DNA of 64,000 nucleotides from a virus (taxonomy: Duplodnaviria > Heunggongvirae > Uroviricota > Caudoviricetes). This document shows positions 1 through 64,000 of the stretch, one piece after another. Numbering within the stretch: position 1 is the stretch's first letter; each line of letters starts with the position of its first letter. The stretch lies in the IMG/VR virus record IMGVR_UViG_3300045988_158394, one strand, 5' to 3'. The position numbers were made by a program, and so were the translations under genes. The notes below the pieces were generated by a model that made no database searches, was not told the DNA's origin, and was given only the letters and a program-made list of their open reading frames with translations.

Positions 1-255
1 TGCAACGGTAGAGCCGCATGAAACAGGATCACCAACGCATACGATCCCTTTCCCGTTGACGGTAAACCATGCCCTGGTTGATATAGCTTGCCCGCCGTGT
101 GTGCTGTTCCCATCGGTATGCTGTGCATATTGCTTACCATCAACTAACACTTCGACTCCGTTGACTTTAAGTAGTGGTTCGCTCTCTACGGGAGGCCTGG
201 ATGGGAATCCTCCGTGCCCCGAACAAATGCTGTCTTTTGTTGCAATACTTGCCAC
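1..255 (-). CDS. Partial CDS (C-terminus beyond window start); PAAR-like spike-tip motif protein
   Basis: Minus-strand frame reads (V/M)ASIATKDSICSGHGGF...VNGKGIVCVGDPVSCGSTVA, resembling PAAR repeat proteins; start assumed GTG near 255; not in ORF track because it runs off the window edge. Confidence 0.3.
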   Translation of the reverse strand, partial: MASIATKDSICSGHGGFPSRPPVESEPLLKVNGVEVLVDGKQYAQHTDGNSTHGGQAISTRAWFTVNGKGIVCVGDPVSCGSTVA

Positions 256-336
256 GTCATCACCAATGATTTGCTCTGATTTTCGTTATTTTAACTTAGG
301 TTATTTGTGGTCTGTGTGGCGTTTACTTATTGCAAA

Positions 337-353
337 ATTGCTCTAATAAATAT
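337..353 (+). promoter_or_regulatory. C1 repressor operator-like site
   Basis: ATTGCTCTAATAAATAT matches the P1 C1 operator consensus ATTGCTCTAATAAATTT; lies upstream of the next gene. Confidence 0.55.
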
Positions 354-424
354 TGTTTTTTATGTCGTGTTTTCGGTACCATTCAGCCATCGCCCTTCAA
401 TGGGCATTTGTTTGGAGTCGTCAG

Positions 425-709
425 ATGCAGATGGAGCTAATAAGCCGCAAGGAGTTCGATAGCCGTGTAACCAGCGGTGAACTCGACAACTTGCAGGCTA
501 TCAAGGTGAAAGAAGGCTTTTGCCTCATTGGGAATCAGAGCGGAACAAATCGCGTTTTTATGCTTCGCCGTACGGATTTGAAGCCATTTGTCTGGAAGAA
601 CGAAATTGGTCCCAGCTCATACGCTCAAACGAGGGGGTGCCACAACCTGGCCTTTTTCTACAAAGACGAGCTTTCTGTGGTTGATATTCAAGGGTTACAA
701 CATGTTTAA
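425..709 (+). CDS. Hypothetical protein upstream of hrdC (uhr position)
   Basis: In-frame ATG pair at 425/431 inside ORF 353..709; stop overlaps the RdgC-homolog start; operator immediately upstream. Confidence 0.4.
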
Positions 710-1607
710 GCACTGGAAAAACATTACTATTTATAAACTTTCTCGTGAGGCGGATCTGACCGACTTAGAAGATAAAAAGAAAATGATCCTTTTCACGCCA
801 TGCGGTAGTCAGGATATGGCCAAGTTCGGTTTTGTATCTCCATTTGGTGATAATTCCGAAGTTATCGCTATGCATGGAAATGGTTTTATCCTTGTTGAAG
901 CAAAGCGCGAAACAAAAATTCTTCCCCCGCCGGTTATCCAGCGAGCTATTCAAGAAAAAATTGAAAAACTTGAGCAAGAACAAGCGCGTAAACTGAAGAA
1001 AACAGAGAAGGACTCCCTGAAAGACGAAGTTCTGCATTCTCTTCTGCCACGGGCTTTTTCAAAGTTTTCTGTTATCCAGGCGATCTACGACGGTTCAACT
1101 AAACGTATCTATATCAATGCCAGCGCGCGGCAGGCAGAGGATATGCTCGCGCTTATGCGTAAGTCTCTGGGTTCTCTTCCTGTTGTTCCCCTGAGTGTTG
1201 AAAATCCCATTGAATTAACGCTGACCGACTGGGTACGTGATGGTAGTGCTCCACAGGGATTTCAAATGGGGGATGCGGCAGAACTTAAGGCAGTGCTTGA
1301 GGATGGCGGTATTGCCCGAGTGAAAAAGCAGGATTTGGGAAGCGATGAAATTTCCACACACCTGGAAGCTGGCAAGCTCGTCACTAAGTTGGCACTCGAC
1401 TGGCAGAACCGCATTAAATTTACACTGGACCATAACTTCAGCCTTACCAGCGTCAAATTTGCGGATGAATTGCTTGATCAGAACTCTGATATTGATAGTG
1501 AAGATGTAGCGCAGCGACTGGACGCAGATTTCTTCCTGTTGACCAGTGAAATTTCGTGCCTGGTTGATGCTCTGGTAAATGCCCTTGGTGGAGAGGCTAA
1601 GCAGTGA
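702..1607 (+). CDS. hrdC: RdgC-family recombination-associated protein homolog
   Basis: From MFKHWKN the protein aligns along its length with E. coli RdgC ([50 protein letters not shown]); ATG at 702 in frame inside ORF 588..1607. Confidence 0.85.
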
Positions 1608-3868
1608 AAGAGCTGTGCTATGGATCTGTTTGCAGTGGAATTGAAGCCGCGAGTATTGCCTGGGAACCGTTGGGTATGCGTCCGGCGTGGTTTGCTGAAA
1701 TCGAGCCTTTTCCATCTGCCGTTCTTGCGCACCGCTGGCCCCATGTCGCCAACCTTGGCGACATGACAAAACTTGCCAAAAAAGTCCTGGCTGGGGAAAT
1801 CGAATCCCCTGATGTGCTCGTCGGGGGAACACCTTGTCAGGCATTCAGTATCGCTGGATTACGTGGTGGGCTTGATGATGAGCGTGGCGCGCTAACTTTA
1901 AAGTATGTGGAGCTTGCAAATGCAATTGACGACAAACGGGCTGAGTCATTTCTCAAACCGACAGTTATCGTCTGGGAAAATGTCCCAGGAGTCCTGTCAT
2001 CGGCAGATAACGCCTTCGGATGTTTCCTTGCCGGATTGGCTGGAGAAGATGCGCCATTTGAACCAGGTGATCGACCTGAATCAGGAAAAAGTAACGCGTT
2101 CTGGCGGTGGGATGGCAAAACCGGTTGCCATGCTCCAAAGTGGCCGCAGTGTGGTTGTATTTATGGACCGCAGCGAAAGGTGGCCTGGAGAATCCTTGAT
2201 GCCCAATACTTCGGAGTGGCACAACGACGCCGACGCGTGTTTGTTGTCGCAAGTGCTCGAACAGACCTCGATCCCGCAACGGTACTTTTTGAGTTCGAAG
2301 GCGTGCGCCGGAATATTGCGCCGAGCCGAAAAAAGAAGGAAATCGCTTCCGCCATTATTGCAAATGGCGCTGCAATCAGTGGCGAAAGCCTAAATCCATG
2401 CCTACACGCTGACATGCCACCCGGTATGAAATCGACGAAAGCCGTAAACGCTTTCAGGATGGCAGCATTTGGGGAATATATTGACGATGAAACCGCATCG
2501 ACAGTAAAGGCAAGAGATTTTAAAGATGCCACTGACCTTGCCGTTTTTAGCAGCACAGGAGCAGGTTTTTGGTCAGAAGGGCATGGTACATTGCGGGCAC
2601 GTGAGCAAGAAAGCCATGAGCATCTTGTTACATTGGCTTTTCCTGAGCGTATGAGCGGTACACAACATGCTGCAACTAAGAATACTTCACCATCTCTAAT
2701 GGCTAAAAATCCAACAGCTGTTTGCTATGAAGTAAGAAACGCAGAAGTAGCTGTCCGCCGTCTTACCCCTGTCGAATGTGAAAGGCTGCAAGGTTTTCCT
2801 GATGGGCATACGTTGATCCCGACGGAAAAGCGTAAAAAAGTTAATTCAGATGAACTGGCATATCTTCGCAATCACTATCCAGATTTAAGCGAAGAAGAGG
2901 CCGCGATGCTTGCATCTGACGGACCGCGTTACAAAGCGATCGGCAATAGTATGGCAATACCAGTAATGCGCTGGATTGGCGATCGGATTACTAAGGCCGT
3001 ATGTCGGCAGAAAGAAGTAAGTGAAACAAAAGAGCGAAAAGTTAAACCAGCGGCAGAATTCGAACGGTCCATATTCAAATGGGCTGGTGGAAAATTTGGT
3101 GTTCTGGAACAAATCTTTCGTTATTTGCCAGAAGGGAAGCGCCTGATTGAACCTTTCGTTGGTGGCGGAGCTGTCTTCATGAATGCCGGATACCAGGAAA
3201 ATCTGCTAAATGATGTGAATGCTGACCTGATTAACTTTTACAAGACTCTGCAACGCGAGGCGCATTCACTTATCACTCTGGCACATCGTTTCTTCCAGGA
3301 CTACAACACACAGGAAGGATACCTGGCAGTACGGAATGCGTTTAACAAACAAGTCTATGATGATTTACATCGCGCAGCGGCGTTTTTGTTCCTGAACCGA
3401 CATTGTTTTAACGGATTGACGCGTTACAACCAGGCCGGTGAGTTCAATGTCGGTTATGGGAAGTATAAAACTCCGTATTTCCCATTACAGGAGATGGAAG
3501 CCTTCCTCGGTGCGGAAGGGTGTTCTGAGTTTGTATGTGGTGATTTTGCTGCGGTGATTGAAGCTGCCGGAGAAGGAGATGTCATTTTTTGCGATCCGCC
3601 ATATGAACCGCTTCCAAATACAGAGGGATTCACGAACTATTCCGGTCATGACTTTAAGTTTGAAGAGCAAAAACGCCTGGTGTCTCTGTTGACGGATGCT
3701 CATCGCCGAGGTGCAAAGGTTCTCATTACTAACAGTGGCGCGCCAAACATCAGAGAGCTTTATCATGACAATGGCTTCAGAGTGGAACCTCTTTTTGCCA
3801 GACGTTCTGTGTCTTGTAAGGGGGACACTCGAGGTGTAGCTCATGACGTTTTGAGTATATTGCTCTAA
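1604..3868 (+). CDS. dmt: Bifunctional DNA methyltransferase (N-terminal C5-cytosine MTase + C-terminal Dam-like N6-adenine MTase)
   Basis: 754 aa; C5-MTase PCQ motif ([12 protein letters not shown]) and ENV motif (VIVWENVPG); C-terminal FVGGGAVF and DPPY (CDPPYEP); size and position match P1 Dmt; GTG start overlapping hrdC stop. Confidence 0.85.
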
Positions 3869-3887
3869 TAAATTTATTAGTGTAATA
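3859..3887 (+). promoter_or_regulatory. C1 operator pair (overlapping, inverted) at dmt stop
   Basis: ATTGCTCTAATAAATTT followed by an overlapping AAATTTATTAGTGTAAT inverted copy (15/17 match); likely C1-controlled promoter of the downstream tRNA-tci-ban operon. Confidence 0.55.
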
Positions 3888-4052
3888 TCGCCTCAATGAA
3901 TCGTGATTTATAGATCGATTTAGCTGTTAGCCGCGACAGGCGCGGCGGCAAGTATGGCGGGGTAGTGACTCCTTCCCCCTCATGACGCCGAGTTGCCAGG
4001 TTGACCATACGCCTAAGTGGCAACACCGAAGTGCGTTACGAGCTTCCAGTTT

Positions 4053-4078
4053 GCCCATCTTCGGGTGGGCGTTTTTTT
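4053..4078 (+). terminator. Rho-independent terminator-like hairpin in operon leader
   Basis: gcccatc-ttcg-ggtgggc stem-loop followed by a run of 7 T. Confidence 0.5.
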
Positions 4079-4543
4079 CAGGGTTTTCGTCATGGTTAGC
4101 GACTTTGCGGCGTTTTAGAAACTGACCATTAAAGTAAATGCAAACGATGATCTGATGATGGTAGCGGCCTAAGAAGCCAGACGCCACGGGGTATGAGTCG
4201 TCCCCCGTCAAAAAATCGACCGCAGAGTGTCCCCGTCTGTGTATTAGGGAACGGGGAGGCACAACAGGTAAGGGCGCTGGTGTGATTAACCAGATGAACG
4301 AGAAGGGGCCATCTGTTGGTCAGCGTCCTTTCCTGTTGCGTCTTCTTTTCAGCGTAACAGCGGTGCTTAACAGCACTTTGGGTACAGTTCCACGAATTTA
4401 CGGGTATATCCCGTCATGCTGAAAGCGCTAATCACGCTGGAAGCCAGGGTTATGCATCCCCTGTTACCGAATTGCAGCCAGGGCGCGGTGCGCCGAAAAG
4501 CATACGGAGGTGGAAGCCCTCGCCGGAGACGTACCCGGCAAGT

Positions 4544-4619
4544 GATGGTGTAGCTCAGCGGTTAGAGCGGTTGACTGTTAATCAACGGGTCGATGGTTCA
4601 AATCCATCCACCATCGCCA
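4544..4619 (+). tRNA. trnA: tRNA-Asn (anticodon GTT)
   Basis: Canonical cloverleaf read by eye: acceptor gatggtg/caccatc, D-arm gctcagcggttagagc, anticodon loop CTGTTAA, T-loop TTCAAAT, 3' CCA encoded. Confidence 0.85.
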
Positions 4620-4621
4620 AT

Positions 4622-4697
4622 GCCGGTTTAGCTCAGTTGGTAGAGCGCCTGCCTTGTAAGCAGGATGTCAGCGGTTCGAGTCCGTTAATCGGCACCA
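4622..4697 (+). tRNA. trnT: tRNA-Thr (anticodon TGT)
   Basis: Acceptor gccggtt/aatcggc, D-arm gctcagttggtagagc, anticodon loop CTTGTAA, T-loop TTCGAGT, CCA encoded; 2 bp after tRNA-Asn. Confidence 0.85.
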
Positions 4698-5118
4698 GCA
4701 CAACAGGTAAGGGTATTTTGCGACGTCGGAGATCGCCGAGCTTGGCAGAGGGTTCGAATCCCTACGAAGTACCCTTACCGTTGTGATGAAGTGCAGCTCT
4801 TAGAAGCAACCAGAAGATAAGCATCTGGCTTCACAACATAAACCGCAGGAACGACCAATAAACGGTAGTCCGTATGGAGAACACCCCGTTGAGGAAGAGG
4901 CCTGGCCGGAACCGTAACCGGCACTACAACGTTGAGAACATTGGCGTAACGGGGTCATATCCCAATCTATGAATAAATGTTGCGTTGCCGCGTGACAACC
5001 AGTGTTCTCAACATTGTGGTGAATGCACAGGCTGATGTGCCGCAACTACAGTAGTGCGCGCTTTGCGGGGCTTGCTACAACCCTGTGTCGGAGTTCAGCA
5101 CCGACCACCACAATCACT

Positions 5119-5205
5119 GGAGAGTAGGGAGCATGGTGCTCAAGCGGTCTTGAAAACCGTCCCATAGCGCAAGCGATGATGGTTCGATTCCATTACTCTC
5201 CGCCA
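5119..5205 (+). tRNA. Candidate type-II tRNA, Ser(UGA)-like, with atypical short D-arm
   Basis: 7-bp acceptor ggagagt/actctcc + G + CCA; T-arm gatgg-ttcgatt-ccatt; anticodon arm gcggtCTTGAAAaccgt resembling E. coli tRNA-Ser(UGA); long variable arm; D-arm only about 4 bp with a 5-nt loop. Confidence 0.4.
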
Positions 5206-5468
5206 GCGCAACGTTAAGAGTATTTGGCTAATTAAGCGAATGCCGGAAGCAGAACCGGATCAACAAATGCGTACAGGCGTCATCGCCGCCCAGCCAGCCA
5301 AGTGCTCTTACCATTGCGGTGAATGCGGCTAAGCGCACGCGGGGAAATGGTTATATCAGTCCATTCATTTCTCCTTGTTTCCCCGTCCACGGTGGATAAC
5401 CAGCCAAAGGACACCGGGAGGCACCCGGCACCGCAACCTTATTTCCCAACCAGTAATGAGGTTAATAA

Positions 5469-5894
5469 ATGCTCGGCATTCTCAAAAAGAAATTCCGCAA
5501 AGCGGCTGGCGGAGTCAAGAAGATGGAAAACCGTGATGCGGTGGAAGCGACTGTCTGGGGCGCATATTCCATTGCATACTCTGACGGCACCTGCGATGCG
5601 AAAGAAATTGCAGTATTGGAAAAAACCATTGCAGCACTTCCTGCCTTTGCGCCGTTCTCCGGTGAAATTGCCCAGATGAGCGCCAATATTCGCGCTCAAT
5701 ATGAAGCCTCGCCGCGCCGAGCGAATGCCCAGGCTTTACGTGAACTGGCTGACGTGTCTGGAACTAATGATGCGGTAGATGTTCTGTGCCTATGCATTGA
5801 TATTGCTGACCAGGATGGCATTGGGGCAGAAGAGCAGGAGCAATTGAAGAAAATTGCCCAGGCTCTTCAATTGCCACTGGAACAGTATATCTGA
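5469..5894 (+). CDS. tciA: TerB-like (tellurite-resistance family) protein
   Basis: 141 aa; TerB-like repeats (DGTCDAKEIAVLEK, DQDGIGAEEQEQLKKIA); sits at the P1 tciA position after the tRNA pair. Confidence 0.65.
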   Translation: MLGILKKKFRKAAGGVKKMENRDAVEATVWGAYSIAYSDGTCDAKEIAVLEKTIAALPAFAPFSGEIAQMSANIRAQYEASPRRANAQALRELADVSGTNDAVDVLCLCIDIADQDGIGAEEQEQLKKIAQALQLPLEQYI

Positions 5895-6058
5895 TGGTTA
5901 TAAAAGCACGTCTAATTCTGGCTTTGGTTTTTCTCGTGCTATCTGTGCTGGTGGATTTCACCAGCACAATCCTGTCGGTTTTATCCGACGGGGCGTTGGT
6001 AGCAGTAGCTGTAACATTGGTATGGCCGATATTTAAACCAGCCTCGAAGGATCAGTGA
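5894..6058 (+). CDS. tciB: Small membrane protein (54 aa), translationally coupled to tciA
   Basis: ATG overlaps the tciA stop (ctgATGg); MVIKARLILALVFLVLSVLVDFTSTILSVLSDGALVAVAVTLVWPIFKPASKDQ; below the ORF-track size cutoff. Confidence 0.45.
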   Translation: MVIKARLILALVFLVLSVLVDFTSTILSVLSDGALVAVAVTLVWPIFKPASKDQ

Positions 6059-6165
6059 TGAGCTTCTGGGATTTTGCAGATAAGTATCCAATTGTTCTCA
6101 TTATCATTGTTGCCATAGTTGTAGGCGGTATTGTTAGCGCCATTGAAGCACTTAGGAAACAGTAA
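6058..6165 (+). CDS. tciC: Small membrane protein (35 aa), translationally coupled
   Basis: ATG overlaps the previous stop (gTGATGa); MSFWDFADKYPIVLIIIVAIVVGGIVSAIEALRKQ; stop abuts the following tRNA. Confidence 0.45.
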   Translation: MSFWDFADKYPIVLIIIVAIVVGGIVSAIEALRKQ

Positions 6166-6168
6166 TCC

Positions 6169-6244
6169 GGCCCTTTAGCTCAGTGGTTAGAGCTGGCGAC
6201 TCATAATCGCACGGTCACCGGTTCAAGTCCGGTAGGGGCCACCA
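6169..6244 (+). tRNA. trnI: tRNA-Ile2-like (anticodon CAT, lysidine type)
   Basis: Near-identical in my recollection to E. coli ileX (GGCCCCTTAGCTCAGTGGTTAGAGC...GACTCATAATCGC...GGTTCAAGTCC...GGGGCCACCA); anticodon loop CTCATAA. Confidence 0.85.
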
Positions 6245-6529
6245 TATTTGGTTGTAACACGGCGTCTGGCACATGCGTCGTTAGCGGTCTGGTGACGTTA
6301 AAGGGGTTACCTTTTCCCCTAGCTCAGGCAACAAACCAGGTAGCCGGAATGTGCAAGTCACCGTTGGAGGGATAGCGGATACAGGGACTCACCATCCTGG
6401 CGATTCGGTGTGACAGTCGGGAAGAGTCCGGCGCATTAATCCTGATTTTCTGGTGATGACTCATATCGTTAGGAGTGATTTGAGTATGCCGATTATATCT
6501 GACATTCAGCACGCCTGGGTGGAGTGCTA

Positions 6530-7894
6530 ATGTCTGCATCCCCTCTTGAATCCATGCCAAATTCCCTTAGTGCAGAACAAGCTGTACTTGGTGGCTTAAT
6601 GCTTGATAACTGCCGCTGGGATGAAGTTGCAGATCGTATAGTTGCTGATGATTTTTATACCAGTGCTCATCGTGAAATTTTCGGTGAGATGGAGAGGTTA
6701 TTAAGTCATGGCAAACCGATTGATTTGATAACACTTGCTGAAGCACTTGAACAGAACGGTAAATTAGAACGCGCCGGTGGTTTTGCGTACCTTGCGGAGA
6801 TGTCAAAGAACACGCCCAGCGCGGCAAATATTTGTGCTTATGCGGATATCGTTCGTGAACGCGCGGTTGTTCGTGAAATGATTTCCGTCGCAAATGAAAT
6901 AGCCGAAGCTGGATATGCGCAGGATGGCAGGGGCAGCAATGAATTGCTGGATATGGCCGAGCGCCGCGTTTTTGAAATAGCTGAAAAACGACAAAAGAGC
7001 GGTAGTGGTCCAAAAGATATCGCCAGCATTCTCGATGCAACGGTATCTCGCATAGAAGAGTTGTTTCAGCGACCGCATGATGGTGTAACGGGGCTTGATA
7101 CCGGATTTACCGATCTCAATAAGAAGACGGCAGGACTTCAGGCGTCCGATCTCATTATTGTCGCCGCCCGCCCATCGATGGGGAAGACTACGTTTGCGAT
7201 GAATCTCGTCGAAAATGCCGCAGTCCGTAACGATAAGCCCGTATTGGTTTTTAGCCTTGAGATGCCGAGCCACCAGCTGATGATGCGCTCACTGGCTTCT
7301 CTTGCACGCGTTGATCAGACTCGTATTCGGACAGGGCAACTTAACGACGAGGATTGGGCGCGGGTTTCTGGCGCAATGGGGATTCTGTTGGACAAGCAGA
7401 ATATTTTTATTGATGACTCAAGCGCCCTGACACCTACAGAGCTTCGTTCCCGCGCTCGTCGTGTTTATAAAGAAAATGGTGGTTTGAGCATGATTATGAT
7501 CGACTACCTGCAACTTATGCGCGTCCCCGAGCTGCAAGATAACCGAACGCTGGAAATTGCCGAGATTTCTCGCTCACTGAAGGCTTTGGCGAAGGAATTA
7601 CAAGTACCGGTGGTGGCATTGTCACAACTTAATCGATCGCTTGAACAGCGTGCGGACAAACGACCGGTAAATTCAGATTTACGTGAATCAGGAGCAATTG
7701 AGCAGGACGCAGACCTGATCATGTTTCTGTATCGCGACGAAGTTTATCACCCGGATAGCGAAATGAAGGGCATTGCCGAGGTGATTATCGGTAAGCAACG
7801 AAATGGCCCAATTGGCACGGTGAGATTGGCTTTTAACGGCCAATACTCACGGTTTGATAACTATGCTGGTGCTGACTGGCAAGAGGATTATTAA
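6530..7894 (+). CDS. ban: DnaB-family replicative helicase (Ban)
   Basis: DnaB N-terminal domain, Walker A ARPSMGKTTFAMN, Walker B MIMIDYLQLM, arginine finger region; probable ATG at 6530 inside ORF 6524..7894. Confidence 0.9.
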   Translation: MSASPLESMPNSLSAEQAVLGGLMLDNCRWDEVADRIVADDFYTSAHREIFGEMERLLSHGKPIDLITLAEALEQNGKLERAGGFAYLAEMSKNTPSAANICAYADIVRERAVVREMISVANEIAEAGYAQDGRGSNELLDMAERRVFEIAEKRQKSGSGPKDIASILDATVSRIEELFQRPHDGVTGLDTGFTDLNKKTAGLQASDLIIVAARPSMGKTTFAMNLVENAAVRNDKPVLVFSLEMPSHQLMMRSLASLARVDQTRIRTGQLNDEDWARVSGAMGILLDKQNIFIDDSSALTPTELRSRARRVYKENGGLSMIMIDYLQLMRVPELQDNRTLEIAEISRSLKALAKELQVPVVALSQLNRSLEQRADKRPVNSDLRESGAIEQDADLIMFLYRDEVYHPDSEMKGIAEVIIGKQRNGPIGTVRLAFNGQYSRFDNYAGADWQEDY

Positions 7895-8892
7895 TGCAAT
7901 GGAATGAGGAAAAGCCGATGAACATCCTGATCATTGGGCGAAAATTTGAAGCTATCAGTGATGTGAAAACATATACGGAAATGTGGGCTTACAACCTGGC
8001 CTGCGCCTTTAGTGAGGCTGGGGTAACATTGCAATACCATCGTCCATATTCTCCCGGCGTCGAAAGCCCGGAGGATTATGTTGAAGCTGTGTTGACCGCT
8101 GCGACCTCGTGTTCTGCGAAAGCCATTTTAGCGCCAGGATTGCGGTATTTTACTACGGTGCCCAGGGAAATAGGCGTGCAACTGCGTCGTCGATTCACTG
8201 GATGGGTAGCCCAGGTATACGACGGTTCTATGCTGGATTCGGCACCAGTCGATATTACTTTTACTGTCCGCGATGATACCTGGCGGTACCTGGATAATCC
8301 AGGCAGGTTAGAGCGTCATAATCGCTTTAACAAACATGTTGGATGGGCAGCGAATCAGGATCTGTTCCATCTGGAAACCAAAACAGACGATGTTCTGCGT
8401 ATTTTTGTAGACCACGCTGCATTTGATGTTAGTGGGTTTGATCACTCCTTAAGTATCCTTATGAACCTTCAGCGTCTGACCGTTCCGTATGAGGCCAGAA
8501 CGTTGACCGATGACGGATTGATTACCATTGATCCGGGGAATATATCGGTAACCCCATACAGACGGACGCCGGTACCAGCAACCGAATTTGCAGCTGAATT
8601 GCGTAAGAGTGACGTGTTTATCGTTACGCATCCCGAAAGCCTTGGATTAACTGTACTTGAGGCGGCAATGTGCGGGGCGTTGGTATTAACGCCTCCCGAT
8701 TGCCTTCCGCCAGATCGCCTGGCTTTGGTGAACCATATGGTTATCAAGTCGCGGATTGATTGGGATGAGGTTATTGCTCGCGTTGATCGCGTGAAAAATG
8801 CTGAAAAGGTCCAGTGTCACACCTGGTCGGCAATTGCGGAAAAGATGCTTGAGACGTTTATCACGCAGAAACCGTCGCGCGGTAACGGATAA
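7894..8892 (+). CDS. dbn: Hypothetical protein downstream of ban (dbn position); possible glycosyltransferase-like C-terminal fold
   Basis: 332 aa, start overlaps ban stop; C-terminal ESLGLTVLEAAMCGALVLTP resembles the GT1 family E-x7-E region (weak). Confidence 0.45.
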   Translation: MQWNEEKPMNILIIGRKFEAISDVKTYTEMWAYNLACAFSEAGVTLQYHRPYSPGVESPEDYVEAVLTAATSCSAKAILAPGLRYFTTVPREIGVQLRRRFTGWVAQVYDGSMLDSAPVDITFTVRDDTWRYLDNPGRLERHNRFNKHVGWAANQDLFHLETKTDDVLRIFVDHAAFDVSGFDHSLSILMNLQRLTVPYEARTLTDDGLITIDPGNISVTPYRRTPVPATEFAAELRKSDVFIVTHPESLGLTVLEAAMCGALVLTPPDCLPPDRLALVNHMVIKSRIDWDEVIARVDRVKNAEKVQCHTWSAIAEKMLETFITQKPSRGNG

Positions 8893-8914
8893 AAAATTGA
8901 ACCCGTCATAACAG

Positions 8915-8938
8915 AAAAGCCCGAACGCCGGGCTTTTC

Positions 8939-8940
<2 letters not shown>
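8915..8940. terminator. Bidirectional rho-independent terminator between convergent dbn and baseplate genes
   Basis: aaagcccg-aacg-ccgggcttt hairpin flanked by A-run upstream and T-run downstream. Confidence 0.6.
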
Positions 8941-12085
<3,145 letters not shown>

Positions 12086-22206: not shown

Positions 22207-22697
22207 GCGAAATTAATTACCAGGCACTGCGTGAGGTGGCGGAACGTGCAATTCCAGCAATGGAACGCCTGTTAATGTTGCCAGCTGATGATGACTTGTT
22301 AAGTGAACAGGAACTTAAAGATTACGGTGTGGATATTGATGCGCTCAACGCCTTCAAATTTCTGGCCGGACCAGAAACCGTGCTGGCACTACTTGATGAA
22401 CGGGAAGCAGACAAAAAGCGCATTGCAGAACTGGAAGATCGGGAAATAAAACCAGCCAAAGGTGAAGTTCTTGTCGTTGTTTCTGGTTTTACTGGTTGCG
22501 GAAAAAGCGCCATTGCCGGGGAAATAGAAATCGCGATGAAGGCTATTGGTGTACCGGTTCAGTGGACTAATGGCGATGCGGAAAAGCGCATGACAGGAGC
22601 TGACTGGCTGACAGCGATTGAGATGTACAAACCAACAGTGCGCATCGTGGAAGTTAATGTGCCACGCGCCGCAGGCATTCGCATCAAAGGAGAGTGA
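22203..22697 (+). CDS. Ead/Ea22-like hypothetical protein (paralog 2) with Walker-A-like GFTGCGKS
   Basis: N-terminal NYQALREVAERA parallels the upstream gene; RIAELEDRE coiled coil; GFTGCGKS. Confidence 0.4.
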   Translation: MSEINYQALREVAERAIPAMERLLMLPADDDLLSEQELKDYGVDIDALNAFKFLAGPETVLALLDEREADKKRIAELEDREIKPAKGEVLVVVSGFTGCGKSAIAGEIEIAMKAIGVPVQWTNGDAEKRMTGADWLTAIEMYKPTVRIVEVNVPRAAGIRIKGE

Positions 22698-22896
22698 TAT
22701 GGACAAAAACACACCTGCTTACTGGAGTTTATCACTTGATACTGAATGCCCAAAATGCGGCCACAATTTCGATCTGCTTTGCGATGCTGATTTCTGGGAA
22801 TTTTCTGGAGCAAAACAGGCATGTGAAGAAATAAAAGATTACGAAACATGCTGCCCAGAATGTAACCATGAATTTAAAACAGATTTTGTGTATTGA
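22698..22896 (+). CDS. Small zinc-ribbon protein
   Basis: MDKNTPAY...CPKCGHNFDLLCD...CCPECNHEF (two CxxC pairs); ATG start inside ORF 22618..22896. Confidence 0.4.
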
Positions 22897-22906
22897 GGCA
22901 TAACGA

Positions 22907-24178
22907 ATGACCACTTTTACTAAAGAACAATTAATAGAGATAATTAAGCGCAATATAACGGTTATGGATCGTTATCCTGATTTAGTAACTGCACAAATGG
23001 ATCTGGAAGTATACAAAATCGCGCTGGCATCACTGGAAGCAGAACCAGTTGCTTATATTTTCAAACATCCGGCCGGGAAATTATTCTGGGCTTTAACGGA
23101 TGAAAGCAATAAAGAGCAACCGGACGTTATTCCTGTTTATGCCGCCCCTCCAGTGCCAGTAGTACCTGAAGAAAAACCAATGCCTAACGCTCTAAGCATG
23201 CTTGAAAGAGAGATCACACAACTGATTGGTGATGCGCAGGAAGCCACTGTTACTGGCTATGAGTTAATCGCTGAAGCTTGGCGTTTGATGGATGGACAAG
23301 ACCCTAAAACCAGCGATTGGCATAGCAAGGCTTCGAAGTATTTAAATTCCAATATTGTAGAAAAAGTTGATGATGACCGTATTGAGGCTGTTAAGGCTGT
23401 TTTGCGTAGACTGGCTGGCAACTCTCCGGTAATTCCAGGTGAGGTGCTGTCAGCAATTATGAAGGTTGCCAGGGTTCGTGCCGATTTCGATGATTTTGAC
23501 GGTGACAGGCGAGGTATCGGTGATTGTCTGGATGAGGCTGAGCAAGAGCTTATCGTTACCATTAACAAATATGCCAGTCAGTTGGCAGCAGAACCGATAG
23601 CGACTAATGACGTTCGAGAGCAGCAGACAGCCGTTCCGCCAGTTCCTGTAATACAGGCTGATGTCGCGCAAGCAATTGAAAATCTCAGGCAGAAGTTAGT
23701 GGAATGCAATCGCTATAACTACTGCGCAGATGCAGTTAAGGGCGTAGAGGATGCCTGCCACGCTGCCATGCTTCAGGGTATCCAACCTGTAAGCCAAACT
23801 TACAAGTTTCCAGTTAATACACCTTGCCAGGATGCGCCAGCCCATATCTGGCTGCAAACAGCTGGAGTATGGCCAGAAGATGGCGAGTTAAGCGAATTAA
23901 CGTGGTGCAGCCACAATCAGCACCATGATGACACGCTATATGTTCGAGCTGACTTGGTAAATGGCAATTCTCCGGTAACTCCGGATGGTTGGATAAGCTG
24001 TAGTGAGCGAATGCCCGCTCAAGATGATTGGATTTTAATTTATTCAAAGCACAGTGAGTATATGGCAGGACAGGTGCAAGGGGAATACGTGGAGTTGAGC
24101 GACGGCACTTTATCGTGGTTAGGGAACGCCTTGTTCTGGATGCTGCTACCAGAACCTCCCCAGGAGGCAGGTCAATGA
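22907..24178 (+). CDS. Hypothetical protein
   Basis: 423-aa ORF with RBS; no recognisable motif. Confidence 0.45.
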   Translation: MTTFTKEQLIEIIKRNITVMDRYPDLVTAQMDLEVYKIALASLEAEPVAYIFKHPAGKLFWALTDESNKEQPDVIPVYAAPPVPVVPEEKPMPNALSMLEREITQLIGDAQEATVTGYELIAEAWRLMDGQDPKTSDWHSKASKYLNSNIVEKVDDDRIEAVKAVLRRLAGNSPVIPGEVLSAIMKVARVRADFDDFDGDRRGIGDCLDEAEQELIVTINKYASQLAAEPIATNDVREQQTAVPPVPVIQADVAQAIENLRQKLVECNRYNYCADAVKGVEDACHAAMLQGIQPVSQTYKFPVNTPCQDAPAHIWLQTAGVWPEDGELSELTWCSHNQHHDDTLYVRADLVNGNSPVTPDGWISCSERMPAQDDWILIYSKHSEYMAGQVQGEYVELSDGTLSWLGNALFWMLLPEPPQEAGQ

Positions 24179-24671
24179 GCTGGCCTGAAGCATTCGCAAC
24201 GGTAGGAATTGTGATGGCGGCAGCACTGGGTTTGTATTCAATTTGTCGCTGGTGGTAACGATGGGAAAAATAACTTTTGTAGTCGATTTGAGGATGGTAA
24301 AGAGCCACCTGTTAGCGCCAATCTTGATGTTGCTGGTGGAAGGCTTGTTTCGGTTCTATTTGGTGACAACCGAGATGACTTCTTCCAACCAGAAGAAGTT
24401 GATGTAGTGCGAGAGGCATTAAACGAGTTAAGTGTTGACAACGATGATGCTCATGCGGAAATCATCCAAAAAATGGAACTGCTAACTCACTAAATTATCA
24501 ATTATGGTGCTATCACCTACGACACCGAGAGAAAATTTATAATGTCAAAAGTAAATGTTTTGATTTTTTCAGCAATTGTTGGCTTTGGTTTTACTGCCGG
24601 AGTGCAGATTTATATTACGTGGGAAAAAATCATCAACTACGCATGGAGTTGTTTTATTAAGTGAGGTAAGT

Positions 24672-24965
24672 ATGTGGAGAGGTAATAGTCATGGCAAAAG
24701 CCAGATGATACTTACCGAATATCAGCTCGACCACAAAACCAATAAATCACGTTCAGTATATTTGCTTCGCCACAATAGCCGCGTAAGGAATACCGTACTG
24801 GAGCAAAATCTGACCGTTGAAATGGATAATTACGGGGGCTTCAAGCCAACAATATCGCTTGATGATTTTCCTCGTGGTTTAAGCGAAAGAGAAGCAATGC
24901 TGAAATTAGCAGAATGGCTACAAAGATTAAGCATTGCTATTGAAGATAACTGGTCTGAACCTTAA
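24672..24965 (+). CDS. Hypothetical protein
   Basis: ATG with SD (gtgaggtaagtATG) inside ORF 24576..24965. Confidence 0.35.
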   Translation: MWRGNSHGKSQMILTEYQLDHKTNKSRSVYLLRHNSRVRNTVLEQNLTVEMDNYGGFKPTISLDDFPRGLSEREAMLKLAEWLQRLSIAIEDNWSEP

Positions 24966-24971
24966 ATTAAT

Positions 24972-25346
24972 ATGATGACACTAAAACATTTTCTTGACCG
25001 CCCATTATGGGCGGCAGCCGCAGGCTATGACTTTAATTATATGGATTGCATGTCTTATACTGCCAATGCATACGACCATTCGTTCAGCCTGCTGTTTAAT
25101 TCTTTAAGAATATTGCCGGAAACAGAAGTTGGAGAGCTTCATTTATGGATATTGGGCTTTATCGCGGCTGTCGTTGGTATTGCTGTATGGCCTTTTATTT
25201 TCTGGCTGGTGGCTGTTGTAGTGTGGTTTAAGTGCAAGACATACCGGAGAAAGTATTTCTTAGGTGATGGAATGACTGATATTGCCAAAATGAACATTGA
25301 AAAATGGACTAAGGAATGTGAAAAGAAATGGCGCAAAAAGAAATGA
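24972..25346 (+). CDS. Membrane protein (hypothetical)
   Basis: 124 aa with a hydrophobic stretch LWILGFIAAVVGIAVWPFIFWLVAVVVWF and a basic C-terminus. Confidence 0.4.
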   Translation: MMTLKHFLDRPLWAAAAGYDFNYMDCMSYTANAYDHSFSLLFNSLRILPETEVGELHLWILGFIAAVVGIAVWPFIFWLVAVVVWFKCKTYRRKYFLGDGMTDIAKMNIEKWTKECEKKWRKKK

Positions 25347-26260
25347 CCAGAATCACTGAAGAGCGTATATCAGAGACTATTTCCCGTATCGAAATGTATG
25401 GTCACGGTGCTGGATATACGGCAGATGAAGTATTGGCACTTGCCCAAATGGCTTTGGCGGCTTGCAAAGATGATAAAAAAATGAAGCTTATCGACTTGTT
25501 AGTGAAGGAGCTGTCTAAGTGCGGCGGGTGGCCTGATGGAATGAGTTATTGTTACCTACCCAGTGTCAATTTAATGGCACCATGCGCGACTTTTGCTTTT
25601 GGCTCAGACCACAAAAAAGACACTTTCTTTGGGCGCAATTTTTGTTGTGAGATTGAGCTTCCAATTGGTGACCTTGATAGCGATGAATACCAGTCAGTTG
25701 TCACTCGCGAACAATACGAATCAGCTCTCATAGCGTCGCAGAAAGTCGAGTTCAATGGTGATGAACTTGAAAGTAAGACTTACAGGTTGGATTTTGGGCA
25801 ATGGCTGGAACAGCAACGCGGGAAAATCGATGTGGACTGTGGTTGTGTGTCCACTGAAACATTCATGCACTGGCTGCGGGTAGCTTACGAGGCTGGCAAC
25901 TATCCGGACATTCCGGATAGTTCGGTGCCAGCGAAAGGAAAGGGCGTCCCCGGTGAACGTATCCGAATTAAGCCGCATGTTTATCGCGAACTGGTTAACC
26001 GCCTCCACGATACAGCGGTCAAGTGTGCTGGCACCCAGCAATTACGAGAAAGAATTAGCCGTGTTTTGGGCGACGTTATTACGCCAGATCATCATAAACA
26101 AGCCGAGAAAAGTGACCTAGAAAGGTGTCACCTTGAGGCGGCATTAAACATTAAGCCGGGGCATACGCTTGGCATTATCGATGCTCTGTTGGTTCATAAG
26201 ATGGCCATGGCTTTATTGCCGTTGGTGGATGCTGGCGATACAAGCGAGGGTGAAGTATGA
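25328..26260 (+). CDS. Hypothetical protein
   Basis: 310 aa, Cys-rich mid-region. Confidence 0.4.
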   Translation: MAQKEMTRITEERISETISRIEMYGHGAGYTADEVLALAQMALAACKDDKKMKLIDLLVKELSKCGGWPDGMSYCYLPSVNLMAPCATFAFGSDHKKDTFFGRNFCCEIELPIGDLDSDEYQSVVTREQYESALIASQKVEFNGDELESKTYRLDFGQWLEQQRGKIDVDCGCVSTETFMHWLRVAYEAGNYPDIPDSSVPAKGKGVPGERIRIKPHVYRELVNRLHDTAVKCAGTQQLRERISRVLGDVITPDHHKQAEKSDLERCHLEAALNIKPGHTLGIIDALLVHKMAMALLPLVDAGDTSEGEV

Positions 26261-26619
26261 GAGTTGCAGATCACATCAAACACCTTGAAAGAATTATCGA
26301 AAACGGTGAACTCTTAAGAGATCAGATGAGACGCACGGCAGAAGTCAGAGAGGCGATAATCCGCAGTCAGGCTGGTAAATTAAAGCAATTGTCAGAGATT
26401 AACGCGCTATACAAGAACAGACGTAACCGGGCGGCGCGGCGGCTTCAGAAAGCACGTAATGAAATTAAATTGGTGGAGGCAAAACTGAAAAAACAGATTC
26501 AGCGTTACGATCAGCAAGATGCTTTTTATGCCGCCATCAAGGCGGCTGCTAATGAAATAGGCATCTGGAAGTTGCTGGTGGAGAAAGCAAAGACGAAGTT
26601 AAATGCCAACGAAAGCTGA
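26257..26619 (+). CDS. Hypothetical coiled-coil protein
   Basis: 120 aa, basic, heptad-rich. Confidence 0.4.
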   Translation: MRVADHIKHLERIIENGELLRDQMRRTAEVREAIIRSQAGKLKQLSEINALYKNRRNRAARRLQKARNEIKLVEAKLKKQIQRYDQQDAFYAAIKAAANEIGIWKLLVEKAKTKLNANES

Positions 26620-26694
26620 ACTACAGGTACCCACCAGCACATACAGAAAATGATTGTTTCCACATCAAGGAGATTTTAATGTTTCACTGAAACA

Positions 26695-26832
26695 TTAAGT
26701 AAGCCAGTGCATAATTCCATTTTTTACTGACCTTAAAAGCAAAATCAAAACGATGATGAGGATAATAGCCAGAATCTGGCTAATAACAGGCGCATCTAAA
26801 AATGCACTCAGGAACTGAAAAAAAGCAGTCAT
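26695..26832 (-). CDS. Small hydrophobic peptide (45 aa)
   Basis: MTAFFQFLSAFLDAPVISQILAIILIIVLILLLRSVKNGIMHWLT; AGGA-type SD about 9 nt upstream; perfect palindrome aatgtttca(c)tgaaacatt just past the stop. Confidence 0.3.
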   Translation of the reverse strand: MTAFFQFLSAFLDAPVISQILAIILIIVLILLLRSVKNGIMHWLT

Positions 26833-27269
26833 TAAGGTGGTTCCTTGTCAAATGTAAAGGAGCACTTGCTCACGTTGACGTAGAAACCCAACCCTTATAT
26901 AGTTGGATTCGGTGAAAGAAAGTCGTTAACGTGAGCTTACGGCACATGTTTTCGGAACAACATCAGGGAACGGCTAATTCCTTGATGCGGGTGGGGTCTG
27001 TAATGCAGACCCTATCTATTAACGTCATGATTGCATCTCAAATTTTCTCCTTATCTTCATTAATCAAAATTCATTTCATTTGTGAAACATCACAATATTT
27101 AGAAAATGGCCCTCTTGCAAGTGCATAACTTTGTGGATAAATCAGGAAGAAAAAAGTTGATTCTGCGCACGGCAAGGCAGATAAGCTGTGCACAAAAATC
27201 AATGGGAGAAGAAAAAAAATTAAAAGTTACTTTGCTGGTTAAATAATAGTCGTTACTCAATTATTCTGG

Positions 27270-27533
27270 ATGGGATTTGATATGTACGATTGGAATATTG
27301 CAGCTAAAAGTCAGGAAGAACGGGATAAGGTTAACGTTGATCTGGCTGCCAGCGGTGTGGCGTACAAAGAGCGATTGAACATACCTGTCATAGCTGAACA
27401 GGTAGCCCGCGAGCAACCAGAGAATCTGCGCACCTATTTCATGGAACGGCTACGGCACTACTGGCAGTTAAGCCTCCAGTTGCCAAAAGGGAGCGATCCG
27501 GCATATCAGAAAGATGATGCCGTAAAGAAATAG
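27270..27533 (+). CDS. hot: DNA Pol III theta-subunit (HolE) homolog
   Basis: [43 protein letters not shown] matches E. coli HolE as I recall it. Confidence 0.75.
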
Positions 27534-27659
27534 CGGTAGTTAACCGTTTTGAACTTCTCGTATCCTGGCAATGACAGCTTCATGCTGGGCTTGGATAGCG
27601 GCTTTTTCGTTTTCAAGTCGGGCAATAGACATCTCTAATTCTTTGCTGTACCAGGCGAG

Positions 27660-28112
27660 TTAGGCCAGGTTCATCCGGTTGTGGTCGAGAGTTGGAGACA
27701 CTTCGACGCGCTCCCTTTCTTCCTGCTTTAATGAGAAGAGATTCATCTCATCCCTTGAGGAAAATTCAGCAACAATTTCTTGTTGATGATCCGGTCGCTG
27801 CGGCATCCTCGCCAGTATAAATGGCGGTTCTTTTGAAAACATGAATGTCGGCTGTGACCGTGTTTTCACCCATCTAGCCTGCTGTCTTTCGGCAAGTTCA
27901 CAGGCTTCATCATAGTTATTTGCCAAACCAAGCACGGATGGACGGTCCCACGCGCCACCATTCAGACAATAAACAACAATTTTCCCGTCATGTTCTGTAA
28001 CCCCATAGGGATGGTCCCACCAGGCGTCCAGCTGAGCTTTAGAGCGTTTCTCGTTAGGAGTGCAGTCAAAATTTTTGGGCAATACAGGATCGAGAGGAAT
28101 GCCATTAGGCAT
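27660..28112 (-). CDS. lxr: Hypothetical protein divergent from humD (lxr position)
   Basis: 150 aa, minus strand; shares the intergenic region that holds the LexA box. Confidence 0.4.
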   Translation of the reverse strand: MPNGIPLDPVLPKNFDCTPNEKRSKAQLDAWWDHPYGVTEHDGKIVVYCLNGGAWDRPSVLGLANNYDEACELAERQQARWVKTRSQPTFMFSKEPPFILARMPQRPDHQQEIVAEFSSRDEMNLFSLKQEERERVEVSPTLDHNRMNLA

Positions 28113-28249
28113 AGCTAATTCCTTATTAACTGATTGGCAACGAGGTTACGCTGATCCGTTGGTGATGAATAGTAGCAAAGCGCACAAAATCATCAGCGGT
28201 TGTTGATGTACGTAACGCGTTTGCACCAAAGGTGTCTCTTTAATGTATA

Positions 28250-28265
28250 CTGTATAAATGAACAG
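28250..28265. promoter_or_regulatory. LexA box (SOS operator)
   Basis: CTGTATAAATGAACAG (CTGT-N8-ACAG), within TACTGTATAAATGAACAGTA, about 22 bp upstream of the humD ATG. Confidence 0.65.
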
Positions 28266-28286
28266 TATTATTGAGGTGAAAACGCT

Positions 28287-28676
28287 ATGGGCTTCCCTTC
28301 TCCTGCGGCGGATTATGTTGAAAGCCGAATTTCTCTTGATCAGCAACTAATCAGGCATCCATCAGCAACCTACTTCATGCGGGCAGCTGATAGCCATCAC
28401 CGTGAGGGAATATTGCAGGGTGCTTTGCTGGTGGTTGATTCCTCGCTTACTCCGGTTGATGGTTCTCTGCTTGTGTGCGCTATGGAGGGTGAATATCGCA
28501 TAAAGAGATACAGGAAGTATCCGCGCCAGCACCTGGAGGATTTAAGCACCGGGAAGAAAGAGGCGTTACCAGTAGATGACGATGGATACACGGGCAGTAA
28601 TGCTGTTTTTGGTGTGATCACTCATGTCATCAATGATGCCCGAAGTGGGGAATTTGATGATTGTCCGGTGATTTAA
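28287..28676 (+). CDS. humD: UmuD'-like S24 peptidase-family protein
   Basis: 129 aa; LexA/UmuD-type C-terminal domain signature; LexA box upstream. Confidence 0.75.
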   Translation: MGFPSPAADYVESRISLDQQLIRHPSATYFMRAADSHHREGILQGALLVVDSSLTPVDGSLLVCAMEGEYRIKRYRKYPRQHLEDLSTGKKEALPVDDDGYTGSNAVFGVITHVINDARSGEFDDCPVI

Positions 28677-28748
28677 GCTGCAAAGTGCTGGTGCTTTATG
28701 CCTGTGAAGTTTATAATTGTGTACACATAACGAGTACACGAGGTGTTT

Positions 28749-28970
28749 ATGCGATCCATTAACTTCCGTACCGCGCGCGGCAACCTTTCTGAAGTGCTCA
28801 ACAATGTTGAAGCCGGGGAAGAGGTTGAAATCACCCGCAGAGGCCGTGAGCCAGCAGTAATTGTCAGCAAGGCTACTTTCGAAGCCTACAAAAAAGCGGC
28901 GCTGGATGCTGAATTTGCATCCCTGTTTGACACCCTGGACTCCACCAACAAGGAACTGGTTAACCGATAA
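28749..28970 (+). CDS. phd: Phd antitoxin
   Basis: 73 aa; [37 protein letters not shown]... matches P1 Phd; ATG at 28749 inside ORF 28743..28970. Confidence 0.9.
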
Positions 28971-29350
28971 TGAGGCATATATCACCGGAAGAACTTATTG
29001 CGCTTCATGATGCGAATATAAACCGCTACGGCGGCCTGCCGGGAATGTCAGATCCGGGTAGGGCAGAGGCCATTATCGGGAGAGTTCAGGCCAGAGTTGC
29101 CTACGAAGAGATCACCGACCTTTTCGAAGTCTCCGCCACCTACCTGGTGGCTACAGCGAGAGGGCATATATTCAATGATGCCAATAAGCGTACCGCGCTA
29201 AACAGTGCGCTGTTATTTCTACGCCGTAACGGGGTGCAGGTATTTGACTCCCCTGAACTGGTAGACCTTACCGTAGGGGCTGCGACCGGAGAGATATCTG
29301 TATCTACTGTCGCCGCCACGTTACGTAGATTGTATGGTTCTGCGGAGTAG
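28970..29350 (+). CDS. doc: Doc toxin (Fic-family kinase)
   Basis: 126 aa, start overlaps phd stop; Fic-like [11 protein letters not shown] motif. Confidence 0.9.
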
Positions 29351-29534
29351 ATCAATGGCACGTAAATACAACAAATTGTCCCGTAGAGCGTTAAAGATGC
29401 TTCTTGATGGCGTGAGTCGCCGCGAGGTAAAGCAATACCTGGTTGGTAAGCAAATTGGTGCCAGGACCGCTATTGCTGTGTTATGCCGTCAGGAAATGGT
29501 TGTGCTTAAACAGAGAATGCCGGGCAGCAGATAA
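29334..29534 (+). CDS. pdcA: Small basic protein downstream of doc
   Basis: 66 aa, overlaps doc 3' end. Confidence 0.35.
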
Positions 29535-29561
29535 AGCCCAATCAGTGATGAAAGGTGTGAT

Positions 29562-30605
29562 GTGAAAGCCGTAATTACTCCCTTTGTACAAAAAGAGCTT
29601 GGCGTCGCCACATTCAAAGTGGATCAGGAAGTCAGAAAGCTGGTGGAGGCTGGCCGTAAATTTATTATGGAGCCGGTGCCGCGTGAGTTAATCGAGCACA
29701 TGGACGACGGCCTCGTTGTTTCCGAGCAAACTATGGCAACAAATGAGGCGTTGCAGCCGTTTTTTAACAGCGATGAACTGTTTCGCCGTATTGGTGGAAT
29801 TGACGCGCTGGTGGCGTGGTTGCGTAGGAAAGAGGGTCAATGCCAGGCCGCAGATCGTAGTTGGTGTGACAACCATATTGTCCACGCTGAACGAGACAAT
29901 AGCGCGGTGTTGTTGTGCTGGCATCACGATAACCATTACCGGATGCGTGGTTTTAATGAGCTGAAAGAAACGCTGCATAATAATCGCGTTAACTGGATAC
30001 TGGATGTCGCCCGTCAGGAAATGGGGCTTTCAGATGGCCATGATTTAAGTATTCAGGAACTGTGCTGGTGGGCTTTCATGCGCAACATGATGCACCTGAT
30101 GCCGGAAGAAGTTTGCCGTATATCAATAAATAAGATGAAAGCCGCAACGCAGGATAGCGGACCTCTGAAAGAGGCGGATATTCGCCCGTATGACGATCGC
30201 GCTACAGCATATGTTCAGATGATGGAAGAACGCGCCGCGCCGATGCGTGCAAAAGTATGCTCTGTGGATGTTGACTCCGACCCTGGCATGGCGCATTTCA
30301 AAATACCAAAACTGCAATCGCTAAAATTACCTGAGTACATGGACTTTGTTGCTTCCCGTCCATGCTGTGGGTGTGGAGCGGCGGGAGCTGGCGCTCACAT
30401 TACGCCTTATATCGTTCGTCATAGTCGATTATGCGCGCATGACATTTACGCAATTCCTCTGTGCCAGTCATGCCAGCGTGATATTGAGCGTGACCGCGAT
30501 AATTGGGAGAAGACGCACGGTAGGCTGGCGATGCATCAACGATTGTTCTTTGATTACGCGCTTGGAGTCGGCGCTATCACAAGTCACTCGTCGAGTGTTA
30601 GATAA
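29562..30605 (+). CDS. pdcB: Hypothetical protein downstream of doc (Cys/His-rich)
   Basis: 347-aa ORF; name by position only. Confidence 0.45.
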
Positions 30606-30622
30606 AATTGCTCTAATGTATT
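30606..30622 (+). promoter_or_regulatory. C1 operator
   Basis: ATTGCTCTAATGTATTG immediately after the upstream stop. Confidence 0.5.
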
Positions 30623-30693
30623 GCTATTTCTTTAATCGATGGTATTATATTCCACGTTGATTAGTTGACATGGGCTAATCAGTAGGTGACAGG

Positions 30694-31146
30694 ATGTTAC
30701 TTAACTGGCAGGGACGCCACTTCATGGAAATAAAACACTCACGAATAACATCGTACGAGATTGCGGATTACATGATCCGCACTAAATCTCTTCTATCAGC
30801 GAAAGAACTCGCAGCAATTCTTGAAAAGGAATACCCGCATCTGGATGTCGATAAGCGCGATGTTTATCTGCGCTTAAAGGCTATCGCTGTGTCTAAGTAT
30901 TCGTCTGTTTTGATTGATGACAGTACACGCCCACGTAGATTTCAGATCCACTCTCTGAATCCTGAATTCTTTCGCCGTAGCCGCGCTCCGCGCCGGTTTG
31001 ATGAAAAACTCCAGAACGAACTCTATATGACGCAGGACGAAAAGGAACGCCGGGAGCACCAGCCTTGGGTAATGGCGCGTCAACTTTTCAATAAGGTGGC
31101 CCGTCAGCACCGTCATTACGGTAATGCCACATCCGCACGTATCTGA
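30694..31146 (+). CDS. lpa: Late promoter activator-like protein
   Basis: Position just upstream of pacA and downstream of a C1 operator matches P1 lpa; start may be the internal MEIKHSR. Confidence 0.5.
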   Translation: MLLNWQGRHFMEIKHSRITSYEIADYMIRTKSLLSAKELAAILEKEYPHLDVDKRDVYLRLKAIAVSKYSSVLIDDSTRPRRFQIHSLNPEFFRRSRAPRRFDEKLQNELYMTQDEKERREHQPWVMARQLFNKVARQHRHYGNATSARI

Positions 31147-31231
31147 TTGATTGCTTGCCCGTTCCGGGCCTTTTGACATGTGACTTTCGTTACCCTCGCG
31201 TCAAAAAGAGTTTTTACGAAAGGAAGCATAA

Positions 31232-32425
31232 GTGACCTGGGACGATCACAAAAAGAATTTTGCTCGCCTGGCGCGAGATGGTGGTTACACCATCGCACAG
31301 TATGCCGCCGAGTTTAATCTTAACCCTAATACCGCACGTCGTTATCTCCGTGCCTTCAAAGAAGACACCAGGACTGCGGACAGCCGCAAGCCAAATAAGC
31401 CAGTCAGGAAGCCACTAAAAAGCATGATCATTGATCACTCTAATGATCAACATGCAGGTGATCATATTGCGGCTGAAATAGCGGAAAAACAGAGAGTTAA
31501 TGCCGTTGTCAGTGCCGCAGTCGAGAATGCGAAGCGCCAAAATAAGCGCATAAATGATCGTTCAGATGATCATGACGTGATCACCCGCGCCCACCGGACC
31601 TTACGTGATCGCCTGGAACGCGACACCCTGGATGATGATGGTGAACGCTTTGAATTCGAAGCTGGCGATTACCTGATAGATAACGTTGAAGCGCGGAAGG
31701 CCGCGCGCGCTATGTTGCGTCGGTCCGGGGCCGATGTTCTGGAAACCACTCTTCTTGAAAAGTCTCTTTCTCATCTCCTTATGCTGGAGAACGCCAGGGA
31801 TACGTGTATTCGCCTGGTGCAGGAAATGCGCGATCAGCAAAAGGACGATGATGAAGGTACTCCGCCTGAATACCGTATCGCGAGCATGCTAAACAGCTGT
31901 TCCGCGCAGATAAGCAGCCTGATCAACACCATTTACAGCATCCGGAATAACTATCGAAAAGAAAGCCGGGAGGCGGAAAAGCACGCTTTGTCTATGGGGC
32001 AAGCTGGCATTGTTAAGCTGGCATACGAACGAAAGCGTGAAAATAACTGGTCAGTGCTGGAAGCAGCTGAATTCATCGAGGCGCATGGCGGGAAAGTGCC
32101 GCCCCTGATGCTGGAGCAAATCAAAGCCGATCTGCGTGCTCCGAAGACCAATACCGATGATGAGGAAAGGCAAACAGCCGTCGGTGGCCCTTCTCTTGAA
32201 GATCTGGACAAAGTTGCGCGAGAACGGGCCGCCAACCGCCGCGCCGATGCCGCATTGTGGATTGAGCAGCGTAGGGAAGAAATCGCCGATATCGTTGATA
32301 CAGGCGGTTATGGAGATGTTGATACTGAAGGTGTATCAAACGACCCATGGCTGGAACAAGACCTGGACGAAGACGAGGAGGAAGACGAAGAAGTTACCCG
32401 CAAGCTATACGGGGATGATGATTAA
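31232..32425 (+). CDS. pacA: Terminase small/pac-recognition subunit PacA
   Basis: 397 aa (the P1 PacA size); contains the pac site; acidic C-terminus; GTG start. Confidence 0.9.
31425..31583. other. pac packaging site (4 + 3 TGATCA/G hexamer elements)
   Basis: Four TGATCA at about 31425, 31432, 31444, 31459 and three TGATCG/A at about 31555, 31567, 31578, each containing a Dam GATC site. Confidence 0.8.
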
Positions 32426-33909
32426 TGGCCAGAAGTTGCGTAACGGATCCACGTTGGCGCGAGCTGGTGGCGCTATATCGTTATGACTGGATTGCTGCCG
32501 CTGATGTTTTGTTCGGCAAAACACCTACCTGGCAGCAGGATCTGATTATTGAGTCTGTGCAGGAACAGGGTAGCAAGACATCTGTTTCGTCTGGTCACGG
32601 TACCGGGAAATCAGACATGACTTCTATCATGATCATGTTGTTCATAATCATGTATCCCGGTGCCCGCGCCATTATCGTTGCGAACAAAATTCAGCAGGTA
32701 ATGACCGGTATATTCAAGTACATCAAGATAAACTGGGCTACTGCCACCAGCCGTTTCCCATGGCTTGCTGATTATTTTGTTCTGACAGAAACCGCTTTCT
32801 ATGAGGTTACTGGTAAAGGTGTATGGACTGTAGTACCGAAGGGCTTTCGTCTGGGAAGTGAAGAAGCTCTCGCCGGTGAACACGCAGATCATCTTCTGTA
32901 TATTATCGATGAAGCCTCCGGTGTCAGTGATAGAGCTTTCGGTATCATCACCGGTGCTCTTACCGGACAGGATAACCGCATCTTATTGCTGTCACAGCCT
33001 ACACGCCCAAGCGGCTATTTCTACGATACTCACCATAAACTGGCCAAGCGTCCTGGTAACCCTGATGGCGTTTATACGGCGATCACGCTTAACAGTGAGG
33101 AATCACCGCTGGTAACGCCAGCATTTATCAAAATGAAGCTGGCGGAGTACGGCGGTCGCGATAACCCTATGTACATGATTAAGGTACGCGGCCTATTCCC
33201 TAAATCACAGGATGGCTTCCTTCTTGGACGTGATGAGGTTGAACGTGCAACGCGGCGGAAAGTCAAGATTGCAAAAGGATGGGGCTGGCTTGCATGTGTG
33301 GACGTTGCTGGTGGTACGGGACGGGATAAGTCCGTTATCAATATCATGATGGTGTCCGGCCAGAGAAATAAACGCCGTGTAATCAACTATCGAATGCTGG
33401 AATACACAGACGTTACAGAAACGCAGCTTGCCGCCAAAATTTTCGCAGAATGTAATCCTGAGCGATTCCCAAATATTACCATAGCGATAGACGGCGATGG
33501 CCTGGGTAAAGCAACGGCGGATCTGATGTACGAGTATTATGGTATTACCGTACAGCGTATACGCTGGGGTAAAAAGATGCATAGCCGTGAAGATAAGAGC
33601 CTGTACTTTGATAAACGTGCTTATGCCAACGTTCAAGCCGCAGAGGCCGTAAAATCTGGTCGTATGAGACTGGATAAGGGTAATGAAACTATTGAGGAAG
33701 CGTCGAAAATCCCTGTAGGGATTAACTCCGCAGGTCAATGGAAGGTGATGAGTAAGGAGGATATGAAGAAAAAACTCAACCTGCACTCACCAGACCATTG
33801 GGATACATATTGTTTCGCTATGCTGGCGGATTATGTTCCCCAGGACGAAGTGCTTAGCGTCGAAGACGAAGCGCAGGTTGATGAAGCTCTGGCATGGCTT
33901 AATGAATGA
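32425..33909 (+). CDS. pacB: Terminase large subunit PacB
   Basis: 494 aa; Walker [10 protein letters not shown], Walker [11 protein letters not shown]; start overlaps pacA stop (taATGg). Confidence 0.9.
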
Positions 33910-33912
33910 ATA

Positions 33913-33929
33913 TTTGCTCTAATAAATTG
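33913..33929 (+). promoter_or_regulatory. C1 operator-like site
   Basis: TTTGCTCTAATAAATTG, 16/17 to consensus, 4 bp after the pacB stop. Confidence 0.5.
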
Positions 33930-33949
33930 TGTTTTTTAACTACCGATGT

Positions 33950-34260
33950 TACATTGAACCTGACCTCTTGCGCCTTGAGGCATTTTCGGTTTATGCTTAT
34001 CAGGCACCTCAGTAAAACGGGTGCCGGGATTGAGACCCCGGATAATGCAAAAGGCGACACAGACGCCAAAAGCGTCTTTTTTTGTGTCATGCCATCGCAC
34101 AGCCATACGTAGCGTTTAGCTCAGAGATCAATGGTAGTGCTGGCTGGGCTGCCGAAAGGCAGGCCGGTTCCCTTTTGCGCCGGTAGTCTCAACCCAGTCA
34201 GTGCTACCGCCATTGAGATTGAGACCTCACGCGGTAGCTCCTTAAATTAGCAAAAGGAGG
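33950..34260 (+). ncRNA. Candidate structured regulatory RNA / leader (c4-like) upstream of the icd-like and ant-like genes
   Basis: Several local hairpins (ggcacc...ggtgcc, ccggg...cccgg, ctgcc-GAAA-ggcag), a tRNA-like tagctcag...ggtag segment, direct repeats of attgagacc and gccattg, and an internal terminator. Confidence 0.25.
34062..34083 (+). terminator. Rho-independent terminator-like hairpin
   Basis: gacgcc-aaaa-ggcgtc followed by TTTTTTT. Confidence 0.5.
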
Positions 34261-34268
34261 CTGCCATT

Positions 34269-34490
34269 GTGGCTACTATCCCTACCCCTGCTCATCCTGA
34301 ATTTATCTGGCGCTTTTACTCCTGCCAAAAACGTCACTATCACTTCGTTATTGCACCGACAGAAGATGAGGCACGTTCTCAGCTTCCGGATGCTCCCTGT
34401 ATTTTCTCTGCCCGCTTTTCTACCGATTCGCGCAATTCTCTCAGTTACTGGTGCCTCCCTGTTAACGCTTCTGCTCAGGAGGGACTATGA
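34269..34490 (+). CDS. icd-like small ORF translationally coupled to the antirepressor gene
   Basis: 73 codons, GTG start 5 nt after AGGAGG; stop overlaps the ant-like ATG (ATGA). Confidence 0.35.
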   Translation: MATIPTPAHPEFIWRFYSCQKRHYHFVIAPTEDEARSQLPDAPCIFSARFSTDSRNSLSYWCLPVNASAQEGL

Positions 34491-35599
34491 GAACGTCATT
34501 AGTCACCCGTGAAGAGATGATCGAGGCAATTGAACAGCACACTGCCTGTATCAGTACCAGGGATATACCGGGCGTTATTGCCAACTACTTCATGATCACC
34601 AAACAACTTTACCGGAGAAAGGACAAACACGCGGTTCACCGCATTCTGCTAACCGATATCCGTGAATACCTGCTCGAACAGGGTCATCTGAATTACGCAA
34701 CCGTCGCAGCCGAAGCACGCAAGGAGGCACACAGAATGAAAGCAACTAACGTTAAATCAGAAAAAATTTATGCACCTTCAGTTCAGGAATCGGAACTGGT
34801 GGTTGTTCAGAATCAGCCGGATGAAATTCCCGTTCTGGAATGGCAGGGAGTACGTGTCGTGACAACCGAAACTCTTGCTAGAGGGTATGGGGTCGATGAA
34901 GCCAATATTCGCAACAATTTGTCTCGCAACCTTGACCGCTTTGAAGCAGGTAAGCATTACTTTCTTCTAACTGCTTTAAAATTAAGAGAATTTAAGAACA
35001 GAGTAACCGGAAGTTACTCTGTTGGTAAGAACGCCAGAAGCCTTACACTCTGGACAGAGCGCGGCGCTGCACGCATGTCTAAGATCGTGGACACAAATGA
35101 AGCATGGGCATTCTTTGAAAAACTGGAAGACAGCTACTTCCGGCAAAAAGAACAGCAACCGGTTGCAATCCCCCAGACGCTTCCAGAAGCTCTGCGCCTG
35201 GCTGCCGAACTGGCTGAACAAAAGCAGCTTCTGGAACAGAAAGCCCACCAGCTAAATCAGCAGCTGGTGGCCGCCGCTCCTAAAGTCGATTTTGCCGACC
35301 GGGTATCAGTAGCTAAAGGGATCCTGATTGGGAATTTTGCAAAGGTTGTTGGACTTAAGCAAAACGCGCTGTTTGCCTGGTTACGGGAGAACGGCATCCT
35401 GATAGCGTCCGGTGGACGTAAAAATGTGCCGTTCCAGCAGTACATCAATGCGGGGTATTTCACGGTGAAAGAAGTGGTGCTGGATGATGAAGATGGCTAC
35501 CAGATACGGTTGACGCCTCAATTAACGGGTAAAGGCCAGCAGTGGTTGACGCGTAAACTGCTCGATGCTGGCTTGTTAAAACCGGTGGCGGCTGAATAA
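34487..35599 (+). CDS. Antirepressor-like protein (ORF6N/KilAC-type N-domain + Ant C-terminal domain)
   Basis: 370 aa; N-domain WQGVRVVTTETLARGYGVDEANIRNNLSRNLDRFEAGKHYF; C-domain VAKGILIGNFAKVVGLKQNALFAWLRENGIL...QQYINAGYF. Confidence 0.55.
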   Translation: MRTSLVTREEMIEAIEQHTACISTRDIPGVIANYFMITKQLYRRKDKHAVHRILLTDIREYLLEQGHLNYATVAAEARKEAHRMKATNVKSEKIYAPSVQESELVVVQNQPDEIPVLEWQGVRVVTTETLARGYGVDEANIRNNLSRNLDRFEAGKHYFLLTALKLREFKNRVTGSYSVGKNARSLTLWTERGAARMSKIVDTNEAWAFFEKLEDSYFRQKEQQPVAIPQTLPEALRLAAELAEQKQLLEQKAHQLNQQLVAAAPKVDFADRVSVAKGILIGNFAKVVGLKQNALFAWLRENGILIASGGRKNVPFQQYINAGYFTVKEVVLDDEDGYQIRLTPQLTGKGQQWLTRKLLDAGLLKPVAAE

Positions 35600-35631
35600 T
35601 GGAAGAATGCCCGGTTGATGCCGGGCATAAT

Positions 35632-36483
35632 TTATTGCGCGCTTTCGGGGTTGTCGTTTACTGGCTGCCCCTTCTTGGTTTTACGGCTGCGCGTAACTGA
35701 TGCGGCTGACTTAACCTTTTTCTCTTCGCGAGTGATGGCAATTTGTTTTTTTACATTTTCAATATCTGCCAGGCGATATATTTTTGCCTGCGGCCAGCGG
35801 TCGCAGATGATCGGTTCTATGGAGTCATAAAGGCTAAATTTTGCTTTTTCGAATTCACCGTTGATGATAATTCCATCACGGAGAGTTTCATCGCAGATAA
35901 ACACGCCACACAGTGGCACATGGTAACTAACTGATTTACCATCATTGTAGTTAGGGCTACTGGAAATGTAGTGGACGCGCAGCATTGTTTCGCTAAAGCC
36001 GTGTACGCGCATACGGAATTTTTCATCCTCCGGGTACTGCCTCATTAGCTCTTTTGTTGCTTCCAGGTTCTCTATGTATTTCGCACTGTGCTCATTGATC
36101 CCCGCGCTTTTTTGGATGCGAATGTCCTTATCAATCAGATGAATAATGCGGCCAGCGGTCATGTTGACGCTGTTCACAGCTTCTGTCTGATAAGTTGTAA
36201 CCTTGCGCACACCGCGAAGGATGTTAGGCACTGGATATAAAATAGTCTTTGGGATATTGAGGTCTGGGTACTGTTCCAGTTCCCGCGCCATTAAAGTCCA
36301 TTTATCAATTTCAGCCTGAATGCTGTCAGTTTCTTTGAACGGTAGAACGACAACCGGGCGTACAGGACGACCGTCGCTGGCTGTATCAACGTGTTGGGCG
36401 CGTGCAACAGCTTTTTTTAGAAAGAGATCCCTGAAGCTGACGAACTCCTGGTACAGTTGTTCGCCGTAGACATAATTTATCAT
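35632..36483 (-). CDS. c1: C1 repressor of lysis
   Basis: 283 aa beginning MINYVYGEQLYQEF, matching P1 C1 in size and sequence as I recall it; lies between pacB and loxP. Confidence 0.9.
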   Translation of the reverse strand: MINYVYGEQLYQEFVSFRDLFLKKAVARAQHVDTASDGRPVRPVVVLPFKETDSIQAEIDKWTLMARELEQYPDLNIPKTILYPVPNILRGVRKVTTYQTEAVNSVNMTAGRIIHLIDKDIRIQKSAGINEHSAKYIENLEATKELMRQYPEDEKFRMRVHGFSETMLRVHYISSSPNYNDGKSVSYHVPLCGVFICDETLRDGIIINGEFEKAKFSLYDSIEPIICDRWPQAKIYRLADIENVKKQIAITREEKKVKSAASVTRSRKTKKGQPVNDNPESAQ

Positions 36484-36577
36484 TGATCCTCCTCCAGAAT
36501 TGACATGGTCAATAACGCCCGGCTGAGAAAACCGGTCATTACTGACCTATATTATAGAGGGATCAAACAAAAATAAT

Positions 36578-36594
36578 AGATTTATTAGTGCATT
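36578..36594 (-). promoter_or_regulatory. C1 operator-like site in c1 upstream region
   Basis: AGATTTATTAGTGCATT, reverse-complement orientation, one or two mismatches. Confidence 0.4.
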
Positions 36595-36803
36595 TATTGT
36601 GAGTCTAACTGGTTAGTTGCCATGAGATATTCGATTGTGTCAGTGAGGTCATCCAGGTCGTCTTGGGTGATGCGGTACTCCTGATTGGATATCTTTGAGT
36701 AGTGTTCAGCAATGGCGCGGGCAGCGTCGGTTTCGGCAGGGTCTACAGATAAAGCGTTAGAGCAATGTCTAACGTCGTCGATGGTTGGTTGAATGAAAGC
36801 CAT
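36594..36803 (-). CDS. coi: Coi (C1 inactivator)
   Basis: 69 aa directly upstream of c1 on the same strand, the size and position of P1 Coi. Confidence 0.8.
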   Translation of the reverse strand: MAFIQPTIDDVRHCSNALSVDPAETDAARAIAEHYSKISNQEYRITQDDLDDLTDTIEYLMATNQLDSQ

Positions 36804-37041
36804 AATTATGCCTCACTGTATTGACAACACAGAGCCTGAAGCTCTGACCTACTGTTTCACCCATGATCCATGCTGGGGTAATCTAACAACATTGCGCTGT
36901 GTGTAAGATGAACAATGCATAGCTGTAATGCCGTTGTATAAGGTTTCCCTGTTTGCTCATTTCCTTCTGAGCCGCTCTACAACGCTGAAGACACATTAAA
37001 TAGTGAATCCAAAGTCGTATTACGTAACGGCGGCAAAACTA

Positions 37042-37058
37042 TAATTTATTAGAGCAAT
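37042..37058 (-). promoter_or_regulatory. C1 operator (Op99-type)
   Basis: TAATTTATTAGAGCAAT is the reverse complement of the consensus. Confidence 0.55.
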
Positions 37059-37124
37059 TGTCAAACAACTATGAAAAACAATCCAGTTTTTAGCTGGTGG
37101 AGTGGGATTTTTCTCTCAAAATTT

Positions 37125-37141
37125 ATTGCTCTAATAAATCT
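37125..37141 (+). promoter_or_regulatory. C1 operator (Op99-type)
   Basis: ATTGCTCTAATAAATCT. Confidence 0.55.
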
Positions 37142-37184
37142 TGATTTTTGTGCGCTGCTGGACGTAAACTCCTCTTCGGACCTG

Positions 37185-37218
37185 ATAACTTCGTATAGCA
37201 TACATTATACGAAGTTAT
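37185..37218. other. loxP: loxP site-specific recombination site
   Basis: Exact 34 bp ATAACTTCGTATA-GCATACAT-TATACGAAGTTAT. Confidence 0.97.
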
Positions 37219-37407
37219 CTTAAGGGTTATTGAACATGATCAATTTACCTGTAAATCCATACAGTTCAATACCTTATCAGGTCAAATAGTGATCACTTGA
37301 TCATTTGATCAAGGTTGCGCTACGTAAAATCTGCGAAATGTTGGCAGTGTTAGTGCTCCAGATTTCGCGTAGCGCACTTAGCACCACCAATCAATCAGAG
37401 GTGAAAA

Positions 37408-37629
37408 ATGGGATATTCAGCTGCTAAAGTGTCCACTCATCTTGAGCTTGAGAAAAACCGTGGTTACTGGCGGGAAAAAGGGTTTGATCGTGATAGTTGT
37501 CAACTGTCATTATCGCGCGGTGAAGAGAAAATAGAACGCACGCGCGGTCGCTGGCGTTTCTATGACGAGAACCATAAACAGGTAAAGGCAGAGCCGATCC
37601 TGTACACTTTACTTAAAACCATTATCTGA
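37408..37629 (+). CDS. Hypothetical small protein immediately upstream of cre
   Basis: 73-aa ORF with strong SD (cagaggtgaaaaATG); stop 8 nt before the cre ATG; overlaps the GATC-rich cre promoter region. Confidence 0.35.
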   Translation: MGYSAAKVSTHLELEKNRGYWREKGFDRDSCQLSLSRGEEKIERTRGRWRFYDENHKQVKAEPILYTLLKTII

Positions 37630-37636
37630 GTGTTAA

Positions 37637-38668
37637 ATGTCCAATTTACTGACCGTACACCAAAATTTACCTGCATTACCGGTCGATGCAACGAGTGATG
37701 AGGTTCGCAAGAACCTGATGGACATGTTCAGGGATCGCCAGGCGTTTTCTGAGCATACCTGGAAAATGCTTCTGTCCGTTTGCCGGTCGTGGGCGGCATG
37801 GTGCAAGTTGAATAACCGGAAATGGTTTCCCGCAGAAACTGAAGATGTTCGCGATTATCTTCTATATCTTCAGGCGCGCGGTCTGGCAGTAAAAACTATC
37901 CAGCAACATTTGGGCCAGCTAAACATGCTTCATCGTCGGTCCGGGCTGCCACGACCAAGTGACAGCAATGCTGTTTCACTGGTTATGCGGCGGATCCGAA
38001 AAGAAAACGTTGATGCCGGTGAACGTGCAAAACAGGCTCTAGCGTTCGAACGCACTGATTTCGACCAGGTTCGTTCACTTATGGAAAATAGCGATCGCTG
38101 CCAGGATATACGTAATCTGGCATTTCTGGGGATTGCTTATAACACCCTGTTACGTATAGCCGAAATTGCCAGGATCAGGGTTAAAGATATCTCACGTACT
38201 GACGGTGGGAGAATGTTAATCCATATTGGCAGAACGAAAACGCTGGTTAGCACCGCAGGTGTAGAGAAGGCACTTAGCCTGGGGGTAACTAAACTGGTCG
38301 AGCGATGGATTTCCGTCTCTGGTGTAGCTGATGATCCGAATAACTACCTGTTTTGCCGGGTCAGAAAAAATGGTGTTGCCGCGCCATCTGCCACCAGCCA
38401 GCTATCAACTCGCGCCCTGGAAGGGATTTTTGAAGCAACTCATCGATTGATTTACGGCGCTAAGGATGACTCTGGTCAGAGATACCTGGCCTGGTCTGGA
38501 CACAGTGCCCGTGTCGGAGCCGCGCGAGATATGGCCCGCGCTGGAGTTTCAATACCGGAGATCATGCAAGCTGGTGGCTGGACCAATGTAAATATTGTCA
38601 TGAACTATATCCGTAACCTGGATAGTGAAACAGGGGCAATGGTGCGCCTGCTGGAAGATGGCGATTAG
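37637..38668 (+). CDS. cre: Cre tyrosine recombinase
   Basis: 343 aa starting MSNLLTVHQNLPALPVDATSDEVRKNLMDMFRDRQAFSEHTWKMLLSVCRSWAAWCKLNN..., the canonical P1 Cre sequence. Confidence 0.97.
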   Translation: MSNLLTVHQNLPALPVDATSDEVRKNLMDMFRDRQAFSEHTWKMLLSVCRSWAAWCKLNNRKWFPAETEDVRDYLLYLQARGLAVKTIQQHLGQLNMLHRRSGLPRPSDSNAVSLVMRRIRKENVDAGERAKQALAFERTDFDQVRSLMENSDRCQDIRNLAFLGIAYNTLLRIAEIARIRVKDISRTDGGRMLIHIGRTKTLVSTAGVEKALSLGVTKLVERWISVSGVADDPNNYLFCRVRKNGVAAPSATSQLSTRALEGIFEATHRLIYGAKDDSGQRYLAWSGHSARVGAARDMARAGVSIPEIMQAGGWTNVNIVMNYIRNLDSETGAMVRLLEDGD

Positions 38669-38685
38669 CCATTAACGCGTAAATG

Positions 38686-38702
38686 ATTGCTCTAATTCTT
38701 TG
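38686..38702 (+). promoter_or_regulatory. C1 operator-like site
   Basis: ATTGCTCTAATTCTTTG. Confidence 0.45.
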
Positions 38703-38718
38703 ATATTTATGGTGACAT

Positions 38719-39030
38719 ATGAGGAAGGATTTCAACATCGACGGAAAATATGTAGTGCTGTCTGTAAGCACCAATATTCAGTCGCCAGCCGTCATTGTCA
38801 CTGTAAAGCTGAACGATAGAATGCCTGATATTGACTCAATATCCGTTGCGTTTCCTGTCAAAAGTATGCGTAGTGCTGAACATTTCGTGATGAATGCCAC
38901 CGAGGAAGAAGCACGGCGCGGTTTTGCTAAAGTGATGTCTGAGTTTGGCGAACTCTTGGGTAAGGTTAACAATGTCCTTTCAATCAGTTCAGCAAGGTCC
39001 AAAGCGTTAACAGCTTCCATGATGAAATAA
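38719..39030 (+). CDS. cra: Cre-associated small protein
   Basis: 103-aa ORF directly downstream of cre; name by synteny. Confidence 0.55.
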   Translation: MRKDFNIDGKYVVLSVSTNIQSPAVIVTVKLNDRMPDIDSISVAFPVKSMRSAEHFVMNATEEEARRGFAKVMSEFGELLGKVNNVLSISSARSKALTASMMK

Positions 39031-39161
39031 AAAAAGCCTGGCAAGGAGCCAGGCTGCACAAAAGAGCGGGGTTGTATTCCGCATCCAATCAATCAAGAAG
39101 GAGTATAGCACACAGGTACTGAAGTGAAAAAATGTGATTCGCGATAAACAAAATATCTACC

Positions 39162-39178
39162 ATTGCTCTAATTGATTG
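39162..39178 (+). promoter_or_regulatory. C1 operator upstream of ref
   Basis: ATTGCTCTAATTGATTG. Confidence 0.5.
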
Positions 39179-39245
39179 TTATAATTGAGCCGCAGTTTTT
39201 GTCAACTACGAAGACGTTGCCATTACTTCACTCCTTGACATCATT

Positions 39246-39271
39246 GGCGGCCATTAGGCCGCCTTTTTTTT
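39246..39271 (+). terminator. Rho-independent terminator
   Basis: ggcggcc-atta-ggccgcc followed by TTTTTTTT, just before the ref ATG. Confidence 0.65.
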
Positions 39272-39276
39272 GCCAT

Positions 39277-39837
39277 ATGAAAACAATCGAACAAAAAATT
39301 GAACAGCGCCGCGAGTGGCAGAAGGCAGCCAGAGAACGAGCGATCGCTCGGCAACGGGAAAAGTTGGCTGACCCCGCCTGGCGAGAATCGCAATATCAGA
39401 AAATGCGGGATACTATCGACCGCCGTATCGCTAAACAGAAAGAGCGCCCACCAGCCAGCAAAACGCGGAAAAGCGCGGTAAAAATAAAATCTCGTGGCTT
39501 GAAGGGGAGAACACCAACGGCGGAGGAACGGCGCATCGCCAATGCTCTTGGCGCTCTCCCCTGCATTGCCTGCTACATGCATGGAGTAATATCTGAAGAG
39601 GTGTCTCTGCACCATATCTCCGGTCGTACCGCGCCGGGTTGTCACAAAAAGCAATTGCCCCTTTGCAGATGGCACCACCAGCATGCAGCACCGGCTGAAG
39701 TAAGAGAAAAATACCCTTGGCTGGTCCCTGTTCATGCCGATGGTGTGGTTGGAGGCAAGAAAGAATTCACCTTGCTTAACAAGTCAGAGATGGAGTTGCT
39801 GGCTGACGCCTATGAGATGGCAAACATCATGCACTAA
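39277..39837 (+). CDS. ref: Ref (recombination enhancement function) HNH endonuclease
   Basis: 186 aa from MKTIEQKIEQ (ATG inside ORF 39172..39837); HNH-type Cys/His motif region CIACYMHG...SLHHISGR...CHKKQLPLCRWHHQ; basic N-terminus. Confidence 0.85.
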   Translation: MKTIEQKIEQRREWQKAARERAIARQREKLADPAWRESQYQKMRDTIDRRIAKQKERPPASKTRKSAVKIKSRGLKGRTPTAEERRIANALGALPCIACYMHGVISEEVSLHHISGRTAPGCHKKQLPLCRWHHQHAAPAEVREKYPWLVPVHADGVVGGKKEFTLLNKSEMELLADAYEMANIMH

Positions 39838-39988
39838 TAAATATATTATTTTTAATCTGAAATAATTGACAACTGACAAGTGACTTCAGTCAGAATCATC
39901 ACACGCCCGGTACGGATGGATCCCTTTTCAAATATTCCATGGACGGCACAGTCTGAGTACCGGGCGCTACCTTCAGTTGTATTGCTAA

Positions 39989-40014
39989 GCCGCCGCTGGT
40001 GGCTTTTCTTTTTT
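39989..40014 (+). terminator. Terminator-like hairpin
   Basis: gccgcc-gct-ggtggc followed by a T-rich run. Confidence 0.45.
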
Positions 40015-40024
40015 GTGGGGCGCT

Positions 40025-40666
40025 ATGGATAAGAAAATATGCGTTGTTTCAATGAGCGTCGGCAAACCGGCGTCAATGACTGCTGCATGGATCAACAATG
40101 AGCTGATAATGGCTGAGCGGACCAGCTACCCTGAACGCCGCCGCGACATGGAACTCCAGCTGCTGCGCGAATTGCGAGAAAAAGAGGAAAAGGGTTTTAT
40201 CGTGCTGGTGGAAGAGGAAAACAGCTTTATTACTGGTCGAGTTGGCCAGCGTGTAAGGTTGCGAGATCCCTTTATGAACGGCAGGCCGGTACTGATTGAA
40301 GCAATGCAGATTTACAAGGAATTGGAACGCCAGAAAGCGATCAAGTTACCGCGCAAAGAATCCGGCAAATACATCCTCCACCAAAGCATCTTCGATTCCG
40401 AACACGACAAAAAAGGCGATGAATTTTTCAACATCAACTGGAGCGAAATAACGACAGAGCATGTTCTGACGTTACTATGTTGCTTTGCGACGGAATACAA
40501 CAACGTTGCCAGCGCAGACTACATCAGGGCAATGGCTGGAGAAGTTGAGGCACGCCAGGAACCATCGTTACTAAGCCCTCTGATTAACATAATTCGCGGA
40601 ACCCAAACGCTGGCACAAAAACAGGTGCCTAAGGGAGTATTAACAGGAAAAGGAAATTATCTATAA
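40025..40666 (+). CDS. mat: Hypothetical protein at the P1 mat position
   Basis: 213 aa from MDKKICVV (ATG inside ORF 40013..40666); backbone-like GC; assignment by synteny only. Confidence 0.4.
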   Translation: MDKKICVVSMSVGKPASMTAAWINNELIMAERTSYPERRRDMELQLLRELREKEEKGFIVLVEEENSFITGRVGQRVRLRDPFMNGRPVLIEAMQIYKELERQKAIKLPRKESGKYILHQSIFDSEHDKKGDEFFNINWSEITTEHVLTLLCCFATEYNNVASADYIRAMAGEVEARQEPSLLSPLINIIRGTQTLAQKQVPKGVLTGKGNYL

Positions 40667-40722
40667 ACGTCAATGCATTAGGGTATACTTCTCCGTAGAA
40701 CTATAAGTAAATGGAGTAAGTA

Positions 40723-42027
40723 ATGAGCGAGTATATAGAAATTGCCTATGCAGCAGCTACACATAGGCTGTGCTTTCTTACAGGCACTGGATTTTCAAAG
40801 GCTGTTTCTGATGATAAAGCCCCAAGTTGGCAATCTTTATTGGAGCAACTGTGCGGTTTATTGAAGGATGGTGACTCACTCAAAGAGGAATTATTTCCTG
40901 ATGGAAAAGCAAAAGACCTTAGCCTTGAAGAGGCTGCTCAGGTTATTGCACTAAAATTTATACTTTCGGGGAAAAATATTTACCAGGAGATTGAGAAAAT
41001 CATAGCCTCAATCGAACTTGATCCATCAATTGAATATATTCAAGACTTTTTCAAAGAAAACACATTTAAAGTAATTACGACAAATTATGACAAGTTAGCA
41101 GAAAAACTGGCTGGAGAGAATCGAACGTGTACAATCACCCCCGGCCTGCCAATTCCAAAATATAATTGTGAGGTTAAAGTCTACCATGTTCACGGCTCTA
41201 TAGACTCCCCATCAGATATGGTTGTTACTAGCGAGGATTATTTCAGATTTATAAATGGTAATTCTTACTTTTCAAATAAACTAAGCACAGTTCTACATGA
41301 AAACACTATTGTTATTCTTGGCTATTCTCTAAGTGACGCGAACCTCAAGGCGATTATAAATGAATATAAGGTATTTTCACGGGACAACGTAATGTCCTCC
41401 AATATTTTCCTTATTTCCCGAGGGAAACTATTGCAACCTATTAAAGATTACTATTTTTCCTGCTTTGGGATTAGGGTTATAGATAAAACAGAGGTGTCTG
41501 ATTTCTTTAGAAAACTTAACAAGAAAATTCCAGAAGCAAAAAAAATAAAAGACAAATTGAGGCACTCAATCAAATCGGTAATAAAAAACGGAAGAGAGTA
41601 TAAAATAGAGTTCTTGAAGTTAGAGGATTCTTTTTATCATATCATTTCCTCCATTTCATCATCTGGATATAGCTGGAATGATGAAAAGGTATTAAATGTT
41701 TTTTGTGATATAATAGATAAAAAAATAGATCTTACTAAAGAGTCTGGCGCATGGGAGCAGTATGAACACCTGGCAAAATGGCTTATTTATTTCGGTAGTT
41801 TATTTGAAGTAAAAGGAACCAACTTTGAGAAAAAATACATACATGCGGTTGAACACTCAATGACTTATATGAATAAACCTTACGAAACAGGCTACTCATG
41901 GCGAGCATATCTAGCCTGGAAAACAAAATGGCCTTCACTGACAGCATCTAACCGCTCTCTTATTAAGAGTAAGATGGAAGAAATCCCGCTACAACAGATT
42001 CACGATATTATATCTAAGTTTATATAG
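40723..42027 (+). CDS. SIR2-like (NAD-binding / putative NADase) defence-type protein with C-terminal domain of unknown function
   Basis: 434 aa; glycine loop LCFLTGTGFSKA, VITTNYDKLAEKL and YHVHGSI signatures of SIR2-family domains; conspicuously AT-rich relative to flanks; SD ggag 8 nt upstream. Confidence 0.7.
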   Translation: MSEYIEIAYAAATHRLCFLTGTGFSKAVSDDKAPSWQSLLEQLCGLLKDGDSLKEELFPDGKAKDLSLEEAAQVIALKFILSGKNIYQEIEKIIASIELDPSIEYIQDFFKENTFKVITTNYDKLAEKLAGENRTCTITPGLPIPKYNCEVKVYHVHGSIDSPSDMVVTSEDYFRFINGNSYFSNKLSTVLHENTIVILGYSLSDANLKAIINEYKVFSRDNVMSSNIFLISRGKLLQPIKDYYFSCFGIRVIDKTEVSDFFRKLNKKIPEAKKIKDKLRHSIKSVIKNGREYKIEFLKLEDSFYHIISSISSSGYSWNDEKVLNVFCDIIDKKIDLTKESGAWEQYEHLAKWLIYFGSLFEVKGTNFEKKYIHAVEHSMTYMNKPYETGYSWRAYLAWKTKWPSLTASNRSLIKSKMEEIPLQQIHDIISKFI

Positions 42028-42036
42028 TATATTTAT

Positions 42037-42065
42037 CTCCGGCCTAATCTCCCTAGGCCGGAGAG
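42037..42065. terminator. Hairpin between convergent SIR2-like gene and lxc
   Basis: tctccggcc-(11 nt)-ggccggaga 9-bp stem. Confidence 0.5.
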
Positions 42066-42068
42066 TTC

Positions 42069-42317
42069 TTAATCAGCATTCAGGAGCAATGCGTTATCTA
42101 TGATGATCTGCTCCCATTCCTCGAATGCCCGGTCGCGGACGCCCTGGGGAACACTGTTTGTTTTGAAATCGACGACTGTACGCCATTTCCCGTCCGGACG
42201 GTACATGCGCAGAGCTTTACTTCCCCCTTCCCTGCGCACCTCAACGTTATGCTTGTCAGCAAACTCTTGTAATGCTCGTAGCGTCCCATGCTTTACTGTG
42301 TAGTATCGCTTTTTCAA
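42069..42317 (-). CDS. lxc: Lxc/Bof-like C1 co-repressor
   Basis: 82 aa, immediately downstream of ulx and darB on the minus strand, as in P1. Confidence 0.55.
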   Translation of the reverse strand: MKKRYYTVKHGTLRALQEFADKHNVEVRREGGSKALRMYRPDGKWRTVVDFKTNSVPQGVRDRAFEEWEQIIIDNALLLNAD

Positions 42318-42754
42318 GTTTTCTCTCCAGCCTGTGCCAATGCTTCAACTTCCAAATCGTAAGACTCAAACTCATAGTCCTGGTCGTCAACTTCTTCAGG
42401 CACTGGCAGTAAATGCCAGGCTGAGTATATCTGACCATTATCAAAACGCTCCTGGCTGTAGAGCGTCGCGGCTATGAGTGTTAGCGCCGGGCGGTCATAA
42501 CGGTAAATTTTGCGAACGTCACGGTCAACGAGACGACCGAAATTACCATAACCGCGCTCCAGTAATAATTTTTTAATTTCCGGCCAGTATGGACCATAGC
42601 TGCGGTACAGGCGGGGATTTTTCAGTAATCGCCCGCGTAGCCCTGACAGGAAGAAATCAACGTATTCGTCTTCTGTCTTTCCTAACAACGCTGTACGGAG
42701 TACCGCCTCAAGATATGTTTTATTCGGTTTTATTGTATCAGATAGTGTGGCCAT
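42314..42754 (-). CDS. ulx: Ulx-like protein
   Basis: 146 aa between darB and lxc; name by synteny. Confidence 0.5.
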   Translation of the reverse strand: MATLSDTIKPNKTYLEAVLRTALLGKTEDEYVDFFLSGLRGRLLKNPRLYRSYGPYWPEIKKLLLERGYGNFGRLVDRDVRKIYRYDRPALTLIAATLYSQERFDNGQIYSAWHLLPVPEEVDDQDYEFESYDLEVEALAQAGEKT

Positions 42755-42787
42755 ATTATGCGACGCCCGGCGAACCGGGCGCTCCTG

Positions 42788-45700
42788 TTATGCGTATTGT
42801 TGGATGACGGCCAGAACGTCCGCCACGTTGTGTTTTGTCTCGATAATCCACCAGTTGCCCGGGAAATCGCTGTTCTTCGCCTTCGCTGGCAGCCAGCGAG
42901 CGCCGAATTTCGCCTTGATTGCGTCTTTCGCACGGAAAAGAACCCCTTTCATGCCGGAGGCTTCCTGAAGCCCAAATACCTCGCCAGCGGCGAATTTTGG
43001 TGCGTACATCATCTTCAGGTCGGCGGTGGATACGCGATAATTCAGACCAAGAGACTGAGCTATGCTGGTGGCATCACCCTGTATTGATGATAACTCTTCT
43101 TGTTTCTCGTTTCTGGCAGCAATTTCTTCCTCCGTGATGTTGCCAAGGGCCAGGTTTATCCGATCAGCGTCTGCCTGTTTCTCTTCATCGGTGCGCCCGG
43201 CAAGTACCGTGTTAATTCTGTGCAATATCTCCACATGATTCTTGCGCATGCTGAGCAATTCCGGCGTAACCTCGTTAAGGTCCACCAGCCCAAGGATGGC
43301 AAGGTCGGTAAACATTGATACCAGGTTGTAGGTCATGCGATAGCTGAGTTGCCCATAGGCTGATGGCAACTGCACCGCATCCATTTTATAGGCATCCATA
43401 AATTTAGAGCCGTCGTTTACGACATCCGCAATTGCCGGTGTGATTTTTCCTGTGGTGGCGGCCTCCCTGATTGCTGTTACCCACGATTGAGTCAGCGCGG
43501 CGACTGCATGATTCAGATTGACTTTCCGTTCTGCTGCAATGCGCGCGCTTGCTGCGTCCATTGCCTGCTTGATCTCGTCTTTATTGCTGTAAATGCCAAT
43601 GGTGCCAAACTGTGCTGTGGTGATCTCATAATCTGACGCCCGGAACTCATTGGTACCGAAAATGGCATTGGTGACTTCAAGTTCAGAATCCCCGTTACGA
43701 GTAGCCCCCTGGCTTGTTTTCTCCGGCATTCTGGCGATCGCATCCGCTATTTTCTCCTGAATTGCTTCAGGGGATAGCGTATCTCCGTATGACGCGATTA
43801 CATCGCCATAATTGGAGCCAAACAGTTCAACCAGGAATGCTTCTGCCGAACGGATCTGGCGGTTATTCCCTTCCGACATCATACCAAGCACCCATTTTGC
43901 AATTGACGACTTCAGCGCGCCGTCACGGCGATCCGGGTAAACCGCATGCTTCAGTGGGTCCGTATAGGTACCAACAAAATCAATGCTATAGCCTGACTCT
44001 GTAGTCTGAACGCCGTATGAGTCAGTGATTTTGATCATGCCGCGCTGCTGGAAACGGTAGAAATCGTCACAGGAAACGATGTCGTTAATCCCGGCGATGG
44101 AGACGCCACCACTGATTTTCTGCATAACAGCATCTTCATCGGGAGTTACATCAACCTGTTTATCCAGCGTCTTCACATCCCAGTTACCAGATTTGGTGCC
44201 TTTGAAGGTGAAGATGATCTCCACGTCTGCGCGCTGGCTGTCGAAGTCCAGCGACTTAATGCGAACGATATCACCGGCACAATCGTAGTATTGGCCTACA
44301 CGCCATGAGCGATCGCCGATAACAAGGAACTCACTCGCATGGTTAACCAGGTCAGGATCAACATCCAGAATGCCTTTATTTAATGCATCCTCCACCAGCG
44401 GGCGCAGGCGTTTGATATCCGTCGCGGCCTTCTGAGTACGGTTCAATAATTTCTCATAGCGGGAGATGGCTTGAGAGATATTAGCCTTGCGCTGAATGGC
44501 GCTTTTCAACGACGCGCGATACTGTGCTAACAACATACGGTCTGTGTGATGGACACTCCCCCAGCGTGCCTTCCAGTCTGCGTTATCCGCTGCCTTGGCC
44601 ATTGCCGCCTGTTTGAATTTAGCTACCTCGGCGGTGGTCTTTTCAAGTTCCGCTTTGCTTCGCTCTAATTCAGCGGTAAGCACCTCCACATCCTCACCAG
44701 CTGCGTGCTGCGCCTTGATGTAGTTCTGAAGGTCGATAGTAGCCTGTTCTTTCTGGCGAGCGCGTTGCGCGGCTTTCGCCTTATCCATTTGAACCTGCAT
44801 CATTGCCAGACGTTCGCCATCATCCTTAGCGGTATACATCTGCATTTCGATCATATCGTTGGCGTCGGCGTTCTCCATTTCTGACTTATCTGAACGGAGG
44901 ATATCGGAGATCCAGCCTGCTTTACGCTTCAGCGTCTTCAGTCGGTATTCATCGAAAGAACCCTTGCCGCAGTAGTAGTGAACGCGAACGCTTGCACGGT
45001 TGGAGCCAACTCGGGCACCGCGACCGTTTCGTTGCGCAATACTGGCTGGAGTCCATGGCAACGTCAGATGATGGATGTCAGTCGTTCCTCGATGCAGGTT
45101 GATACCCACCTCTGCCTTTTTGTTGCAGATGATGATCGGAGTCCGGCCCTCCTGGAAGTCGGCTGCAATCTTTTCCAGACCGCCCAACGACATTTCATTT
45201 TGCTGCGCGATATAGGCGTCATACAGAGCCATTTGCTCGTTGTATTTCGCTATCTGTGCATCTGTTGGTTCATCCGGTAACTCTTTCGGCGGTTTAACCG
45301 CTTTCAGTTTCTTACCGGTTTTACCTGCCTCGGCAACCGTCTGAGCATTCAGTATCCCCACCTTTGAAGGTTCAAGGTTAAGAGCATTGCAGATAATGCG
45401 CTTGAGCTTCTGGTGCTGCGTTTTTTCATCGGTGAAGATGATTTGCTTACCTTCCGGGAAAAACTCCTTCAGCGTGGCAATCAGCTTCGCGTATTTGGGC
45501 GTAACGGGGTGAGTTACGGTCTGTTCGTCAATGCCAAACCTGGCCAGGCGCTTATTCACTTCCTGCTCGAACGCTTCCGGAACCTGCAACTGAATAAACT
45601 CGCCCTTATCTATCAGGGAGTATTGCGATTGCTGCGTGATTAAATCATCACTGTCGTCGTCTTCGCTGGTGGCTTGTTTAGGCAAACTGTCCGCCAGCTG

Positions 45701-48700
45701 CTGCACCGCATCGGCGTACTCCGGCAGGAAACGATAGGTGATCCGGCGATAGTACAGGTCCATGTCAGTACATACGCGGTCCATATCCCTGATTATTGAG
45801 AAGATCGGACGGGCTTTCTCGTGCTCAATCACGCCGTCTTCATTGACCGAGGTCGTTACGCCATTGTTGGCTTTGGCCGCCGCTTCCGCCTGCTGACGCA
45901 ATTCTTCATACGCCGCCAGTTGTTCTTCAGTAAGTGGTGCATCCTGCTGGTGTTCGTCCAGCTCCGGGATCTCCACGGTATCCTTAACGTCTTCCGCCGT
46001 TTTAAGCGTTACCCAGCGATGGAATATACCGCGCAGCGCATCAAGGTTTTCAAAGCCCACCAGCGCCATTTTTTCTTCAACTTCACCGCTGATTTTCTGT
46101 ACCGTTTCCAGCCTGGTCTTGCCGAAGAATTTAACGAAGTCATCAGGACCGTAGATCCCCATCTTCTGCCAGTATTCCTTCGGCAGAACATGAGAAAGCA
46201 TGTTGTATGCATCGATCGGGGTGTTAACGACTGGCGTTGCAGTCAGGAGAACCGGCCCGCGCCCGCCATTCTTTTTCATCAGGTACGCGTTTTTGATTGC
46301 CATATCCCGCGCCGATTGCGCCACCGCGCTGGTGGGCAGATAGGCCAGTTGTGACGCTTCGCGACCATTTTTATAGCTATTGCGGTAGTTGTGGCCTTCG
46401 TCGGCGATCACACTATCGAAGCCCATATCCTCAAAGTACGGATATTTCTCTGCTTTTTCGGTACCGGTATCTGAATACTCCGACAATACCCGGCGACGCG
46501 CCGCCTCTTTGCGATGGGAATCGGAGTCCATTGCGCTGGCCACACGCCCGGCAGCAACGAAGTCATAAAGCATGTCTTGTGCATGCTCATCTACGGTGTC
46601 ATCACGTAGCGGAATGCGGGCGTATTGTTCTTTGGTAAACACGACTGCACGGTAGTTTGAGTGCGGGATCGCGTTCATCCGCGCCGTGATAGTGGCTTCA
46701 TCTGCCAGTTTAAGGGCATCGCGCATAACGGGAGTGCCATCTGCACCAACGACAGGTTTACCGTTCTCATCGAGCACCGGCACCTGGCGAATCTGATCGC
46801 CATCCATCAGCACATCAAGACCGACGAACAAGTAGTTACTGAATGCCTCTTCACTCAGGAATTCTTTTGCTTCGTAATACCAGTTTTCCAGCACTGATTT
46901 AGGCACTACATACGCAGTACGGGTAGAGCGACCGTTCTCATAGTTGAACGCCTCAAGCGCCAGCGCGGTCGTGGTTTTACCCAGCCCGGTGCCGAAGCCC
47001 AGGATGCCGCGCCCATCTTCGGACAGTCGGCGCACCTCGCTATTCTGGTAATCAAATGGCTGGCGCTTACCGCTTAATCCCTTCAACCCAAGCGGATCGC
47101 CAGAGTGTTCATACGGGATATTGCTATTGAACACATCGTTGTATTTGGCAACCAGCTCATCGTAGCGATCGTGCGTCTTGATCCACTTATTGAACTGGTC
47201 CTCAAGCAGTGCCATCTGCTCGCGGTAGCCGTTCGCCGTCGCGCTATCTTTGCCACCGATACGCGCACCATTGAGATACTTTTCCAGCTGTGCCGGGAAC
47301 CCGGTCGCGTTTTCACCCGATTTACGGTCCCACTCGTAGCGGATCTCGCCTGTTTCTTTATCCTTGCGCTGGACGACACCGTATCGGTGCCCGACGAACA
47401 GACCATCACCACCGTGATAGGTGTCAGAAACCATTTCGTCGCCTTCCAGCTGCACTGACTGCACATAGCGCAGATCCGGATAGCCGTTTTCCTGCAAAAA
47501 TTCCAGAATGACGGAGCGGTCGAACCAACGGCTATTGAGCTTAAAGCGGATATTCTCTGCTGGCGTCTTGATGCGCTTCTCTTCGATCGCTGCCAGCTGA
47601 TTAAGGACGTTGTTCTTTACTGGACCGTCGGGGAGTGTGGCAAGAAATTCCTGTTTTGGAGCCACTATCTCGTTAATGTCGCCGCTGGTGGCGCGGGCGA
47701 ACGGAACAATCCCGCCATACGGTGAAACCGCAATACCAGGGGTGCTGGCCAATAAATTAAGCAACTCTTCATCACTGGCTGGCAGTTCGCCGGTAAACGC
47801 AAGGCGGAAATCATCGAGCTGGATTGGATCGCGGGTAAGATCGCTATAGAGATAACGCAGGGTGTCCTGATAGCTGGTGGAGTCATAACTGGCGCTGGAA
47901 TCATGCGTAACCAGCTTTCCTGTCAGCTCGTCAGAAATAGTGCCATCCAGCTTAATCGCACCACGGAAAGCAAACCAGGCGCGCGCACCGCTCCCCGACA
48001 ATTTCGCTATCGGACCGCGACCGGGGTTACCAAAACGGTCAATCTCTGCCTGCAAACGGGATACCAGAGAAAGGCGCTGCTGTTCGATTTGTTCAGCACT
48101 ATGCCCGGCGGCCTTCATGTCCTGATATTCAATTAACATCCGGCCAATCATCGCCCCGCGATACAAGCGTTCACGGTATTTTTCAGGCTGGCTGTTAATC
48201 CAGTCCACCAGCTGCACCATATCGTCGCTGATTGATGTGGTGTACTTATCGCGGACATTTGCCATCTGGGTAAATGTCATGCCGAGACGGCCTTCTGTTG
48301 TAGTCAGGTTACGCTGAAGAGCCTCCCAGCTATCCGCGCCATAACTGGCAGCATCGATCTTAAGTTCCTTCCCGGCATCAGCTTCAATCCAGCGACCACC
48401 AGCATATTTTTGCCATACGCCATTAATCAGGCGCATTTCCCCTTCACCAACAACGTCTGCGGTCGGTGACGGTTCAGCCATATCGAGCAAAGACCAGTCG
48501 ATACGGCTTTCGAAACGATGAATCAGCTTCGCTTTAAGAGCCTGGTTATCAATCTGACCGTCGGCACGAACCTCAATACGCCCCTGGAAGCCCTTTTCCT
48601 GGGTGCCATGAACAAACCGGCGGCCATCCTTTTCAAACCACTTGCCAGAAATAAACGTTGGCCAAAGCACATTTGCCGATTCAAGAGTGCTTTCATCCAC

Positions 48701-49555
48701 CAGGGGGATTTTCTCAGCCATCTCTGCCGGATGTTTGCGCATCAGCACCACATCAACGACTGTACTGGTCCCGTTTGCGTCAAAAGTACCGGTAGGCAAG
48801 CGGTGAGCGCCAAGAAATTCAGCTTTACGGGATAAGCGCAGGCGTAACCGCTTCATGTTTGAACCTGAAACAATGGACGGCGGCACAATCACGCACATGA
48901 ATCCGCCTGGCTTTATCTTGTCCAGCATGCGGAGCATGAAGTAAGAACCCATGTCCGTTTCTTCTGCGTAAGGCTTATCGATGTTGCGTGTGTTATCACG
49001 ACCGCCGAACGGAACGTTACCCACAACATGGTCGAATGAATCGTTAGGCGTGCTTATAGCCAGCTGTTCGAACGGGGAAATCTGTACGCTGTCTTCCGGG
49101 TGTAACAACTGGTTTATACGACCGGAAACACTGCTGATCTCAGTCGCGGTCATCACCGTACCAACCGGTTTTGTCTCATTAAAAACGCCGGTTCCCGCCG
49201 ATGGTTCCAGAGTGTTACCTACGTCCGCGCCGTAGAGCTTCATGATCTCCCAGACACCTTCAGCGATCGGCTTTGGTGTGTAATATTCGGAGACGGACCC
49301 GCCAATGCCGCCTTCACCGGTGTACCCAGCCAGGATCTGGCGCTGTTCATCTGTCAGTGTCGCGCCGTCCACCAGCGAATTAAGCAAATCTATCGCCTTC
49401 TGATTCGCCTCCCGGCGCAGTCGGTCATAGCTTTTGCCTTCCACCTTTTCCACGCCGTATTTAATCGGCGCTCGGTGAGATGTTATTGCCCTAATGTATT
49501 TCAATATTTCGCTGACACTTGAACAGCGAAACACCCCCATAGATAGCTTGTTCAT
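42788..49555 (-). CDS. darB: DarB antirestriction protein (N6-adenine methyltransferase + DEAH-type helicase)
   Basis: 2255 aa (the P1 DarB size); MTase motif I EPSAGTGVF and motif IV GNVPFG; helicase Walker A GFGTGLGKTTTA and motif II ADEGHNYRN. Confidence 0.9.
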   Translation of the reverse strand: MNKLSMGVFRCSSVSEILKYIRAITSHRAPIKYGVEKVEGKSYDRLRREANQKAIDLLNSLVDGATLTDEQRQILAGYTGEGGIGGSVSEYYTPKPIAEGVWEIMKLYGADVGNTLEPSAGTGVFNETKPVGTVMTATEISSVSGRINQLLHPEDSVQISPFEQLAISTPNDSFDHVVGNVPFGGRDNTRNIDKPYAEETDMGSYFMLRMLDKIKPGGFMCVIVPPSIVSGSNMKRLRLRLSRKAEFLGAHRLPTGTFDANGTSTVVDVVLMRKHPAEMAEKIPLVDESTLESANVLWPTFISGKWFEKDGRRFVHGTQEKGFQGRIEVRADGQIDNQALKAKLIHRFESRIDWSLLDMAEPSPTADVVGEGEMRLINGVWQKYAGGRWIEADAGKELKIDAASYGADSWEALQRNLTTTEGRLGMTFTQMANVRDKYTTSISDDMVQLVDWINSQPEKYRERLYRGAMIGRMLIEYQDMKAAGHSAEQIEQQRLSLVSRLQAEIDRFGNPGRGPIAKLSGSGARAWFAFRGAIKLDGTISDELTGKLVTHDSSASYDSTSYQDTLRYLYSDLTRDPIQLDDFRLAFTGELPASDEELLNLLASTPGIAVSPYGGIVPFARATSGDINEIVAPKQEFLATLPDGPVKNNVLNQLAAIEEKRIKTPAENIRFKLNSRWFDRSVILEFLQENGYPDLRYVQSVQLEGDEMVSDTYHGGDGLFVGHRYGVVQRKDKETGEIRYEWDRKSGENATGFPAQLEKYLNGARIGGKDSATANGYREQMALLEDQFNKWIKTHDRYDELVAKYNDVFNSNIPYEHSGDPLGLKGLSGKRQPFDYQNSEVRRLSEDGRGILGFGTGLGKTTTALALEAFNYENGRSTRTAYVVPKSVLENWYYEAKEFLSEEAFSNYLFVGLDVLMDGDQIRQVPVLDENGKPVVGADGTPVMRDALKLADEATITARMNAIPHSNYRAVVFTKEQYARIPLRDDTVDEHAQDMLYDFVAAGRVASAMDSDSHRKEAARRRVLSEYSDTGTEKAEKYPYFEDMGFDSVIADEGHNYRNSYKNGREASQLAYLPTSAVAQSARDMAIKNAYLMKKNGGRGPVLLTATPVVNTPIDAYNMLSHVLPKEYWQKMGIYGPDDFVKFFGKTRLETVQKISGEVEEKMALVGFENLDALRGIFHRWVTLKTAEDVKDTVEIPELDEHQQDAPLTEEQLAAYEELRQQAEAAAKANNGVTTSVNEDGVIEHEKARPIFSIIRDMDRVCTDMDLYYRRITYRFLPEYADAVQQLADSLPKQATSEDDDSDDLITQQSQYSLIDKGEFIQLQVPEAFEQEVNKRLARFGIDEQTVTHPVTPKYAKLIATLKEFFPEGKQIIFTDEKTQHQKLKRIICNALNLEPSKVGILNAQTVAEAGKTGKKLKAVKPPKELPDEPTDAQIAKYNEQMALYDAYIAQQNEMSLGGLEKIAADFQEGRTPIIICNKKAEVGINLHRGTTDIHHLTLPWTPASIAQRNGRGARVGSNRASVRVHYYCGKGSFDEYRLKTLKRKAGWISDILRSDKSEMENADANDMIEMQMYTAKDDGERLAMMQVQMDKAKAAQRARQKEQATIDLQNYIKAQHAAGEDVEVLTAELERSKAELEKTTAEVAKFKQAAMAKAADNADWKARWGSVHHTDRMLLAQYRASLKSAIQRKANISQAISRYEKLLNRTQKAATDIKRLRPLVEDALNKGILDVDPDLVNHASEFLVIGDRSWRVGQYYDCAGDIVRIKSLDFDSQRADVEIIFTFKGTKSGNWDVKTLDKQVDVTPDEDAVMQKISGGVSIAGINDIVSCDDFYRFQQRGMIKITDSYGVQTTESGYSIDFVGTYTDPLKHAVYPDRRDGALKSSIAKWVLGMMSEGNNRQIRSAEAFLVELFGSNYGDVIASYGDTLSPEAIQEKIADAIARMPEKTSQGATRNGDSELEVTNAIFGTNEFRASDYEITTAQFGTIGIYSNKDEIKQAMDAASARIAAERKVNLNHAVAALTQSWVTAIREAATTGKITPAIADVVNDGSKFMDAYKMDAVQLPSAYGQLSYRMTYNLVSMFTDLAILGLVDLNEVTPELLSMRKNHVEILHRINTVLAGRTDEEKQADADRINLALGNITEEEIAARNEKQEELSSIQGDATSIAQSLGLNYRVSTADLKMMYAPKFAAGEVFGLQEASGMKGVLFRAKDAIKAKFGARWLPAKAKNSDFPGNWWIIETKHNVADVLAVIQQYA

Positions 49556-49621
49556 TGGTAATCCTTAACAAGTGACTAGTGTTAAATTCCGTTCAAACAC
49601 GATGCGTATTATTCTAATTAA

Positions 49622-52352
<2,731 letters not shown>

Positions 52353-52363
52353 CCATCAAAAAT

Positions 52364-52390
52364 AACCCCGGCGGCTGCCGGGGTTCTCGT
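52364..52390. terminator. Bidirectional terminator between pro and lyz
   Basis: aaccccggc-ggct-gccggggtt 9-bp stem, A-run before and T-rich after. Confidence 0.65.
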
Positions 52391-52643
52391 TAACTATTAT
52401 CGCCTTCGTCTGCGTGCCATATATTTGCGCACCGCGCGACGTGGGCAATCTGAAGCGGTTTCTTTCTGCTGCATCAATCTTGCAGCCATGCTCAAAAATG
52501 TCAGGCACAGCCGAAGCCCGGCATATAATAGCGGTTCCAGTGGCCACGTCTCATTGAGCACATATACCGCCATGAAAATCGAGTCGAAAACTATCGCCGC
52601 CAGCGATAACTTCATTGTCGAAAGTCGGCGGAGCTGCCGGAGT

Positions 52644-53201
52644 TTATTCATTGACCAGCCCCGTCAGGCAAAGCTGGCGTTCTTTTTCACGGCGAATCTT
52701 TAACCCGGGCAGGGGGACGCCGTTACTGTTCACAAAATCAGGGAGATGGTTACACATATTCACCCATTCCCCTTTCTGCGCCCACTTGTGGATGGACGTT
52801 TCGACTCGCATGCCTCGCGCTTTGCTGTAGTAGGTCCGTAAACTATTGCATCCCATATTGAATGCCGCGCTTGTCATTGCGCTGAAGGCATTATCGGGCA
52901 TGTCTTTGCCCCGGAAGTGCTGGTTAATACAGCGTTCAGCGATCAGGATATTCTTTTCCCAATCAGCGGCGATTTGTTGGTCGTTTTTTCGCACGCCTGG
53001 CGTTACCCCGTGTGTATTACCAATCCCGTCAGTCCATACACCCGCCGGGCACATGTATGGATCACGTCGGCAACCTTCAGCGTTTCCGATAAGCTCAAGC
53101 CCCGCCTGGTTGGTTCGCACATTGCCATTACCCATCACGATGGTAATCATCACCGCGATAGCGCAAATTGCACCGCCTCCTGCGGCTGTTTTTCCCTTCA
53201 T
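52644..53201 (-). CDS. lyz: SAR endolysin (T4 lysozyme-family)
   Basis: 185 aa; Gly/Ala-rich SAR N-terminus GGGAICAIAVMITIVMG followed by a lysozyme domain (GLELIGNAEGCRRDPY). Confidence 0.9.
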   Translation of the reverse strand: MKGKTAAGGGAICAIAVMITIVMGNGNVRTNQAGLELIGNAEGCRRDPYMCPAGVWTDGIGNTHGVTPGVRKNDQQIAADWEKNILIAERCINQHFRGKDMPDNAFSAMTSAAFNMGCNSLRTYYSKARGMRVETSIHKWAQKGEWVNMCNHLPDFVNSNGVPLPGLKIRREKERQLCLTGLVNE

Positions 53202-53333
53202 AAAGACCTCATAAGCGAATTTTTACGCTCCAGGACAAACACCCATTCACAGCCAATACCGACTGACTCGATCCCTTTAGAAGACACAGGATAATGCAAA
53301 TCACTTGTTAGCTACGTTTCAAAGATATACATT

Positions 53334-53350
53334 ATTGCTCTAATTAATTT
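53334..53350 (+). promoter_or_regulatory. C1 operator upstream of ssb
   Basis: ATTGCTCTAATTAATTT. Confidence 0.5.
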
Positions 53351-53369
53351 ATTTTATTAGGTAAGATAA

Positions 53370-53858
53370 GTGGCACAACGCGGTGTAAACAAAGTCATCC
53401 TGATTGGTACCCTGGGGCAAGACCCGGAGATCAGGTATATACCAAATGGCGGCGCGGTCGGAAGACTCAGCATCGCAACGAATGAATCATGGCGCGACAA
53501 GCAAACGGGCCAACAGAAAGAGCAAACAGAATGGCATAAAGTCGTTTTGTTCGGAAAACTTGCTGAAATTGCGAGTGAATATTTACGAAAAGGTTCTCAG
53601 GTCTACATCGAAGGGAAACTTAAAACCCGTAAGTGGACAGATGACGCCGGTGTAGAACGTTACACGACGGAAATTATCGTCAGCCAGGGCGGCACCATGC
53701 AAATGATCGGCGCTCGCCGTGACGATTCACAGTCCTCAAATGGCTGGGGGCAATCAAACCAACCTCAAAACCACCAGCAATACAGTGGTGGCGGTAAACC
53801 TCAGAGCAACGCCAATAACGAACCTCCAATGGACTTTGACGACGATATTCCGTTTTGA
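53370..53858 (+). CDS. ssb: Single-stranded DNA-binding protein
   Basis: [25 protein letters not shown]-fold N-terminus, Gly/Gln-rich linker and acidic tail DFDDDIPF. Confidence 0.92.
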
Positions 53859-54055
53859 ATGTGTAAAAAACGACTGAAAGAAAAGCGGTGGTCCAGACGC
53901 CGACAAAAGCACGAACTCGCTCAAAAACGCCAAAGTTGGCAATGGCACGCGCTTTTAACGAATAGAACACCCCGAGATATTGCTTTCGCTGGTGGGAAAA
54001 CATTCCTAACCAACCTGAAGGCGCAATACATCAGTTTTTAAGCAGAGAAAAGACT

Positions 54056-54850
54056 ATGACAGCACAAAATACTAAAACCATTCAATACCGCCTACGTAAT
54101 GGCCAGAGTGTCGAAGTGACCATCAATAATGATGGAGTGCCAGGCGAAAAGGTTTCTATCTCTGATCTGGCTATCGAAAAAACCATCATGTGCCACCTTG
54201 GCTTTACTGAAGAAGTGAGCAAAAAGCATGGTGTAGCTATCTGGCGAACAATGGATACTGGCATGCGCAGATTCATTACCGCTCGTACCCCAGGTATGAC
54301 CATGATGGACCTCATGCAGATTGCACCGCTGTTTGAGTGTGAACCTTTGGATGTATTCAGCAATCCAGCTATCTGCCAGCAGTTATATGGTGAGATGAAA
54401 CTCGCTGTTACCCCCATTGTGCTGCATGAAGGATCGCTTGCTGGCGTATGGAAAGTAGAGCGAATTTCAAGCTACATGCCCTTCCACATCCATGTCAACG
54501 GCGTAATCGCAGGTGAAAATCAACCTGTTTCAGTTACAAAGTCAGACCTCAAGCGCGCAATTCTTGAAGCAAGTTGTCGAGTTATCGGCCTTGGCAAACA
54601 GTCTTATGTTTCCTTCCCGGCTGGCCCTGAAGGCCCGGCAGAAATTCTGATTATGGATGCCGATCTGCTCTGGCAAATACAGTTTCTGATTGGCAAAAGC
54701 ATCATCCGCGCTGAAGAACTCGATCAGTACATTACCTGCACGATGACAGATGAAGTCAAAAGTGTGGCTATAGCCAAGGCCCGGAACCTGTGTCGTGCTG
54801 CATTAACAGAACTGCAAGAAAACACCACGGAAGAGGTGGAAAGTGACTAA
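54056..54850 (+). CDS. Hypothetical protein, translationally coupled to the PacB paralog
   Basis: 264 aa; stop overlaps the next start by 8 nt. Confidence 0.45.
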   Translation: MTAQNTKTIQYRLRNGQSVEVTINNDGVPGEKVSISDLAIEKTIMCHLGFTEEVSKKHGVAIWRTMDTGMRRFITARTPGMTMMDLMQIAPLFECEPLDVFSNPAICQQLYGEMKLAVTPIVLHEGSLAGVWKVERISSYMPFHIHVNGVIAGENQPVSVTKSDLKRAILEASCRVIGLGKQSYVSFPAGPEGPAEILIMDADLLWQIQFLIGKSIIRAEELDQYITCTMTDEVKSVAIAKARNLCRAALTELQENTTEEVESD

Positions 54851-55937
54851 TCGTATACAGAATGAACCTGCCTGGTTAGCACTGATAGAACAGTATAAAG
54901 ACAATTGGGAACTGGCAGCGAAAGAGTTGCTTGATATTGAGTTAACACCTCATCAAGCAAAAATTATTAACGCGATAAAGAACACCGGAGCCAAAGTCAC
55001 TGCCACCACACCACATGGTATTGGGGAAACCTCTATTGTGGCAGTGATTAGCATCCTGCAAACAATACTGTATTCGTGTTCCCGTACAGTGGTTGTTTCT
55101 CCTGCTATTAACGATAGTCGAAAAACAATAATTGACTATATGTTCCGTTATTGGGAGCAAGTTACCCAAAAACACCCTTTTCTTGGCAATCATTTCAGAA
55201 TGCACCCTGACAAAGGGTTGGTGCATATCAGTGAAATATGGGGATGCGTCTATATAACCTATTGTCTGAATAACGAAGTGTCTCTGGCTGGTTTTACTGG
55301 ACCGCACGATCTTTTCATCGTTATTAACTCGGCGGAAATCAGCGATCGCGCTCATGCAGTGATAACTGGCAATTTAACCAATTATGACTCGCGCCTGCTG
55401 TTGCTGTCGAAACCATCGGAACGCGAGAAAGGGTACTTTTATGATTCGCATCACCGGTTGGCCCATAGTAAAAACAATCCTGCTGGTTTTTTCACGGCGA
55501 TAACTCTAAACACAGAGGATTCACCTCTCGTTTCTGAAGCATATCTTGAATTCAAAGCCAAAGAGTTTGGTGGGCGCAATAGCGATGAATATAGCCGATT
55601 GATCTTGGGGAAATTTCCCGGGATTCGGGAGTTGATGGAAAAGTCATCTGTTCCCCGTAATATGCACTTCACAATGACTGACGGTAGTAAATGGGTAGTG
55701 CCTACGATCGTGATCGCCAAACACCATGCGAAACATCACGCTCAAAAACACAACTCCAGCACATTAGACTGGCTGAAGGCCTATACAATACCGTTATTCT
55801 CGGCAAACCATAACGCTATAGCTGAATGGGCTAAACAAATCCCCTGGCAGGATGTGGCTGAAGAGGCATTTGTCGAAAAACCACCAAGAGATTTGCACGA
55901 GCACTGTTGGCTGACATCAGAAAAGAGCTTCTCGTGA
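54843..55937 (+). CDS. Terminase large-subunit (PacB) paralog with degenerate ATPase motifs
   Basis: 364 aa, alignable by eye to PacB over about 250 residues (LLLLSKPSEREKGYFYDSHHRLA vs [22 protein letters not shown]); Walker A TTPHGIGETS, Walker B LFIVINSAEI; lacks the PacB C-terminal region. Confidence 0.6.
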   Translation: MTNRIQNEPAWLALIEQYKDNWELAAKELLDIELTPHQAKIINAIKNTGAKVTATTPHGIGETSIVAVISILQTILYSCSRTVVVSPAINDSRKTIIDYMFRYWEQVTQKHPFLGNHFRMHPDKGLVHISEIWGCVYITYCLNNEVSLAGFTGPHDLFIVINSAEISDRAHAVITGNLTNYDSRLLLLSKPSEREKGYFYDSHHRLAHSKNNPAGFFTAITLNTEDSPLVSEAYLEFKAKEFGGRNSDEYSRLILGKFPGIRELMEKSSVPRNMHFTMTDGSKWVVPTIVIAKHHAKHHAQKHNSSTLDWLKAYTIPLFSANHNAIAEWAKQIPWQDVAEEAFVEKPPRDLHEHCWLTSEKSFS

Positions 55938-55942
55938 GGTAA

Positions 55943-55970
55943 AAATCCCGCCGATTGGCGGGATTTCTTT
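55943..55970. terminator. Bidirectional terminator
   Basis: aaatcccgcc-gatt-ggcgggattt 10-bp stem. Confidence 0.65.
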
Positions 55971-56277
55971 AATATATGATCTGGTCTATATGATCACCAA
56001 AATCATCGTCGTCGTCCTCATCGCCACCATCTACAACAGGCCAATCAACAAACCAGCCAGCATAAAGATGCAGCGTTCGGAGAACATCACTTGCGGGAGC
56101 ATCAAGGGTGTTAACGAATCCCATATAGCTATTGGGATTTGCTCCAGCTATGGCTTCAGCGATCATGTCCTCGGTAATGTCACCGGAGATAATGCTTAAA
56201 CGCCCGGAAACTTCTTCATTATCATCAAATTCGATAATGGCATCTCCGCCTAATGGCGCTGCGATTTTAATCTGCAT
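55969..56277 (-). CDS. Acidic hypothetical protein, last gene of the dar operon
   Basis: 102 aa with C-terminal DGGDEDDDDDFGDH; start overlaps the ddrB stop. Confidence 0.4.
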   Translation of the reverse strand: MQIKIAAPLGGDAIIEFDDNEEVSGRLSIISGDITEDMIAEAIAGANPNSYMGFVNTLDAPASDVLRTLHLYAGWFVDWPVVDGGDEDDDDDFGDHIDQIIY

Positions 56278-59254
56278 TATTTAGCTCCTTTGCCACACCT
56301 AATAACAGTTCCAGCAATCCGTCACCATTCATCAGTGATGCGGCAGCGGCCTCTTTGTCATGATACAACTGAAGAGCCATAGAGAATACTTCCGTTGCTG
56401 ACGTTTTGGAAATGGTCGGTGATTTCTGCCGAATTTTCCCGGAGTTACTCACTGAGACTGGCGGGTATACCTTCGCCATATAAATATTACTCAATCGAGA
56501 TCTGAAGCACCATTCAGGCTTGCCACGCCCACCGATATTAACGAAAGATGGCTTATCTCCTTCAACATTGGCCTTCAGGAATGACCGGGCTTTCTCTAAC
56601 AAACCAGGGTTACTGTACTCAAGATGATGACCCAGCTCGTGCCACAGTGCACTTGCATTTTCATCGTTCAAATTGACAGCAACAACACCATTTAGATTTG
56701 CATATGCCCTTCCCTGGTGGTGAACCACTTTTGATAAGGTCGATATTTTCCCGCCGGTCAGGCGATAAATATCAGCAAGTTCCTTGCGCAGGTCTATCCC
56801 ACCATTCTGTCCAGCGCGGGCTTCTTCCACTTCTTCCGTGATAAAAGAGTCGGCCCACTCAAGAGCTTTTTCTTCAGATACGGATGAGTTTGCGATCGCA
56901 CTGTTCATGGCAGATAACACTTTCTCGTGGACCGAACCCATACTTCGCTGATTCATTTGCCAGCGTGTCTGCGGGTTATATGAGAATCGCTTAAGTAGTT
57001 GGTCAAGCTGCTCAAGTTCTTCTTCACTGACATACTTTTTAGCCTCACCAATAATGCCAGGGAGAATATTGCCGTTAGGATTAAACGCTCGCGAAAGGAA
57101 GAGTTTCAGCGCCCCCATGCCCTCCGATGCTTCAATATCACCAATAACCCGGTTAACAATGGCCGCACTCTTCGGATTAGCATCCGCCAACGCTCTGGCT
57201 ACAATTTGCAGGGACGATACGACCTCACGCTGCATATCCGTCCTGATCTCATCAATAAACTCTGGCGTTATGCCGTGCTCTTTAAGGATATCCCTGCCTT
57301 CCGCCGTTACCCCATCAATATCACCGACATGTTTATTAACCCGACTTTGCAATGCCTTAAATGCCTTCAGAATTCCACGGGCATCATCCGCTTTACTAAC
57401 GGCCTTCCTGAATGCTGGCAAGAAGTCTGAGTTAACCTCATTTTGTTGATCGGCCCACTGAATGGAGGCTTCTTTCATCTCGTCCAGAGTCAGATCACCC
57501 AACGCGGTATGGTCTGTGAATATGAGCGACAACCTCTGAACCATTTCTGCCAATGGTGATGCCGAATGCGCCGCGCTAAGGAATGCTTTCACCCTGGTTG
57601 GGCGAATGGAAAACCAGTCAATAGCTGGTGGCATATCTCCGTTTTTTATCGCCTGCGCTATCTCGTCAAAGCCATCGCGCCCAAGGGAGGATGCGTGATT
57701 TAACAAGCCGCGAAGTAACGAATTGCTGATACCGAATAATCGGCACCATTTTTTCACGTCGGCAACAGGCATTCGAACAAAATGCGCAAGCACTTGTACA
57801 AGCTGTTCATCCTGGGGATCTGTACGGGAAAGCAGCCTGATCAGATGAATAATGTCTTTGATGCCGGATGCCCGATGTAATAGCAAACTGGTATATGGAG
57901 CAACACCGTTGTAACTACCGCCGGAAACGGACTCGAAAAGACCGCCGGATATCCCTTGCATGCCTTCGTTTTCCAGTTCCTGAGACACCTGGCGAAGGAT
58001 ATCCTGTAACGACACATCACCACCGCCAAACATATCCCCCAGCGCCTGGCCCTGGTGCTGTAACTCATCATTGATACGTTGAGCCATCAATTTAAAGGCG
58101 GTGGCCATACGCTTCGCGCTACGGTTATTCGCGACGATGAACAACGCGAGAGCTTTCACTTCCGGGGCTGTTTCGCTGAACATATCCCCCTGAGCAATAA
58201 CATCGGTAATATGTTGGCCTGACTCCTTCGATTGCCTTACCAGGTCTACCGCATCTTTCAATGCCGCCAGCGCCTTTTTATCGAGACTATCCGCTGTCTC
58301 AATACCATCAACAATAGTTGTCACAGCCTGCTTGTGCGCTTCACCTGATAAAGCCTGCATCTGGACAAAATCATTGGCTGCCGCATTAAGCGCCGTCAGA
58401 ACATTACGCATATCTGGATCAGGTTCTTCTGCAACCATCCTTACTAGGCGCGCATCCTTATATGCCTTGGCAAAGATCGCGTTTTGTATACGGTCTACAA
58501 GTTGCCGTGTTGGTCGCCCATCTTCCGTTACAAGGCCAGCAGCCTGTGTGGCACCAACTTGCGTCATGAATCCGCGGATAAACGCGTCATTACTGCGGCT
58601 AAGCAGATCTCCGCTTTCTGACGGGTTAAACAGCGCCATCATCGCCGAAGTTATGTTGTCGGCATCAACAAAAGCCTTTTCACTGGCTGCCATTTCCTGA
58701 AGATCAGAAATATTTGAGTCCTTGGCAAACTGAACGCGGTCAACCTTAGTTAACCGGCGGCGCACCAGTACCGGGGCCGTCATTGATTCAACCTTTTCAG
58801 GTCGTATGCCGAATTCGGTCGCATGTTCAATCAGATACTCCCGATACCGATCCGCATTGCCGTCCTGATAGGCTTTAATGATCCCCATGGTCCGTCCATT
58901 ACCCGACTCAACGGCATTGTCCTCACCAATTATCGGCGCGCCATGGCTGGATAAACCGGAATCGGTAAGCTGAGCAGGTCGCAAATCTTTGGATATCTGG
59001 TTAACCTGAAGAAGGCTGGATGCGCGGGTCCGGTCGCGCGGCTGAAGTTCCTGGGGATAGTCCGGATTAATTTTCCCGTCCAGAGTATTGGATACCAAAA
59101 GAGCCGAGGCATCGACGATATCAAACGCTGTTTTTACCTCGTCTCCCTTCGCTGTCACCACATACGAAACCCGCCCATAATCGGGCAGGTTCTTTAGCAG
59201 CTCGATCAGCGTTTCTATGCTGGTGGCCATAACCACCTGATCGCTTAAGCTCAT
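56267..59254 (-). CDS. ddrB: DdrB-like Dar-operon protein
   Basis: 995 aa, directly downstream of ddrA/darA on the minus strand; name by synteny. Confidence 0.55.
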   Translation of the reverse strand: MSLSDQVVMATSIETLIELLKNLPDYGRVSYVVTAKGDEVKTAFDIVDASALLVSNTLDGKINPDYPQELQPRDRTRASSLLQVNQISKDLRPAQLTDSGLSSHGAPIIGEDNAVESGNGRTMGIIKAYQDGNADRYREYLIEHATEFGIRPEKVESMTAPVLVRRRLTKVDRVQFAKDSNISDLQEMAASEKAFVDADNITSAMMALFNPSESGDLLSRSNDAFIRGFMTQVGATQAAGLVTEDGRPTRQLVDRIQNAIFAKAYKDARLVRMVAEEPDPDMRNVLTALNAAANDFVQMQALSGEAHKQAVTTIVDGIETADSLDKKALAALKDAVDLVRQSKESGQHITDVIAQGDMFSETAPEVKALALFIVANNRSAKRMATAFKLMAQRINDELQHQGQALGDMFGGGDVSLQDILRQVSQELENEGMQGISGGLFESVSGGSYNGVAPYTSLLLHRASGIKDIIHLIRLLSRTDPQDEQLVQVLAHFVRMPVADVKKWCRLFGISNSLLRGLLNHASSLGRDGFDEIAQAIKNGDMPPAIDWFSIRPTRVKAFLSAAHSASPLAEMVQRLSLIFTDHTALGDLTLDEMKEASIQWADQQNEVNSDFLPAFRKAVSKADDARGILKAFKALQSRVNKHVGDIDGVTAEGRDILKEHGITPEFIDEIRTDMQREVVSSLQIVARALADANPKSAAIVNRVIGDIEASEGMGALKLFLSRAFNPNGNILPGIIGEAKKYVSEEELEQLDQLLKRFSYNPQTRWQMNQRSMGSVHEKVLSAMNSAIANSSVSEEKALEWADSFITEEVEEARAGQNGGIDLRKELADIYRLTGGKISTLSKVVHHQGRAYANLNGVVAVNLNDENASALWHELGHHLEYSNPGLLEKARSFLKANVEGDKPSFVNIGGRGKPEWCFRSRLSNIYMAKVYPPVSVSNSGKIRQKSPTISKTSATEVFSMALQLYHDKEAAAASLMNGDGLLELLLGVAKELNNAD

Positions 59255-59266
59255 CCCTGTTACGCC

Positions 59267-59632
59267 TTATGCTGCCTCTTTAATGTTGGCGGCTATCCAT
59301 GCCGCCGTGTGCTGTTTAACCTGGTCCAGGTCGATGTATGTGCCAACATATTGACTCAAGTCCTGCAAGGTACCGATAAATGCATCTGTGCTCTGATCGA
59401 CGAATTTATCAGCCAGGAAATCAGCAACCAGTTTTGGCACACCATCATGTACCGAAGGTTGTTTTTCCTCGCCACTACTGCCGCCGGACGCGCCGTACCC
59501 CATCTGTTGCATGATCTGGTCAATTTCATCGCTGATATCCAGCAACTCCATGCCACTCGCGGTAGCCGCTTTGGACATCAGAGCATCCAACTTATCGCTG
59601 AGATCCATTAACTCAATAGCTGATAGTGTCAT
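59267..59632 (-). CDS. ddrA: DdrA-like Dar-operon protein
   Basis: 121 aa, start overlaps the darA stop. Confidence 0.5.
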   Translation of the reverse strand: MTLSAIELMDLSDKLDALMSKAATASGMELLDISDEIDQIMQQMGYGASGGSSGEEKQPSVHDGVPKLVADFLADKFVDQSTDAFIGTLQDLSQYVGTYIDLDQVKQHTAAWIAANIKEAA

Positions 59633-61548
59633 GCCGCTACCCCCGCTTTCTGGATTGCTACCAGCAGATCAGCCAGGTGGCGAGCAGCGCCATTAACCAG
59701 CTCTTCGTTTTCCTCAAAACGCCCGGCAGCCTGAAGGGCTGCAATCGCTTCCCGGACATTACCCCGGGCATTACGGATCTCCGCCATGTCAGTGCTTTTC
59801 ATATCCATCACGTTATTGAGATATTCAATGGCTTTATTAGCCTCTGCATCTGCTTCGCTAACCGTTTCATCAGGCTGTGCCGGGGCCGGTTCTGGCTGAG
59901 TAATCTCACCGACTTCGGCCTGCAATGCATTGATCATGCTCTGCACCATTTTCTCGGTGCCAGCTCCCCCAGGAAACGCAATATTGGGGAAAGTTTTTTG
60001 AAACTGAGTTTTCAGCATTACGCGGAACTCGTCTGGTGAGCTGGTGGCCAGCTCCAGAGCTTTTTGTGCATATTTGCCAAACGGACCATTAGTAAGTGTC
60101 TTCGCCAGGAAGTCGAAAGAATCCTCGCGAGGCAATAACTTCAGGTCGTACTCACTCATTTGCTGATCAGAAAGCGGGGTATCGTAAGTAGCAATGCCGT
60201 AGCGTGCATATTCATAATACGGGTCACCTTCATCAGGGCGCGGCAGAATCGCTTTGTTACCTTCAGGTATTGCGCCAGGGGCCGCCGGACGCATTTGCAG
60301 GGCATATCGATATGCACCTACAGAGACTTCTGGTTCAGGCGAAGAGCTACCGGTATCCTCCGCTGGTTCAGGTTCGACGTTTTCCGGTTTATGTTCTTCT
60401 GGTTGGACCAGATATTCCGATACATTACCCGCTTTATAGGCTTTAAACAGCTTGCCGATCGCATCTGCCATGTCCACACCCTGTATGGATTTAGCCTTGA
60501 TCATGTATACGCTGCCATCCGGATCGGTTAACTGGATATACCCTTCGCCATCCCCAATGAATTGCTTCATTGATGCACCATTACTGAGCGTCGCTTCCCC
60601 GTCCATATGCATACGATTTTTGATACTGGCAAGGCGATCCGTCAGCGCGCGAGAGTGCCCACCAGTCATCCCCGCTGGAGCAATGGTATCGCGCCCACCA
60701 GTGCGATTGAGCTGATCAATCTCCGTCTGCAAACGCTCATTCTCTTCATAAAGAGAATCCGCTTCCGATGCAACAGCGTTAATTTTCTGCTCCAGATCTG
60801 CCTTCTGCCCTTCTACCGCTGCCACCTGATCCGCGAGGTCGCTCATGGCATCCTCTTTCTGGTCACTGTCAGCCTGTAGTTGGGTTATTTCATCAACAAG
60901 GGCTTTTTTCTTCTTCTGCGCACGCTGGAATTTTGCCGAGTTTTTCTCTGCAAGGTTGGCAAGTTTCATGGTGACCTGCGCCAGCGTCATATCACGTCCA
61001 CTCATCGGAGCAACGGTGTGAGTAACGTCTTTTTTATTCAGTAAGAACTGGAAAGCAACCAGCGTATCGCTATTGGTGATCCGGTTTTCCGCTGTCGGGC
61101 TATGAAACAGAATGCTGATAGTCTGACCATCACTGAGCGGAATAATGGCTGGCAGGACCGGCAGCCCGTTAACGTTACGTGCCCGGCCAATTTCAGCGCC
61201 GCCGATCGCGCGCGCGCCGCTCTGGGCCACATCCCCCGTTTTATCACTCCCCGCAGAGATTCCGGTACCATTCAGCTTCTGGTTCAATGCCCGGACAAAT
61301 GCCTGCATGGTCCGGTGTAACTGCAAACGAGTAGAACTAATCGCCTCCAGTAAATCCGTAGCACACCAGTGGATCGGCGTGTCATAGAAGAACGTAGCCT
61401 CGATTTCCTCCAGGGTGTTGGATTCCGTCATCAGATAGCGGTCCTCACCGGCCATTAATGCGCGATATTCATCATCAGTCACTGGCGGGGGAAGCACGTC
61501 AAGCCCAGGCTTGATCGTCACCCCTTTATTGATATTGAACTGTTCCAT
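59629..61548 (-). CDS. darA: DarA antirestriction protein precursor
   Basis: 639 aa between hdf and ddrA; coiled-coil central region. Confidence 0.65.
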   Translation of the reverse strand: MEQFNINKGVTIKPGLDVLPPPVTDDEYRALMAGEDRYLMTESNTLEEIEATFFYDTPIHWCATDLLEAISSTRLQLHRTMQAFVRALNQKLNGTGISAGSDKTGDVAQSGARAIGGAEIGRARNVNGLPVLPAIIPLSDGQTISILFHSPTAENRITNSDTLVAFQFLLNKKDVTHTVAPMSGRDMTLAQVTMKLANLAEKNSAKFQRAQKKKKALVDEITQLQADSDQKEDAMSDLADQVAAVEGQKADLEQKINAVASEADSLYEENERLQTEIDQLNRTGGRDTIAPAGMTGGHSRALTDRLASIKNRMHMDGEATLSNGASMKQFIGDGEGYIQLTDPDGSVYMIKAKSIQGVDMADAIGKLFKAYKAGNVSEYLVQPEEHKPENVEPEPAEDTGSSSPEPEVSVGAYRYALQMRPAAPGAIPEGNKAILPRPDEGDPYYEYARYGIATYDTPLSDQQMSEYDLKLLPREDSFDFLAKTLTNGPFGKYAQKALELATSSPDEFRVMLKTQFQKTFPNIAFPGGAGTEKMVQSMINALQAEVGEITQPEPAPAQPDETVSEADAEANKAIEYLNNVMDMKSTDMAEIRNARGNVREAIAALQAAGRFEENEELVNGAARHLADLLVAIQKAGVAA

Positions 61549-61549
61549 G

Positions 61550-62161
61550 TTAATTTCCTGCTTTCAGTTGCTTAAGACGACGTTTGAGTTCGCCATTCCG
61601 TGCCTTTTCGTTATTGAGTCGGCCCGTCTCCTTATCCAGCTTCGCCCGCAAATCAGTGATCTGCTGTTGATTGAAAGACACCGAATTCTGCGCGGACTTA
61701 TAAGCGGCAACCACCTGAGCATTCCGCTGTTTTGCTTCTTGCAGGCGCTGAAAGTTGGATTTAACTGCCGGTTTCTTGTCTACCGGATTGGCAACACGCT
61801 TCGCTTTGGCGATCAGTGATTTCTGGAATTTTGCGGAGTTTTTGCGGGCCGCCTGTCCCATGACGGTACCAAGCGTCTTGATATCCGGCGACTGAGCGTT
61901 AGGAATAGCTTTTCCATTCAGCTTCACAGACGATATATCGCCAGTATCGTTTACCTGTATGGCAAGAATTTGTCCGTCGTTAAGAACCAGCTTTGCGGTT
62001 TTAACTTTAACGCCATCTTTCGTTGTTGCGCGGTTGCTGGAGTCAACCTCAATTACCGTAACACCGGTTTTATTGATCGCCGCGATAAGGGATTTCAGCC
62101 CCTTTTCATTAACCTGGTCAAAATCGACCGTTGCATACTTATTTTTCGTCATCTGACACAT
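61550..62161 (-). CDS. hdf: Hdf-like head-size/Dar-incorporation protein
   Basis: 203 aa immediately upstream of darA, basic C-terminal coiled coil. Confidence 0.5.
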   Translation of the reverse strand: MCQMTKNKYATVDFDQVNEKGLKSLIAAINKTGVTVIEVDSSNRATTKDGVKVKTAKLVLNDGQILAIQVNDTGDISSVKLNGKAIPNAQSPDIKTLGTVMGQAARKNSAKFQKSLIAKAKRVANPVDKKPAVKSNFQRLQEAKQRNAQVVAAYKSAQNSVSFNQQQITDLRAKLDKETGRLNNEKARNGELKRRLKQLKAGN

Positions 62162-62582
62162 CCTGTGCGAGATTTATTACGTAACTTCTGCGGATTTGCT
62201 GAGTAACAGGGAAAATCCGATACAACGGGTTAATGAACGAGTCGCCATGCGTAACCATGACGTTGAAATGCCACAGTCGCTCTCCTTTACCCATATATTC
62301 AGTGGGTATGTACAACCATTCACTGTTTTCGCCCTGTTCAGCCGACGTCAGACAACGTTGTTCGCCTTCAATCACTGTCGTCGGCTTCTGAACATCGCGG
62401 ATCCAATATCTGACCGTTGCGCCGCGCAAAAACGGGAATTTAGACCGGTATTTGAACGGCACCCGGATGAAACCCGGTTTAATTTCCACATCACCAAGTT
62501 CTAAATGCGTGATGTCCTTGCGTTTTAGCAAATAGCGATCGGCTAAGGCTAACGCAAGAACGCATACACCCCAGCCAATCAT
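62139..62582 (-). CDS. lydB: LydB-like holin antagonist
   Basis: 147 aa with an N-terminal membrane anchor, downstream of the holin. Confidence 0.5.
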   Translation of the reverse strand: MIGWGVCVLALALADRYLLKRKDITHLELGDVEIKPGFIRVPFKYRSKFPFLRGATVRYWIRDVQKPTTVIEGEQRCLTSAEQGENSEWLYIPTEYMGKGERLWHFNVMVTHGDSFINPLYRIFPVTQQIRRSYVINLAQDVSDDEK

Positions 62583-62908
62583 TTTCCGCCTCCCTTTTTC
62601 ACCAAACTTGTAAGAACATTCAGAATGCTATCGATATTCACTCGTTTCATCCCTGAAATCACCTCATGACCGTTATTGCTGGCTATCGTTACCATTAAGT
62701 ACGTAATTGATAACTCCCAGCCCTCGTGTTGCCCCAATAGGTACGCCACCGCGCCAGCTGTCACTGCAACAAAGATCTCCGTAACCAATCCCAACAAATT
62801 GCCAGACTGGCGACCGTCTCGGACATCCATCAGGAACGTGCCTATCCCACCAATTACTGAAAGCAGGAGCGCAATAGCAACTGGAGCTAATTCCTGTGTG
62901 TCAAGCAC
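62579..62908 (-). CDS. lydA: LydA-like holin
   Basis: 109 aa with two or three hydrophobic segments and a basic C-terminus (KKGGGK). Confidence 0.55.
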   Translation of the reverse strand: MLDTQELAPVAIALLLSVIGGIGTFLMDVRDGRQSGNLLGLVTEIFVAVTAGAVAYLLGQHEGWELSITYLMVTIASNNGHEVISGMKRVNIDSILNVLTSLVKKGGGK

Positions 62909-62975
62909 AAGTTCCCTCCTACGTTGTCAGGAGGTAATGGTATGCAAAGTAACTTCTCAACCGGTCATTTGTTGC

Positions 62976-63257
62976 TTAAGAGGCATTTCTATTGAGGTAC
63001 GAATCGATAATCCTTTGTAACTTTTCAAGAATGAGCCTGTTATTGATGCTGCAAATAATAGTCACGCAATTCTGAAGACTTTCATCCATACCCTTATATT
63101 CCGCGAAATACATGCCTATAAAGCCTGCAAGTACGGCAGCAATACACTCGGCCATCAATTGCCTGCATGACGCTTCGTAACGTTTTTCACGAACCCCATT
63201 CAGAAACGAATGCACCCCGCCAAGGATGGAGAGGAGCATTATTGTGAAATCACACAT
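62976..63257 (-). CDS. Holin-like small membrane protein
   Basis: 93 aa with two hydrophobic helices; first gene of the lysis/dar transcription unit. Confidence 0.4.
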   Translation of the reverse strand: MCDFTIMLLSILGGVHSFLNGVREKRYEASCRQLMAECIAAVLAGFIGMYFAEYKGMDESLQNCVTIICSINNRLILEKLQRIIDSYLNRNAS

Positions 63258-63384
63258 AACTATTTCCTTAATAGTGAATTAAATATCATTGGGAAACGGT
63301 ATGTACTTTGTGATTTCCACACATACTGGTTTTTGTTAATTAAAATCCGCAGCTTGCTATAAATAACGATAGTGAGCAGAAAAT

Positions 63385-63945
63385 ATGCTAATAGGCTATG
63401 TACGCGTATCAACAAATGAACAAAACACTGCTTTACAACGAAACGCTCTTGAAAGCGCAGGATGTGAGCTAATTTTTGAGGACAAGGCGAGCGGCAAAAA
63501 GGCTGAGCGCCCTGGGTTAAAAAAGGTACTCCGTATGCTTTCCAGAGGTGATACCCTGGTCGTATGGAAGTTAGACCGTCTTGGGCGCAGCATGCGTCAC
63601 TTAGTTGTGCTGGTGGAAGAGCTGCGTGACAGAGGCATTAACTTCCGGAGTCTCACTGACTCCATCGACACCAGTACACCAATGGGGCGCTTTTTCTTTC
63701 ACGTAATGGGGGCGCTGGCAGAAATGGAACGTGAGCTTATCGTTGAACGTACACGCGCTGGACTTGATGCAGCTCGCGCAGAAGGTCGTATAGGTGGGCG
63801 TCGGCCTAAATACCAAGAAGAAACATGGCAGCAAATGCGGCGATTGCTGGAGAAGGGCATCCCCCGTAAGCAGGTTGCAATCATCTATGATGTGGCTGTT
63901 TCCACGCTTTATAAGAAGTTTCCGGCGTCATCATTTCAATCCTAA
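63385..63945 (+). CDS. cin: Cin serine invertase (resolvase/invertase family)
   Basis: 186 aa; MLIGYVRVSTNEQN catalytic-Ser N-terminus and C-terminal HTH. Confidence 0.92.
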   Translation: MLIGYVRVSTNEQNTALQRNALESAGCELIFEDKASGKKAERPGLKKVLRMLSRGDTLVVWKLDRLGRSMRHLVVLVEELRDRGINFRSLTDSIDTSTPMGRFFFHVMGALAEMERELIVERTRAGLDAARAEGRIGGRRPKYQEETWQQMRRLLEKGIPRKQVAIIYDVAVSTLYKKFPASSFQS

Positions 63946-63963
63946 ACCTTGGTTTAAGAGAAC
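63938..63963. other. cix crossover site at the boundary of the invertible C segment
   Basis: caatcctAAACCTTGGTTTaagagaa with the AACC-TT-GGTT dyad typical of gix/hix/cix, overlapping the cin stop. Confidence 0.55.
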
Positions 63964-64000
63964 TCGGTACCAGCGGTGAAAAGATCCCCCTGTTGAGCAC

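Follow-up and report, generated by a model that had tools for sequence, protein, structure and literature searches.

In a 64,000-nucleotide stretch of viral DNA (hereafter the window, meaning that stretch at its full length), we analysed two non-canonical tRNA-like elements, for which one joint reading appears fairly probable: the downstream one (element 2) is a working tRNA-Ser(UGA) of the (8/4) type, and the upstream one (element 1) is a modular leader hairpin which is most likely cut by RNase III. Both of the RNAs that the first-pass annotation had picked out in a P1-type tRNA cluster are real, and they are different kinds of thing.

The ban-operon leader and its parts

As judged from its sequence, the window is a P1-like phage-plasmid, in which the C4 RNA, the isrK RNA and three P1 tRNAs were identified by means of ARAGORN and Rfam, these tRNAs being the three canonical ones already recognized in the first-pass annotation (Table 1). 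The comparison with P1 that had been suggested there was informative. The region is 98.7% identical to that of P1, whose annotation places the ban promoter/operator upstream. The interval from 3.9 to 6.3 kb corresponds to the leader of the ban operon, which C1 represses; this leader is long, remains untranslated for the most part and is transcribed as + strand. The C1-operator-like inverted repeat I7 is taken to be the equivalent of P1 Oban/Op72 with the promoters P1ban/P2ban, and to mark the start of the ban-operon transcript; a + strand transcript from this position would span the whole region. A promoter scan found no sigma-70-like promoter within 3700-6400, and no internal tRNA promoter is proposed. 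The region is dispensable for P1 plaque formation.

Table 1. Features of the ban-operon leader in the window (z, z-score of the fold relative to shuffled sequences)
Feature	Positions	Strand	Basis
C1-operator-like inverted repeat I7	3857..3888	+	ATATTGCTCTAATAAA/TTTATTAGTGTAATAT; P1 annotation at homologous position
Hairpin Ha, first copy	4257..4345	+	-42.9 kcal/mol, z = -5.2; direct repeat D10; model R1 24.2 bits
tRNA-Asn(GUU), canonical	4544..4619	+	ARAGORN; Rfam tRNA 74.5 bits
tRNA-Thr(UGU), canonical	4622..4697	+	ARAGORN; Rfam tRNA 72.9 bits
Element 1 (hairpin Hb)	4699..4785	+	21-pair stem around 44-nt core; z = -5.7
tRNA-like core of element 1	4721..4764	+	44 nt; D-like arm, 3-bp stub, T-arm
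Hairpin Hc, third copy	4922..5022	+	22-pair stem; -44.8 kcal/mol, z = -7.0; inverted repeat I1
Closed domain TGTGGTG...CACCACA, STnc100-like architecture	5014..5112	+	local fold
Element 2, putative tRNA-Ser(UGA)	5119..5205	+	ARAGORN, tRNA-Sec model, covariation, D6 and RefSeq annotation
Element 2, acceptor	5119-5126 with 5194-5201	
Element 2, D stem-loop	5129-5141	
Element 2, anticodon arm (anticodon)	5144-5160 (5151-5153)	
Element 2, variable arm	5164-5177	
Element 2, T-arm	5179-5193	
Element 2, G73; CCA	5202; 5203-5205	
Hairpin Hd, fourth copy	5207..5318	+	21 pairs; fold z = -3.9
STnc100/PasD-like closed domain	5315..5435	+	Rfam STnc100 37.8 bits, E = 1.9e-6
tRNA with CAU anticodon, canonical	6169..6244	+	ARAGORN; Rfam 64.7 bits; tRNA-Ile2 in P1 annotation

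The CCA end of tRNA-Thr lies 1 nt 5' of the first pair of element 1, the closed domain with the TGTGGTG...CACCACA ends stops 6 nt upstream of tRNA-Ser, and hairpin Hd starts 2 nt past the tRNA-Ser CCA. The STnc100/PasD-like domain follows directly after Hd, just 5' of tciA, and the same hairpin/domain relation is found in L140. The interior of Hd is homologous to the post-hairpin domain in lambda and to the post-tRNA-Ser stretch of rV5-like phages, and a small hairpin of the domain preceding tRNA-Ser, GCACAGGCTGATGTGC, has a compensatory variant, GCGCAGGCTGATGCGC, among relatives.

Coding sequence in relatives, which the first-pass annotation had set against its own proposal, does exist in a formal sense, since P1 annotates plp ('putative lipoprotein') and upl at this interval; yet that the interval is ordinary coding sequence, namely the minus-strand plp and upl of P1, is barely credible. 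The plp frame is stopped by a TAA at 4800-4802 both in the window and in Ro157c2 (81 vs 125 aa), and the P1 plp ORF overlaps, in antisense, element 1 as well as the 3' end of tRNA-Thr. Furthermore, it lacks family support (no Pfam matches), its 3' part is swapped for unrelated sequence in relatives, upl lies within a segment that is replaced by the tRNA-Ser cassette, and both genes are non-essential. The P1 annotations of plp and upl are probably spurious.

Several known RNA and DNA elements were also considered and set aside. ARAGORN finds no tmRNA; the match to the Y RNA YrlA (25.6 bits vs a threshold of 69) lies over real tRNAs; the matches of element 1 to mascRNA (14.9 bits, E = 7) and ALIL (12.4 bits) are noise in a low-threshold Rfam scan of 4450-5500; and an integron attC-like site was rejected by eye, the base being unlike GTTRRRY and no integrase being nearby.

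The putative tRNA-Ser(UGA)

Element 2 is best read as a genuine, conserved tRNA-Ser(UGA), not a decayed one, belonging to the already described (8/4) class. Its resemblance to tRNA-Ser(UGA) had been pointed out before and is borne out by the ARAGORN call, tRNA-Ser(tga), and by covariation, while the suggestion of decay did not hold for a conserved molecule of this class. The tRNA-Ser cassette, of ~190 nt, is common to the window and to D6-type, SSU5/Cyrano-type and rV5-type phages, and is absent from P1. In addition to D6, 330 of 5,426 complete E. coli genomes carry a tRNA-Ser annotation at this element (RefSeq).

Covariation was assessed on a set of 31 distinct homologs from viral contigs; in their alignment, the search pattern predetermined the anticodon loop as well as the 3' strand of the D stem. 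Across this set pairing in the 8/4 cloverleaf reaches 97.6%, two-sided changes are seen at 14 pairs, and 0/500 shuffles did equally well. Pair 8-80 is unpaired in none of the homologs (AU in 23, UG in 7, GC in 1), whereas pair 64-80 of the 7/5 alternative fails in 7 of the 31, and the alignment thus favours an 8-bp acceptor with a 4-bp T-stem over the canonical 7/5 arrangement. Positions 10 and 44 form a further co-varying pair (GC 15, CG 14, UA 1, GU 1): the anticodon stem comprises 5 bp, a sixth one would be A.C, A.G or A.A, and position 10 instead pairs 3' of the stem. The D stem of the homologs, whose 3' strand is set by the search pattern, has 5 bp (98.7% paired) and a loop of 3-4 nt; in the window the D-arm is likewise small, with either a 5-bp stem and a 3-nt loop or 4 bp and a 5-nt loop. 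What had been described as a 'minimal D-arm' is the Sec-like D stem-loop which members of the (8/4) class typically have. All homologs possess a variable arm in the form of a 12-21-nt stem-loop, the stems of which vary yet pair by inspection (for example ATTGC/GCGAT, TTGAG/CTCGA, ACC/GGT and ATCC/GGAT).

Some observations would suit a decayed or non-functional tRNA-like relic, a reading which we nevertheless hold to be highly improbable. Element 2 fails the general tRNA model, no match being reported with RF00005 (Rfam tRNA), and remains under the threshold of the tRNA-Sec model RF01852, with 42.9 bits (E = 5e-7) as compared to a gathering score of 47; the annotators of D6 remarked that the amino acid of their tRNA-Ser was not called by tRNAscan-SE; one RefSeq record labels the element tRNA-OTHER; and the allele of the window has an A.G mismatch within the stem of its variable arm. 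The unusual 8/4 fold explains the hesitation of tRNA callers over this gene. Against a relic, however, stand the strong compensatory conservation over 31 distinct homologs from many phage types and the retention of the identity features, these being G73 (30/31 homologs), the long variable arm and CCA. Moreover, this class of fold works in E. coli translation (PMC5389517; PMC7609411), and the SerRS identity set for the class consists of the long variable arm and G73 (or U73) (PMC5389517).

Element 2 would accordingly be a substrate for serylation by the host SerRS. The codon-family shares in the ORFs of the window are 18.7% for UCA, 23.2% for ACA and 18.1% for AUA, and tRNA-Ser(UGA), together with the tRNAs carrying UGU and CAU, may supply readers for A-ending codons, which are heavily used by the phage; host codon frequencies served for comparison. 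Metagenomes have been the main source of the (8/4) serine tRNA fold, which is in this way found to be common in clinically widespread E. coli/Salmonella phage-plasmids and to occur also in rV5-like and SSU5-like coliphages, by which the class gains a genetically tractable host.

The modular hairpin and its proposed processing

Element 1 is not a tRNA and is probably not a tRNA remnant either, but an unannotated conserved hairpin with a tRNA-like tip. The 9-bp acceptor-like helix reported for it consists indeed of exact complements, GTAAGGGTA (4707-4715) and TACCCTTAC (4770-4778; inverted repeat I15), and forms part of a helix longer than claimed, whose 21 pairs join 4699-4704 to 4780-4785 and 4706-4720 to 4765-4779, A4705 being bulged (-41.6 kcal/mol, 0/200 shuffles equal). 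Within the core there is a D-like arm, CGA/TCG (4721-4723 with 4733-4735), with GG in its 9-nt loop, then a 3-bp stub, CCG/TGG (4736-4738 with 4743-4745), with a 4-nt loop at the position of the anticodon arm, and finally the T-arm AGGG-TTCGAAT-CCCT (4749-4763), between which and the 3' strand of the stem a single A (4764) reproduces tRNA topology. The perfect T-arm and the D-like arm are thus as previously described, and so is the lack of space for an anticodon arm, since the D-like arm and the stub fill the interior. Element 1 is not called by ARAGORN and has no match in the Rfam tRNA clan at E up to 10.

The hairpin is present four times in the ban-operon leader, interleaved with STnc100/PasD-like closed domains and tRNAs. 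The copies have in common a stem base, CAAC(A)GGUAAGRG.../...CYCUUWCCGUUG, and differ in their apical 'cargo', that of element 1 being the conserved 44-nt four-way junction; Ha and element 1 additionally have in common the 16-nt repeat GCACAACAGGTAAGGG (direct repeat D10). Compared across the four copies, the stems comprise 16, 27, 22 and 21 pairs (16-27 bp), and the z-scores against shuffles range from -3.9 to -7.0. After tRNA-Thr, a common base stem was found to carry at least seven unrelated interiors, the base itself varying in a compensatory manner. In total 126 instances of the hairpin were recovered, 66 of them directly 3' of tRNA-Thr and 59 without an adjoining tRNA.

Element 1 itself occurs in 488 plasmids and in 464 of 5,426 E. 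coli genomes, and is annotated neither in those 464 genomes nor in Rfam. A diverged plasmid copy, pSa1423 (89.9%), was left out owing to many indels, its tRNA-Asn being broken as well. The hairpin family is also carried by lambdoid late-operon leaders, the copy of lambda being located at 44,789-44,861, 9 nt after tR'; this copy is retained in the local fold and out-competed by other folds in the global minimum free energy structure of the leader. Further copies follow terminators in contigs without a tRNA called in the stretch examined, an example of the context (L230) being NinG, an ORF at the position of Q, and a lysozyme-like gene. In P1-like and Cyrano-like elements a 20-22-bp hairpin begins within 1-2 nt downstream of the tRNA-Ser CCA. 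When species-representative genomes were scanned with the stem base, one real match was obtained, in an Escherichia P1-like contig, and three others were within the number estimated by chance. Literature searches by the sequence string CAACAGGTAAG and by topic (P1 ban operon, phage-plasmid tRNA-Ser) retrieved nothing on the hairpin.

The 44-nt core is nearly invariant across P1-like and lambdoid contigs, and the stem around it co-varies, with four pairs showing two-sided changes and 97.3% of cells paired, as opposed to 32-51% in a slid-partner control. The covariance model R1 found no member of this first family with a diverged core, the core of L115 being identical. Three cargo families carry the T-stems AGGG/CCCT, CAAGG/CCTTG and GCGG/CCGC, respectively, under a constant T-loop which is always followed, through the T-stem, by the 3' strand at 0-1 nt, and all three arms show two-sided changes across these families in a model-fitted alignment of only three lineages. 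RNAalifold prefers another interior pairing, of the D-like loop with the T-loop. The cloverleaf-like interior fold is therefore a prediction which rests on the cross-family alignment, the core being invariant within the family.

From the first-pass description of element 1 as a tRNA remnant or mimic, the mimic may still hold and the remnant finds little favour. A decayed tRNA gene, devoid of its anticodon arm and functionless by itself, would explain the perfect T-arm, the D-like arm with GG in its loop and the two adjoining tRNAs; the model of element 1 also matches the true tRNA-Asn weakly (17.3 bits, E about 0.4), and tRNA cassettes have been gained and lost in the cluster. We nevertheless consider such decay quite unlikely: the core is near-identical in lambdoid contigs without a called tRNA in the stretch examined, where the stem has diverged with compensation, the same T-arm placement recurs in two unrelated cargos, tRNA models give no match even at E = 10, and the 'acceptor' is a helix of ~21 bp that is AU/GU-rich by the junction.

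The first-pass annotation had also proposed that such elements can be RNase P processing signals. The precursor of the P1 C4 antisense RNA is processed by RNase P, whose minimal substrate consists of a T-arm and the helix on which it stacks; element 1 offers a T-arm so stacked, and C4 is encoded by P1 and present in the window. A role like that of the C4 precursor is still very unlikely for element 1, as no RCCA is conserved 3' of the equivalent of a 7-bp acceptor (ACCC in the window, GCTC in lambdoid copies, these bases being paired), and the T-arm is absent from most family members. In addition, the helix runs on for 15-21 bp, leaving the expected RNase P cut without a single-stranded 5' leader. 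For a duplex of ~20 bp, RNase III is the better candidate.

RNase III sites are reportedly known on the lambda late transcript. A near-continuous duplex of ~20 bp or more on the transcribed strand is present in element 1, Ha, Hc and Hd, the annotated promoter driving the + strand. The assignment of the most likely role to RNase III has as its basis this duplex length, the position of the hairpins and the title of Daniels et al. 1988, and the sites mapped in lambda may be at other positions. We propose that host RNase III would cut the duplex of element 1, of about two helical turns, and that both tRNA-Thr and the sRNA-like domain located downstream would thereby be freed from the polycistronic leader; the extensive structure would also shield the untranslated RNA.

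A different view is that the hairpins act as DNA, either as recombination or cassette-boundary sites or as single-strand DNA hairpins, the RNA structure being incidental. It would account for the junctions of cassette gain and loss, which lie at shared bases or loops, for one contig (L132) which lacks the whole Asn/Thr block between the two 16-nt repeats, and for two (L130 and L194) which are Hc/Hd' hybrids, and the bases are near-palindromic, with both strands folding. However, on the + strand the z-score is more negative for all four hairpins of the window and the free energy is lower for three, being equal for Hd (on the - strand, Ha has -33.2 kcal/mol and z = -4.0, Hc -37.8 kcal/mol and z = -5.6), and the lambda copy is likewise more stable on +. 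Furthermore, G.U pairs are used in the stems, the hairpins keep one orientation with respect to transcription whether in P1-like, lambdoid or Cyrano contexts, the 3' end of the hairpin is exactly where the STnc100-like RNA domain begins, and the hairpins have no associated recombinase; the same junctions would arise as a by-product of homologous recombination between repeats. Action as DNA is consequently deemed unlikely.

Returning to the hairpins as RNase III-type RNA structures, our leading guess for the T-arm cargo is a mimic of the tRNA elbow which would lend stability to the RNA or bring in an enzyme that binds T-arms. It is more tentative, and on balance rather doubtful, that the T-arm tips of unrelated families (the core of the window, the L146 group and L259) constitute a new phage tRNA-like class of elbow mimics, exchanged as cargo on RNase III-type hairpins of temperate coliphage leaders (P1 ban, lambdoid late), which would recruit TruB, TrmA, RNase P, the CCA-adding or repair enzyme, or would act as decoy for a tRNA-targeting defence nuclease.

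Element 1 thereby represents an uncurated RNA module, supported by covariation, in 464 complete E. coli genomes, whose family extends to the late leader of lambda, a region not known to have been assigned a function other than 6S/tR'. Should the hairpins prove to be RNase III sites, this would account for the release of tRNAs and STnc100/PasD-type sRNAs from phage leaders that are long and untranslated, and for the shuffling of cassettes at these points.

Comparison with known systems

Several tRNA-like modules serve processing or recognition, such as the P1 C4 precursor (RNase P), the tRNA-like domain of tmRNA, YrlA, the MALAT1 mascRNA and the gammaherpesvirus TMERs. Element 1 resembles these in that its T-arm, with canonical T-loop, stacks on a helix, its D element is reduced and an anticodon arm for decoding is absent, and differs from them in that it has no CCA end, that its 'acceptor' is a ~21-bp duplex and that it matches no Rfam model. 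Phage hairpins cut by RNase III include the early/late sites of T7 and the N-leader and sib sites of lambda, and RNase III takes part in the processing of the T4 tRNA cluster. Like these, each hairpin of the window forms a duplex of about two turns, interrupted by small internal defects, and lies between functional units of a long phage transcript; unlike these, the window family, whose sites are predicted, shares a conserved base sequence and has exchangeable apical cargo, some of it tRNA-like.

With the STnc100 (RF02076)/PasD sRNAs, the architecture of STnc100 is shared by both closed domains of Table 1, and so is the type of leader, which in lambdoid prophages lies between Q and the lysis genes. 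The domain next to tciA nevertheless scores 37.8 vs a gathering score of 47 and covers model positions 31-147 of 206, and element 1 lies outside the STnc100 model.

The tRNA-Ser of phage D6 (NC_050154; PMC6799933) is the same gene at the same position, with the anticodon UGA, its allele differing at two positions; the annotations of D6 and of D6-like plasmid prophages (NC_050154; PMC6799933) regard it as an ordinary tRNA or as one called with doubt, with the 8/4 fold undiscussed. The (8/4) tRNA-Ser/allo-tRNA class was described by Mukai et al. 2017, NAR (PMC5389517), with published phage examples from marine and alpha-proteobacterial phage metagenomes (PMC5389517), whereas element 2 is carried by an enterobacterial phage-plasmid and by SSU5-like and rV5-like coliphages. 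Its anticodon stem of 5 bp is not extended, a 6-bp stem being a general tendency of the (8/4) group and no strict criterion (PMC5389517), and in place of the first D-stem pair there is the co-varying pair formed by position 10 and the base that follows the anticodon stem on its 3' side. Element 2 agrees with the class in its 12-bp branch, made up of 8 bp of acceptor and 4 bp of T-stem, in its long variable arm and G73, and in a Sec-like D stem whose loop is tiny; like the class, it is caught by the tRNA-Sec covariance model, bears a serine anticodon and is phage-borne.

Ban-operon leader and its tRNA cassettes

The window is a P1-like phage-plasmid in which Rfam models detect both C4 antisense RNA and isrK, the isrK-like match (58.2 bits) adjoining that of C4 (75 bits) at 34004-34214 in the immI region, an arrangement to be expected of P1-type immunity control. 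Alignment with P1, proposed in the first-pass annotation as a means of judging conservation, holds across the surrounding region (4200-5500; 98.7% identity across 85% of its length) but fails at a cassette of ≈190 nt carrying tRNA-Ser, in place of which P1 and the related Ro157c2 possess unrelated sequence; an E. coli plasmid matches the same region at 99.9% identity. According to the P1 annotation, the homologous stretch has the C1-controlled P1ban/P2ban promoters upstream and tciABC, trnI and ban downstream. Considering this layout and an operator-like inverted repeat in the window, the + strand of 3.9-6.3 kb was therefore assigned as the ban-operon leader, whose first convincing ORF is tciA at 5469. 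A terminator-like hairpin with T-run is located on the + strand at 4049-4080, where the DicF-like annotated region of P1 ends, and no sigma-70-like site emerged from a simple promoter scan of 3700-6400; for Pban to serve the tRNA region, its transcripts would have to read through 4049-4080, failing which an unrecognised promoter would be needed.

Coordinates of leader features in the window
Feature	Position	Basis or pairs
Operator-like inverted repeat	3857-3888	inverted-repeat search
Hairpin Ha	4257-4345	16 pairs
tRNA-Asn (P1 tRNA trio)	4544-4619	ARAGORN
tRNA-Thr (P1 tRNA trio)	4622-4697	ARAGORN
Hairpin Hb (element 1)	4699-4785	27 pairs when helix taken over 4692-4794
Perfect T-arm of element 1, AGGG-TTCGAAT-CCCT	4749-4763	
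Hairpin Hc	4922-5022	22 pairs
tRNA-Ser(tga) (element 2)	5119-5205	ARAGORN
Hairpin Hd	5207-5318	21 pairs
tRNA with CAU anticodon (P1 tRNA trio)	6169-6244	ARAGORN

An exact 16-nt direct repeat, GCACAACAGGTAAGGG, flanks the tRNA-Asn/Thr block (4259-4274 and 4698-4713, spacing 439 nt). One contig (L132) is devoid of this entire block with its junction at the repeat, and the two tRNAs thus act like a cassette that was lost via recombination between hairpin bases. The tRNA cassettes differ among P1-like elements: Ro157c2 contains an additional tRNA-Tyr between Asn and Thr (L003, 1625-1711), while in a P1-like viral contig (L051) a tRNA whose loop reads CTTCTAA (Arg UCU) apparently, by eye, replaces tRNA-Asn.

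A modular hairpin with a tRNA-like tip

The two tRNA-like features noted in the first-pass annotation are both present at the positions claimed. The first (element 1) had been described as a 9-bp acceptor-like helix enclosing a perfect T-arm; the T-arm is as described, as is the pairing of GTAAGGGTA (4707-4715) with TACCCTTAC (4770-4778), but the helix is considerably longer, being composed of 21 pairs (4699-4704/4780-4785, a bulged A4705, and 4706-4720/4765-4779). Its fold has a free energy of -41.6 kcal/mol (z = -5.7), equalled by none of 200 shuffles. Rather than a tRNA, element 1 is one copy of a hairpin of modular build. The stem base CAAC(A)GKTRAG.../...CTYWMC(N)GTTG is common to Ha, Hb, Hc and Hd, each followed by TG(G)TGAAT..., and the z-score is lower on the + than on the - strand for all four, as is the free energy for three (Hd being equal on both). 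Element 1 is without annotation in the plasmids (488) and E. coli genomes (464) that carry it.

In other P1-like contigs, at least seven unrelated interiors (“cargos”) occupy the same base stem after tRNA-Thr, the base stem shows compensatory variants (GGAAAG/CTTTTC, GATCA/TGATC), and the junctions of deletion and hybrid forms fall at shared sequences. Among 126 hairpin instances in the fetched loci, 66 directly follow tRNA-Thr and 59 have no adjoining tRNA, many of the latter being located just after a terminator T-run in contigs whose fetched stretch yielded no tRNA call. The hairpin recurs in lambdoid late leaders, including that of phage lambda, whose copy (CACAACAGGTAAGAGCATTG...CAGTGCTCTTTCCGTTGTG, 44,789-44,861; local fold -29 kcal/mol, z = -3.5; no Rfam match) is located 9 nt downstream of the tR' T-run and precedes the sequence that forms the interior of Hd in the window. 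The hairpins may act at the DNA level as recombination sites, since cassette junctions coincide with the repeats; however, strand asymmetry, G.U pairs and fixed orientation all favour a role as RNA. Element 1 is a conserved RNA module, as yet uncurated, whose tip resembles a tRNA and which belongs to a family that extends to lambda.

A targeted scan showed that the core of this tip (44 nt in the window, 4721-4764), CGAYGTCGGAGATCGCC-(4-5 nt)-TGG-YAG-AGGGTTCGAATCCCT-A, is near-invariant in P1-like elements and in lambdoid contigs, such as one (L230) with the order NinG, Q-position ORF, terminator plus hairpin, lysozyme-like ORF. In the lambdoid contigs the enclosing stem has diverged yet remains paired (TATTTTG/CGAAGTA versus CATTGGG/CCCAGTG, CATTGCG/CGCAGTG and CATTGAG/CTCAGTG), with two-sided changes at four stem pairs and 97.3% of cells paired as opposed to 32-51% when the partner is slid. 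The minimum free energy hairpin of the window, TCGG/CCGA, is not conserved; one arrangement that fits consists of a D-like arm of 3 bp, a tetraloop-capped 3-bp stub and the T-arm. RNAalifold offers an alternative in which the D-like loop (UCGGA) pairs with the T-loop (UUCGA), and the invariance of the core fits either pairing. A canonical T-arm, set 0-1 nt from the 3' strand of the stem, is likewise present in two cargos of unrelated sequence, the L146 group and L259, with T-stems GCGG/CCGC and CAAGG/CCTTG under the same T-loop. Two-sided changes occur in every helix across three cargo lineages, in a model-fitted alignment which leans towards the model, so that this cross-lineage covariation is no more than suggestive. 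Element 1 had been considered a tRNA remnant or mimic. Derivation from a decayed tRNA is unlikely because of the near-invariant core in lambdoid contigs, the co-varying stem and the recurrence of a T-arm in unrelated cargos; the tip is possibly a selected mimic of the tRNA elbow.

The long-standing P1 gene calls plp and upl (equivalent to 4668-5240 of the window, - strand) are probably spurious: the plp frame is ended by TAA at 4800-4802 in the window, leaving 81 aa, as it is in Ro157c2, part of plp is replaced by other cargo in relatives, and in P1 plp overlaps tRNA-Thr antisense. Pfam gives no match for either Plp or Upl, and both genes are non-essential.

Predicted processing of the leader transcript

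Element 1 and Hd lie 1-2 nt after tRNA CCA ends. In the Cyrano phage a perfect hairpin of 20 bp, differing in sequence (z = -9.0), comes within 2 nt of the end of the same tRNA-Ser. On polycistronic phage RNA, duplexes some two helical turns long are classic substrates of RNase III, and sites at which this enzyme processes the lambda Q-dependent late transcript in vivo are reported in the title of Daniels et al. 1988 (cited in PMC7547250). On these grounds, we think that RNase III cuts the stems of the hairpin family on the leader transcript, which would free the tRNAs, once trimmed by exonucleases, as well as STnc100-like RNAs, while the dense structure would shield the 1.6-kb untranslated leader. 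Processing of element 1 by RNase P, a possibility raised in the first-pass annotation, is disfavoured, given that no RCCA is conserved there and the helix runs on past the expected end of an acceptor stem.

Closed domains after the hairpins, at 5315-5435 (37.8 bits; Rfam threshold 47) and 5014-5112, resemble STnc100/PasD, prophage sRNAs which a 2026 preprint locates between Q and the lysis genes. The STnc100-like match begins exactly at the hairpin end, and the 5315-5435 domain lies directly upstream of tciA; such domains may represent processed sRNAs or a structured 5' UTR. A small hairpin after Hc (5024-5039), GCACAGGCTGATGTGC, reads GCGCAGGCTGATGCGC in many relatives and lambdoid contigs, a compensatory switch from A-U to G-C within a motif that is conserved in the post-hairpin domain.

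A tRNA-Ser of the 8/4 class

Alignment with relatives places the cassette bearing element 2 in the window and D6, and close copies occur in rV5-like and SSU5/Cyrano-like phages. The window allele has A at 5167 where most P1-like alleles have T, converting a variable-arm U.G pair into an A.G mismatch, and is not unique, being matched at ≥99% identity in 13 E. coli records. The rV5-like phage phita32 has, directly after the hairpin that trails tRNA-Ser (L004, 1690-1788), a 99-nt ‘tRNA-???’ ARAGORN call whose anticodon has four bases (atcc), a further non-canonical tRNA-like element of the same cluster.

Codon-family shares in 39 long ORFs of the window are 18.7% for UCA, 23.2% for ACA and 18.1% for AUA, corresponding to the phage tRNA anticodons UGA, UGU and CAU (lysidine). 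Host usage of these codons is well below the phage shares, and it is plausible that the phage tRNAs supplement host codon reading.

The gene is annotated in D6 as “tRNA-Ser ... AA not called by tRNAscan-SE”, RefSeq labels it tRNA-Ser in 330 of 5,426 complete E. coli genomes (and tRNA-OTHER once), and a published account credits D6-like plasmids with four tRNAs, Ser among them (PMC6799933). Element 2 is therefore a known, already annotated kind of gene, to which the present work adds only its placement in the 8/4 class (8-bp acceptor and 4-bp T-stem, versus the canonical 7/5).

The tRNA-Ser(UGA)-like reading of the first-pass annotation is borne out by ARAGORN and by covariation. At the gathering threshold element 2 does not match the Rfam tRNA model, and its best relaxed-threshold match is tRNA-Sec (42.9 bits, E = 5e-7; threshold 47). 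A viral-contig scan, whose search pattern pre-fixed the D-stem 3' strand and the anticodon loop, yielded 31 distinct homologs from many phage types, in which the 8/4 cloverleaf is 97.6% paired with two-sided changes at 14 pairs (0/500 shuffles as good; 38-53% paired with the partner slid). Position 8 pairs with its 3' base in all 31 (AU 23, UG 7, GC 1), and the pair required by a 7/5 fold is missing in seven. Covariation is also perfect between the position before the D stem (5128) and the one just 3' of the anticodon stem (5161; alignment columns 10/44: GC 15, CG 14, UA 1, GU 1), apparently a tertiary or junction pair specific to this family; an A at position 25 precludes the usual 10-25 pair. 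Element 2 is a genuine tRNA from an unusual class already described, which includes (8/4) tRNA-Ser in bacteriophages and surfaced as tRNA-Sec false positives (Mukai et al., PMC5389517). Its tRNAs combine an 8/4 branch with a long variable arm, G73 and a D stem-loop of Sec-like form; a tendency listed there towards a longer anticodon stem is not shared by element 2. Members of the class serve in translation in E. coli (PMC5389517).

Follow-up and report, generated by a model that had tools for sequence, protein, structure and literature searches.

Evidence for an additional ImmI-type, antisense-RNA-controlled antirepressor operon between pacB and c1 of a P1-like plasmid prophage

The pacB-c1 interval

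The window analyzed here is a 64,000-nt stretch of viral DNA (IMG/VR record IMGVR_UViG_3300045988_158394), read here as part of a P1-like plasmid prophage. In P1, the pacB stop codon is followed by a 24-nt spacer and then by the stop codon of the convergent c1 gene, whereas in the window 1,722 nt (33910-35631) exactly substitute for this spacer, and homology with P1 picks up again exactly at the c1 stop codon. An earlier note on this DNA had put about 1.7 kb between the 2 genes and had proposed a comparison with P1 and P7; the extent was correct, and sequence comparison showed that the module is absent from the pacB-c1 position in both references. The inserted segment carries a C1 operator-like site, 2 putative promoters, 2 structured RNAs with their pairing targets, an icd-like gene, and an ant1-like gene, all on the plus strand, and all module ORFs are intact. 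Where the 3' ends of ant and c1 converge, a GC-rich hairpin (35607-35628, not assigned to a strand) with a fold of -18 kcal/mol (z = -3.4) is a likely bidirectional terminator. For a 68-aa ORF annotated in JL22 (33906-34112) and for 2 antisense ORFs (33899-34090 and 33936-34106), no family match was obtained; all 3 overlie the operator, promoters, and isrK and were treated as spurious.

Operator and promoters

The C1 operator-like site (TTTGCTCTAATAAATTG, 33913-33929) starts 3 nt past the pacB TGA, just after the stop codon as the earlier note had it. This 17-mer has 2 mismatches to the consensus, at its ends, and keeps the consensus core. It is one of 15 C1 operator-like sites in the window, where 0.29 would be expected by chance, and is invariant across 28 related loci. 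Alignment with Oc4 of P1 and P7 shows the same orientation and register to the -35 hexamer as in P1 Oc4 (Op51), and the C1 encoded in the window shares 99% identity with P1 C1.

Both putative promoters are weak consensus matches assigned by alignment only. The first, putatively C1-controlled (33927-33955; -35 TTGTGT at 33927-33932, 17-nt spacer, -10 TACATT at 33950-33955), scores under the threshold of the consensus scan and, from its alignment to the annotated P1 promoter, would be the equivalent of P2c4/P51a. The predicted operator overlaps this upstream promoter, as the C1 operator does in P1-type ImmI. The second (33968-33997; -35 TTGCGC at 33968-33973, 18-nt spacer, -10 TATGCT at 33992-33997) would, on alignment with P1, P7, and D6, correspond to P1 P1c4/P51b. 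Its predicted start at approximately 34003-34004 coincides with the isrK 5' end, the isrK model beginning at 34004.

Leader RNA and C4 antisense RNA

The roughly 300-nt structured region described from the letters alone resolved, in an Rfam search, into 2 RNA families. The upstream one is an isrK-type leader RNA (34004-34083; RF01394 match at 34004-34082, 58.2 bits against a gathering score of 50). Its predicted fold has a 5' hairpin and a second hairpin with a1, TTGAGAC (34030-34036), in the loop, and leaves b1, GCAAAAGG (34047-34054), single-stranded. A terminator scan places an intrinsic terminator at its end, with a stem at 34061-34077 followed by a run of 7 T, the T-run reaching 34083, and this accounts for the internal terminator that had been noticed earlier. 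An isrK element ending in an intrinsic terminator is also characteristic of the Gifsy-1 cassette, and the position of a1/b1 upstream of c4 is that of P1-type ImmI, here in an isrK-type rather than a c4-a1b1-type element.

The C4 antisense RNA gene (34127-34214), likewise expected of a P1-type ImmI, is a full-length match to RF01695 (75 bits, gathering score 45) with a predicted fold of -46.4 kcal/mol (z = -5.6). By homology with the mapped P1 ends, the mature C4 is predicted to span 34133-34211. Its b' element, CCUUUUGC (34171-34178), lies within a hairpin loop, and its a' element, GUCUCAA (34186-34192), lies in a single-stranded junction. The acceptor-like stem and 3' GCC overhang are compatible with a predicted release by RNase P. 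This stem with its overhang is the sole tRNA-like trait of the region; a tRNA-like segment had been suggested here, and neither ARAGORN nor the Rfam tRNA model found a cloverleaf in 33910-34270. Overlying C4 is a 39-codon ORF (34131-34250) that matches Pfam Phage_ASH.

Antisense pairing and covariation

The a' and b' elements are perfectly complementary, over 7 and 8 nt, to both a1/b1 in the leader and a2/b2 downstream of C4. The a2 target, TTGAGAC, is at 34219-34225, and the b2 target, GCAAAAGG, is at 34250-34257, where it overlaps the icd Shine-Dalgarno sequence AAGGAGG (34254-34260) in the manner of P1-type ImmI, in which b2 sits on the icd ribosome-binding site. A partial copy of a2, TTGAGAT, is found ahead of it at 34213-34219. 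In the P1/P7 class, b1 is a 7-nt match to b', as annotated in P1.

In 28 related leaders, every pair-cell is paired (420/420), pairing of a2/b2 with a'/b' likewise being 100% with compensatory changes, and double-sided changes are found at 7 of the 15 positions. None of 500 shuffles reached the observed value, and slid controls gave 23-55%. Across 123 C4 copies, comprising 5 a-types and 6 b-types, the three-way complementarity of a1/a'/a2 and of b1/b'/b2 is kept, and 11 specificity combinations were found among P1-like elements. Each specificity switch is a dinucleotide change copied at 3 interleaved sites, and the maintenance of complementarity at 3 sites through several such switches requires selection.

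The earlier note had proposed an antisense-RNA control circuit on the basis of 2 repeat pairs, and only one of them survives. The attgagacc repeats (a1/a2) and gtctcaa (a') are interacting elements by complementarity and covariation. Pairing of caatggtag with ctgccattg, along with the gccattg repeat, has to be given up: in relatives the sequence reads CCAATA or CCATTA, and nothing changes on the other side to compensate. The match of CAATGGTAG on the C4 5' side to CTGCCATTG at the icd start thus shows no covariation, its partner being invariant, and was treated as chance. The main pair, between b' CCUUUUGC at 34171-34178 and GCAAAAGG at 34047-34054 and 34250-34257, had been missed.

The icd and ant genes

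The icd-like gene (34269-34490) has a GTG start and encodes a 73-aa protein that matches the Icd-like family NF033153 (2.6e-13) and is 81% identical to P1 Icd at equal length. Its stop overlaps the ant ATG (34487) as ATGA, in agreement with the previously reported 73-codon ORF whose stop overlaps the next ATG. The ant1-like gene (34487-35599) encodes a putative antirepressor of 370 aa, and domain matches bear out the ORF6N/KilAC-like and Ant-like domains that had been ascribed to it. Residues 1-84 are similar to the N-terminus of P1 Ant1, the stretch 228-368 is a KilAC part approximately 93% identical to P1 Ant1/2, and the domain search returned ORF6N at 116-200 and ANT/KilAC at 258-359. The ORF6N domain, also characteristic of the antirepressor in the Gifsy-1 cassette, is 54% identical to Gifsy-1 AnrP and is here fused to Ant1-like N-terminal and KilAC C-terminal parts. 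The KilAC part is compatible with a predicted binding and inactivation of C1 by Ant; the middle third is unrelated to P1 Ant1, and target specificity could therefore differ.

An in-frame ATG at codon 84 would give a nested, putative ant2-like product of 287 aa (34736-35599). This is the codon used in P1 ant2, and it is accompanied by a Shine-Dalgarno sequence AAGGAGG at 34721-34727 and a conserved RKEAHRM context. As predicted from these signals, both the icd-ant coupling and the nested ant1/ant2 arrangement are those of P1-type ImmI.

The ImmI-like character proposed in the earlier note is thus well founded: an operator on the promoter, C4, a1/b1 and a2/b2, icd coupled to ant, and nested ant1/ant2 starts are all present, all sequence-level hallmarks of the P1 ImmI operon were found, and the curated thresholds were passed. 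Map position departs from that of P1 ImmI, being between pacB and c1 rather than between sim and kilA-repL. We put the probability at about 80% that 33910-35631 is an intact additional ImmI-type immunity/antirepressor operon on a P1-like plasmid prophage, placed in the convergent pacB/c1 gap. Its sequence supports the reading of the interval as an extra copy of the P1 antirepressor operon, under the control of an antisense RNA and with a distinct RNA recognition code.

Distribution and relation to the canonical ImmI

The module occupies the pacB-c1 position in 308 of 558 pacB-bearing PLSDB plasmids (approximately 55%), and RCS47 and JL22 also carry it there. An antirepressor beside its presumed target repressor gene, which had been thought unusual, is therefore common at this site; since about half of natural P1-like plasmids have it, the pacB-c1 module is a real but fairly ordinary feature, always beside c1 in P1-like backbones. 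The "ant" insertion of pTZ20_1P and RCS47 was noted earlier (Venturini 2019, PMC6906374), where one sentence describes it as 2 small ORFs plus ant. Our literature search for a second ImmI found only that one-sentence note, and the JL22 paper does not discuss the module.

The sister plasmid pHNTH9F11-2, which is 99.8% identical, has both this module and a canonical ImmI of P7-type specificity next to kilA-repL, so that the pacB-c1 module is extra and orthogonal. At least in this plasmid, the module is additional and not relocated; for the window, in which the canonical ImmI site is not included, its extra status is argued from the sister plasmid and from IMG/VR contigs. Among IMG/VR contigs with at least 2 modules, 16 of 17 pair a pacB-c1 module with an a1b1-class module elsewhere on the contig, the remaining one having no pacB-c1 module, and most PLSDB matches fall at 2 places per record. 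In 26 of 27 isolate genomes with at least 2 modules, all specificities are different, with no common a or b element.

Comparison with related systems

The ImmI of P1/P7 shares with this module a C1 operator over the upstream promoter and a C4 with a'/b', preceded by a1/b1 and followed by a2/b2, with b2 lying on the icd RBS. A 73-aa Icd, ATGA coupling, a KilAC C-terminus, and codon 84 as the Ant2 start are also common to both. The P1/P7 ImmI differs in its location between sim and kilA-repL instead of the pacB/c1 gap, in its leader (c4-a1b1, RF03163, versus isrK, RF01394), and in its recognition sequences at both a and b. In the module described here, moreover, an ORF6N domain takes the place of the middle of Ant, and icd starts with GTG. 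The ImmI region of phage D6 (c4-icd-ant) has an isrK-C4 leader that is 95-97% identical, with the same a/b specificity. However, D6 lacks the P1-type operator/promoter segment, and its Icd is only 63% identical to the one here. D6 Ant is a Rha-type protein unrelated to the Ant found here; it was considered as a homolog and rejected for lack of similarity.

The isrK-orf45-anrP cassette of Gifsy-1 (PMC4825925) likewise has an isrK leader with a terminator, a C4-family RNA (69 bits in Gifsy-1), and an ORF6N antirepressor, and it shows a1/a'/a2 and b1/b'/b2 complementarity of its own type. It lacks icd, the KilAC domain, and a C1 operator. In Gifsy-1, the stop of the small ORF lying over C4 overlaps the start of the antirepressor gene, whereas the ORF here (34131-34250) ends 19 nt upstream of icd, which is interposed before ant. 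IsrK binding and activation in Gifsy-1 have been shown experimentally (Hershko-Shalev et al. 2016, PMC4825925), and in the model published there the C4 region figures as a coding ORF (orf45) rather than an antisense repressor (PMC4825925). The pacB-c1 "ant" insertions of RCS47, pTZ20_1P, and JL22 represent this insertion at an identical site, with 95-99% sequence identity; RCS47 differs in its b specificity (CCUUUGAC/GTCAAAGG) and its Ant middle allele. Their published annotations do not mark the RNAs, and in JL22 icd is annotated in the wrong frame.

Alternative explanations

The alternative that we take most seriously, although it is unlikely, is that the Ant-like protein is not aimed at C1 and, like AnrP, acts on another repressor or switches on other (pro)phage genes, in which case the module would mediate cross-talk with other elements and not P1 induction. 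The likeness of the Ant middle domain to AnrP and its lack of relation to P1 Ant1 speak for this, as do some deposited annotations that name the protein "DNA binding protein Roi". Against it, the N-terminal 84 and C-terminal 140 residues are P1 Ant1-like, the latter approximately 93% identical, the operon carries a predicted C1 operator, and in P1-like backbones the module is never away from c1. It is rather less probable that this is the only ImmI in the genome, relocated rather than additional. The window does contain a single C4, with the canonical kilA/repL site outside it, but both modules coexist in the sister plasmid, and the paired IMG/VR contigs and the 2 places in most PLSDB records point the same way.

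Of nearly the same low probability is a Gifsy-1-style arrangement in which the C4 region is a translated ORF (orf45/"ash") activated by the leader sRNA, with no antisense repression by a processed C4. The Phage_ASH match of the 39-codon ORF fits this, and a tagged Gifsy-1 orf45 product has been detected (PMC4825925). However, the ORF has only 14 codons in P1, here it stops short of icd with no overlap, the C4 structural model gives the region 75 bits, and only pairing of C4 with the downstream target explains the a2/b2 covariation. Least credible by a clear distance is the view that the module is a duplicate in decay, carried as inert cargo and now without function. Nothing specific favors this beyond the location in a permissive gap between convergent genes, and it is opposed by the intact ORFs, the presence in 308 plasmids, and the three-site complementarity kept through several specificity switches.

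Proposed mechanism

If the module is an additional ImmI-type operon, transcription would start at 2 promoters, the upstream of which, to judge from homologs, would be shut in the lysogen because the C1 operator overlaps it. The transcript would first yield the isrK-type leader with a1/b1 and could end at the leader's own terminator. Read-through would give C4 RNA, which RNase P probably excises, as it does in P1. The a'/b' elements of C4 would then pair, as the covariation suggests, with a2/b2 on the same or incoming transcripts. This pairing would cover the icd ribosome-binding site and block icd translation, which in turn would block Ant synthesis through coupling and polarity. The short leader carries a sequence that mimics the C4 target more closely and would probably titrate C4, an anti-antisense role like that of IsrK in Gifsy-1. 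Where C4 is outnumbered or mismatched, Icd and the Ant1/Ant2-like proteins would be made, and the 93%-identical KilAC part suggests that Ant would inactivate the C1 repressor encoded next door. The recognition code, GUCUCAA/CCUUUUGC, is unlike those of P1, P7, and other types, and the module should therefore work independently of the sister plasmid's canonical ImmI. Besides widening the immunity of the prophage, it should provide the phage with a second route for overcoming immunity in other lysogens.

Implications for P1-like phage-plasmids

A wider reading, to which we give slightly less than even odds, is that P1-like plasmids may carry up to 3 C4/antirepressor cassettes that are orthogonal to one another and belong to a combinatorial code (at least 5 a-types, at least 6 b-types, and 11 combinations), with the isrK-type leader as a built-in anti-antisense sponge, all of this amounting to an arms race over an immunity "barcode". 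On this reading the isrK-class half of the system would be the pacB-c1 cassette, and both "orf45" of Gifsy-1 and the Ash family of Pfam would in reality be genes for C4 RNA. The data join 2 literatures, on P1 C4 and on Salmonella IsrK, on one cassette, and the covariation data offer a ready panel of natural orthogonal antisense/target pairs. If the barcode reading is true, the code decides which P1-like phages coexist with, exclude, or induce one another. Since the P1 and P7 laboratory references lack the module and about half of natural plasmids have it, models of immunity, induction, and coexistence built on laboratory strains are incomplete for field elements. Many module-bearing plasmids carry resistance genes, for example SHV-2 and CTX-M; a second orthogonal antirepressor switch should alter phage-plasmid superinfection and induction, and thereby the spread of these plasmids and their cargo.

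A probable additional ImmI-type module between pacB and c1

The window is from a P1-like (Punavirus) plasmid prophage and carries pacA (31232-32425), pacB (32425-33909) and cre (37637-38668), with c1 (35632-36483) and coi (36594-36803) on the minus strand. In reference P1, 24 nt separate the pacB stop from the c1 stop, and c4-icd-ant1/2 lies about 45 kb from pacB/c1, adjoining kilA-repL. An earlier note described the P1 map correctly in placing c1 after pacB and c4-icd-ant far off. P1 homology in the window breaks off at the pacB stop codon and restarts exactly at the c1 stop codon, and positions 33910-35631 therefore substitute for the 24-nt spacer. The insertion noticed in that note is real, and its ImmI-like reading was right.

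Near the pacB end of the module lies a C1 operator-like site, TTTGCTCTAATAAATTG (33913-33929), which deviates from the consensus only at its two end positions. Across the whole window 15 C1 operator-like 17-mers were found versus 0.29 expected. These sites, with at most 3 mismatches, are scattered (for example at 337, 3859, 19529, 37042, 37125 and 53334), in keeping with the dispersed regulon that C1 has in P1. When aligned with P1 and P7, the operator stands in the same register to a -35/-10 pair as P1 Oc4 does to P2c4. By homology, this pair (TTGTGT, 33927-33932; TACATT, 33950-33955) is the putative P2c4 equivalent, and TTGCGC (33968-33973) with TATGCT (33992-33997) the putative P1c4 equivalent, from which transcription would begin at the isrK 5' end.

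Leader and C4 RNAs

RNA families were called with Rfam at curated thresholds. An isrK RNA at 34004-34082 (58.2 bits against a gathering score of 50) has an intrinsic terminator at its end, with the stem at 34061-34077 and seven T after it. It precedes a C4 antisense RNA (34127-34214; 75 bits, gathering score 45), whose fold (-46.4 kcal/mol, z = -5.6) consists of two internal hairpins closed by a long stem. A 39-codon ORF that overlies the C4 gene along its whole length (34131-34250, plus strand), named "ash family protein" by PGAP, hits the Pfam family Phage_ASH (PF10554) with 29.1 bits against a gathering score of 26; its P1 counterpart has only 14 codons, and the Ash family may largely consist of translated C4/CI-type RNA genes. 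Elsewhere in the window, ARAGORN calls an 87-nt tRNA-Ser(TGA) at 5118-5205 (plus strand), between tRNA-Thr and tRNA-Met genes, where the Rfam tRNA-Sec match is sub-threshold (42.9 bits versus a gathering score of 47); it could be a tRNA with a long variable arm, or else a pseudo-tRNA.

C4 carries b' in a loop (CCUUUUGC, 34171-34178) and a' at a junction (GUCUCAA, 34186-34192). Both are perfect complements of b1 (GCAAAAGG, 34047-34054) and a1 (TTGAGAC, 34030-34036, presented in the loop of a hairpin) in the leader and of a2 (TTGAGAC, 34219-34225) and b2 (GCAAAAGG, 34250-34257) downstream of C4, with b2 overlapping the icd Shine-Dalgarno sequence (34254-34260). This layout is shared with P1, where a1, b1, a2 and b2 are annotated, but the recognition sequences differ. 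The a2-b2 spacer also contains a promoter-like match (34219-34248, plus strand; TTGAGA, 18-nt spacer, TAAATT; 9/12) which, if active, would yield icd-ant transcripts without C4; it may well be a chance match, with 3 such sites in the region versus 1.7 expected.

Related modules were gathered from phages, plasmids and IMG/VR, giving 123 C4 copies in which 5 a-types and 6 b-types form 11 combinations. All copies examined have a1 and a2 tracking a', and b1 and b2 tracking b'; the only exceptions are one type with G·U wobbles and the P1/P7 class, whose b1 is known to match at 7 of 8 positions. Types differ by dinucleotide changes at the centre, as P1 and P7 do. The order a1, b1, b', a', a2, b2 interleaves the two kinds of site, so each switch requires coordinated change at three places. 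Alignment of 28 distinct isrK-class leaders showed both interaction sets paired in 100% of 420 cells, with both-sided changes at 7 of 15 pairs, a level reached by none of 500 shuffles (slid controls, 23-55%). Together these patterns are strong evidence of selection on the RNA-RNA recognition of this module family.

Icd and a chimeric Ant

The icd-like ORF (34269-34490; 73 codons; NCBIfam Icd-like, 2.6e-13) begins with GTG, the start being ATG in most relatives, and its product is 81% identical to P1 Icd and equal in length. Its stop overlaps the ATG of ant, whose 370-aa product has an ORF6N domain at residues 116-200 and an ANT/KilAC domain at 258-359. Residues 1-84 are about 62% and residues 228-368 about 93% identical to P1 Ant1, while the middle is unrelated to Ant1 and shares 54% identity with the AnrP ORF6N domain of Gifsy-1. 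A putative nested start, the in-frame ATG of codon 84 (34736), follows an AAGGAGG and occupies the position of the P1 ant2 start. Among pacB-c1 modules (collected loci L010-L088) the Ant middle (window 34741-35170) is polymorphic, with nucleotide identity classes of about 75%, 86% and 100% or replacement of the segment, and the N- and C-terminal parts are mostly 94-100% identical. A GC-rich hairpin (35607-35628) lies between the convergent ant and c1 ends.

Relationship to IsrK of Gifsy-1

The isrK-C4 tandem is also found in D6 (leader 97% identical), Stx2a phages, phiP27 and APSE. Gifsy-1 likewise has an isrK match, in a region that also scores as c4-a1b1, then a C4 match and then the ORF6N protein AnrP, with its own complementary a/b set and b2 beside the anrP Shine-Dalgarno sequence. 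At 34131-34316 (minus strand) of Gifsy-1 NC_010392, the published "orf45" lies over the C4-family RNA (69 bits), and both of its AUGs fall within the C4 5' stem. Binding of the short IsrK RNA to the "orf45"/C4 region of Gifsy-1, and its activation of antirepressor translation, were demonstrated experimentally (PMC4825925), and on this basis we propose that the leader of the pacB-c1 module would titrate C4. That paper mentions neither P1 nor C4, and the IsrK and P1 C4 literatures seem to have described one cassette type without cross-reference.

Prevalence and coexistence with other modules

In PLSDB, 558 plasmids carry 80% or more of pacB, and 308 of these (about 55%) contain the full query from the pacB end through the module to the c1 end. 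The module occupies the same place in phages JL22 (99.1%), RCS47 (95%) and vB_EcoM-673R5 (88%), and an antirepressor gene with two short ORFs between pacB and c1, "as in RCS47", was reported for pTZ20_1P (Venturini et al. 2019, PMC6906374). Existing PGAP labels of the module genes are Icd-like and antirepressor. The JL22 record (locus L001) annotates a 68-aa ORF across the operator, promoter and isrK (3057-3263; window 33906-34112) and, instead of icd, an out-of-frame ORF of 81 aa that starts with TTG (3418-3663; window 34267-34512).

The sister plasmid pHNTH9F11-2, 99.8% identical over the module and carrying it between pacB and c1, has a second, canonical c4-icd-ant adjoining kilA/repL; the leader of this second copy is of the c4-a1b1 type (RF03163), and its recognition sequences are those of P7. 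Of 17 IMG/VR contigs with at least two modules, 16 combine a pacB-c1 module, always of the isrK class, with one of the a1b1 class that occupies the canonical or a further site. In 26 of 27 isolate genomes with at least two modules the specificities are all different, co-resident pairs having no a or b element in common; the exception is a tandem duplicate. These patterns argue that the module is additional rather than relocated, a status that we infer for the source replicon because its canonical site would lie outside the window. In the IMG/VR contig L017, two tandem copies of the same specificity (2394 and 3960) accompany two other-type modules; they may be a genuine duplication or may reflect misassembly.

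Further cassettes in some other P1-like contigs are inserted near positions corresponding to window 39269/39829 (flanks of L081, L085 and L077 match 39829 and 39269) or 40666 (where flanks of L084 and L073 end). They are c4(a1b1-type)-icd-ant cassettes that lie close to ref/cre, at a distance of 6-7 kb from the pacB-c1 module, with Icd and the Ant N-terminus 94-100% identical to those of the window, which itself has no such third cassette.

The module is a mosaic whose parts are all known: a P1 operator and promoter, a D6/Gifsy-type isrK-C4 leader, a P1-type icd and a chimeric Ant. Our literature search found no paper dissecting the RNAs, operator or specificity of the pacB-c1 module. Since it is common in nature and already in print, it is an uncharacterised example of a known system and not a new one. 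This analysis adds its exact anatomy, proof that the antisense pairing is maintained, its connection with IsrK, and a specificity orthogonal to that of canonical ImmI.

Follow-up and report, generated by a model that had tools for sequence, protein, structure and literature searches.

An ATPase-dead, nuclease-less paralog of the large terminase PacB in an accessory module of P1-like phage-plasmids

The window analyzed here, a 64,000-nucleotide stretch of a Caudoviricetes record (IMGVR_UViG_3300045988_158394), carries a second PacB-type gene in addition to that of the large terminase PacB itself, and its product is confirmed to be an ATPase-dead, nuclease-less PacB paralog. Our data give good support to the view that the gene encodes a pseudo-terminase, that it is an accessory gene under selection without being essential, and that it fills a cargo slot in P1-like phage-plasmids. 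Few phage proteins are as conserved as large terminases, and these are also one of the main targets of pattern-recognition immunity in bacteria. A conserved family of dead, nuclease-less terminase paralogs, maintained by selection in cargo slots of these widespread elements, suggests that the terminase fold has been put to a use other than packaging, with decoys, regulators of packaging or transduction and competitor poisons as the possibilities. Our literature search found neither a PacB paralog nor a terminase decoy described.

A PacB-type fold without catalytic residues

The paralog gene (54843–55937, + strand) has a GTG start and encodes 364 residues. Its catalytically intact, parent-type paralog, pacB (32425–33909, + strand), has the GTGKS and IIDEAS motifs and a nuclease domain and lies 20.9 kb upstream. 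A sequence-only reading of this DNA had called the 364-residue protein a PacB paralog coupled to an upstream partner, and both open reading frames are located exactly where it had put them. The paralogy is borne out by a BLASTP alignment with 34% identity over 276 residues (E 1e-54), covering the first ~275 residues, and by the fold matches described below. The two proteins share the Q motif, the P-loop glycines and the LAG, GYFYDSHH, SPLV and GGR...Y...G.F motifs. The best conserved stretch, residues 157–262, corresponds to the second half of the ATPase domain (45–57% identity) and includes GYFYDSHH, SPLV and GGR.

The catalytic motifs, by contrast, are degenerate. The pairwise alignment with PacB that the reading had proposed as a check was carried out, and BLASTP, MAFFT and hmmalign concur on the losses. 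In the Walker A region (55011–55031, + strand) PHGIGET replaces GHGTGKS, with PacB SGHGTGKS aligned opposite TPHGIGET, so that the lysine is lost, as had been claimed, and glutamate stands in its place. In the Walker B region (55311–55328, + strand) LFIVIN replaces LYIIDE, the Asp-Glu pair becoming Ile-Asn. Here the reading was right that the acidic pair is gone, but its register, VINSAE, was one residue off, as PacB IIDEAS pairs with IVINSA.

Residues 1–262 (54843–55628, + strand) retain the PacB-type large-terminase ATPase fold in spite of these losses. The AF2 model has pLDDT values above 90 at residues 1–260, and the best solved structures found by Foldseek are the large-terminase ATPase domains of Sf6, P74-26, HK97, D6E and T4, with E values down to 2e-9. 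Together with the BLASTP alignment, these matches show that the N-terminal domain has an ASCE-type ATPase fold. A profile of the dead paralogs described below gave only a marginal terminase match against PDB sequences (E 0.14), and it took the fold search to confirm the assignment. Neither the paralog nor IsaA or IsaB matched Pfam, NCBIfam or PADLOC, the PADLOC search being negative at E ≤ 1 for these three proteins and for Hxr.

BLASTP detected nothing significantly similar to PacB beyond its residue ~274, and PacB residues ~275–494, the nuclease domain, have no counterpart in the paralog. The protein thus lacks the Walker A lysine, the Walker B acidic pair and the RNase H-like nuclease domain of a functional TerL/PacB, and its gene follows ssb and isaA, 21 kb away from pacA-pacB. 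It further differs from PacB in belonging to the early ssb operon, not the position after pacA, and in being accessory, not essential (PMC10695390). That the paralog would be unable to hydrolyze ATP is well supported by its residues at these positions, and ATP binding has probably been lost too.

The sequence-only reading had described the C-terminal third of PacB as missing. The nuclease domain is indeed absent; it is not simply missing, as a different domain of ~95 residues (55644–55922, + strand; pLDDT 53–75) takes its place. Residues ~268–360 belong to a separate small-domain family that is unrelated to the PacB nuclease domain, has no Pfam or PDB relative and gave only weak matches to DUF5076/3ic3 and DUF3150. 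The same domain is found alone in ~100-residue phage proteins, encoded between DNA polymerase B and a RecA-like gene or, in phage JK004, after DnaB, and in phage CP2 it is fused to DUF1351. It is well supported that this domain otherwise belongs to phage replication modules, and it is absent from most dead PacB paralogs.

The isaA-paralog pair and its slot in P1-like genomes

The upstream partner, which the reading had left as a protein of unknown function, is P1's own IsaA. The 264-residue product of isaA (54056–54850, + strand) matches P1 IsaA over its full length and phrog_2326 with an E value of 8.5e-151, and the DNA is 97% identical to P1 as far as the isaA stop; beyond phrog_2326, IsaA showed no recognizable fold or family. 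The end of isaA and the start of the paralog gene share 8 nt (GTGACTAA), and a Shine-Dalgarno-like GAGGTGG is present just 5′ of the start, in line with the translational coupling that had been proposed. In P1, isaA is nonessential by CRISPRi, and the paralog was absent from the P1 genes tested there (PMC10695390).

The pair is situated, as the reading had noted, between ssb and the dar operon, with ssb on one side and the opposite-strand hxr, ddrB and darA on the other. The ssb promoter region (53305–53369, + strand), containing the C1 operator Ossb (53334–53350), is identical to the annotated P1ssb/P2ssb/Ossb of P1 and precedes ssb (53370–53858, + strand), the first gene of the operon. No terminator-like site was seen on the + strand of the spacer between ssb and isaA (53859–54055). 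Transcription of ssb-isaA-paralog probably begins at the ssb promoters, with co-transcription predicted from this layout, and because these promoters and Ossb are identical to those of P1 and no terminator-like site precedes isaA, the paralog is probably transcribed early and under C1 repression. The spacer is empty here, as delimited by blastn breakpoints against SJ46; in SJ46, Ro157c2YLVW, L009, L011 and L020 a 225-residue Tad2-like gene (Pfam PF11195) sits exactly at this point. Downstream, a GC-rich, strand-neutral hairpin (55943–55966), likely a bidirectional terminator, separates the convergent paralog and hxr (55969–56277, − strand), the last gene of the dar operon.

P1 has IS1 at this position with isaA and isaB on its flanks, as the reading had stated, and no IS element is present in our locus. 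The region between ssb and hxr is a documented variable region, in which IsaA and IsaB are the "IS1-associated" proteins of RD-2 (PMC6906374, PMC9603915). The paralog gene shares this slot and the isaA partner with P1; it stands in place of isaB and IS1 and is unrelated to isaB, which is 36.5% GC. An intact 9-bp target duplication, TGCCCTCTG, brackets IS1 in P1 and indicates a simple insertion into the isaA-isaB spacer. P1 minus IS1 would therefore read isaA-isaB-hxr, not isaA-paralog-hxr. Searches by blastn-short and tblastx around IS1 and isaB found no remnants of the paralog in P1, ruling out both that IS1 interrupted the paralog gene and that IsaB represents its C-terminal half. The paralog is absent from both laboratory P1 and P7. 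The paralog gene and isaB are alternative cassettes in a known variable region.

The isaA-paralog pair recurs in a second, ~50% diverged lineage, again with overlapping stop and start codons and a Shine-Dalgarno sequence (52% and 43–48% identity). The 52%-identical orthologues are unchanged in length and in their non-catalytic motifs and are likewise coupled to isaA. Because of this recurrence the isaA-paralog adjacency is probably the older state. The suggestion that our locus is the uninterrupted ancestral arrangement therefore holds in part: the adjacency probably is older, but removal of IS1 from P1 does not restore the paralog. In the second lineage the module occupies a different neighborhood, between a cre-like gene, a dUTPase-like gene and humD, with no hxr or ddrB homologue within ~5 kb. 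The Tad2-like anti-defence gene (PF11195) occurs directly upstream of isaA in both lineages, often so in the second, and the ancestral cluster appears to have been Tad2-like–IsaA–dead PacB. This corrects the picture of the P1 "IS1 region", where isaA belongs to a three-gene cluster of greater age and the slot has several alternative fillings, isaB+IS1 among them.

The sequence-only reading had also proposed that the paralog could dock at the portal as an adaptor for packaging Dar proteins, a role that the proximity to the dar operon in P1-type genomes would suggest. In T4 the portal is contacted by the ATPase domain, not by the nuclease domain, so loss of the C-terminal half would not by itself preclude portal binding. 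Nevertheless, reference P1 lacks the gene, and in the published account of Dar entry DarA/Hdf act at the inner face of the capsid and DarB carries a capsid-targeting sequence at its N terminus, without mention of a further factor (PMC9024508, PMC12810830); these studies presumably used the paralog-less laboratory P1 lineage. In addition, the paralog is on the opposite strand, in another, convergent operon with a terminator-like hairpin before hxr, its second-lineage module lies away from dar genes, and other dead paralogs are found in unrelated contexts. We consider the adaptor role very improbable. The isaA-paralog pair is a conserved accessory module that capsid loading of Dar proteins probably does not need.

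A clade of dead PacB paralogs

To define the family, we required a PacB-type N-domain without both Walker features and without the nuclease, in a genome with a live PacB. A word-index homology search returned only 3 relatives of the paralog; an exhaustive search gave the clade, comprising ~12 clusters (at 50% identity) of PacB relatives, all of which lack the Walker A lysine, an intact Walker B Asp-Glu and the nuclease domain. The window paralog fits this definition. Full-length PacB relatives, in contrast, keep all three features. In a neighbor-joining tree the dead paralogs form one group, separate from their genomes' own live PacBs, suggesting a single origin for this old and diverse clade. 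Each long contig with a dead paralog also has a live PacA-PacB pair, with the live PacB on the same contig in five lineages. Apart from one fragment in a Bacillota-labelled MAG, a scan of genome contigs recovered P1-like contigs only, belonging to Enterobacterales and to a small number of other Gammaproteobacteria, and nothing in it pointed to a copy on a host chromosome. The family is limited to PacB-type terminases of Enterobacterales phage-plasmids.

Carriage is patchy. The gene is found in 119 of 558 pacB-bearing plasmids, being absent from ~80% of P1-like plasmids, and among 5,426 complete E. coli genomes 100 have it intact. Closely related P1-like elements include both carriers and non-carriers. 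Where present, it is maintained: the 364-codon frame is intact in all 18 P1-type viral contigs, and is full-length in 119 of 120 plasmid matches and in 101 of 101 matched E. coli records, with a dN/dS of 0.15–0.33. Loss of the catalytic motifs and nuclease domain from a dispensable gene is what a decaying, functionless pacB duplicate would show. The intact frames, the low dN/dS, the features retained by orthologues at 52% identity and the age and diversity of the clade leave that explanation scarcely credible.

The partners of the dead paralogs vary. In a third lineage the paralog gene shows translational coupling to that of a Ref HNH nuclease, and in another it follows a radical-SAM gene. Partnerships between HNH endonucleases and terminases exist, for example that of HK97 gp74, and the coupling of a nuclease-less PacB paralog to a Ref orthologue resembles them. 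The window paralog differs in that its partner is IsaA, not an HNH protein, and in that it lacks the ATPase activity that a nuclease might assist.

These neighborhoods bear on the possibility that the paralog is an accessory factor of early DNA replication or recombination. In such a factor the terminase-like fold would offer a scaffold that binds DNA or protein, with the C-terminal domain as its anchor to replication proteins. The position downstream of ssb, the coupling to Ref, a RecA-dependent HNH nuclease, the cre-like, dUTPase-like and humD neighbors in the second lineage and the replication-associated settings of the stand-alone C-terminal domain are all consistent with such a role. This support is genomic context, however, and the C-terminal domain is missing from most dead paralogs. 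DNA gripping by terminase ATPase domains is ATP-dependent and so is not expected of a protein that has probably lost ATP binding. As most P1-like elements also dispense with the gene, we regard this role as unlikely.

A role closer to packaging would be regulation of the PacA-PacB packaging enzyme (pacase) of the same phage or of a co-resident P1-like element. A dead subunit that keeps the PacB surfaces for PacA or for a neighboring PacB could titrate or cap them, and would thereby delay or limit pac cleavage or poison a competitor's packaging motor. The restriction of the family to PacB-type terminases and the live PacA-PacB pair on every long contig fit this proposal, residues 157–262 could form a shared interaction surface, several dead paralogs keep an arginine aligned with that of PacB FRLG, and early synthesis would precede the late pacase. 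Yet laboratory P1, P7 and the ~80% of P1-like plasmids without the gene package normally, the gene is far from pacAB, in cargo slots and with partners that differ by lineage, and a live terminase would accompany any paralog in a complete phage. Regulation of pacase is the chief alternative to the conflict role discussed below, though we give it a fairly low probability.

A possible terminase mimic in phage conflict

Tentatively, and well short of an even chance, we favor the reading that the paralog is an early, non-catalytic terminase mimic acting by binding in phage-host or phage-phage conflict, a proposal based on context and on the logic of pseudo-enzymes. The pseudo-terminase would act by binding alone, with no catalysis. 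Made before the genuine PacB, a late product, it would tie up or draw away factors that recognize the PacB ATPase fold and would withhold the activity or conformation that the bound factors need. Candidate targets are the host large-terminase sensors Avs1-3 and Upx or, alternatively, packaging-hijack or exclusion factors of rival elements, and IsaA might be a co-factor of the mimic or a separate counter-defence protein. The Tad2-like gene upstream of isaA in members of both lineages, the adjoining dar anti-restriction operon, the variable region and the patchy carriage (119/558) support a role in conflict.

Several observations weigh against the mimic. The contacts made by Avs2 and Avs3 include terminase-bound ATP and features of the active site, which the paralog lacks, and binding to a STAND sensor would be expected to set the sensor off, not to block it (PMC13601566). 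PADLOC has no match for the paralog or IsaA, and the available part of a catalog of 268 anti-defence proteins lists no terminase decoy. Moreover, other lineages pair the dead paralog with Ref or the radical-SAM gene, not with anti-defence genes. The more specific proposal that dead PacB paralogs are a new counter-defence class, early decoys or shields against Avs1-3/Upx encoded in one island with IsaA and the Tad2-like protein, is accordingly doubtful.

The large-terminase ATPase domain is targeted by several immune sensors, and a described parallel to a mimic of this domain is T4 vs.8, a stand-alone terminase-ATPase paralog that engages Avs2 (PMC13601566). Like the window paralog, vs.8 is a second phage copy of the terminase ATPase domain only and is encoded apart from the packaging genes. 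As judged from its published description, vs.8 differs in retaining both Walker A and Walker B, which the paralog has lost, and it is reported to be an EcAvs2 activator (PMC13601566).

Locus layout and the IsaA partner

The window is a P1-like phage-plasmid of the genus Punavirus. Positions 53000-57000 align over their full length with 'Punavirus P1' MH422554 and with MH445380 (98.3% identity) and match vB_EcoM-813R1 at 97.6%; reference P1 (NC_005856) covers only 72% of this interval. As the sequence-only reading placed it, the 364-aa PacB paralog lies between ssb and the dar operon: ssb (53370-53858), isaA (264-aa ORF, 54056-54850) and the paralog (54843-55937, GTG start) are on the + strand, followed on the opposite strand by hxr (55969-56277) and ddrB (56267-59254), then darA and hdf. 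PacA and PacB are encoded at 31232-32425 and 32425-33909.

The 264-aa partner is IsaA; the window and reference P1 are homologous without a break (97.4%) from upstream of lyz up to the isaA stop, and again from the hxr stop. In reference P1 (L001), isaA is annotated from a start further upstream, 30 nt past ssb, giving 320 aa (L001:2389-3351). Homologues 45-47% identical to IsaA conserve the 264-aa start, and the P1 start is probably over-extended, its extra upstream stretch being spacer. IsaA matches no family other than phrog_2326, and a fold search from its poor AF2 model returned noise only. By CRISPRi, isaA and isaB are nonessential (PMC10695390). The isaA stop overlaps the paralog GTG start (GTGACTAA) with GAGGTGG just 5' of the start, bearing out the proposed translational coupling. 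Ossb, the C1 operator, and the promoters of ssb match those of P1 base for base. A simple scan found no terminator-like site on the + strand from ssb to isaA and a strong hairpin (55943-55966) immediately past the paralog stop, common to the convergent hxr. The natural reading is that the paralog would be co-transcribed with ssb as an early, C1-repressed gene.

A dead terminase fold with its own C-terminal domain

The paralog has a terminase ATPase fold and is incapable of ATPase or nuclease action. BLASTP aligns it with PacB at 94/276 identities (34%, E 1e-54), phrog_5902 takes in both proteins, and the terminase family phrog_2 matches both more weakly. In an AlphaFold2 model from 17 sequences, residues 1-260 have pLDDT >90, and the top solved structures are whole large terminases or their ATPase domains (Sf6, P74-26, HK97, D6E and T4; E 2e-9 to 1e-6); a viral structure library agrees. 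The PacB paralogy stated in the sequence-only reading is thus upheld by both sequence and fold. BLASTP, MAFFT and hmmalign all pair PacB SGHGTGKS with TPHGIGET and LLYIIDEAS with DLFIVINSA. Therefore, the Walker A lysine is replaced by Glu and the Walker B Asp-Glu by Ile-Asn. Both substitutions had been read from the sequence; the reading of Walker B was shifted by one residue, without effect on the conclusion.

PacB similarity stops at about residue 272, and the paralog therefore lacks the nuclease domain. This part of PacB had been described as missing, which is correct for the nuclease, but the paralog C-terminus is a distinct domain rather than a stump. The C-terminus of phrog_17928 matches residues ~268-360, as do stand-alone ~100-aa proteins (P0112, P0136, P0144 and gp35 of Cronobacter phage JK004) and the C-terminal part of ORF36 from Xanthomonas phage CP2, there fused to DUF1351. 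The uncharacterised domain (~95 aa; window 55644-55922, L004:5010-5306, L005:2980-3300 and L176:5001-5303) is well conserved, with 14 invariant positions in its family alignment; no relative was found in Pfam or the PDB. Its stand-alone copies belong to replication modules, where they are flanked by DNA polymerase B and a RecA-like gene or follow DnaB. The phages carrying these copies are lytic and unrelated. Genomic context and this domain would fit a replication or recombination accessory, a role to which we give little credence.

The dead-PacB family and the variable slot

An exhaustive search returned 566 relatives of the paralog. Among the best 150, GTGKS, DEASG and the nuclease strand are retained in the full-length proteins (~500 aa). 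None of a set of short proteins has the Walker A lysine, an intact Walker B Asp-Glu pair or the nuclease domain. These dead proteins (P0004, P0006, P0008, P0009, P0010, P0013, P0014, P0042, P0043, P0061 and P0106, plus fragments) are mostly 244-268 aa (P0004, 366 aa; P0010, 444 aa). A neighbour-joining tree of the N-domain, calculated without support values, places 10 of 11 dead sequences in one clade, apart from the live PacBs encoded by the same genomes, which provisionally suggests one old duplication. Every sufficiently long contig with a dead paralog also carries a live PacA-PacB pair, and in a scan of the genome collection the relatives were almost confined to Enterobacterales contigs of ~80-100 kb. 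The paralog is a pseudo-enzyme that branched off the large terminase family and has a conserved partner. Database entries call it 'hypothetical protein' or, misleadingly, 'terminase large subunit', and our literature search found no description of it or of the dead-PacB clade.

A second lineage, ~50% diverged (L024, L026-L033), has a paralog with 52% identity that retains the C-terminal domain. Immediately 5' of it is a homologue of IsaA (43-48% identity), with an 11-nt stop/start overlap and a Shine-Dalgarno of its own. The order there is a cre-like recombinase, a dUTPase-like gene, the module and, on the other strand, a UmuD-like gene; ssb, hxr and ddrB were not found within 5 kb of the module. 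A Tad2-like gene (PF11195, Thoeris anti-defence 2-like, E 1e-20) is directly 5' of isaA in L024 (L024:3527-4213), L027, L030 and L031, contiguous with IsaA and dead PacB, and a 225-aa Tad2-like gene separates ssb from isaA in SJ46, Ro157c2YLVW, L009, L011 and L020 (corresponding sites at L166:1390-2235 and L167:1558-2235). In the window this spacer is empty (53859-54055), the breakpoints falling at the edges of the Tad2-like gene. Since the gene precedes isaA in both lineages, Tad2-like - IsaA - dead PacB would be an older cluster, variously trimmed in P1-type genomes; SJ46, P1, L094 and L057 have IsaA without the paralog.

Other neighbours occur elsewhere. In L089/L091, which represent a third phage-plasmid lineage, a dead paralog of 263 aa (L089:5998-6789) and the stop of a Ref orthologue (L089:5327-6001) overlap in an ATGA. 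This orthologue is 49% identical to the window Ref (39172-39837), and the two genes are translationally coupled; P1 Ref is a RecA-dependent HNH nuclease. An IsaA-like gene lies 3 kb 5' of this pair in L089. In L168 the dead paralog P0008 (5001-5795) directly follows a radical-SAM gene (4027-4983), and in L170 the paralog is alone, near parM and pacAB. The L168 radical-SAM gene has a weak viperin-like PADLOC match (E 3e-11), with DUF5417 and ParE-like genes upstream.

The segment isaA-IS1-isaB is a variable region of P1-like plasmids (RD-2, PMC6906374; region 2, PMC9603915). Reference P1 has, from isaA to hxr, 94 bp, IS1, 133 bp and isaB, in keeping with the sequence-only reading, which put IS1 between isaA and isaB. 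An intact, perfect 9-bp duplication, TGCCCTCTG, flanks IS1 on each side (L001:3437-3445 and L001:4214-4222); IS1 is therefore a simple clean insertion into the isaA-isaB spacer with no associated deletion. Sensitive searches found no paralog remnant in reference P1, and IsaB (phrog_30162) is unrelated to the paralog. Thus, deleting IS1 from P1 would not regenerate the window arrangement. The notion of an uninterrupted ancestral arrangement fails in that form, though the pairing of isaA with the paralog, which recurs in the second lineage, is probably the older state; isaB (36.5% GC) and the paralog (44%; window 48%) are alternative cassettes.

In PLSDB plasmids, pacB matched 617 records (558 covering at least 80% of the gene), isaA 336 (329), the paralog 120 (119) and isaB 113 (25). 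Of the 5,426 complete E. coli genomes, 100 have the paralog at full length, and 99 of its 101 copies are on plasmids. Clustering at 90% protein identity groups it with others into a cluster of 851 members. For pairs of P1-type orthologues with dS >0.03, dN/dS is 0.15-0.33; the paralog is an accessory gene under purifying selection and not a pseudogene.

Possible roles

The paralog is a conserved accessory protein, coupled to IsaA and probably made early, and may act by binding alone. It had been proposed as a portal-docking adaptor for Dar proteins. P1 Dar incorporation is stepwise and needs Hdf and DarA, DarA-Hdf pairs attach to the inner capsid surface, and the N-terminal 30-residue capsid-targeting signal of DarB suffices to package a reporter (PMC9024508, PMC12810830). 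These studies presumably used the laboratory P1 lineage, which lacks the paralog. The T4 terminase ATPase domain contacts the portal, so domain content alone is compatible with portal binding. However, we found no positive support for an adaptor: reference P1 lacks the gene, the paralog belongs to a separate, convergent operon, and the second-lineage module lies away from dar.

The slot, which abuts the dar operon, also holds the Tad2-like gene. The reading that we rank first, at low confidence, is that the paralog would be a terminase mimic acting in conflict. Avs1-3 and Upx sense large terminases; for Upx the ATPase domain alone is enough and catalysis is dispensable, and T4 vs.8, a stand-alone terminase-ATPase paralog, engages Avs2 (PMC13601566). 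However, Avs2 and Avs3 recognise ATP bound to the terminase and features of the active site that the paralog lacks, and a protein binding a STAND sensor should set it off rather than inhibit it. The portion of an anti-defence catalogue examined here had no entry for such a terminase decoy. The main rival, modulation of PacA-PacB assembly, draws on the second half of the ATPase domain, where conservation relative to PacB is highest (45-57% identity); we regard it as unlikely. A sizeable share of the probability goes to some other role, and natural variants with and without the paralog make its function directly testable.

Two further genes of the window were noted. A 434-aa SIR2_2-domain protein (40723-42027, +; Pfam E 1.6e-23; PADLOC PDC-S25 E 5e-24; ThsA-like SIR2 E 7e-18) follows ref and a mat-like gene, where laboratory P1 has res-mod; it may be a defence gene carried by the prophage in another variable slot. 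Between pacB and c1, a position at which laboratory P1 presumably has no gene, the window encodes a protein of 370 aa (34487-35599, +) that carries ORF6N and ANT/KilAC antirepressor domains.
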